Below, in pieces: positions 1 to 64,000 of a DNA stretch of 64,000 nt (position 1 is the first letter of the stretch; each line of letters opens with the position of its first letter). The translations under genes were made by a program, and so were the position numbers. The DNA lies in the NCBI RefSeq assembly GCF_018977255.1, contig NW_024704742.1:121274001-121338000 (forward strand), in the 5' to 3' direction. The notes beneath the pieces are model-generated. The model saw only the letters and a list, made by a program, of their open reading frames with translations. It had not been told where the DNA came from and did not search any database. The DNA comes from Callorhinchus milii. Taxonomy: Eukaryota.

Positions 1-19
1 AATGATGAAATACTTCCTT

Positions 20-290
20 TAGATGAAATGTTAAACCAAGGTTTCATCTGCCTGTTCAGGAGGAAGTTAAAAATGCCATAGCACTATTCAAAAAGAGAAG
101 GGAATTTATTTTGGTGTCCTGACCAATCATCCACCAGATAAAATTTGTCATTCACTTCATAATGGTTTGTGGGACATTGCTGTGGCAAATTGGCTGCCAG
201 CTTTGCCTACAAAATACAGCAGAAGCGCTTGAGACATCCTCCCAATGTAAAAGGCATTACATCAAATGCAAGGATTATTATAATTATCAA
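20..290 (+). mobile_element. Deu-domain (SacSINE/AmnSINE-like) SINE, 5'-truncated
   Basis: ttaaaccaaggtttcatctgcctgttcagg...tttgtgggacattgctgtg...caaatgcaaggattatta. The same motifs recur many times in the window. Confidence 0.75.
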
Positions 291-524
291 AATCGGCAAA
301 ATATGTTAAATGAGCTTTCAGCAATAGGGTGCTATCCTTTTTTAAAAAATATGTGACTCATACAATTCTATAATAATAATAATTTGACATAGCGCCTTAT
401 TACATTGTTGAGATGTCTCAAAGAGCTTCATAGAATATATTGTAAAGTGAATTGACTGTATATTTTGTGGGTGACACCACATATTCTACTAAAATTAATG
501 GGTCTTTGTAAAATGGTGTGATCT

Positions 525-1085
525 GACCATCTGGAGTACTGCGTTCAGGTTTGGGCACTGCACCTCAGGAAGGCTATATTGTCTGTGGAGGGGGTGCAGC
601 GCAGATTCACCAGAATGATACCACGGCTTAAAGGGTTCAATTATGAGGACAGGTTGCATAAACTTGGTCTGTATTCCCTTAAGTTTAGAAGGTTGACGGG
701 TGATCTGATTGAGGTTTTGAAAATAATAAAGGGATTTGATATGGTAGATACAGGGAAACTATTTCCTCTGGCGGGGGAATCCAGAACAAATGGGTATGAT
801 TTTGAAATTAGAGTTAGGCCAATTAGGAGTGAAATTAGGAGGCTGTTTTTCACCCAAAGGGTAGTGGAAATCTGGAGCTCTCTTCCCCAAAAGGCTGTGG
901 ATACTGGATCCATTCACATCTTCAAGACTGAGGTGGATAGATATTTGTTAGGTCAGGGTATTAAGGGATACGGGGCAAGGGCGGGTAATTGGATTTGAGG
1001 TACAGATCAGCCATGATCTTACAGTGTAGCAGAGCAGGCTCCAGGGATTGAATGGCCTTCTCCTGTTTCTGCGTTTTCGTGTTTC
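525..1085 (+). mobile_element. CR1-clade (HER1-like) LINE 3' end
   Basis: ORF 579-998 (VQRRFTRMIP...LGLYSL..RRL.GDLIEV...FFTQRVV..W..LP) is a CR1 ORF2 C-terminus, followed by a typical tail (atcagccatgatc...gaatggccttctcctgtttct). Confidence 0.9.
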
Positions 1086-2209
1086 TATGCATGAATGAGA
1101 TGTTGATAGCTGTTGATAGCTAAAGGTACACCTGACATTCATAAAATTGAAGTAAAATTAAAGTTTTAACTTGTTCAAACTGTTTTACTTTTGAGAAAAT
1201 GTATAACATGCTGGATTTCAATTGGATTTTGATTGTAAATAAATATTTTATTTACCAGTCCTAACCTAATTGAAAGCATGAATATTACACTTCTCAAAGC
1301 AAATTCTGAGAGCAGTTTTCAGTTAAAGAAAACAGTTCTTGTATTTCACCTACTCTTCTGGTCTGGCTACTCTACAGCAAAAGTCTTTCACGGGTAGAAC
1401 ACACCCTTGCCAACATTCCTCAGTTTATCTTTAATTTCTTACTGGAGACATTTAGATAGTATAGAGCAGGTCCATGCAAGAGCTGCAATGTATCACTGAC
1501 CATGGAAAAGAATACAAATAGCTGATAGCACCAGCATATATATTCTATCTACTTCTTTGTTCTCCTCCATCTTTGACAGCAATGATTGAATGTTTCTCAG
1601 ATTTTGCTGGCCCTGATAAAACAATTCCAAACAGATCTCCTGATGATTTTTGTGTGCATATAAGTAGCTGATCTGATTATATACAACAAATTATACCAGA
1701 TATCAAATAAAATTTACTTTGTTACAGTTAAATTAATGGCAATGTTATGCAAATTACATTTGGTTATTCATTCTGCCAAATGCAATAAAGGCGATAGGTG
1801 ATTTTAAAAAACTCATCCCATAACCCAATAGATTAGATGGATTTTTTTCAAGTTAGGATTGTTTATTTTCCTCTATTTGTCATATGGCATAAAAAATCTA
1901 GGGTCTGTCATAATAAAGAAAAGCTTTTGGAGACACCATGTTCGCTGTTTACAGTAAAACATATACGAACATCAGCCAGACGTACTTACATAGAAATAAT
2001 GAAGTAGTGTTAGTGCAATCTTTCTCATCACTACAGTGCTCAGTCAGGTAGCTATAGTTGATCTCTGTCATCACCCAATTGTAATGGGCTTTGCATTGTC
2101 AGCATATTCCATCTGAGTTCCAATGTGGGGCTTGAGCCCACAACTTTCTGACTTAGTGGCGAGAGTGCTACCAATGTGCACATGTGCAGTGTGGTCGTGA
2201 GCTCCAGAT

Positions 2210-2590
2210 GTCAGCCTGACTTAGTTGGTAGCACTCTTGCCTCTGGGACAGAAAGCTGTGGGTTCAAGTTCCACATTGAGACTTGGGTGACACTCCATTG
2301 CAGTATTGGGGAGACCTAAGGTATTGTCCCTCAGATGATATGTTAACCTGCCATTTTTCCCATCTGTCTGCTCAGGTGGATATTAAAGATTCCATAACAC
2401 TATCTAAAAAAAGAGGGAAGTTTTTTCTGGTGTCCTGGCCAACAACCGTACAAATAAAATTGGTTATTTTTTTCATGATTGTTTGTGTAACATTGCTGTG
2501 TACAACTACACTTAACAGCAGTTCTCTGTGAAGCTCTTTGAGATATTTTGCCATTTTAAGCGTTATATCAAATTCAAAAAAATATTTTTA
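2210..2590 (+). mobile_element. tRNA-headed Deu-domain SINE, near full length; an inverted head fragment lies at ~2100-2175
   Basis: Head ttagttggtagcactcttgcctctg...gggttcaagttcc (A/B-box-like), Deu body and shared tail. Confidence 0.75.
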
Positions 2591-3249
2591 TAAGGTAAAT
2601 GAGATGTAATAAATGAATGGTGATGAAACAACTTATATAACCAAGATATTGTTACCATAACTGGGAATCACTCAGAACACAAAGTACAAAATTTACAACG
2701 ATAACTTGCATTTATATAGCGCCTTAACTCGGGTAGGGTTAGGGGGTGCTATCTTGCAATTATTTTGTTAAGGCTGGTAATATAATAGCCACTTCTAGTT
2801 TGTATCTCCCTTTGACTCTTTTCATCAAGAGTTGAACCTTTAGCATGGTTCCTCTATTCAATTAAATAAACATCTGCCCCCTCCCGCCTCCCCTTTTTCT
2901 CCTCCCAGTTTATCATTCCAGATTGATAGCCATTGTAAAGCATTTCCTTTATTTAATGTCACTATTATTTTTAGAGCTCTCCTCTGAATAGCCTTTATTT
3001 ATTTCCTTCCCCCATAGATAATTTGAAATATCATACTTGACACACTTTAAGGAATAGTCAAATTACTCTTATATAAATATATCACCGTTGCTAAAGCCAA
3101 TTCAATAGAGTAAAGTAACAAAGTGTTAAATTGGTTTAGTTGGTGGCATTGTTGCCTCTGACTCAGAAGATTGTGGGCTCAATCCACAGTTTGGGAGAGT
3201 GCACCATTGTTGGAGGTGCCGACCTTCAGATGTACTTGAAAAATTCATG

Positions 3250-3670
3250 TCCAATTGGATGCAATACAATTCAAAATTACATTTGTATAGTCGGGAGGAC
3301 GTCCCAAGGCGCTGGACAGTCAGGATTTGGACCCGAGCGGGGTGGAGGGGTTGGGGGTTGGAATAAGGGAGGGTGGAGGGCAGAGAGGGTAGGAGAGTGG
3401 CAGAACACACGGTCGTAGTGGAGGGTCTTGACAGGTATCTTGAAGGAGGCAAAGGAGGGAATGAGGTGAAGGGAAATGTGGGATGGAGTTCCAAAGAGTG
3501 GGGGCAGAGAGGCTGAAGACCCGACCGTCAATCATGGGGTGGGCCAGCTGGGGGATGAGGAGCAGGCTGGAGCTGCTGCATGGAGGGAAAGGACAGGTTG
3601 ATAAGGGGTTAACAGGTCACAGAAGCAGGAAGGGGCAAGGCTGTGGAGGGCCTTGAAGTGAATGATGTTA
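3250..3670 (-). mobile_element. L2-clade LINE 3' fragment
   Basis: Minus-strand GRVFSLSAPTLWNSIP peptide and tail gcgccttgggacgtcctcccgac...aaatgtaattt. Confidence 0.85.
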
Positions 3671-3929
3671 AAGACAGGTTGGATAGTCCTGGAGAGAAGT
3701 TCCAAGGTGACATGCCATCTGATTTTTCCTCTCTTGCTATGGGAAATTGTCTAACCCTGGCTTGATAGTTGCCTCTGACAATAACTTATATTTATATAGT
3801 GCTTTCCATGTAAAAGAAATGCCTTTAAATATGTTATACAATGAGATTAATCAGGAGAAAAGACTGCAGACAAGCATAACAGCTAATCTGGGTCAGAAAC
3901 ATCTATAAGATGGGGAGCCTATAAATTTA

Positions 3930-4440
3930 TGTCAGTCTAGTTCAGTCGACAGCAGAGTCAGAAGATTGAGTCAGAAGATTGTGGGTTTAAGTCCCATGTT
4001 GGAGCTTGGAATCACATAATCTAAGGTAAGATAACACTCCAATGCAGTGCTGGGAGGTGGGTGTTGCATTGTCAGAGGTGCTACCCTCCGGGTGAGGCAT
4101 TAAACCGAGATCTCGTCTGCCTGTTCAGGTGGACATTAAAGATCCCATGGCACTATTCCAAAAGAGAAGGAGGTTTCTCCCGATGTCCTGGTCAACAATC
4201 CGCCAAATAAAATTGGTTACTTACTCCATGGCTGTTTGTGGAACACTGCTGTGCACACCTGACAGCCGCATTTCACCCACAAAATATAGTCAATCCACTT
4301 TACAGTATATCCTGTGAAGCGCTTTGAGACGTCTCAAGGAAGTGATGAGGCGGTATATCAAATGCAAGGATTAATAATAATAATCCTTGCATTTGATATA
4401 GAGCCTTATCACATCAAAACATCTCAAACTGCTTCATACA
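3930..4440 (+). mobile_element. Deu-domain SINE (+, to ~4380) fused tail-to-tail with a minus-strand SINE tail (4381-4440)
   Basis: Full body and tail present. Positions 4354-4373 are the exact reverse complement of 4381-4400. Confidence 0.85.
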
Positions 4441-5369
4441 ATTACTTACTTTGATGTAAAGTCAGTCAAGGCCAATGCAAAGGCTAGACCCACTTCCTTC
4501 GCAAGATATAATTGGTCCACAATGAGAGTAAATGAGCTGCTTGTCAGGAGCACTACAGTTAGCTTCTTACCAAATTCCTGCTTTGCCATGTTTAATTCAA
4601 GTTGCACACAGAATAAACCGATTAGAAAATAGAAAGAAAACAACATATATAATTTATAACCTTAATTACATCATTCTAGAGGGTATTTTACTCATCAGCT
4701 CATTGCATTTATTATCTACATATGCACAATGAGGCTGGATAATCAGCACCTTGGGCTGTGGAAGATGATAATGTTCATGCAAATGATATTGTTAGGATTT
4801 TTAATGTATGTTTTTGACTCCAGTTTTATGAATCTAATATGAGATCAGTGCAGGGATGTGCCTTGTAATATTGACAACATTTTTTATCTGATTTTAAAAG
4901 TTCAGTAATTTGATTGTGAAAATTATATTTTAACCACATTTGGCACTGTGCTGCTCATCTTGTTAGGTAAGTTAATAACTGACTGTGCATTCATCAAAGT
5001 GACAAAGCTATGAACAGCCAGTTCTGGTGCTGGACCTAATTTGTATTTGGGAAGTTTGTGTTGTTTTCATATGTCTTAATAGGCCGGATATAAAGGTAAA
5101 GCTATTTAAACTGGCATTGTCTTCTCTTTTAATTAATTTATGCTGCTTAACCACCTCATCTACTTTGAATCACATTCTTCCCAATTCTATGCAAAGTACT
5201 CACTTGCAGCAGTGTAATCGTTCCTCTAATGGTTTCTCGTGTTGATTAATTTATGTTCGGACCATTTTAGCCGGATCTCTAAAAATACAATTTTTTGCTA
5301 CAACCAAAAAGATTATATTTTTAAGCAATAAAATCACCAGTGTACATTTTCTGCAAAATAATGGGAACC

Positions 5370-5810
5370 CTTGCATTTCACGTTGGGAGGATGGCTCAAA
5401 GCGCTTTATATGATTTAATGTAAAATGCAGTGACTCTGTATTTTGTAAGCAAAATTTGCCAATTTGCATGCAGCAGATTGTCCCACAAACAGCCATGAAA
5501 TGAATGACCGATTTTATCTGGAGGAACTTTGCCCAGGATATCGGGAGAAACTCCCTTCTCTTTCGAAGTAACATCATGACAAATGTTTCACCTCTCCCTG
5601 TGGGTTAGTGCAAAATTCACTGCATCAACACCGTAGCTTAGTAAGGTGCAATCCTGAGCAGAATTTCATCCCTCACATGTTTCATAAATGGAGACATTTT
5701 CGCCCACAAATATACAGCCAATTCACTTTACAGTCTATTCTGTGAAGCGCTTTGAGACATCTAGGAGACGTGAAAAGCGCTATATCAAATGCAAAGATTA
5801 TTATATTATA
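5370..5810. mobile_element. Two SINE 3' halves: minus ~5370-5580 and plus ~5690-5810
   Basis: Both carry the shared tail and gtcccacaaacagcc-type motifs. Confidence 0.7.
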
Positions 5811-6044
5811 TTTTAATTCACTCCATTTAGAATAAATTGAGTTGTTCTTGTTGAATGTTACATCAGTGGTGGGGTCTCACTTAACAAGAATCCTAATTGG
5901 TAAATCAGTTTTCAGACCACTGACTACAAACTGCAAGGTTCAGCCTTTCACAGGAGAGGGATCTGATCTGTGATTTGTAATTCCATGTTTGTGCTGTTGT
6001 CTTTATTTATATATTTGTCTGTATTTTATATTTCCATGTTGTGC

Positions 6045-7113
6045 CTCTCCTCTCACCTCAACCTCTACAGCGCTGTCCTTGACTGGTTCAGATCATAACT
6101 CTCACACCGCCTGCACTTCATCTCCACAAACGGCTTCTCCTCTAACCCAGCGTTCCTCAGGGCTCTGTCCTCTTCAATATCTATATGCTCCCTCTTGGTG
6201 GCATCATCCGCAGACATGAGGTCAACTTCCATATGTATGCAGATGACACCCAACTCTTCCTCTCTGCCACCACCCTTGACTCCAGGACCACTGCCCTCTC
6301 CCTTGACACCTGTCAGACATCAAGACATCCTGGATGAGAGCTAATTTTCTTCAATTGAACGTCAACAAGATCAAGGCTCTCCTGATTGGCTCCCGTCAGC
6401 ACCTCCTCACCTCAGGCGCTGACAGCATCACCATTCCTGGTTGCACAATCCACCTTGCTAAGCCAGTCCAGAATCTTGGGATTTTGTTTGACCCTCAACT
6501 ATCCTTTCTACCCCATATTGTGCCATGACCCGCTCTGCCTTTCCCCACCTCTGCAACATCGCCCGGCTCCACCACTGTCTCACAATGCAGGCCACCGAAA
6601 CCCACATACATGCTTTCATCGAAGCTCGACTATGCAAACTCACTGCTTGTCGGCCTCCTCAACTCCTCCCTCCACAGGCTGCAGATCATCCAGAACTCTA
6701 CAGCCCATGTCCTCTCCTGCACTAGGCTCCGTGACCCTATCATCCCCATCCTTGCCCAACTCCATTGGCTTCCTATCACATAGAGGATACAGTTCAAGAT
6801 CCTGGTCCTCACCTTCAAAGCCCTCCATGGCTCTGGCCTGCTTCACTATTGGCGGGCGGGCCTTCCACCACTCTGCCCCCACCCTCTGGAACTCCATCCC
6901 ACAGTCCCTCCACCTCGCCCCCTCCCTTGACACCTTCAAGACCCATCTCAAGACCCTCCTCTTCGACCGTGCTTTCGATCTCCCTGCTTTCCCCCCTGCC
7001 CTCCACCCTCCCCGACCTCCACTCGGGTCCATAACTCTTGTCTGTCCAGCGCTTTGTGAAGTCCTCCCGACATGAAAGGCGCTTTACAAATGTAATTTTG
7101 CAGTTGTTGTTGT
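6045..7113 (+). mobile_element. L2-clade LINE, 5'-truncated and degenerate (RT C-terminal half and tail)
   Basis: PQGSVL..., YADD at 6236-6247, NFLQLNVNK, GGRAF..SAPTLWNSIP, several frameshifts, tail ending in (TTG)n. Confidence 0.92.
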
Positions 7114-7209
7114 GGTATATGAATTTTTGGGGGGCAGCCAGGTGTCTGACGCATGTAGAAATCCATCACCCTTCTTAAGAGTATCCAGCCAAACTGAGAA
7201 TATGTCATA

Positions 7210-7565
7210 TAATAATAATTATCCTTGCATTCGACATAGCGCCTTATCACATCTCAAAGCGCTTCAAAGAATATACTGTAAAGTGAGTTGACTGCATATT
7301 TTGTGGAAGAAGCGCAGCAGCCAATTGTGCGCAGCAGTGTCCCACAAACAGTCCTGGATTGAGTGACCAAATTTGTTTTTTTGTAGTGATTATTACCCCT
7401 GGAAACAAACCAGCAATTGACTAACAACCAGGTTCCTACTTACTACTTGGCAAACAGAGACCTCTGGAGTAAGGAAGCTTGCTTAAGGTTTTGCCCTACC
7501 TGGGAAATGAACCCGGATCCTCTTGCGAGGTGAGCACTCTAACTACTGCACTACGGGACTCCACA
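7210..7565 (-). mobile_element. Second SINE family: different tRNA-derived head, CORE-like middle, shared 3' tail; full length
   Basis: Minus head gtggagtcccgtagtgcagtagttagagtgc...gggttcatttccc. Colinear with the copy at 19975-20350. Confidence 0.8.
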
Positions 7566-8139
7566 GTCTATATGACAGTGATTGAAATTATAGGGAATTG
7601 ACAGCACAGAAGGAGACCATTTGGCTCATTGTGACTGTGCTGGTGCTAGCTATTCCCTCTGCACTTTCCTCATGCCCTTTAATATTACTTTTATTTATGT
7701 ATTTATGTATCCCTTTAAATTCTGCTTTGAGAGATTTTTTCTGCTTTTTACAATGTCATTACACCTGATTGTAAAGTGCTTTGAGACATTATGACTTGAT
7801 AATGTGTGATAAAATGCAAATTCTCTTTTCTTTCCTTTTACTTCATACCCTGTGTCAAATCCTGTCAATTCTCTGTTCTCAATTCACACAGAGAACAACA
7901 AACCAGCCTGCTGAATGGCTTCAGAGAGAATTGAACCAGAATCAAAGCAGTTCTACACAGTATTTAAACAGTGGGTCAAATTCCGTGCAAATTTTCCACA
8001 TTTCTGTTAGTTATAGTATTGATGAGTGGCACAATAGGGGCTTCTAAGTAGAAGGGAGGACAGATGAAGAACAAAGGATAAAAACAGAAAATGAGAAATC
8101 TACTGGAAAATGTCTAGAAGAAATGACGCAGACGTGTCA

Positions 8140-8550
8140 TTTTGGTTCAGTTAGTGGCACTTTTGGCTCTGGGTCAGACGGTTGTGGGTTCAAGCCCCAG
8201 CTTGGAACGTTTGTGCTCCCAGTCTAAGCTAACAAATCTGTACAGTACTGGGAAAATTCTGCTTGTTAGAAGTGCCCTTTGAATCAGATGTTAAGCCAAC
8301 ATCCTGCCTGCCTGTTCAGGTGGATGTTAAAGATCCCATGACACTAAGAGAAAGGAGTTTCTCCTATTCCTGACCAACAATCCTGCAGATGTAATTGCTC
8401 ATACACTTCATGGCTGTTTCTGGAATATTACCGTGTGTAAATTGGATGTTGTTTTTACCTGCAAAGTACTCTGTGAAAGCACTTTACTTGTGAAGTGCTT
8501 TCAGATGTTTCAGTGTTATAGGCCATGTACCAAATGTAAGGATGATTATT
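8140..8550 (+). mobile_element. Deu-domain SINE, full length, diverged
   Basis: Head gggttcaagcccc, body cctgttcaggtggatgttaaagatcccatg, tail present. Confidence 0.8.
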
Positions 8551-9854
8551 TATGATGTATTTAAAAATCAAGATACTGGGAGCTAACACATTAATCGCTG
8601 ACACAAGCAAAACCTTCATTCAGTGTTTATAATGAAAAATGTGCTGGACTCTGGCCACATGGAGATATTAATAATCCTTATATTTGTTACATATTATACG
8701 CATTAGGTGATGGCTGACTGACAGATTATATTATACAATCTCAGGACTGAAGTATATGCAGCCAGTTTCACAACAGGCTGTTGACGTGGAAACTGACTGT
8801 ACAACTCCTCAAAGAGCTGTTTTGTATTGAAACAGACTGCATTGGAATAATTTTTTTTCTCTATTTGTTTTGAGTGAAACTTATGGGGGGAAATTTGCAA
8901 TAATTCATAACAAATTGGATTTGATTTATGAAATGTCGCAAATTACTAATCTAATGGCCCCATAGGGAAATTCAGGCCCCAACCATGGAGTACAGGAGTG
9001 AGGTGGTGTGTGTGTGTGTGGGGGGGGGGCGGTTGGGAGAGGGGGTTGATAATCACAGGATAATCTTTAATTATGTCCACGCTATATCTGTCACCCATGA
9101 TAATGAATACACCACACATCCCAATTTCCCACCCTCTGTTCTGGAGGTGTTCGAGAGTCAGCTATGGTGGTAATCCCTCCGATGTTTCTTTCCTGATCAT
9201 TGACTCCTACTTGGCCCACCCATGGCAACACAACTGAGACCAGTCACTCATACACTCAGGTGATGCTGGGCATGATGCACTGTGCTGTTAACTCTGCTGC
9301 ACTATTGTGCTGAGTTTGGAATGAATGAATGGAACTCTTTAGCAATCAGTCAGTTTGCAAACAAAGATTAAGTGTCTTTGGATGCAGTAGCTTCTACCAA
9401 TCTACTGGGTGGTACTCTTGTTCATTAACTCAATAATATGAGAATAGTGTAGATTTAAAGTACTATTGGGTTGTAGGTAATTGTATTGCAGCAGAAATGC
9501 TTTTCTGTCTTATGGTGAGGAGAATGGGAACATTTGATGCTAATTTTGCTGTCAATGTTGATGATAACTTGGTGAAACTACGTGAGAAAGTTTAGAATTA
9601 GGATTTCTGCTTAGAATTTTGATGCCAATTTACAGTGCACTTAATGTACAAGAGTGCAATGTGAAGCCAATATTTATAATTTTATCAATTATTCTCAATT
9701 TAACCAAATACAGTACCACTATATGTGGGAAAATAAGTAGCATTCCAGTAAGATGGTATCATTCTTCCCAGGGAAGTAATTAAATCCCATTCTAAAATGG
9801 TTTTGATGGATTGAAGTTCATCATTTTTGCACAATTGGTATATAAAACATATTT

Positions 9855-10026
9855 AATAATAATAATCTTTGCATTTGATTATAGCATCAGGAGGACGTCC
9901 CAAGGTGCTAAACAGAGACGTGTGGAGGAAGGAAACTTGCCTATGGTTTTGCCCTCACTGGGAATTGAACCCGTCCTCTCACTTGCAAGGCTCTTGCTCT
10001 AACCACTAATCTACAAAACTCCACAC
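9855..10026 (-). mobile_element. Short SINE variant: second-family head joined to an L2-like tail
   Basis: Head homologous to the 7565 and 20350 copies, middle missing, tail ccttgggacgtcctcctga...(TTA)n. Confidence 0.7.
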
Positions 10027-12169
10027 TTAACAACATGTGCTATTTTATTTTGGCGTACACCATCGCGTGTCACCACACTTCCTCCTTCAGTGCCTGTGCG
10101 GCAAACTCTTCCACAGCCTCTGTGCTCAAGCAGCCAAAACAAATACAGTACATGGTTTTGCAGAGAAGGAACAGTTTATCTGCTCCTGTCCCCGCAGTAC
10201 TAATCAGGTGCCATCTGGTAACCCAGTTTAGAACTGTCAGAATATACCCACCTACATCTAAAATGTCAGGGCTGTAATGGCTGGTAGCTGGCAGCTTTGC
10301 TGTAATTTATTTGATTTGTTTTAGTTCATTTACTGAGACGATACTAGTTCAAGTCACACTACTAGCTCTAGTTAGATAATAGAATTAAACTGATTCTTAT
10401 GCAATTCTCGATGTAACGCTGTACTCTCACTTGCATTTATAGTTACAAAAATATGAAATGAACAAATCAGTAAATCAAAAGCCATTTTATACTTTCCCAC
10501 AAAATGCTTGGCATTAACTGGATTCAGCTAATTGCACATTACTGACAAAATGGATACAATGGAGAAAGCAGCAGTTGATGTGCAGTTAGGTCAACAGCTT
10601 GAAATGCTGCACTCTCAGCAATCGAGTCAGAGAGACTCAGACCCTAATCCAAAGCAGGGTTTGTCTTCCCCAACTTGCAAACGTGACCTGAAATTGACAG
10701 TACAATATTATTGTCAGAAATGATTGCAATTTCCAGATGGACATTTTCGTACTTGAACCCGAACGCACACTTCTGAAAAGTTCAATTAAGTGAGTTAATC
10801 TGAAGGTGGAGATTACACACTTCATGGTTATTGTTCCTTCCATTGATCTACTATAAAATAGCTCCACCACTCCTTACGGGCTCAACAACAGAAGATAAAC
10901 ACTCAGATTTTCACTGCGAGTGGATGGCAATTTCCCTACAAGAGTTTTTTCCACCAAAGCACATAGTGACTCAATTGCAATATGCAACATTTTTATTATA
11001 CAATACAATTACATTTGTATTGAGCCCTTCATGTCAGGACAACATCTCAAACAGCTTAACACTGGTGGCTGGGCACCCGAGATAGGGAATTATACAGAGC
11101 AATCAGTTTTTCTGAAAGCTTACTGGTACTCTCAGGTGAAAAGTATAGTTTTTACCTAACAGCACATTAACTGAGAGGTCTAGTGTGCGGTGTTTTCTGA
11201 TGGGATTGCTTCATTTTGGAAACTGAAGCACGTCTCATAGGAATTCCCATTTGATGTAAACTACTTTGGGAGTGGGATTCCTGTAAGCATGACATATCTC
11301 TAGTGTATATAAAACTAGCTATATCCATTGCAGCTACGCTTGCAACCAGTTTCATTTAATCGGCATCCTCTCTTTCGTCTGGCGTTTTTATTTGCCCTTG
11401 AAAGGCTTGATCTTCGCTTCTTAGACATCTTCATCCCATAAGATTAAGAAAATGTGCAATTGAACTCGTTAACATCCCTTGTTCACATATTTGCACACAT
11501 ACCCTTTTGGGAGGACTCAGTGGGAGGCCTTGATAGGAGGCCTCAGTGAGAGGACTCCTGTTGGGAGGACTCCTTGCTGGTGTTCATTCATGTGTGATGA
11601 GCTTGTTTAGGTCACGTTAGGAGATCCCCGAAAAAAATATACACCCATGACATTCCCCCATGCAAGACCTTTCCGATGAGGTATAAATCATGTCTCTGCA
11701 TCAATCAGTTATTACGTTCTTGGCAGGCGGGTGGGCAGGCAGACAATTTGTCATTCTTCAAATGACATCTTAAAAGGAGCATTAAAAAACTTTTCTAAAA
11801 TCATTTTAATAAAACATAAAATTACATTTGTATGCACAATCTATTACAACCTGAAGTCAGGGCTCTTTCAGAGCTGGAAAGGATTATTAAGTTATTGAAT
11901 TGTGAATGAAGCCAGGACATTGGACACATTCCATGGAGAACTTAATGCTGTAATGGGACAATGGCAGAGTTGATATCCTGGATGGATGAAATCACAAACG
12001 GCCAAAAACACTTCTTCCAAATCTCTTGTGATATTTTCAATCTAGACAGAGCTAGGCTGGTGTCTGGATGTTATGATGGTCAATTGAAATTCACAGCATT
12101 GCTCCTTCCTCAATATTAGATGATTAGGAGTCTTACTTATCGTTATTCCTCCCTGACCAGTGTACAATA

Positions 12170-12362
12170 ACCATCTAAAAAAAATAGTTCAGTCACTCAA
12201 TCCATGACTGTTTGTGGGACACTGCTGTGTACAATTGGCTGTTGCATTTCAGCCAAAAAATATACAGTCAATTCACTTTACAGTATATTCTATGAAGCAC
12301 TTTGAGATGTCTCATCGACGTGATAAGGTGCTATATTAAATACAATGATTATTATTATTATT
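12170..12362 (+). mobile_element. SINE 3' half
   Basis: tgtttgtgggacactgctgtg...tgaagcactttgagatgtctc...(TTA)n. Confidence 0.8.
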
Positions 12363-15199
12363 TCCAAAAGAGTTACCAAGTGAATGTGATGAGTCATAGA
12401 AATAAGCTTGTTTTTTTCCTCACCACACTGCAAACGCATAATATGAGCATCGCTTTGGGGCAGAACAAGCTGGGTGATGGTGCAATATATTACCTTCATT
12501 GCACAATGCATGATCTGGCACCCACAAAAGATTTTGCCTTCAGAAGCCACAGAAGTACAAAATGAAATGGTTTTCGTGTCTGCATTGAACAGCTGGTGTG
12601 GCTACGACTAATCAAACAATACATCTATCTGCTGGTGTGTGAAGCAGATAGGCTTGCTGCTTCCTGATGCTTCCACATCCTGCAATGCAAAACTCTGTTC
12701 TCATTAAAATCCACAAATCCTGCACATTTCAGTGCAGAATCATTCATGGAGAATTTACTTACAGTCAGAAACTATTACATTAAATTGCCTCACACCTGTA
12801 TAAAACTGCTTCATAGTTTCAGCAAACAATTTGACGTGAGGCTAGTTTCAATGTGAAACTAACAAAGGCTTCATTATCTGGCAGCTGTTTTTTTTTAGCA
12901 GATTTTAAGCTGACGTTCAGAAGCTGCACATTTGTTCGGACAGTGAAGCAAACACTTGGTTTAAATCAAACTGAGTAGCATGTATTTTAGGAGCTCACGT
13001 AGGGCAAAGGCAGACAAGACAAAAGTTGCACATTTTAGGCTGGAAAATCTCTTATTTGTTTCTCCTTTGGGCCTGTGCATTGACAAGCATATCAAACTTC
13101 TCTTTGGGACTACACTGCATTCTGAATTGTTTCTGCATCTTTCAACATTTCCAGTAGAATCTGCAGGGATGTCTCCAGACATTCACCCCCAAGAGAAAGC
13201 TATGTTACACATAACTGTACTCAACACCAAGTATCTTGACTAGTCTCAGCAGGGATTTTCTTCTTATGGATCTGCCTAAACAGTGGAACATTTGGTTGGG
13301 TTTGCAGTCCTGTTGGAATTTAAGTCAACCTATGGGAATGCTGCTCTAGAAGAATCCCATTGGAGGGAGTTTCCGCAAGTTGATGTGACGTACTTCTGAA
13401 TATCATAGTGAATCCTCATTTGTGTGACCTGGATTTCTTAAGAAACCCAGTAATGAAAAAAACACAAATCAGAGCAAATTAACACCATTCTATCGTGTTC
13501 TGGCTACCTTTGAAGCACCCGGGCAAATTATTTGACAGAGAAACCGACTATTAATATATTTAGTTGTGACACTTTCACAATGAGTGCTTTCAGCAATTTT
13601 TGACAGCAAAAGTTTCCAAATGTGCAGTCAGGTGAAAGTGCAACACACTAAGGAATCTGCAAGCACTCACATTACATTAATTAGATTACATTGATGTTTG
13701 CCAATAAGATATCAACTGTTCTGAAGTTGCAGACTGGAAGGCCTAATGAGATTATGCTTATCTCCCTACTTGGTATATGGCAATGTAGAGCATTTATTGG
13801 GAACAATTAATCTTCACATCACCACTGCCAACCAAGTATAATAAATGCTAGGGCATGACCTAATCATGGTTAAGCTTCCTCTATGAATTCTGGAACCTGA
13901 GCTGAATGAATTACAACCATTCGATTTTAATTGTTCCACAGATCTTACTCAGATGCCTTTATTTCGTTGAGTCTTGACATGAAACAACATGGCAGTGTGT
14001 TCACTAGATGTTGAGTCTAGACCATGATGAGGAAGCTTTCATCAGTCTTTGTGGACTTCCAGTCTTCCATTCATTGTGAATCTTAGCTCCTTGATCTCAT
14101 TGCTTCACACAATTGTTGTAGGTCAATCTGATTCACAGCAACTGATATACCTTCCTCAATCACTCATGGCTTGGTACTTGTTAATAATATACTCAACACA
14201 GAAGTCCAACCTATACACAGTAACATAGCCATGAAGTGAAAATTATTATCTTTAATTAATTACTATCAGTGACCATCTTGATGAATGTGGTTGAAACTGT
14301 TGATAACAAAAGTGACCACTCTGGGGATCAGGACCAGAGTTCGAAACCTATTAGAAAGGTCATGGTTGCGCAGATGGATCTTAGATTTAGTGGGAACGTA
14401 ACACAAAGATGTGGCTACGTAAACGGAAACCTCTGCATTCTTTTCTTCAAATAGCTGGTCATACCCCTGAGATTACTGGCCACCCCATCAGATTTGCTTA
14501 ATTCTCTGAAAACACTACCAGATGTTACCAGGCCTTTATAAACAGGTAGAGACCTACTCACTTTACTGTATCTAACACTAAAGTTGTGCTTCTTATCAAT
14601 CAAGATAGAACATAATAACAATCCTTGCAGTTGATATAGCACCTTTTACATCTGGAGGACATCTCAAAGCGCTTCACAGCGATTTACTTATAGAATGAAG
14701 TTACTGGAAATATTTAATGACTCAGCTAAGTACTGATCAACGTACACATTTGCAGATTCAGCAGTTATCAACCTGAAAACTCAATAACTGCTACAAAAAG
14801 AATTCTTGCATTTGATATACCATATCACATCATCAAGATGTCTCAAAGTGCATCGTAAGATACACTGTGGTGCGATGTGTGTTTTTGTGGGTTAATTTAT
14901 TTTTTAGCGGCAGCCAATTAATAAAAGAATGCTGGTCTTACATCTGAAAGCCTCTGCTGTTATCATGATTCTTAAATCACTTATTTTGTAATTGCTGAGG
15001 CCTTGCTTTGAGGAGGGTTTGTCCAGTGTACATCTCTTTCTGTCTCATTATGGTTTTTTATTCAGTTTCATTCCATTTCATTATGTTTCAAATGTAATTT
15101 GTTGTTGCTCTGCTGCAGATCGCAACCCAGAAACCTCTGCTGTCAACAAGCTACTCAGTGGTGGTGAGAACAACATTGCTGAAAGTGACTGTCTGTCTT

Positions 15200-15400
15200 C
15201 CCCACCTTCCAGCAGGGGTCACTGCCTATCAATGAAGAGGCAGAACTTCCTTTACTCAGGGTACAAGTTCCAATTGTAACACTCACTACAGCTTTACCAA
15301 ATGAGATCAGCACAGACTAGGGATCCAACTGGAGACTATCTGAGTCTATGCAGCTGAGTTCCACTGGCAAGTGAACTTTACCAAGTGGGCGTTAAGGGGA
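15200..15400 (-). mobile_element. LF-SINE-like fragment
   Basis: ccagcaggggtcactg, gagatcagcacagac and gctgagttccac motifs are inverse homologues of the copies at 35.7 and 52.6 kb. Confidence 0.5.
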
Positions 15401-17899
15401 GGTAATAAAATCCTTCACAAGCTGAACACCGTTCCTGTCTTGAAATCATTCCTGTGCGTTCAAGTTTGTTTTTTTTAAAAAAATAAATGATGTACCGTGG
15501 ATTTAGGGAGCAGTTTTATTCCTTCCTGCCAGACAGGGTTAGTGATTGTATACAACTCAAGCAATTCTCACTAAGGGAAAACACAGCCCTATGTACAATA
15601 TAAATATGATACACAGTTGGGACTAGCGATGCATACACAAATAAACTACCTCAGGAGTTAGGCCTACAACCAGTGCCAATTGCACTGAAGCATTAGGCTC
15701 AGAATTACTTAGTGCCTTATTTCCCAAGAAACTATGGTTCCCCATTCTCCATACCACATACTGCATATGCAATCCTTCAGCAGCTAAGAACGTGACTGTA
15801 GAGCTGTGCAGAGTTGAGTCCTGTTCTATTTTTAATATCAATTGAGGTTTTCCATTTTGTCAGAATTACAATGCTCACTAAGCAGACCATGCTCAGCAAT
15901 CTTTCTTCACACAGTTTTGTTTACCACATAAACTTCCTCCATTCATAAAGATAGGGGCTCCAGCTTTCAGATTAGTCTCTCCGTTTCTCTCAGCACTGCC
16001 AAAGGTCAGGCCGGATCCCGTAACCATTTGTAAAGGTCAAACATGAGGCCATGTTTATTTTAGAGACTTTTTCTGCACATTATCTACAATTCACTCACCC
16101 TTCCAAACACGTGATTAGGATGCACACATTGTTCGTGTTTGTATTGAATTAAACGGTAAATCATTCTTATTAATGTACCAGATCCTGCTTCTAAAAAACA
16201 GCACTGGATCCAACTCCGTCCCTCCCAGCTATTTATGTGGAAAGATTACTCCTCCCAGCTCTTTCAAGCATTATTATTGCTTTGCTATTACTTAAATTGA
16301 TAGGTTACACCATGGAGTGTTATCTGGGAATGATAGAAATAGTGTTAACATCTCCATGCTGTTTTGTCAATTTTTTTAAAAACTTCTATTTTGCTTTTTT
16401 TTATTATTGAGAAATGCTGAAGCCCTGTAGGACACCACCAAGGTTGAAAAGGGTAGGAAAGAAGGTGAGATAAACCAAAGGTTATACTACAATATATAAA
16501 TTATAAATATATAAACAGATTATAAAATATAATATGTAAACAGAAACTTCTGGAACTGACCAGAACTAGTTCATGCAGCAAGAACACATGAATTGCTAGA
16601 CAAAAGACTAAGGTCCATATAGTTTGCCTTCCACCATCCTAGCAATCGCATGCACATGTCATGTCTCAAACCACATACTGTATCCCAAAATATTACTCGA
16701 GGTCTGGGAGGAGCTCCTGGCTCTTTGATGCCTTGTCCAGGAATAACCGGTGGTTTTAAAATATCTGTGTGAAATTAGGGCCCCAAATTCCAGCCAAACA
16801 TTTGTAGAGTTAATGAAGAAATATGGAGAATAAAAAATAGTGCATTTATGCTAAAATGGGCCATGGTGTTTGAAACTGTTGCCTTCCCCTCAACTCCTCC
16901 TGAGGCAATTGTTTAATCCTCAATGCAGCGGTATATTTCCCAACCACCAGGGGTGGATGGTCCCTTTGAACAATTGCTCTTAAAATGGGCAACCTCCTTT
17001 CAAAGTGACAGGGGACCGACGGGCTGCAGATGAAATGGCTCCAGGCATCAGAGAGCAAATTATGGCTTACATTGCATCGCAGAACAAAGAGGAACCAAGA
17101 TCTGAGTCACAATGATGCTGTGGAAAACCTTAAAACTCCCCAAGAACATAAACTACCTTGTTTTCTCCCCACTTTGCCAACATTTGTATATCTCTGTAAT
17201 AACTTTCAATTTCTCACACTCCTCTTCAGAAGATGCTTTCATATACACATCACTTTATGCTCCACCCCGGGGAATTACAATGCCTGCTGAAACTCCTTCC
17301 CACGTGCGGTTCTTACATGCTGCAGCCTGGTGAAGCTCCACACCTCCCCTGTTAGAGAGCATCTGGCACGTTAGGATGTGATTTGTTATGTTGCTTCCCA
17401 CTTGCTGGACAGTTCTAGGAAGGATGTCCCTGCGCTGGAATATCTGAGCACAACTGAACTGGCACAAAACAAAGCTAAACTGGCATTTGTTCCTTCCGTA
17501 TCTGTCTACCGTAGTTTTGACTCTGAAACTAATCCTCGATTTTGTTTACTCTTAACAGGATACTGCACTTTCATACTGTCACAGCTGAGATTGGCGTTTC
17601 ACTTCTAAGGCACTGATACCCACATGATGCACTTTCCAGATTGTCACCAGAGAACAGTAATATTAATAATCATTACATTTGATATGGCTCTACAACGTCT
17701 GACCATCCTAAATATTTCACAGGTGGCTGCCGCCAAGTGTTTCGTAAAAACCATTAGTTAATCCAGGAGAGTGACTCTTTGGAGCCAATGAGCAGGAATG
17801 GAAGACCAGCTGATTTGCCTCTCGCTTTCACCTCCTTTTCCTTCCCCTCAGTAGCCCAAGGCAACATTACCCCACCTGTTCTCCCAGCTCAGGCCAGTT

Positions 17900-18300
17900 T
17901 GGAACAACAAATTGGATTTATATATAGCGCTTTTCACTTCAGGAGGATGTCCCAAGGCGCTGGACAATCAAGCATTTGCACCTGAGCGTCAAGAGGGGTA
18001 AAGGGTGGGGGTTGGGGGAGAGATTAAAGCACGGTCAAAGAGGAAGGTCTTAAGATGGAACTTGAAGGAGGCGAGGGAAGGGCTGAAGTGAAGAGAAAAG
18101 CTGACAGCCCGACCACCGATAATGGGGCAGGCAGGGTGGGGGATGTGAAGCAGGCCAGTGCCTGGCAAGCAGAGGGAGTGGGCAGGTTGGTAGGGGACAA
18201 GGATCTTGAGCTCAATGCTATGGGAGCTGGGGAGCCAGTAGAACTGGGCAAAGATGGGGGTGATAGGCTCGTGGAACCTGGTGCGGGAACAGACCAAAAT
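17900..18300 (-). mobile_element. L2 LINE 3' fragment
   Basis: SRTRFHEPITPIFAQFYWLP...IIGGRA...FKFHLKTFLFDRA peptide and L2 tail. Confidence 0.85.
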
Positions 18301-19974
18301 TGAGCCATACAGACCAAGAAAATATTGCACAGCTTAAAAATATTAAAACTTTTTTGTGGATTTTTGATCCTAAAAGATTTGGAATGATTTCCAGTAATCA
18401 TCTCTTGCAGAGCACTAACTGGTCCTTTCAGTGATGCACGTATTTAAGTGATTGTGAAATGACAGAACACAAATATACCACAGTCCAGTTCTGAAGATCC
18501 TGCAATCTTCGGGCATTTGTTCATAAATTCCTAATTACTTTTTGCAGGCAGTACAGTAGTTACAAAGGTCCTTTGCCTGTGTGGGTGGAGACAGTGTTTA
18601 GAGATGTGTCATTACTTCTGATTTTTTTTGAATCAAGAGAGGTCAACAGTTTAAGTTCATTAAGTTATTTAAACAAAGAAAACTGGCAACAGTGAAATCT
18701 TAGGATGAAGGGGTCAGTTTGAAGCAGAACCATTTGTTCCTATAAATTAAGGAAAACAATTGATTAGTTTAATTTTACTTTAGAGTAGGTTTTTCTAACA
18801 GTTTCACATGCAGGCTGTTTAGCTTCTGAGATATATGATCAAAGTTTGCTGCCCTATTCAACATCCTGAAGGAATTGCTTGTCAACAGTAGCCTTTTACT
18901 GCCTACGTTTCCTGAGGAAGTTGATATACTCAAGTGAATGACGTTGTAATCTAAAATGGGACAGATCTCTAGCCTTCACTAACCATAGCCAATTTCTTCT
19001 GAGAATCATTTCAACCAAGAGTGGTCATCTTGGACCTACATAAAAGTGCAAGGGACTACTTTAATCTAAGGTAGCTAAATTAATCATATTTCAAGCAGAC
19101 AATTCTACTCACTTTCATGAATAAAGTCATGAATTAAAATGACCAATACTACTGAAAGAAATTAAGGATAACAAAATATCAAAATCCACTTTACAATATA
19201 TATCCTACGAAGCGCTTTGAGACGTCTCAATGACATGAGAAGGTGCTATATCAAATGCAAGTGTTATTATTATTTATCTTCATTGCTCCACGGCATGTTT
19301 TGTTCCGGACAAACATGCCTAAAGATAGCCCTCATTTCAAAACCCTTCACTTTCTTTCCCACTCTGCCTGGCTGTACATAAAATGCATCTTGAGGAAATC
19401 AAATCAGTATTTGAGAAAGAAGAAACGCAAATGATACAGTGACAGACTAGGAATTTTGGATGAGAGCAGTTAGCTCCAATGGAAAGGCTAACACCAGCAG
19501 CAATTCAACAGGCTATTGAATACTTCCTTTGTTGTAATTTCTGATTTAACAGAAGCCAACAATCCCCCAACAAAATGATCATTCACTTCATGGCTACTTG
19601 TGAGACATTGCTGTGCATAAATTCATTGCCGTGTTTGCCCACAAAAACACCGTCACTCTATAGTAAATCCTGTGAAGCAGTTTGATATATCTTCCTGATG
19701 TAAAAGTCGCTATACCAAATGTAAAGATTATTTTAAATACAGTACTGCACAACTAAGCATGGATCTAACTGTCACAACAATGTACAAAAAATGGTGGAGG
19801 GCAATTTAAAATAACTTAATATCTTTCTCAAAGGTTGTTTACTGGTAGATCATTTCATCCAATGCCCAATACATGCACATTTTCCAGCAGTGGTGATTAA
19901 ATAGAAATTAAATCTATTCCAGGAAACCAAGGCATATTGTAGCTTCCCTCATGCTATCCAGGTTCAGATCATCT

Positions 19975-20350
19975 AAATAATAATAATCTTTGCATTTGAT
20001 ATAGCATTGAGTTTCACGTCTTCCAGACATCTATAAGCGCTTCACAGAATATACTGTAAAGTGAATTGACTGTACATTTGTGGGCAAAACGCAGCAGTCA
20101 ATTGCGCACAGCAGTGTCCCACAAATAGCCGAGGATTGAGTGAACAATTTATTTGTTTTTTTTTAAGGATTGTTAGCCCCGGAAAAGCAATCCGCCAATC
20201 GACTAACAACCGGGTTTCTACTTACTGCTAGGTAATCAGAGGCATGTAGAGTAAGGAAACTTGCCTAACATTTTGTCCTACCGGGAATCAAACCCAGGTC
20301 TCTCGCTTCCGAGGTGAGCGCTCTAACCACTGAACTACAGGACTCCACAA
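19975..20350 (-). mobile_element. Second-family tRNA-derived SINE, full length and relatively young
   Basis: Pol III A box TAGTTCAGTGG (20337-20327), B box GGTTTGATTCC (~20293-20283), shared tail with (TTA)n. Confidence 0.85.
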
Positions 20351-20379
20351 TATAAATCTACACAAACTGGGAATCATGC

Positions 20380-20700
20380 TTCAGCCTGGCTCAGTTGGTA
20401 GTACTTTTTGGATGAGACATTAAACCGAGATTCTGTCTGCCTGTTCAGGTGGACATTAAAGATCCCATGGCACTACTTGAAAAGAGGAGGTTTCTCCTGG
20501 TGTCCTGGCAAACAATCCTCCAAACACAATTGGTCATTCACTTCATGGCTGTTTGTGGGATATTGCCGTGCACAAATTGGCTGCCACGCTTGCCCACAAA
20601 AAACATGGTCACTCGAATTTGCAGTATAACCCGTCAAGCACTTTGAGACGTCCTCCCATTGTGAAAGGCACTAGAGATAGTGTAAGGATTATTATCATAC
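20380..20700 (+). mobile_element. Deu-domain SINE with an internal deletion after the head
   Basis: ggctcagttggtagtact jumps directly to ttggatgagacattaaaccgag. Body and tail are present. Confidence 0.8.
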
Positions 20701-21649
20701 CTTGGACTCTATGGTACAGATCCATAACTGGCCAGTCAGTGACTTCACTACTTGTGCTGTTGGGATCCCAGGGACTATATATTTTTTAAAAAGTTGAAGA
20801 ATTGCCAGCACCTCCTAATAAACCCTGCAGATTTATAATCCACAATATTGCCTGACCACATTCAACTCTGCCACAAGATCTCAGAGAAACAGATTTGTTG
20901 AACTACAAGTGTAGTATCTTGATTCAATTAGTCTTAAAATTACAATATGAATATTTAAAAAAATTAATTGACCAAGTATACTGGTCCAGGGAGCCATCGA
21001 GGCTGGATAGGCCCTGAGCTGAACCCATTGTCTGCTGAGTTAGCCAAAATATTGACTGAGGAGTAAACGTAAACAAAGTCACCGTGTTATTGGAGAACAC
21101 CCCCATCTATCCATACTGCGAGCCACACAAATAGAGAACAATTATAAAGTACAGCCATAAACTCCGACAAGAATGCAATAAAACAGTCATATCAATCTTT
21201 TCCATCAGGAACTCCTTAAATAAAAACACTGAGAAGATTAATGATTATTTCTATTTTTCTGCGCACTGTGCATTTGCTGAGTTTAAAATTTTGATTTAAA
21301 CAAACACGGTCTGTTAAGTGACATTGAAGTAGTTGGAGTTACCAATTTTGCCAATTTAAAGGTACCGAATAGAAGGACAGTCGTTAAGCTAAGACCCTCG
21401 AGTCTTCCTCACTTCAACCACAGAGATAATTTAGCTGCTTAATCTCCTTGTAGTAAAGATCTCTAAAGTGAGTGCTCCTGATGAAACATGTACATTTATG
21501 GTTTCATTAGACACACATGAGAATTTATACAGGAAAAGATCACTGCATTCCACCTGGCTGGCAAAATAAAAACACGTGTACTTTTTCGGTCTCATTTCTT
21601 TGCCAAAGAGCAGGCTAAGACCCTCTTGAATTTGGACAAGTGCAAACTC

Positions 21650-22050
21650 ATCCAAATTGGATGGTTCCCGATCACCGAACGGATCGATTTCAAGATTCTC
21701 ACACCCATCTTCAAATCCCTTCATGCCTTGGCACCTCAACCCACTACCTGTTGGCTCCACTCGACTGGCTCCTGCTTATCCCTTGTGCCCACCGTTCCAC
21801 CAGTGGTGGCCATCCTTTAGCCAGTACTCCCCGAAACTCTGAAATACACTTCTTCCTCTATCCCTCCACCTTGCCCCCTCCTTCCCTAATATCGGGTCGC
21901 ACCTGAAGACCTTTGTCTTCGACCGTACCTATGATCACTTTCTCCTTCCCCCAGTTCGGTGTCGTGCTCCACCACTCAAGCGTTCCGAGAAGCGATAAGA
22001 GGCAAATTCCTGTGAGGGGCGCCGTATAAATTTGTTATACGCAAGTTGTT
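21650..22050 (+). mobile_element. Diverged L2 LINE 3' fragment
   Basis: WFPITERIDFKILTPIFKSLHALAP peptide and degenerate tail. Confidence 0.8.
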
Positions 22051-22439
22051 GAATTTTCTGAAACAATTTACCTTCATCATCTCCATGAATAGTCCACATC
22101 ATATATTCACCACTCGGTACAAAATAATCTCAACCGGCTGTTCACCTTTTCTCTTCTGTGCTAACAGAATTAGATGGTAAGGAAGAGAAATGCATTATAT
22201 TTAAGATGAATTTATGCCAAGGTATCATTATTAACAAGAGGACATCGACACAAGAGCTCACATAATCAACACACTTATCTACTTCAGCCGTCACTGCTCA
22301 GAACACACACTTGGAAGTTTACTACTGGGCTCCTACAAGAGTCCGTTAAATTGCACTCTGCTCCAGGGAGGATTTGCTATAATGGTAATTGTGCAGTTAG
22401 TATCAAGCACTGGCGTATTTCATGGTATTTGTCCAGCTA

Positions 22440-24105
22440 CAACAACAACAAGATTCCATTTATAAAGCGCCTTTCACGTCAGGAGGACGTCCCAAGGCGC
22501 TGCACAGTTGGGTCATGACCCGAGCAGGGGGGAAATGGTCAGGGTGAGGGGAGGGAAGGGAGGGAGCAAGGAGGGGGAAGAGAGTCGAGAGGGGAGCTGA
22601 AGGCTCGGTCAAAGAGAAAGGTTTTGAGACCGGCCTTGAAGGAGGAGAGGGAGGAAGCAAGGCGAAGGCACTGGGGGATGGAGTTCCAGAGCCTGGGGCT
22701 GAGAGGCTGAAGGCCCGACCACCGATGGTAGGGCGATTGGGGCGGGGGACGTGGAGCAGACCGGAGCCGGAGGAACGGAGGGTACGGGCAGGTAGGTAGG
22801 GGGATAGTAGGTCAGAGAGGTAGGAGGGAGCAAGGCCGTGAATGGCCTTGTAGGTGAGGATGAGGATCTTGAAATCAATCCTCTGGGGGATGGGGAGCCA
22901 GTGGAGGCGAGCGAGGGTGGGAGTGATGTGGTCGCGAAGCCTGGTGCGGGACAGTACACGAGCTGCAGAGTTCTGAATGACCTGCAGCTTGTGGAGGGAG
23001 GTGGGGGGAAGGCCGGCGAGGAGAGCGTTCCCATAGTCCAGCCTTGAGGTGACAAAGGCGTGGACCAGGGTTTCAGCAGCGTGAGGGGTGAGGTAGTGCC
23101 GTAGTCTGGCGATGTTCCGGAGGTGATGGAAGGCGGTGCCAGTTGTGGTGCGGATGTGAGGGAGAAAGGACAGCTCAGGGTCGAACAAAACGCCGAGGTT
23201 CCTGACTGGCTTTGAGAGGTGGAGAGTGCAGCCTTGGATGCTGATGGTGTCAGCGCCTGAGGTGCGGAGGCGCTGACGTGAGCCAATCAGGAGGGCCTCG
23301 GTTTTTCGCACGTTGAGCTGAAGAAAGTTGTCTCTCGTCCAGGACTCGATGTCGGACAGGCAGCTGTCAGGACATCGGTGGTCGTGGAGTTGAGAGTAGA
23401 GGAGGAAAGGTAGAGTTGGGTGTCATCCGCATACATGTGGAAGTTAACTCCATGTCTGCGGATGATGTCACCAAGGGGGAGCATATAGAGGGTGAAGAGG
23501 AGGGGACCGAGGACAGAGCCCTGAGGGACACCACATGAGACAGTGCGGGGGGTGGAGGAGAAGCCATTTGTCGAGACAAAGTGAAGACGGTGAGAAAGGT
23601 ACGACCTAAACCACTCAAGGACAGTGCCTTGAAGGTTGAGGTGGGAGGACAAGCGGTGGAGTAGGATAGCGTGGTCGACCGTATCGAATGCTGCCGATAG
23701 GTCGAGGAGGACGAGGAGGCAGAGGGAGCCCTGGTCACAGATGGTCAGGATATCATTGGTGACCTTGACCAGGGCAGTTTCTGTGCTATGGGCAGCACGG
23801 AAACCTGACTGAAGGGGTTCGAAAAGTGAATGGGTGGAAAGGAAAGAGCGCAGTTGGGAGGCGACAACTCTTTCCAGGACCTTGGAGAGAAAGGGGAGGT
23901 TGGAGATGGGCCGGTAGCTTGATAGCTGCGACGCATCAAGGGAGGGTTTTTTCAGGGTGGGCGTGATGGTGGCAGTTTTTAAGGGAATGGGGACAGAGCC
24001 AGAGGAGAGGGACAGGTTGATGATGTTGGTGATATGTGGGGCAAGAAAGTGGAGCTGGGATTTAAGGAGTGGAGTGGGGATGGGGTCAAGGGAGCAGGTG
24101 GTTGG
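22440..24105 (-). mobile_element. Young L2-clade LINE, 5'-truncated, with whole RT domain and 3' tail
   Basis: ORFs 23287-24192 and 22460-23311 contain [47 protein letters not shown] and YADD (23433-23422). Only two apparent 1-nt frameshifts (~23364, ~22693). (TTG)n tail at the left end. Confidence 0.97.
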
Positions 24106-24167
24106 TTTCAGTGCTAGGTTTGTTTTACCAGTTAGGATTTGGTTCACAGGGTTAAGAACTTGTCTGC

Positions 24168-24607
24168 TCGAATTCAAGATCCTCACCCTCACCTACAAGG
24201 CCATTCACGGCCTTGCTCCCTCCTACCTCTCCGACCTATCCCCCTACCTACCCGCCCGTACCCTCCGTTCCTCTGGCTCCGGTCTGCTCCACATCCCCCG
24301 CCCCAACCGCCCTACTATCGGTGGCCGGGCCTTCAGCCTCTCAGCCCCTAGGCTCTGGAACTCTATCCCCCAGTGCCTTTGCCTTGCCTCCTCCCTTTCC
24401 TCCTTCAAGGCCGATCTCAAGACCTTTCTCTTTGACCGTGCCTTCAGCTCCCCTCTCGACTCTCTACCCCCTCCTCGCTCCCTCCCTTCCCTCCCCTCAC
24501 CCTGACCATTTCCCCCCTGCTCGGGTCCTGACCCAACTGTACAGCGCCTTGGGACATCCTCCCGACGTGAAAGGCGCTCAATAAGTGGAATCTTGTTGTT
24601 GTTGTTG
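24168..24607 (+). mobile_element. Young L2 LINE 3' fragment of the same subfamily, opposite orientation
   Basis: About 94% identical by manual alignment to the reverse complement of 22441-22875. Encodes [20 protein letters not shown]...FKADLKTFLFDRAF and ends in (TTG)n. Confidence 0.95.
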
Positions 24608-24759
24608 CTCCTCGTAAGTCCCATGGAAGAGGCAGACAGGCGGATCAACTATCAAAGACACATTGGATTATTGCCATGTGCAATTTATCTGAGTCAGGTC
24701 AAAACCAGAGATTATCGAGATTATTAGTTATTCTGTCCCCTAATAATCTTCCTTGAAGA

Positions 24760-25860
24760 TTGTTTTTTGTGAAAAAAGACATGAAACACAATCAGAACAC
24801 CCCTGAACTTCCCCTGGTCTAAGGAATATAATCCCTGTCCACTAATTGTTGCATATTTTAGCACTCTCAGACCAGGCATTAGTTTAATGAACCAATACTA
24901 GTATATTTTTCCTGATATCCAAAGCTGAAGTTTTCCAAATGAGATCTGACAAATATCCTTTAAACCTGTAGAAGCATCTCCTTACTTTCATATTCCAGAC
25001 TTCTTGTAATAAAATACATCCCATTTGATTTCTCTGCTTTTACACCTGTGAATTAATTTCATTGACATCTGAATTTGAAGCCATAGATCTGTCCTAGTGC
25101 TTCGTTTCAGAACATACTCACAATCTCTATTCTTCCATCCCAAGTACACCATTAGCTCACATTTTACAATGTTAAGAACCATCCATCATGATTCTGTCCA
25201 CTTGCTTAATTTCCGTTTCTTTTTTTGGCTATCCTCTTCACAATTTGGAACACCTTCTCGCTAGTGTCATCTGCAAATATTCCCCTTTTCCCGTATCCAG
25301 GTCACCGATACATATGGTGTGGGGCAGAGGGTTGTGGAGGTGGTTAGTTGGGGTGTCCCAGCACCAATCCCTTGGGGACACCACTTGTCACCACCTGCCA
25401 ATCAGAAAACGCACTTTTTATACCAACTCTGTCTCCCATGTCCCAAACAATTTCCTATCTATGACAATTTGATATACAATAATGCCTTCAATGCAATAAT
25501 TTCAACTAATAATAATTTCATGGCACTTTATCAAATGATTTCTGAAAACTCATACATTGTGCCCCTTTATCTATCACTTCTGGATCTCAGAACTAATATT
25601 AGATTTATGAGACATGAACTTCACAAACCCTTGTTGACTCTTCATTATATATGCATATTTATCTAGATTATCAGTTATTCTATCCCCTGTGATGGATTCC
25701 AGTAATTTGCTCTCCACTGATCTTAAACTCAAAGGCCTATAGTTGCTTGCTTTGTCCTTTCCACTCCTTGAATGAAAGAGTTAGATTTGCTGTCCTTCAA
25801 TCTTCTGGTACAATTCCCAAACCTATTGAACTTGAGAAAATAATAATTAAAGCCTTAGAC
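24760..25860 (-). mobile_element. Old, degenerate CR1 LINE RT fragment
   Basis: Minus strand gtgacaagtggtgtccccaagggattggtgctggg (VTSGVP..VLG-like) near 25360-25390, and NYRP near 25735-25746. Confidence 0.65.
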
Positions 25861-38880: not shown

Positions 38881-39609
38881 GGGTGTTGGGCCCTGAGGGG
38901 CAGGAGGTCTCTGTCCTGAGTGTCTGTTTTTGGTGGATTTCCAGGTTCTTTGGGCTGAGCTGGTGTCTCCCCTTTCCCCACCCCATGGGCCCCCAGTTTT
39001 TGTTAAAGAAGAAATTAATAAAAACGTTTTGCAACAATCTAATGTGTTATTTACTCATATTTAGTTTTTATCAATAAATAAATGTTTGTTGGGAGTAAAA
39101 TGTACCTCCATAGCAACAATCAACTTTCCCTGAAATTTTTAGTAAATATTTCCACACTTTTCAATTGGCCCATCTTATAATCCTGGGCATGATGCACCAA
39201 CCACTGCTCCTCATTATAGCTGGCAACGGCTACCTCTGCCTCATGCCCTTGTATAATCTATAGCTGGGTATTCATAGAAATGAACTTCAGCAAAACACAA
39301 ACTGGGATACAGACATTTATCTTAATAGGTGTATCCAATTTTCTTCGATTTGGGATGAGCAGAAGCTGTGTGCAACAACATTGGTGCTGATTGCACAATT
39401 CCCCAATTCCCACTTCCACAGTGTGTGAATGTACCTTTTTTTTAAACTTGTAATATTACACAATAAGTCATCTCAGTCACTGCATTCCCAACCAGATTAA
39501 CTTTTGGGGAGGGAAAGTAGCAGCGGCAGCAGAGAAGGGGACAGGGAGACAGAATGCTTTTAAAACTGAGAAATTTTTAAACTTGGCATAAATTATCACA
39601 TCTCCCAAT

Positions 39610-39850
39610 TTACCTAGCAAAGTAGGAACCTGATTGTTAGTTGATTGGCAAATTACTTTCTGGGGGTAATAATCCTTCCAAAAAAATTATAAAATATACA
39701 ATCATAACAATAAGAATATAATTTAATTATAATTATACACTGCCCACAAAATATACAGTCAATTCACTTTACAGAATATTCTGTGAAGAGCTTTGAGTTG
39801 TCCCAATGATGTGATAAAGCATTATATCAATGCAAGGATTATTATTATAT
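39610..39850 (+). mobile_element. Second-family SINE, 5'-truncated
   Basis: agtaggaacctgattgttagttgattggc middle region and tail. Confidence 0.7.
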
Positions 39851-41099
39851 TACACAAGATAAATTAACATGTGATCATAACGGTGGAGAAACTAATCGAG
39901 CCAGAGATATATGTGGAACTACACACACGTAAGTGATTTCATGCAAGAGTTAGAGGTCAGAAAAAATATTCTACTAGGAGTTAGTCTTCCATGTTGCGAA
40001 ATAAAATTATTTTTTGCTCCCTCTGGGGTACAAAGATCTTTAGGCAACCATAAAACCTAGTAATTAGCATGGATATGGTGCCAGCCATATTGGAGGGCTT
40101 GTATTTCCTTGAAAGTAATTTATCCATAGTAGGGTCAAGGACACAATTAAAATCCCTGACTGCAGCAATTTTCCAATTGAAGGAGCTGGGAACAAGAAAG
40201 TACTAGCTTGCATTAAACACATGTACGTTTGAGTAAGCAAACTGCTTCTCTTCTGTCTTTTGGGAGTCCATAATATCTTAGTCCTCCAGGACCAATACTG
40301 GTACCTGAGCTGTCATGGTAGGTTGTTTCAGAGGATTCAGTGTGTATTGCAAGTTGGCTGACTACCGTTCCTCAAAGAGCTTTAAATGCTTTGGATTGTA
40401 CATATGTGTGCATCCGTATCATCCAAAACACTCTGAGCAATAAAACATTAAGGGATATGGAGAAAGAGCTGTTGGGTGAGATTGATAAAAAAAAGCATTG
40501 GGTAGACAATAGACTGAATGGCCTCCTTCTGTGCTCTGGGACGCTATCCTGTGCCAGGGGCGCGATATAAATGCAAGTTGTTGTTGTTCTGGAAGTCTTT
40601 GTTTTACATGTTTATACAATAAGACTGAAGTGGTCCAGCATTTTGCTGATACTCTTCAAAAAACTTGTCTCAAAATAAACATAGAAGCTTGGAGGTAGTT
40701 GATAGCTTTCAATCAAGTGCATGTATGTTAACCTGATTAAGGAAGCTGCAAAACAGCAGCCTGATCAAGAAATGGAGCAGAGCCTCCACTTGGCTGCCAC
40801 TAGATAGAGCCAGGAAACTTTAACATCACTTTCTTGGGACTCACTTGTTGTTATCGCACCTTGGATTCAGTCCACTGCAAACAACAACAATTACATTTTA
40901 GAGTGCCTTTCATGTCGGGAGGATGTCCCAAGTTGGGACAATAGGAAGTCATTTGCAAAAGAGGGGAGTCGCATTATAACTTGCTTTAACATATTGCTGC
41001 CTTGCTGCTTTTCCAAGCTATCCATAGATCTGGCTTTTGGTGATAATGAAAGCCAATTTCCCAATGACTAGTGGGTCATCAATTCCTTTTTGCTGTGCT

Positions 41100-41385
41100 A
41101 ATAATAATAATCCTTGCATTTGATATAGCATCTTTATCATGCCATTGAGATGTCTCAAAGCAATTCACAGGATCCATGGGTCCGAAACACTGACTGTCCA
41201 GCACTTTGGGATCCTCCTAAAGTGAAAGGTGTCCCACACACAGCCTTGGAGTGAATGACCAATTTTATTTGGGGATATGTTGACCAGGACACCTGGAGAA
41301 ACTCCCTTCTCTTTTTGAATAGTGCCATGGGATCTTTAATGTCCACTGCAATAGGCAGACAGGACCTCAGATTCATGTCTCATCC
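41100..41385 (-). mobile_element. Deu-domain SINE interrupted by a short plus-strand L2-tail-like piece (~41170-41230)
   Basis: SINE tail and body on minus. Inserted ctgtccagcactttgggatcctcctaaagtgaaagg replaces part of the body. Confidence 0.7.
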
Positions 41386-42379
41386 TCTTACTATGTGCAG
41401 GAAGTGCTGCAGTTAAGTCCCATGCCTTGCTCATATTAATTCGCATAGAAAGTGATATTAAAAGCAACCTGATGATCCAGAATTCTCCCATTTTTTTTCA
41501 CGTTTTGCTTACAATACAGTCACTGAGACATTGGACCAGCCAACCATGTAATAACGGGGCCACCTCCGATTTGTAAAATGGATGGCAAGTGCTACAGTTG
41601 ATTTCTGTTCTGCCGTCTAATTTGTCATATTTGCAAAATGGCTAATTCTAAATCTGTAATTTCTAAAAAGACACCAATTTGCGCTAAAAGGTTGATGAGC
41701 AAAACACACTGCCACAGGGAGACTGCATTTTGTCAATGTGATAGCTTTTTGGAAATCAACTGTTTCGCACATTAGCCAGCAAGCCACAAGTCATAATTTG
41801 CTTTTCATCAATTTAGCAAATTGATCAGGGGTACAAGTGAAAGTTGGAGCAGAGAGGACTTCAAAAAGTAACTTGCAGCAAACAAGGACAGGTTACAATG
41901 ACTGCAACACAAAACACGTTACAAATTTGTTAAAGAATATGGAAAAAAATACAACAGAATTTGCATAATGGACCATTGAACACGACTTTAAAAGCACTGA
42001 GCAATTTTGTGCTTCAGCTTTGCTCATGGAGCAAACATTAAAATCTCATGTGCGCAGTTATTTTAGACTTGGGTCCCATGAGAACATTACATCAAGACAG
42101 TAATGGGTGAATATTAATCTATTTACTCTTAATCTCCCACAGTGCAAATAAACTGACAACCACGAAAGAAAAAACAAAATACTGGAGGCCGATAGTACTT
42201 TTAGCTCCCAATATCCTGCTCTACCAGTGTCTAGATACTTTTCAAATTGCAAAATGAAATTACCAAGCAGTTCATTTTAACACTGAGAAACAACAAAGTC
42301 CAGAGTAATGGCAACAAGCTGCCCTGCACGTGACATGCACCTGATAGATCACAGTTTAACAAATCTCTCTGAGAACATT

Positions 42380-42760
42380 ATAATAATGATAATCCTTACA
42401 TTTGGTACAGTGCCTTTCATGTCGGGCGGACATTTCCAGGTGCTTCACAGGTTTTAGCGTAAAGTACAGTGACTGTATTTTAGTAGGTAAACACAGCAGC
42501 CAATTTATGCACAGCAATTTCCCAACAAACAGTTATGAAGTGAATGGGGTATTGTTGGCTAGGACACCAGGAGAAATTACCTTCTCATGTCTTGGGATCT
42601 TTAACATCCACCTGAACAGACGCAATGATTTAACATCTTTCTAACATCAGTTTTAACATATCATTCGAAATGCTGAAAATCTGAGCACTGCATTTGAGTG
42701 TCAGCCTAAACTATATAAGTTCAAAATCCCTTTGTGGGGCTTGAACCCATTGAGTCAGAT
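42380..42760 (-). mobile_element. Deu-domain SINE, diverged
   Basis: gggatctttaacatccacctgaacagac and ggggcttgaaccca motifs plus tail. Confidence 0.75.
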
Positions 42761-44475
42761 TGACAACACCAAGATCAGCCAACTCAGCATTGATATGCAT
42801 ATGCGTCACTCTCAGTCTGGCTTGGATGCTCTTAGGCATGATGATGGGTTTCTGCATATATCAGACACCAGCTGACCAAAACAAAAACTACAGTACCTCA
42901 CAAAGCCAGGGAATGAGGGATTGCTGCAGAATTAAATACAACCCCTAAAAGAGGAGGATTCACCTTCATTTGGAGCAGTGGGAGCCAATTTCTTTGGTTG
43001 GCTAACAAAATAAATGTTTCTTGATTGAATATTTCTTGATGTATGGCATAAATCTAAGTTATTTTGTTGTTTCTATGATTATTTTGTGGCCAACCAAGAA
43101 AGTCAGTGGTGTATGACACATCCAAAAAGGTTGGCCACCACTGGATTGGGAGGGTTTGATGTTGGAGGTTAAATTCCTTATGAAACAAACTCCGCCATTT
43201 GTTTGTGGTTCCAACTCCAGATGTTCATTGATTACTGTGACTGTATGGTAGGACGACAAACAAGAGTAACAAGTGCATGGTAGTAGATATAGCTTGTCCA
43301 AAGGGCAAAGAGCTTCCAGTCTCGGATGCAAGCCATATTTAACTAAACCGCCCAAATCTATGTCAAGTCAGCTTTGAGGCATGTTCCTACACTCAAAACA
43401 TAAACCTTTAGCTGTGGGCAGGAGAACTGTGGCAATGCTCTCACATCTTTCACACTGAGCTGCTCTGCTAAATTGGAAACTTGCAGCGAGTTTCTAGTAC
43501 CTGCTATCCATCCAGTGAGGGCTCAAACCTGTGCTGTTGAATGTCAAATGGCCAATGAGTTACTATCCTCCTTGAGGGAAGGTGGGTGGGGAAGTAAGAG
43601 GTTCTCCTGAGAGCTGAGCTGGCTCCAAGATGACGTCCAAATTCAGATGGAATGAGCTAGGCCATAGTTTTCTCATTGGCAGCCACAGAGATATCTTACT
43701 TTGCCAGAAAGCTGAAGAATGGGTTTATGGGGCCCAGAAAGGACCCTTTACTTTTTGAGAATGTGCTTTGTGGTTCACATTCTGGGAAGCATCCTTTAAT
43801 GGGAAACACTTTGGAACGTCAGAAGAATGAAATCTGAATCAAGTATATAGAACCATCCTCTTGAACACATTAACAGACAACTCCTCTCTCTCCCGCCCCC
43901 TCACCACTAGCACAGTCAGCGAGTAAAACGTACATTCAACATTTCATCATTGGAGTTTTTCAATTATTAAGGAAGTTGCAAGTCATCATTTCTACCGTGC
44001 AGTCACACAGCAAAACACCGATTTCCGTCCACCACTTAATGCCAATGTAAAAGGCCATCAGTCAGAGCTAGCAGGCAGCTAGTGTCCTGCTGAACAGCAC
44101 AGGGGAGAGGAAAGCCCTGTGCAAACGTGAAAATCTTAGTGGATTCTGAGGTCGCGATCAAATCTAATACAGTGTATTTATTATTCACACATTTTCTAAA
44201 ATCTCATTTCCAGTACTTATGAATAATTTAGCAAGGGTTCGGTTAAGGCCACTTTGTGATTAAGCACCGTCTGAAATTGCCAACTCTCCAGCTGAAACGT
44301 AGCCCGATTCTGCAACAGCAGCATCAGAGCTGACAGACAGATTGGATTTCTTGAAGCCACGATGCAACCGCAGCATTTTCTACCCCCAATCACCCCCACA
44401 CCCCTCCCCCACTGACACACACACACACATTCACTGGATCAAGGTGTAGACACGCAAGCTTTTTCTTACACATCA

Positions 44476-44679
<204 letters not shown>

Positions 44680-44719
44680 TTAGCCTAAAAATTGCAAAAC
44701 AAATAACCTATAATCACAG

Positions 44720-44960
44720 AATGTTTACAAGCACAGAAGGGCATTCGGCTCATTTGTTTCTGTGCTAGTGCTGGATTCCCCCAATGTAGCGAACTATCAT
44801 CTAATCTAATGCCGTTCCCTTGCTCTTCCCCACAGCCTTTAATGTTGTTTTTCCTCAAGTAATTATCCAATTCCCTCTTAAATCACAGACTTACCTTGAA
44901 CAGCATGTGTGAAAAAACATTCCTCATTCCAACCACCCTCTCTGTGTGCATGTTAAAAAA
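44720..44960 (-). mobile_element. CR1 3' end fragment
   Basis: Minus peptide LDNYLRKNNIKGCGEEQGNG and tail motif (acagaagggcattcggctca on +). Confidence 0.65.
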
Positions 44961-45009
44961 AAACGTTCCTAACCTTCAGCAAACAATGGTAATTGAAGCT
45001 CTCCCCCTA

Positions 45010-45260
45010 ACCCAATGGCCTGGTGGGCAAATATGTCACCTGTTGCAACATCAAGCTTTAAAGATTAGAAGGTTCGCCGGATCGATTCACAGTTTGTGCT
45101 GAGTTAGCTACAGCTAGCCTTAATGCCCCTGGTTTAAATAGGGGAAAATACGTCAACACTCTTGCTCATTATTCAAAAACACCCAGTTTGCATGTCAGAC
45201 AAGGGCAGGACTGGACTCAACATCAATTGAATACCCTACCAACACTCCCCACCTATAGTC
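45010..45260 (+). mobile_element. LF-SINE-like fragment
   Basis: tttgtgctgagttagct...gcccctggtttaaataggggaaaa...gacaagggcaggactggactc. Confidence 0.55.
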
Positions 45261-45939
45261 AAAAATGAATAGTGGCCATTTAGTGGTACAACGATGGTAC
45301 AAATGGGTGCTTGAATCAAACACCTTTCGACAAAGAGGAGGGAGATAGATTGGAGGAGAGATTTTGGCAGAGAAGGGGAAAAAATAAGACAGAAACACAA
45401 AAAATGTAGGGAATTCTCAGCAGGTCTATCAAGCATGTGAACAGAAGAGTTATCACTTTGTATTACTGGGTGACAGCTAAGAAAAGGGTGCTTTTTATTG
45501 ACGCACTCTGACATTGCCAATATTTTATTTCAGGTTTTCTTTTTCTCTCTCTAACATTTTACAGGGATGTCTTTCTTCCCTGTATCCTGACAAATTGCTA
45601 TCAGAGTATGGGAAACAACTGTGACTATTCATGCATTAAAATAATCTTTGCATATAGTACAGCACCTATGACGCTGAAATTCCTCAAAGCACTTCACCGG
45701 CAATTGCTATAAAGTATAGTGAGTGTATATTAGTAGGCAAATACAGCAGCCAATTTGCGCAGAGCAAAGTCCTGCAAACAGTTATGAGGTCAATGATCCA
45801 TTTACCTGGAGGACTGCTAACCAGATTGGAAAAGGTGAAATGAAACAAAAAAAGGATCCATTTGTCCGAATGATCAATTTCAGAAAAATGTAAACACCAA
45901 AAGGATTAACAAAATAGACGGAAGGTGGTTCAATGGCTA

Positions 45940-46260
<321 letters not shown>

Positions 46261-47385
46261 TTAACATTCGAAAGACTCATCTTAAAATCTGTAACCAGCT
46301 TTCATTACAATGAATAGGAACATTGGAATTGCTAGACAAAAAAAAACCCAAGGCCCATCTAGTTCACCTTCTATCATCTTGATAGTCGCACGTTATAATA
46401 ATGGAGATGTTGATAGCAATTATCTTGGCTTTAAAAAGGAATGAAAACAGAAAACCCAGAGAAGTAATTCTCTACCAGCCAATACTGATGCACCACCTAG
46501 CAGCTGGTTAATTTGCCCCAGAACAAGTCCATTCTCTCAATCAAGAGACTGCAACCGGGATGAGGGTGGACAGGAAGGCAGGAGAGGAAAATGGAAAAGG
46601 CACCTTATCTAAATCTATGTCAATTTCACGAAGGCTGTACACTGCAACTTTGACATTCACACCGCACTTCAAGTAATTATGGAATATAAACTGCGGTCTA
46701 AGCAACTGATGGATTCTATCATTAGCAACCATGTGAGGCAAGATGACAAACTACGAAGTTTAAACTTGAAACCCAATTCATTACTAAGAAACGCAGGTTT
46801 ATTATCAATTTTTTTTTAAATGATTCCTTACAATAATCCAGATTGTATTATCATACGGAAAATCTCATCTTCCAACTGAAGGTACATAGGCCAGGCTAAC
46901 CAAGGAATGCTCGCACGACTGTGGAGCGGTTCAGTGAATATTTGGCCAGGCCACTGGAGGGAGCACCTTGAGAAAAGAAAAACTGACAGCCGGCAAAGCT
47001 CGCATTAGAAGGCTGGCAGTCGAGGCTATGGCCCATGCATCCCGGCCCACCCGTGGGCTGAAACAGTGTTGTCACTCCTGCAAGACTTCTTCACAAGCAG
47101 ACATTATTCAGTAAGCTGACTTCAGGAACTTGGGACGTCCTCCCGACCTGAAAGGCGCTATACAAATGTAATTTTGTATTGTATTGCATGCACTGAGAAT
47201 TAGTCAACAATGCCACTCAACCAGGTTTGCTTTGACTTTGTAGCGTTAAATCTTTTTGTAAAGAATCAGTTGCTGCTTTTAGGCAATCAGCGTAAATGAA
47301 TACTCCCTAATGTCCAGTTGTCTCACCCTCGCTCTGCCAAAGGGCTACAATCAATGGGCTGTCAGACAAAGATAAATCAAACAGA

Positions 47386-48144
47386 CACTTGACACATACC
47401 ATGATAACAATATCGGAGAGATATTACAGATCTAAAGTAAAAAGAAATTGGGAGTCCACTGTGCGCTATATGTCAACACAAGCGCATTATGTGCAACGTT
47501 AAACCATGTGCAAATACAAATTCACAATAAAAGAATGAGGTTTTTAAGACAACTTTTGAAAACCGAGAGGGTGAGGCAAGCTAGAGGGAATTAGGAATAG
47601 TGTTTCAGAAAATGGGGTCAAGGTGTGGCAGAAAAATGTACAAAAATAATTAGAAGCTCAATCCAGCAGTTACTGTATCTCACACTATGAGGGTCTCACT
47701 GATACAAACTAAGATGAGTATTGGGAGCGTGTCTACAATTCCGATTTGTTACATCACAAGTTTTCATTGATGGATTTCATTAAAGGAAGTAATTGAAATC
47801 CATCAATTAAACTCATGATGTAACAAATCAGGGTCTCTGGACACGCTCGAATACTCATCTTAGTTTGTATTAGTATGACCCTCATAGTGCGAGATACTGT
47901 AACTGCTGGACTGAGCTTCTAATTATTTTTGTATATTTTTCCGCTACCTTGACCCCATTTTCTGAAACACTATTCCTAATTTCCTCTAGCTTGCCTCACC
48001 CTCTCGGTTTTTAAATCCTGTCTTAAGATCCTCTTTCTTTGACTGTGAGTTCAGATATCTCCACCTACCCCACATCCTGGACTCCCACTATCTTTGTAAA
48101 GCACTTTGAGATTGTCTCCATATGTGAAACATGGTACAGAAGTG
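47386..48144. repeat. Long imperfect inverted repeat (fold-back palindrome) in ZSWIM6 intron 8
   Basis: 47560-47779 aligns to the reverse complement of 47794-48010 at ~89% by manual alignment, with a loop of about 14 nt. Weaker homology continues outward to ~47386 and ~48144. Confidence 0.95.
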
Positions 48145-48201
48145 CAAATTGTTGCTGAAAAGGTTGGTTAATTTAACAATAAATCCTTTTCTTGGTTGTT
48201 A

Positions 48202-48555
<354 letters not shown>

Positions 48556-48869
48556 TTACACGGAAACATACAATCAGCTGATACACGCCCGGAACCAGCT
48601 TTATACAAGAAGTGAGGCTGTGGAACGCAATCCAGTTACATCTATGTAACCCATGTTTGTTTAATTTCTGTTTTCTCAAATACACTTCATTGTTCATCCA
48701 CACAGGTTAGATGGGACCAGTGTAGATGCTAAAGATTGTTTATTTCTAAGTTAAAATGCACTCCCCACAACGCTTGAATCTCGCTCAGTCTATGCTGAGA
48801 CAACTGTTCTTCCCCAATCATTTAGCATCAAAATACATGAATATTGACCCCGGAAGGGACGAGAGATAA

Positions 48870-48995
48870 GAAATAATAATAATAATCTTTGCATTTGATA
48901 TCGTGCTTTTCATGTCTTCTAGACGTCCCAAAGCTCTTCACAGAATATACTGTAAAGTGAATTGACTGTATATTTGTGGGCGAACACGGCAGCGT
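48870..48995 (-). mobile_element. Young SINE 3' fragment
   Basis: (AAT)n followed by ctttgcatttgatat...cacagaatatactgtaaagtgaattgactg. Confidence 0.85.
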
Positions 48996-49059
48996 TTTCT
49001 AAGAAAAAAAGTTTCCTCTGACAGTTTTTCCTTAATTTAGTCAACAGTGGGAACCAGCA

Positions 49060-49435
49060 ACAGTAAAGGGTAGGTTTGAAAACATTTCACTGAGGGCAAC
49101 TGGAATGTGAAATTCTCTGCCACAAACTCTGTTGAGCCAGAGTCCATGAACTTTTTGTGAAGTAAATCAGACAGATGCTTGGAAATGAATACTAAATGGT
49201 ATGAGGAGTGAGCAGAAAAGTGGGATTAAAGTGGTTCACGTGGAGAAAAACACCAGCACAGACTTGTTGGGCCGAATGGCTGGTTTCTGTGCTGTAACAT
49301 TCTGTGAGTAATTTCCTCCTCTATTGAATTGCTGGGACAATTGGAATTGAAAGGATTAGTTGAGATCAGCCTTGATCTAATTAAATGTCGGAACAGGCTC
49401 GAAGGGCTGAATGACCTACTCATGGTCCTATGACA
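49060..49435 (+). mobile_element. CR1/HER1-type 3' tail fragments (two tails in tandem)
   Basis: gggccgaatggctggtttctgtgctgtaa and gatcagccttgatcta...gggctgaatgacctactc. Confidence 0.65.
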
Positions 49436-49470
49436 GGAGGGGAGACTTGAAGTTAACTGATACTTTGTCA

Positions 49471-49776
<306 letters not shown>

Positions 49777-49779
49777 TCA

Positions 49780-50124
<345 letters not shown>

Positions 50125-51504
50125 TTAGTCAGGTTTTTGCTTTTGGTGCCGTTGGTTGGTTTGCTTTTACTGAGGTTGACATTACCCCCAGTGCTCGGCA
50201 CAAGGCAGAACTAGCAATACAGACAGGAACACACACACCCATACACACTCTTGTGACAGTTCATTTCCTTCACCAACGCACATGGTGTGCAAATGATAAT
50301 GCCATAAAACTCAATGCTAATATCCCTCCCTTTCCTTCCTCCAGCACTTGTTGACTACGGGGGGGGGGGTCTCCCACTTATCAGGACCTGATCATTCCCG
50401 AAAACGCTGAGCCAAGGAGGAGCACCCAAACACAGCACCCAAACACAGAGCACTGTTCTATTTCATGCTTTACAATTACAGGAACACAAAGGTCTGCAAA
50501 ATATGTTATTTTTTTTAAACACAAATGTACATTTGTACTTTTGCACCATTCAAATCACCTACATCTCAAAGGGATGTAAATTAAAACGCAACAAAAATAC
50601 AGACTTAAAACCAGATGTTTACAGACTCTCCCTCAGTAAACGTAGCCATTGAACAGCTGGTTCACACAGGTCTGGGGTTCAGTCTATGCTGAGTCTGAGC
50701 TGAGTTTGCTAATCTCAGTAAATTGGCACACTATTTGGAGTTACAATTGATCTCAGTGGCTAGGTATGGGGAGGGGAAGGAAAAAAAATCAGCCAGGCAC
50801 CCCTCTTCTCCTCCCTTATGTGTATATGCATATATGTATAGGCTCAGGCTGGGCTTGCCTGGCTGGAGAGGAGATCCGGTCACCAGACTTGCTCGGGTGG
50901 TCGCAAAGACAGGTATCAGGTCTGTGTTGTCCTTGGACAATTTTGTTGGGGGGAAGAGAGAAAGGCTCATCTGCGAGAACAACCCTTGTTACCTTGAGGA
51001 ATGCATTTCGGCCTAATTCAATTTAAAGGGGGAAAGTGTGATAAAACTCAACTCTCCAATATCTAACCTCGCTCACCAAAATTTTAGTTTAATCCATACC
51101 AGTTAGAATTGGGGTGGGGGGGGGGAGAAAGGAAGTAATTTAAGAAAATCGGTGGGGGGAGGGGGAGGAATGAGAAATTCAGCATAAAATTAGTGATAGT
51201 GGTGGGGGCAAATGAGTATGGAAACATTTCTACCATAGCAGTTGATTTCTAGTTTACAGAGAATAAGATGGGCACTTTATTAGGCAATGCCACGTAAGTG
51301 ACATAGGTTGTGGGGGGGAGAAACCCACCAACCAATATTTATAGAATTGCAAATAAGGCACCAGATTGTTCCCTCCCCCACACAGATAGACATTGATATT
51401 AATTGCAGGGGAGGGGAGAAGAATAAACATCTCCACCCACTGAAATAATAAGCACGGCCATTTCAGAATTGGAAACTTTTGAAGGGTAATTAAAGGTTTA
51501 TTTA

Positions 51505-51831
<327 letters not shown>

Positions 51832-52569
51832 TTAAAAAATACCACAATTTAACGAGATTTGACAGGACAGATGACACACTGAAACTTTCCCCCGACATTA
51901 TACGTAAATTAGAATAAGAAACTTGGCATTTAGAGGAAATGGTCTCTTGTCACACATCTAATTTGCATCAAGAACAGAGGGGTTTTGTAGTTTAGAATAT
52001 GACCACTTCTCATTTTCCTTACGAAATAAACTGCACTGAAATTCTGCATTTGACAAGAAACTCCAGTAATGAAATGCTCAATGTTAAGCAGAAAAAATAG
52101 AAATTACACAAATACATCCTCAGAACTAAACTGACCAAGAGAGTCAAATTCTGCAGTTTGCAGAGAAATAAAACTATTAATAGACTATATTGTGATTTTG
52201 GAGGGTGGGGGGAATTGAATGAAGGCAAGATTTAGTCAACGTCTTGGCTCTAAATGTGAGCTGCTTGCACCTCCTAGTAGTTATCAACAGGGGGTGCCAT
52301 TTGCTTCTCAACAGGTGTCAGGGTTTAAAAGACTGAAGAATATGGGAATTCAATAGAATTATATAAAGACAAAACTTGCTTTTCCAATTAAAAGCAGAGC
52401 TTAATAAAGAAAATACATGAGTGAAACATGTCAGGGGAACAGGTATACACTAGCAGGATACACAGGACACACAGTAAATAATAGATTGAACCTAACCCAA
52501 CTATAGTTGTAACTTGCATTGATTGCAAATGCTTGCTTGTTTTCAAATGAAAGCAAAGTACAGGGCTAT

Positions 52570-52950
52570 TGCTCCAATACCCTGGTGGATAAAGGCAGAG
52601 AACAGCACGAGACCACACAGGCTGAAGGCTCAATTCTCAATTCATTCAGTGTTAGTGGATCTCAGCTGGGGCAACAATTGGGGCATTATAATTAACCCCA
52701 GGACCATAAGGAGACTTCGGGTGGGAGGAAACCATAAGGGTTCCTGCTCCAGGAAGGAGCCCTTATATGGAAGTCATTGGAGACAGAATCTGGCTTGGTT
52801 GTCTTGCCCCTGCAATCAAACGCCTGAAACTTACATGTGAATAAAGGCCACTTTGGGCAAGGTACTGGAGGGCAACCAGAAAAATGACCTCCAGCGGAAG
52901 TAAATAAGGAGTCAAATTTCTTTCAGGAGGGGAGGGAAACTGGCAGAAAA
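52570..52950 (+). mobile_element. LF-SINE-like element, near full length
   Basis: gatctcagctggggca...agggttcctgctcc...acatgtgaataaaggccactttgggcaaggtactggagggc...ttcaggaggggaggg. Confidence 0.7.
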
Positions 52951-53029
52951 TGCTATATAACAATTTAATCTGAATTTCTACACCTGAGGGGAACAGGGTA
53001 ATCACAGCACAGGAACTGTCCTGCGATTA

Positions 53030-53200
53030 CAAAAAAAATAAATTGGTCACTTCAATCCACGACTATTTGTGGGACACTGCTGCGTGCAATTGGCTGCCGT
53101 GTTTCATTCACAAATAGTCAATTCACTTTATAGTGTAATCTGTAAAGCGCTTTGAGACGTCTAGAAGACATGAAAAGCACTATATCAAATGCAAGTATTA
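53030..53200 (+). mobile_element. Young SINE 3' half
   Basis: tttgtgggacactgctg...gcgctttgagacgtctagaagacatgaaaagcactatatcaaatgcaag. Confidence 0.85.
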
Positions 53201-56200
53201 TAACTGTGGGTCCAATGACCTCATTCTGAAATTTCTATGCATTCTACAAAACCCATTGGTGTTCATATAACAACAAATGTCTACAGTTTGATCTGGGCCC
53301 CATTTTGGCTCATTTTGCATCTGTCCAATGCACATCTTACTTCAAAGGGAAGGCAAATGTACAAAGAGGTCAGATTTGGTTCAGATGGCTACCCTTTATA
53401 CATCTGTACAGGACCCGTACTTCCAGAGAGATGTATGGCTTTGTAGTGTTTGAAGGGGATAATGATTAAGCAGCTAGAATACCTTATTATTAAATATAGT
53501 TTAGGAAAATAAAATAATTAGCACTAAACATAATAATTAGAAGTTTTGGAACAATCAGCCTACCTCACACTATATGGTATGGTTCTGAACAAGATCTAAA
53601 CCAACAATTTTCACATGATTTTCATTAGCTGTTGCCTAGTTACAGATGAGTGCTTTGGCAAGAGTGAGATAACATGTGGGTAACAGCTAGCAACCTTTTA
53701 TTAATAAAAAAATACTGCATTCATCCACTACAGAGAAGTTTAGGAGACGATAGCTTCCTGCCTTGGATCTGCCTTGCACTTAAAAACATCTGAAGCAAAC
53801 AGACTGGTTTCACATCAGAAAGCAGAGCACCCTTCCCCCATACACTGCACAGACTGACTGGCAACCCCCCTCACCAGCACCACACGCAGACCAACCCTTC
53901 TAAATAATTAAACCATAGCTGAGAAAATGCAGATCACACACTGCTAACGCACACCTATTTAAGGCTACAACGGCTATAAATTCACAAGAGGGATTGCTGC
54001 AGCCACGTGCTAATTGCTACAGAAGGCCTGCAAGGGACTAAAATACACTTCATTTGCTTAACAGCAGGGGAATATAAAACTTTTTTAAAAAAATCACTGC
54101 ATCATTGCCTGAATGCGGCTAACTGTATCTAACCAATACATGTTGCTTATAAATTGGTTTATTGAAAGCCCAATAATATTTGAAGGAGAAGCATCATATA
54201 AAGCTGCAGATTCCAACAGGAGTTTGGGAAGGGTTCTACCATCACCCAAATCCAACTACACTATTTAACTTTCAAACCCAAATCATTTTATTTTTTAAAA
54301 ATCGGTCTATTTATATTTCTAGCACACATAATACTGTGTAGGGCATTTGACACAAGTATGTAAATTTCACCTTTTCCTTCAGATAATTGGATGCTAACTC
54401 ACACTGTGCTATGTAATTTAATATTAATTCCACAGGGGAGACAGTGGGAATAAATTATAAGTGATGTATTAGGAAGACTCGTGAGAACTGTTAAGATGGG
54501 GGTAGGGATTTCGAAATCAGAAAGTACAAACTGCAAAGATAAATTTTCTGCCTTTTTTTAAAAAAAGATTGGCAGCAATTCATTTTAATGTAACGTTGCA
54601 CAGATGGGATGAAGAATTTGCCTTTCAAAACACTGATGCTTGTAAAGAGTTCAGCTTTCTGTCCAAAAGCAGCAAAGTCAATAGTAACGCACACACAAGG
54701 ACACTGGATCTGAATGAGTGAAGTTCATTAATGACAGGAAGCTGGCATGGGTAACAGATCCAAATATGCTAATGATTGCCCAGTGGATCCCAGTTAGAGC
54801 AGGAGCTAGTGCTGAGGCTCACAATGTTGCTGGTGGTGGAAGCTATTTGTGGACAGCAGAGGATCCCCAACCCAAGATGAGATACACAGCTTTGCTGGTT
54901 CTGAAGTGTTTGAAACCATGAGCTTTTGATGGTAATTAAAGGCAAAGGGCAGCCACAGTTCACTTTCAGTAAAAACTGTGTATTTTTGCTCCTTCTTCCC
55001 CGACTAACAAAGGGTTTTTAGGAAACGTACCCTCTCTCACCTAACCATGTGAGCTGCAGCTCAGAACTCGAAAGCTTGCTCACTAACAATTTTGCACTAT
55101 TCTGAGTGCCTACACATTTACATTTTTTTTCGAAAACAAAGCCTGGATGTGTACAGCAGGCGGGCTCTGGGGGCTTGTAGCCTCAGCACAGAGAACCCAG
55201 TCATGAAGCAATCTGCCATGGACTCGGAGTCCTTAGACAACTGAATGTTTTATTTTTTGTCTTAATTCACTCCATTATTGAATTAAACTTTGATGTATTG
55301 GTCTTGACATCTGCTTCAAGCTGATTGTATTGTGTATGATAGTTTAATCACTCCCCATGCATTTTACAGTGGCTGCCTGATTAATGCAATAGATTACCTG
55401 TGCTATCCCTGGCAAGAGGGAATCATTGCCCTTTTCAATACTACACTCCTTTCATTTGTTGCAAACAGACTACATGTTATATTAAAACGATCTAAGTTAA
55501 ACCAAATTATCAGATCCGCCTACATGCGTTTTCACGATTTCTTCTAATAAGTCTGTTTTCTCGTTATAGACTGGGTTTAAGAATAGTAATCTTTACAAAC
55601 AAATAATCTCTAATTTTATGGGTGGAGAAACTCCTTCAGGCAATTGGGACACAATACAAATATCGCCAGCTCTGACAGAGCAAAACAAGGCGAATTGACT
55701 GCACTAGGGTTAGTATTAGTTCACCTCAGGTCAAACTTGGTCTACAGAATTAAATTCTGGTGTAGTCACATTGTGCGCCAATTTTTTAAAAATGATTCTG
55801 CAAAATTTAATTAAAAGAACTGAGTTATTTTAAAACTGTACACAGTTAAAATAACAGACAAGCAAGTACAGAGGAGAGTTCAGCAATATATCCTGAAGAT
55901 GGAAATCTTGGCTGGAGTTTGTAATATTTGTTAGGACAGAGTTAGTCTGCCGTTAAACCTGTTATTGTAATCTCTCTGTGTTGACAAGCTGTTTGGGGGT
56001 CCATCACTCTGAAGAATAGCAGACACTCATCTAATATTCTTCTACCTCAGTGGTTTCATCAGATTAAGCATCAGGGATTTAATTTAACAGTTTCATCTTT
56101 ATTAGGCTGTCATGAGAACAGCCCAGCTTTGATAACAGTAGCTGCTCCAATTATGGTTGGCTTTAAGAATGACATGTATAATGATTCATTTGTACTGTAC

Positions 56201-58394
56201 CAAAGCAATAAAAGGCTGTTTTGCCAAACCATTATGAATGCATTTTTTTCCCCCTCTTTCATCAAGAACCCCTGTGGGAAAGCATCTGTATTCTGCCACT
56301 TCCTACCAGTATATTTAGGTCAAAAGGTTGCACACAACTATTCCTTGCCTTGGTTTACCGCAAGGACATTAGAACTGTGGCATGCTCTTGTGAATGGCAA
56401 ATGGGGGCATTCTGACTCAAATGTAATCCTTGTATTCAAATGATCTGGAATGGTGCAGAATCAAGAGGGGGAAAGCGATAGGCTCACAGTTGGCTTCTGA
56501 CAGTGACATGTGACATTTGTATTCAGGTCCTGCTTTTCCATGTGGCTAAAGGGCTTCCAATTTCATTTCACAGCCAGAGGCCCGCAGAAACACCAATTAA
56601 CTTGCAGATCGCATTTGCTGACAAAAAAANGTCAGCTTCACTGCAATGTCTGGTATCTGGCAGCATTCAGCATTCAATTCCAAAGCCGAGCCTCCAAGCA
56701 ATGTGATCCTGTCACTAGGGCAAGGAGTTAACCTGCCCATTCTGCTTACATGGAAAGCCTATTCACTTCTGCAGTCTGTGTGTCACCTTTTGTTATTGCA
56801 CAGAATCATAACGCCAGTCACAGAGCATCGACCTTTATCTAGCCTGAAGTCACTGAGCTGGCACTGAAAAGGTTGACTTGATTTCCAAGCTAACTATGGA
56901 CCAATACATATAGACCAGAATGCACAGAGCTTTAGGGATCAACAGAAATAACCAACCTCTATGTAAGAACCCATTCAATTCACACCAGAAATGTCAGTGC
57001 TCTGTGTGCCAGGATTAAGATCAATAACAACTTCAACCTTCCAGCTTTTTTATTGCTCAACAGACCTCAAAACACTTTAAAGGAATAAAGGGGTGGGGAT
57101 GTAACAACTAGACTATGCCCCTAAATCAGGTCTCACTGCATTTTACATGCAAGTGTAATCAAAGTACTGGATCATCTCCTTGCACATAGTTACCGGGTTC
57201 TTTGCATCCATCAATTCCATGAAGGTATCTTTTTCTACTGCTTCGCCATTTTTAGCGATTTCCTGTCCTCACACTGGTGTTCTCACAAGCATACAGTTCC
57301 ACAGCTAAGAGAATGCTACACTTTACAGTTACTACTCTTTAAAGTATATCTCATGAAGCGCTCTGAGATGTCCTCCCGAAGTGAAAAGAAGGATTATTTT
57401 CAAATACAAGTGTTATTATTATTATTTTCATCTGTAGCAAAAAGAAGTTCTGCATATACTCTCTGGCAGTTTTGAGTATGGGAATAAGAAAATGTGTCCA
57501 GAAACCAACTTCAGTGTCTTCGCAAAGTTGAAAATTCACTACAAATAAATATGATGAGAACTAAACGTGTAGAGAAGAGACTATAGAACATCCTCAAAGA
57601 GTAAGTAATCATAGGTGGGTCTTAATACGCACTTCCTGGTGCTCTGACAACCGGAGGAAAAGAAAACATGACCCTGGCTTCCAGAATAATTTTATTTGTA
57701 GGTATCAGGAGGGATAGTCACGGTCTTATATGGCAAATCTTTAAAGTTAGTGTCCCCAATGATTGTTTTCAACCCCTTCCCCTTGATTATGGTTTATTCA
57801 CCAGTATGTGAAGATTGAACAAAAGAAGATCATTTAACCTTGTTTTGGAGAGCGGGATGAAAATATGAAGGGAGAAAGATGCTGCACTATAAGCAGCCAA
57901 GAGATGGTGCGCAAGAGCAATTCAGGGCATCTGTCTTGTCAGAGGTCTCTCTGTTATTACGTGAAGTGTCTGTGTTCAGCACCTTTTCTAAAGTCTCACT
58001 AGAGATCAGGAGTTAGGGTGAATCACACTCAATGATCTGTCATACTAAGAACAGCAGTGTGCAAATGGGTGTAAACTCTTTCCCTGCCCCAAAATAGCCA
58101 TGTATACTCATTTTCCCTGCCCCAGATTAGACATGTGCTCTTTGTTAGGTGATGCCAATAATCTCAGGCACCACATTACAGTTGGGCCATACACTACCTC
58201 AAATCAGCAGACAGCGAGACATATTTCCTTAGTTGTAGGGATATGGACATTTTGATTCTATATAGGGCTTCCATGCTATTAACTACAAATAAAATGATGT
58301 TTCATATTGGCAACTGACATCGACCTAAATAGTGGTGAGTCCTACACAACCGCCAACCTGCCTCTCACTGGATCCTCAAACATCCATTCTCCTA

Positions 58395-58720
58395 TAGCAA
58401 TAATCTTTCTATTTGATGTAGTGCCTTATGTTATCAAAACAAAAAGCACAGTCACTCCACTTTACAGTGTAACCTGTGAAGCGCTTTGAGACATCTCAAC
58501 AACGCAATGCAAGGATTATTATTATTATTAAGACATCATAAAGTGCTTCACAGGATATACTGAAAAGTGGTGCGACTATTTTTTGGGTGAATACAGCAGC
58601 CAAAAAACAGGAATGTCCTTTAAACAGCCATGGAGTGTAATAATAAATAATAATAATAAACCCAATTCAATTTGGGGGATTGTAGGCAAGGACACTGGGA
58701 GAAACTCCCTTCCCATTCCC
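58395..58720. mobile_element. Cluster of three SINE fragments in alternating orientation (-, +, -)
   Basis: Tail motifs at ~58400 (-), ~58445-58530 (+) and ~58530-58720 (-). Confidence 0.65.
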
Positions 58721-59529
58721 AGTAAGTGTCAATTTCCTATCTCAATTTTCCCCAGATCTAACCATTTTACAATCTATTGCTTACTGTATTATTGACCTCT
58801 GAAAACTAGGCTAAGCAAATTTGAGGGGTGGGGTAGAGTTATAAAAACAAAGTTTACATTGGATTGGGTTGTTTTTGGAATGCCAGGTTTGTCCACCAAA
58901 CAAAATGTGATAAAGTATGACTTTAAAACACTAGTAAATAATGACGACAGCTCATCATCCATTAAAAGAAGCTCGACTCTGAACCAAATGTGTAGTAAAC
59001 AGATATGCTTTGCTTTACAGCCTCTGAGGGCATCTGTTTGTAAATTTCCTAATAATGTAATACTAGGTTCATTCAGATTACACACAATAAACAACCATTT
59101 ATTTAAAAAAAGCTGAATTTAGCAACACTATTTTAAAAATGATGAGCAGCAATGACCCCGAGCTTTACAATATCGATGCCCTTTATATGAAGACAAGCAT
59201 TTAATTTTACAAGGGTTTCCTGACACAATGATGAATTCGGGACCTTGGAGCTTCAGTGCGTGTGCTGTGTGTGTCCAGGGAGAGAGGCTCTGCTTTCAAA
59301 GCACTGGACCACAGGGTGGAGAATCTCAGTCATCTCTCTACATCTCTACGTCAGACACTGCCACCACCAGAGAAGCAAAGAGAATCGGAGGGTCAGGACT
59401 GGTAGAACCAATGTACCACCTTGCAGCTGGTCAAAGAAGGACCTGGCTAGTTATCAGTCCCCTCCCCCATTCCAATTGGATGGAGTGTGGTGTGAGTATA
59501 CCAAGAACTAAAAGTAGATTTATCCACAA

Positions 59530-59685
59530 CTGTTTGTTGTCCATTGCTGTGCGCAATTAGCTGCCAGATTTTGCCCACAAAATATGCACTCGATTCACTT
59601 TATAGTATATTCTGTGAAATGCTTTGAGAAGTCTCAACAACATGATAAGGCGCTATATCAAATGCAAGGATTATTAGGATTATTA
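59530..59685 (+). mobile_element. SINE 3' half
   Basis: gctgtgcgcaattagctgcc...gataaggcgctatatcaaatgcaaggatta. Confidence 0.8.
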
Positions 59686-60974
59686 AGAGGAAGTCCTGCT
59701 TCCAAAGAAGAAAGACAAGCAAAATGCAATAATACTCAATGGACGATACAGCAACAGAAGTCTATTTGCAGTATCATCCAAATAACTCTTACAATCCAAA
59801 TTAGTCATTAGTCATTCCAATGCATCAGTGTAACGGCAGCTAATAGGAAGTGAGGCGGACTGTTCTTTTTGTAAGGGAGATAGACATGTGGACAACAAAC
59901 TACCAGCAATGGTGGTGGCAAAATGAACTATAAACTGGTTCCAAAAAAGAACCAGACAAGTTCCTGGAAATTAGAAAGAACTAGATTTATTGGGTCCTAA
60001 GGATTCTTTGGGGAAATTGGATGGTACTCGATAGACCAATGGATAGACAAACACACCAAGTCTGCTCCTGTCTAAAATTGTTCAGTAATACTGTACAGTA
60101 ATATACTACTATAAAATAGTGGTGTACACACACCACGCACACAAATGCTAAAATCAAAATAGTAGTAAAGACTAAAACTTGAGATAAAACGACCCTTTTC
60201 TTAGTCCCCCTGTACAAGGGAGCCCCCCCCTTCCCCATTAGCACTTATATTATACAACATGAAACGCAAAACTCTGCACCTCAAGTTCCTTATAGGTCAG
60301 TGACATCCAAGTTACCAAGTTTCACGTTTCTGCATCAGATTTGCACTTTACCAAAGCTATTGACTGGGTGAGCAGAAGCTGGTTTAAACAGTTAGGAAGA
60401 TTGAGTTAATTAATTAGTATTGAAGTAGTATTTTTTTAATTTAGCACCTTTTTTCAAATTAAATGTGATTAAGGAAGCACACCCGCAATTCTGTTGATCC
60501 TGAAGTAATCCCCTATTCATCTGGCGTCTGGTTCAGAGTCAAACGTGATGACCCCGCCATCATAGATTGAAATGTAATTAAGTTTTTTTTATTACAGATT
60601 TGTGTTGGCTGTAATTTTTTTTTATATACTAGGTCTTGAGAATGACTGTGGCTTTGTATTCTGTAATCCCTTCCTTTAGAGTGTTCCTTGCATTTGATTT
60701 TTTCCCCTGTCCTACTACCCATACATGCGTGCATCCATTCCCCCCCTCCACCCCTCTGCTCCCATTGAGGGGGACATTAGAGACCTGCCCTCGCGTTGTT
60801 TTTCAAAGCTACATTGCCTCGTTAATAATCTCACTGCCTCCAACAATACATCACTTTGGCAGTGCCTTTAGTCAACATCTTTGAATCCCTCATTCTCCAC
60901 TCGATGTCCGCCACTATCTTTGCCAACCACTTTCAGATGTTCCTTAACCATGCAAGGTGCTGATTTAACAACAA

Positions 60975-61535
60975 ACAACAAATTCCAGCGATATAGCGCC
61001 CTTCAGAATACTGTGTACAGTCCTGGTCCTGCAGTCCAAAAAGAATATTGGAGAAATCGAGAAGATACAGAGGAGGGGAACCAAAATGACTGAGGGTATG
61101 GAAGGACTGGAATATGAAGAGCGACTAAGTAAATTAGGCATGTTCACGCTGGAAAAGAGAAGATTGGGAGACTATATGATGGCTGTCTCTAAGATTCCAA
61201 AGGGGCCAGACAATATAGATCATGACAGGCTGTTTCAGCTTGTCCAGAATAGTAAAACCAAAGGACATGGCCTACGATTGAAGGGGGGGAAATTCAGAAT
61301 GAATCTACGCAAACTCTATTTTGGTGAGCGAATAATGAACTTATGGAACAGGCTCCCTAGGGAGACGGTTGAAGCAGGAAGTGTTGATTCTTTCAAACAC
61401 AAATTAGATAGTTTTCTTTTAGGAAACAACGTTATGGGATATAGTACATAGGTAGTTTGGGACATATGTGCATGTGACCGCCAGGAAGGTGGAGTAGATG
61501 GACCTTAGTCTTTTTATGTCTAGCATTTCTTATGT
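60975..61535 (+). mobile_element. CR1 LINE 3' end
   Basis: ORF 61086-61451 (GMEGLEYEERLSKLGMFTLEKRRL...TKGHGLRL...WNRLP). Its tail also occurs inverted at ~16590-16650 and ~46320-46390. Confidence 0.9.
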
Positions 61536-61865
61536 TCTTCATGTCAGGCGGACATCCCAAGGCGCTGGACAGGGAAGTATTTGGACCCAAGCTGGGGTCT
61601 GGAATCAAGATGGGTGGAGGGCAAGGGGGATGGTGGTGGGAAAATGACCAAAGGCGCGGTCGAAGAGAAAGGACTTGAGACGGGATTTGAAGTAGGCAAG
61701 GGATGGGACATGGTGAAGGGTTTCTGGGATGGAGTCTGAGTGGAGGGGTGTAGGAGAATGGGGTGGGGGAGCAGAAAGGCTGAAGGCCTGACCTCCAATG
61801 GTGGAGCAGGTCTAGCAGGAGCCATGGAGCAGGCCAGTGTCGACCCAGTGGAGGGAGCAGGCAGG
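61535..61865 (-). mobile_element. Degenerate L2 3' fragment, tail-to-tail with the CR1
   Basis: catgtcaggcggacatcccaaggcgctggacag is the inverse L2 tail. Confidence 0.8.
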
Positions 61866-62034
61866 TTTTACTCTTTTTTTTAAAAAAATACAAAACATAC
61901 AAAAAAAACTTGCACATTAACATGATTGATTCATTCCACCAAATGTACACATTTAACCCTGAAGGATGTAAACAAATCATAACTAGCTTGATTTTCTTAT
62001 TCAGTCACCAATCCGAATTCAAAGATCAGTTTCA

Positions 62035-62410
62035 TCTTTCAGCTCAGTTTCATCTCTGGATCAGAGAGCTGTGGGTTTGAGCCCTACACAAGGATTTGAG
62101 CAAATAGTCCAGGCACACACTCCAGTGCTATACTCAGGACTTCTTTCATTGTTGGAGAAGATAAAAGTTAAACCTAGGTGACAATGTGGTCCATGTGGAT
62201 ATTAAAGATCCCACAGCCCTATTTCACAGCTACCCCTTGTCCAATAGTCAACCTTCACCCAAAGTCACACCTCTATTTTATTTCGTTGCTGTGTGTGTGG
62301 TACACTGCTGTTGCATTTATCTCCATAAGTCACTACACTTCAATTGATTCACACCAATTCCATTACGTTTTCTAGGGGGGAAAAAATGACGTAGTGCTCT
62401 ATATCCAACG
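62035..62410 (+). mobile_element. Old Deu-domain SINE
   Basis: gctgtgggtttgagccc and gtggatattaaagatccca motifs. Confidence 0.65.
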
Positions 62411-62670
62411 TAAAGATTTGTTTTATGTTAGATAGTTAGAGCTACTTGCAGAAGAATCTCAAAGGGTCAATATAAAGGTTAAGACCGCCTCTGTTATTGA
62501 GACACATTTGTTATTTCCTAAATGATTTGCTTTTTTAAAAAAAAACTACTGTATATTCAGATAAACATATATATATAAACATTGAATACTGTGAAAATCT
62601 GTACTCTCCCTGCCTGCTTTCCCACCAATCCTCTTTTCAACTTGAACAATAAACTTTGCACAGAGCTCTA

Positions 62671-62949
<279 letters not shown>

Positions 62950-64000
62950 TCACCAATATTTGAAGTTCAGATGCTCTCCTGCATTGAGAAACTGTCAGGC
63001 TTAAACCAGGCAGTTTTATCATGAGGCACTGCCTTCAGACTGAACCATTAGCGAGGAAGAAAGAGACTCTTAACTACATCTAAAACAAGCCATTGGAATT
63101 TTGTTGGCCAGAATCATTTTGAAATCGATGCTGGAACGCTCCGCACCACCACCACCACAAAAAAAAACTAGGCTTGTTAATTGGCAATGAACTCAAGCCA
63201 CTGCTATAACACAGCTTCTTCCTCCCTGCGAGCTCCATGCTTACAGCGTTGCTGCTGGGGTATTGCTGTTAGCATGCATAAGGGCGCGGACCACGGAAAT
63301 GGGAATTTGTGTAATTAGCTGCCGAGGTTACTGGAGATGTAGAAAGGATTCACCTCCTGGAGAATTAAATATATAAGGGGGTGGGGATTCTGCTCCATTC
63401 CCCAAATTTAACAAATATTGCATTGCTAAGTGTGTAAATATAAATGTGATTTGCTACATTTAGTGAACAGAGCAGACCACCCCCTTTGCTCTCCATGACA
63501 AACAGTAAAAACAAATACCCATATGATTCATGACATGAATACCCGCTTAAACAAGTACAGTTTTGCACAATAAGTTTGTGCTTCTGAATTATGGAGGATT
63601 TTATGAAATTTTCTTTTTTTTAAATATTAAAAATACATCTGAAGATGCCCTGCTAAGAGGCCGGGCGGACATCCAACCAGCTTCCAGGACTTTCTATTGA
63701 TGCTCGAAAACCAACCACTAGGAGGTGCATCAGCCTGGTTTAAAGTGACTTTTCCCCTCCTTCGCTATGAGGAAGTGCCTGACCTGCACTTAGCCTTTCC
63801 TCTGCAAAGCGCAACGAAACAAGAGCATCCAGCCTGGGAGACAAGGCGAGCAGGAGTAAAAGAATCGAGGGAACAAGGACGCTAATCCGCGTGCCACAAA
63901 TCGAAATATCCCACATCTCTGCACCACCTGCACTTTGTCAATATACCCACCTGTGTGAAATTTCACAACATAAACAGGCTATTATAGTTCTGACAAACAC

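Follow-up and report, generated by a model that had tools for sequence, protein, structure and literature searches.

An intron of Callorhinchus milii contains a large fold-back palindrome, which raises the questions of how its two arms became so alike and what happens to the RNA that carries them. The window (the whole stretch of DNA analysed, 64 kb of contig NW_024704742.1) covers the 3' part of a minus-strand gene of the ZSWIM4-8 family. Its last exon matches Pfam ZSWIM4-8_C (E 1.6e-77), and the closest atlas cluster bears the automatic name ZSWIM6 (0.97; ZSWIM5 0.95). The exons next to the host intron are presumably number 8 (upstream) and number 9 (downstream), a numbering based on human exon sizes.

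Structure and position of the palindrome

Blastn aligns 47519-47779 with the reverse complement of 47794-48051 at 228 of 262 positions (87%, E 1e-75). The inner arms (47560-47779 and 47794-48010) differ by 23 events over 218 columns, i.e. ~89% identity around a 14-nt spacer, which agrees with the ~220 bp arms, ~89% pairing and ~14 nt loop of the preliminary description; each arm extends a further 40 bp beyond the limits given there, at 76% (31/41). From the centre outward, identity amounts to 50/59, 82/90, 64/65 and 31/41 columns, followed by an outer part with 61 of 84 aligned columns, a count made without a left-only insert of ~33 nt that separates the left outer homologue from the arm. The third of these segments, 47560-47624 against 47946-48010, is the near-perfect stretch of ~65 bp with a single mismatch that had been noticed before. 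The homology further out, earlier called patchy, is real as well: its local score of 51 is reached by 0 of 3000 shuffles and by 0.17% of random window pieces. Coordinates of all features are collected in Table 1.

Table 1. Features of the palindrome and its host intron (positions in the window)
Feature	Position	Strand	Remarks
Upstream ZSWIM6 exon, 144 nt	48405..48548	-	donor CAG/GTGTGC
Host intron, 2196 nt	46209..48404	-	both arms inside
Downstream ZSWIM6 exon	45948..46208	-	
Left inner arm, 3' strand of the predicted pre-mRNA duplex	47560..47779	.	~89% complementary to 47794-48011
Spacer, 14 nt	47780..47793	.	RNA fold: 3 extra pairs, 7-nt loop
Right inner arm, 5' strand of the predicted pre-mRNA duplex	47794..48011	.	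carries all 10 listed candidate A-to-I sites
Left arm beyond the identity step	47519..47559	.	31/41 complementary to 48011-48051
Left outer homologue, decayed, of the region with the L2 tail (48065-48157)	47382..47470	-	61/84 aligned columns
3' end of an old L2 LINE including its tail, antisense to the gene	47948..48157	+	nhmmer E 9e-13
Mirror L2 fragment in the left arm, includes the 65-bp near-perfect segment	47518..47622	-	E 9e-4
Candidate A-to-I sites (T>C on + in X5)	47871, 47900, 47920, 47971, 47973, 47977, 47987, 48002, 48008, 48009	-	X5 contigs

The intron starts at 48404, 393 nt from 48011, close to the ~400 nt previously estimated between the donor GTGTGC and the core of the duplex. 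The duplex spans from 353-393 nt past the donor to ~1.3 kb before the acceptor.

The fold-back is the longest short-spacer palindrome in the 64-kb window. Others are found at 2121-2278, 4315-4436 and 58440-58585 (70-78%), where inverted repeat fragments abut; the last of them lies inside a ZSWIM6 intron and would fold in the pre-mRNA too.

Assembly support

Contigs of four sequencing runs (X3, X5, X6 and X7), out of 24 listed, 8 of which contain all or part of the stretch, were compared to 45900-49660 at 80% likeness. None of these 8 is registered as RNA, which is neutral as evidence. One X3 contig (47651-47916) spans the palindrome centre, and one X6 contig (47760-48171) covers, at 0 differences, the loop together with the entire right arm; the latter has low depth and may itself have gone into the assembly. 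Each arm is joined to its unique flank by further contigs. Among the pieces listed, no single contig spans the whole palindrome; the X3 contigs break at the exact-match stretches, as would be expected of such contigs. As contigs of two independent runs (X3, X6) traverse the centre, the inversion is supported, and an assembly artefact is unlikely.

LINE content of the arms

The LINE copies of the window, which we take to be L2, include a reference copy that carries RVT_1 (Pfam). An L2 profile built from the window copies, with 46001-49000 masked, matches 47951-48157 on the plus strand (nhmmer, E 9e-13), tail included, and 47620-47538 on the minus strand (E 9e-4), but neither the inner ~150 bp of the arms nor the left outer part. 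Since the profile matches on both strands, the palindrome contains two L2 fragments with their tails outward, and the 65-bp segment is LINE-derived. The best-paired part of the arms thus sits within the L2-derived sequence and not in the inner ~150 bp. Of the outer parts, earlier taken for an old L2 3' end, the right one and the left-arm fragment are recognised by the profile, whereas the left outer part is unmatched.

The inner ~150 bp had been said to match nothing else in the window, and against the L2 consensus and 7 window copies it gives no signal (z -1.4 to 0.6); an older L2 subfamily absent from the window could still account for it. A candidate relative of the inner arm at 53510-53600 was dropped, as 0.27% of random pieces score equally and ~2.5 such matches are expected per window. 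The arms agree with each other at 31 core and 21 outer positions where the young window copies differ, which suggests that they are copies of each other or of one old subfamily.

At 47122-47178 (+), 200 bp beyond the left arm, lies a separate, younger LINE/SINE tail of very high copy number in 4/4 runs.

Identity step and origin

Identity along the arms has a change point at column 221 (47560/48011; p<1/5000 over 353 columns), with ~89% inside and ~73-76% outside; the JC distance is 0.12 for the 261-column core, compared with 0.30-0.34 beyond it. The 218 inner columns are compatible with uniform decay (best low-divergence segment, p=0.18), while the same test over the 261-column core is borderline and falls on the 65-bp segment (p=0.044). 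The arm-identity gradient of the preliminary description is therefore non-uniform as claimed, but has the shape of a step whose interior is compatible with even decay. The left arm does not decay significantly faster than the right one (24 against 13 polarised sites, p=0.10).

Because of the step, one evenly decaying duplication does not fit. The step, combined with an interior compatible with uniform decay, indicates that one homogenising event would be enough, without selection. The fold-back is probably a locus-specific quasi-palindrome that stems from a DNA copying accident and whose transcript is an ordinary ADAR substrate.

A plausible course begins with what is seen, i.e. old L2 3' sequence in both arms, tails outward, together with the mirrored ~150 bp. 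The inner ~220 bp would have become mirror-identical in one event, after the outer parts had diverged. This may have happened by a fold-back or template switch from the centre, rejoining through a pre-existing inverted L2 copy, or by one long conversion tract over an older fold-back duplication of ~370 bp; judged from the arms, both routes would fit the data equally. Neutral decay would thereafter have brought the difference between the arms to ~11%; a short tract across the 65-bp segment may have followed later and is not needed. In the minus-strand pre-mRNA the arms are predicted to pair as a duplex of ~220-250 bp, which ADAR would edit at several sites, densest in the best-paired helices (one run), and the intron with the duplex would then be removed by splicing. 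Template switching can create or homogenise the arms of inverted repeats, shorter ones in the cases described (PMC8604942, PMC10710096).

A recent analogue of the arm arrangement is found at 22435-24609, where a young LINE pair lies with tails outward. Its long copy on the minus strand (24190 to 22435), with RVT_1 at 23290-24090, adjoins a 3' fragment of 440 bp on the plus strand, and the two are 93% complementary over 443 columns.

Predicted pairing in RNA and DNA

The duplex of >200 bp formerly proposed for the pre-mRNA is reproduced by folding: the minus-strand RNA reaches -444 kcal/mol (z=-31 against 20 shuffles), and the predicted fold of the intron (pair span <=700 nt) holds 235 arm-to-arm pairs. 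Predicted helices in the transcript are at most 36 bp long. The apical stem consists of 40 pairs and is bounded by the largest internal loop, near 47832-47839. A small hairpin of its own is formed in the RNA fold by 47455-47500, the region of the left-only insert.

As single-stranded DNA the palindrome is predicted to form a stable hairpin (about -220 kcal/mol). Cruciform extrusion, by comparison, begins centrally, and short spacers as well as high identity promote it (PMC7999016). With 14 nt between the arms and mismatches close to the centre, duplex DNA therefore appears less likely to form a cruciform than single strands are to form the hairpin.

Selection for pairing

Selection for pairing had been offered as one cause of the gradient, and the arms do not bear it out. 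G-U wobble pairs are not favoured, the 17 arm transitions on the transcribed strand comprising 9 G-U and 8 A-C. Nor is the core poor in SNPs: in X3 the 452 covered bases of the core contain 3 listed SNPs, and the 2467 bases of the flanks contain no more than 5 (p=0.11). Both comparisons have low power. Individual SNPs point both ways, as 47543 T>C (X3 and X5, not X7) restores the pair with 48027, while those at 47698 and 47795 break or weaken pairs. An orthologue search by the downstream exon in metagenome contigs yielded 18 loci from 458 candidate stretches (best 72-76% amino-acid identity). None of the 18 contains a meaningful match to the palindrome, and the 4 of them scanned for inverted repeats have none >35 nt. 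A 6-base deletion polymorphism occurs in X3 at 48358, ~45 nt downstream of the exon donor.

On these few SNPs, the fold-back would most simply be the neutral product of one homogenising event. That the duplex is instead kept by selection as a regulatory RNA, be it for ADAR recruitment in the manner of an editing inducer or for tuning of splicing or retention, is unlikely. Its length and apparent editing, the genuine identity step with the borderline 65-bp segment, the pair restored at 47543 and a donor that departs from the consensus at +3/+4/+6 would suit such a role. They are set against the missing G-U excess, the pair-breaking SNPs and the distance of the duplex from the donor, 353-393 nt compared with 32-230 nt in the editing inducers tabulated in PMC5654063. 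Furthermore, the exon has no distant intronic partner in the predicted fold: its pairing is confined to the exon itself and the sequence directly beside it, and exon-complementary sequence is not seen.

A-to-I editing of the transcript

T>C on the plus strand corresponds to A>G on the transcript. Such changes make up 23 of the 55 tallied differences in X5, 9/46 in X3 and 4/25 in X6; X7, a second probable RNA run, has no T>C excess (10/43), and its contigs miss the core. Neither this gap nor the missing exon cover in X5 and X7 is counted as evidence. The T>C share of X5 exceeds that of X3 and X6 together (13/71; p=0.005), and within X5 T>C outnumbers A>G (23 against 4, p=0.0003). With 47543 and 48056 (both also in X3) and five rows in repeats left out, every T>C site still listed for X5 is in the duplex (10/10), all in its right arm, and no left-arm editing site is among the X5 differences listed, which are 12 of the 20 on the three arm contigs of this run. 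Listed T>C confined to X5 affects 10 of 104 covered T of the core and 0 of 326 outside (p=5e-7); even in the worst case, with 7 further X5 differences all taken as T>C outside the core, p is 0.002.

In the predicted fold nine of the ten sites belong to A-U pairs, and the tenth faces a C. A 5' neighbour U or A is found at 9/10 sites compared with 41/77 (p=0.026), and four of the ten read UAG. The scarcity of 5' G (1/10 against 20/77, p=0.25) and the frequency of 3' G (5/10 against 24/77, p=0.20) are not significant alone. A folding proxy that replaces A by G (-374 to -378 kcal/mol) was discarded as uninformative, because inosine differs from guanosine in pairing energy.

X5 comprises 269 million letters at a local depth of ~9, X3 885 million at a depth of 6-8, a relation of size and depth that would fit RNA better than whole-genome DNA for X5. 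No splice joint is found among the 15 listed of 406 joints. The strand-specific A>G cluster in this one probable RNA run supports the ADAR substrate proposed before: the fold-back RNA is probably ADAR-edited, as seen with one contig per site and DNA from two other runs. Contigs drop rare variants, so that the sites were probably edited in most molecules of the X5 sample.

That the T>C cluster of X5, in a hairpin that is itself genuine, reflects variation in the genome, a contig from a paralogue or an artefact of the run's assembly is decidedly unlikely. Alleles can look like editing, each site is read by one contig, the RNA status of X5 is an automatic guess and the DNA comes from other runs. 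The X6 contig, however, has T at all ten sites, and the X3 locus contigs have T at the 9 sites that they cover. Two further X3 contigs read C at 48009 and are taken as LINE relatives from other loci on grounds of depth arithmetic. The ten listed changes are all of one kind and on the expected strand, and the 16 contig differences in 513 bases far exceed the DNA rate of 0.27% (Poisson p=3e-12). Elsewhere in the host intron an X5 contig shows 1 difference in 811 bases, which argues that X5 is not a divergent haplotype. At 47871 the change equals the left-arm base and could therefore be cross-arm, but the other nine sites have T in both arms and cannot be cross-arm bases. The contig with 7 of the 10 sites continues to 48343 in unique flank.

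Seven of the ten listed candidate editing sites fall inside the 65-bp near-perfect segment, over a span of 39 nt. It is very unlikely that a fold-back born of a replication accident now serves as a co-opted, ADAR-gated switch by which the ZSWIM6 intron is spliced or retained, with this segment held paired by selection or by repeated arm-to-arm correction. If true, a chance fold-back would have become an editing-dependent regulator of a neurodevelopmental gene.

Small RNAs

The hairpin had also been considered as a source of small RNAs. The 40-bp stem at the apex would then give rise to a young miRNA, or the long duplex to endo-siRNAs; we regard this as highly improbable. Editing tends to oppose small-RNA processing. 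The apical stem is closed off by the largest internal loop, and an intronic position sense to the host gene is the usual setting of template-switch miRNAs (PMC10710096). The stem nevertheless runs into a duplex of ~200 bp, whereas a stem of ~35 bp with single-stranded flanks is preferred according to the same source, and the L2 part is far from the loop. No Rfam family reaches its gathering score at the palindrome, the best match (38.8 against 83 bits) being that of a generic hairpin. Eleven sub-threshold matches to Rfam miRNA models at the apex were rejected as generic hairpin scores. The one gathering-level Rfam match in the window is a tRNA elsewhere (20273-20344, minus strand, 49 bits), which could be the head of a tRNA-derived SINE.

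Copy number

Read depth of X3 is 5.8-8.5 in the bins of the inner arms and 7.7-9.6 in most bins of unique flank, whereas values of 1e5-3e6 are attained by known repeats of this stretch; depth is not copy number, and copies <80% alike would escape. The palindrome appears single-copy at 80% likeness, and no further copy occurs within the 64-kb window. Flank-level depth over the inner arms in this whole-genome run thus favours the local event over the MITE family, the two outcomes envisaged earlier. Although nearly the whole element consists of two inverted arms, its being one copy of a dispersed foldback or MITE-type element is extremely improbable given one contig per position at flank-level depth, a window without a second copy, an identity that peaks inside and decayed ends (outer flanks, inspection by eye) made of LINE tail instead of terminal inverted repeats.

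Significance

Our verdict is that the fold-back is a genuine, LINE-containing and otherwise ordinary, probably edited intronic inverted repeat. It is one more of a kind whose sites in one cartilaginous fish number in the hundreds of thousands (PMC5625713) and of modest value as a clean single-copy test case, in which public data bore out an ADAR activity predicted from sequence alone. A homogenising event can be dated by the sharp step in identity, and orthologues could separate template switching from conversion. Greater weight would attach to the locus only if the duplex alters ZSWIM6 splicing or is kept by compensatory change. Among the papers listed by a literature search, which included few subscription journals, none deals with editing of the ZSWIM6 intron; the supplementary site lists of PMC5625713 might include the locus.

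Comparison with known systems

The closest counterparts are hyper-edited intronic inverted repeats, such as inverted Alu pairs, the palindromic Harbinger repeat of Xenopus and the repeats of elephant-shark brain (PMC5625713), which likewise provide long, near-perfect dsRNA of repeat origin within one transcript. For elephant-shark brain 200,171 unique hyper-edited sites are reported, 81% of them in repeats; palindromic repeats need no partner copy to be edited (PMC5625713). Clustered A>G and a short loop are common to these systems and the ZSWIM6 intron, and a scarcity of 5' G neighbours, not significant alone in the intron, may be so too. In contrast to them, the locus is a single-copy fold-back and not two copies of a living repeat family, and only ~40% of each arm is recognisably L2.

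The hairpins of mir-28 and mir-95, and that of mir-151, span tail-to-tail L2 junctions. Like the present fold-back, these L2-derived miRNAs contain inverted L2 sequence in a hairpin (PMC4482582). Here, however, 150 bp separate the L2 parts from the loop, and a pre-miRNA is much shorter than the duplex.

Editing inducers, e.g. of GluA2 and Gabra3 (PMC5654063), resemble the locus in being long intronic stems downstream of an exon that are themselves edited. Those tabulated there are conserved stems of 25-54 bp at 32-230 nt from the recoding site, whereas the duplex of ZSWIM6 measures ~220-250 bp, lies at least 353 nt from the exon and is known from one species.

With respect to origin, template-switch quasi-palindromes (Ripley model; PMC8604942, PMC10710096) and arm-to-arm conversion likewise produce or perfect a reverse-complement copy in one event, visible as a block of higher identity. 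The cases described in these two sources have arms of 7-16 bp and stems of 30-55 bases, in contrast to the block of ~220 bp in ZSWIM6, where the event is deduced from the two arms themselves, without an ancestral state.
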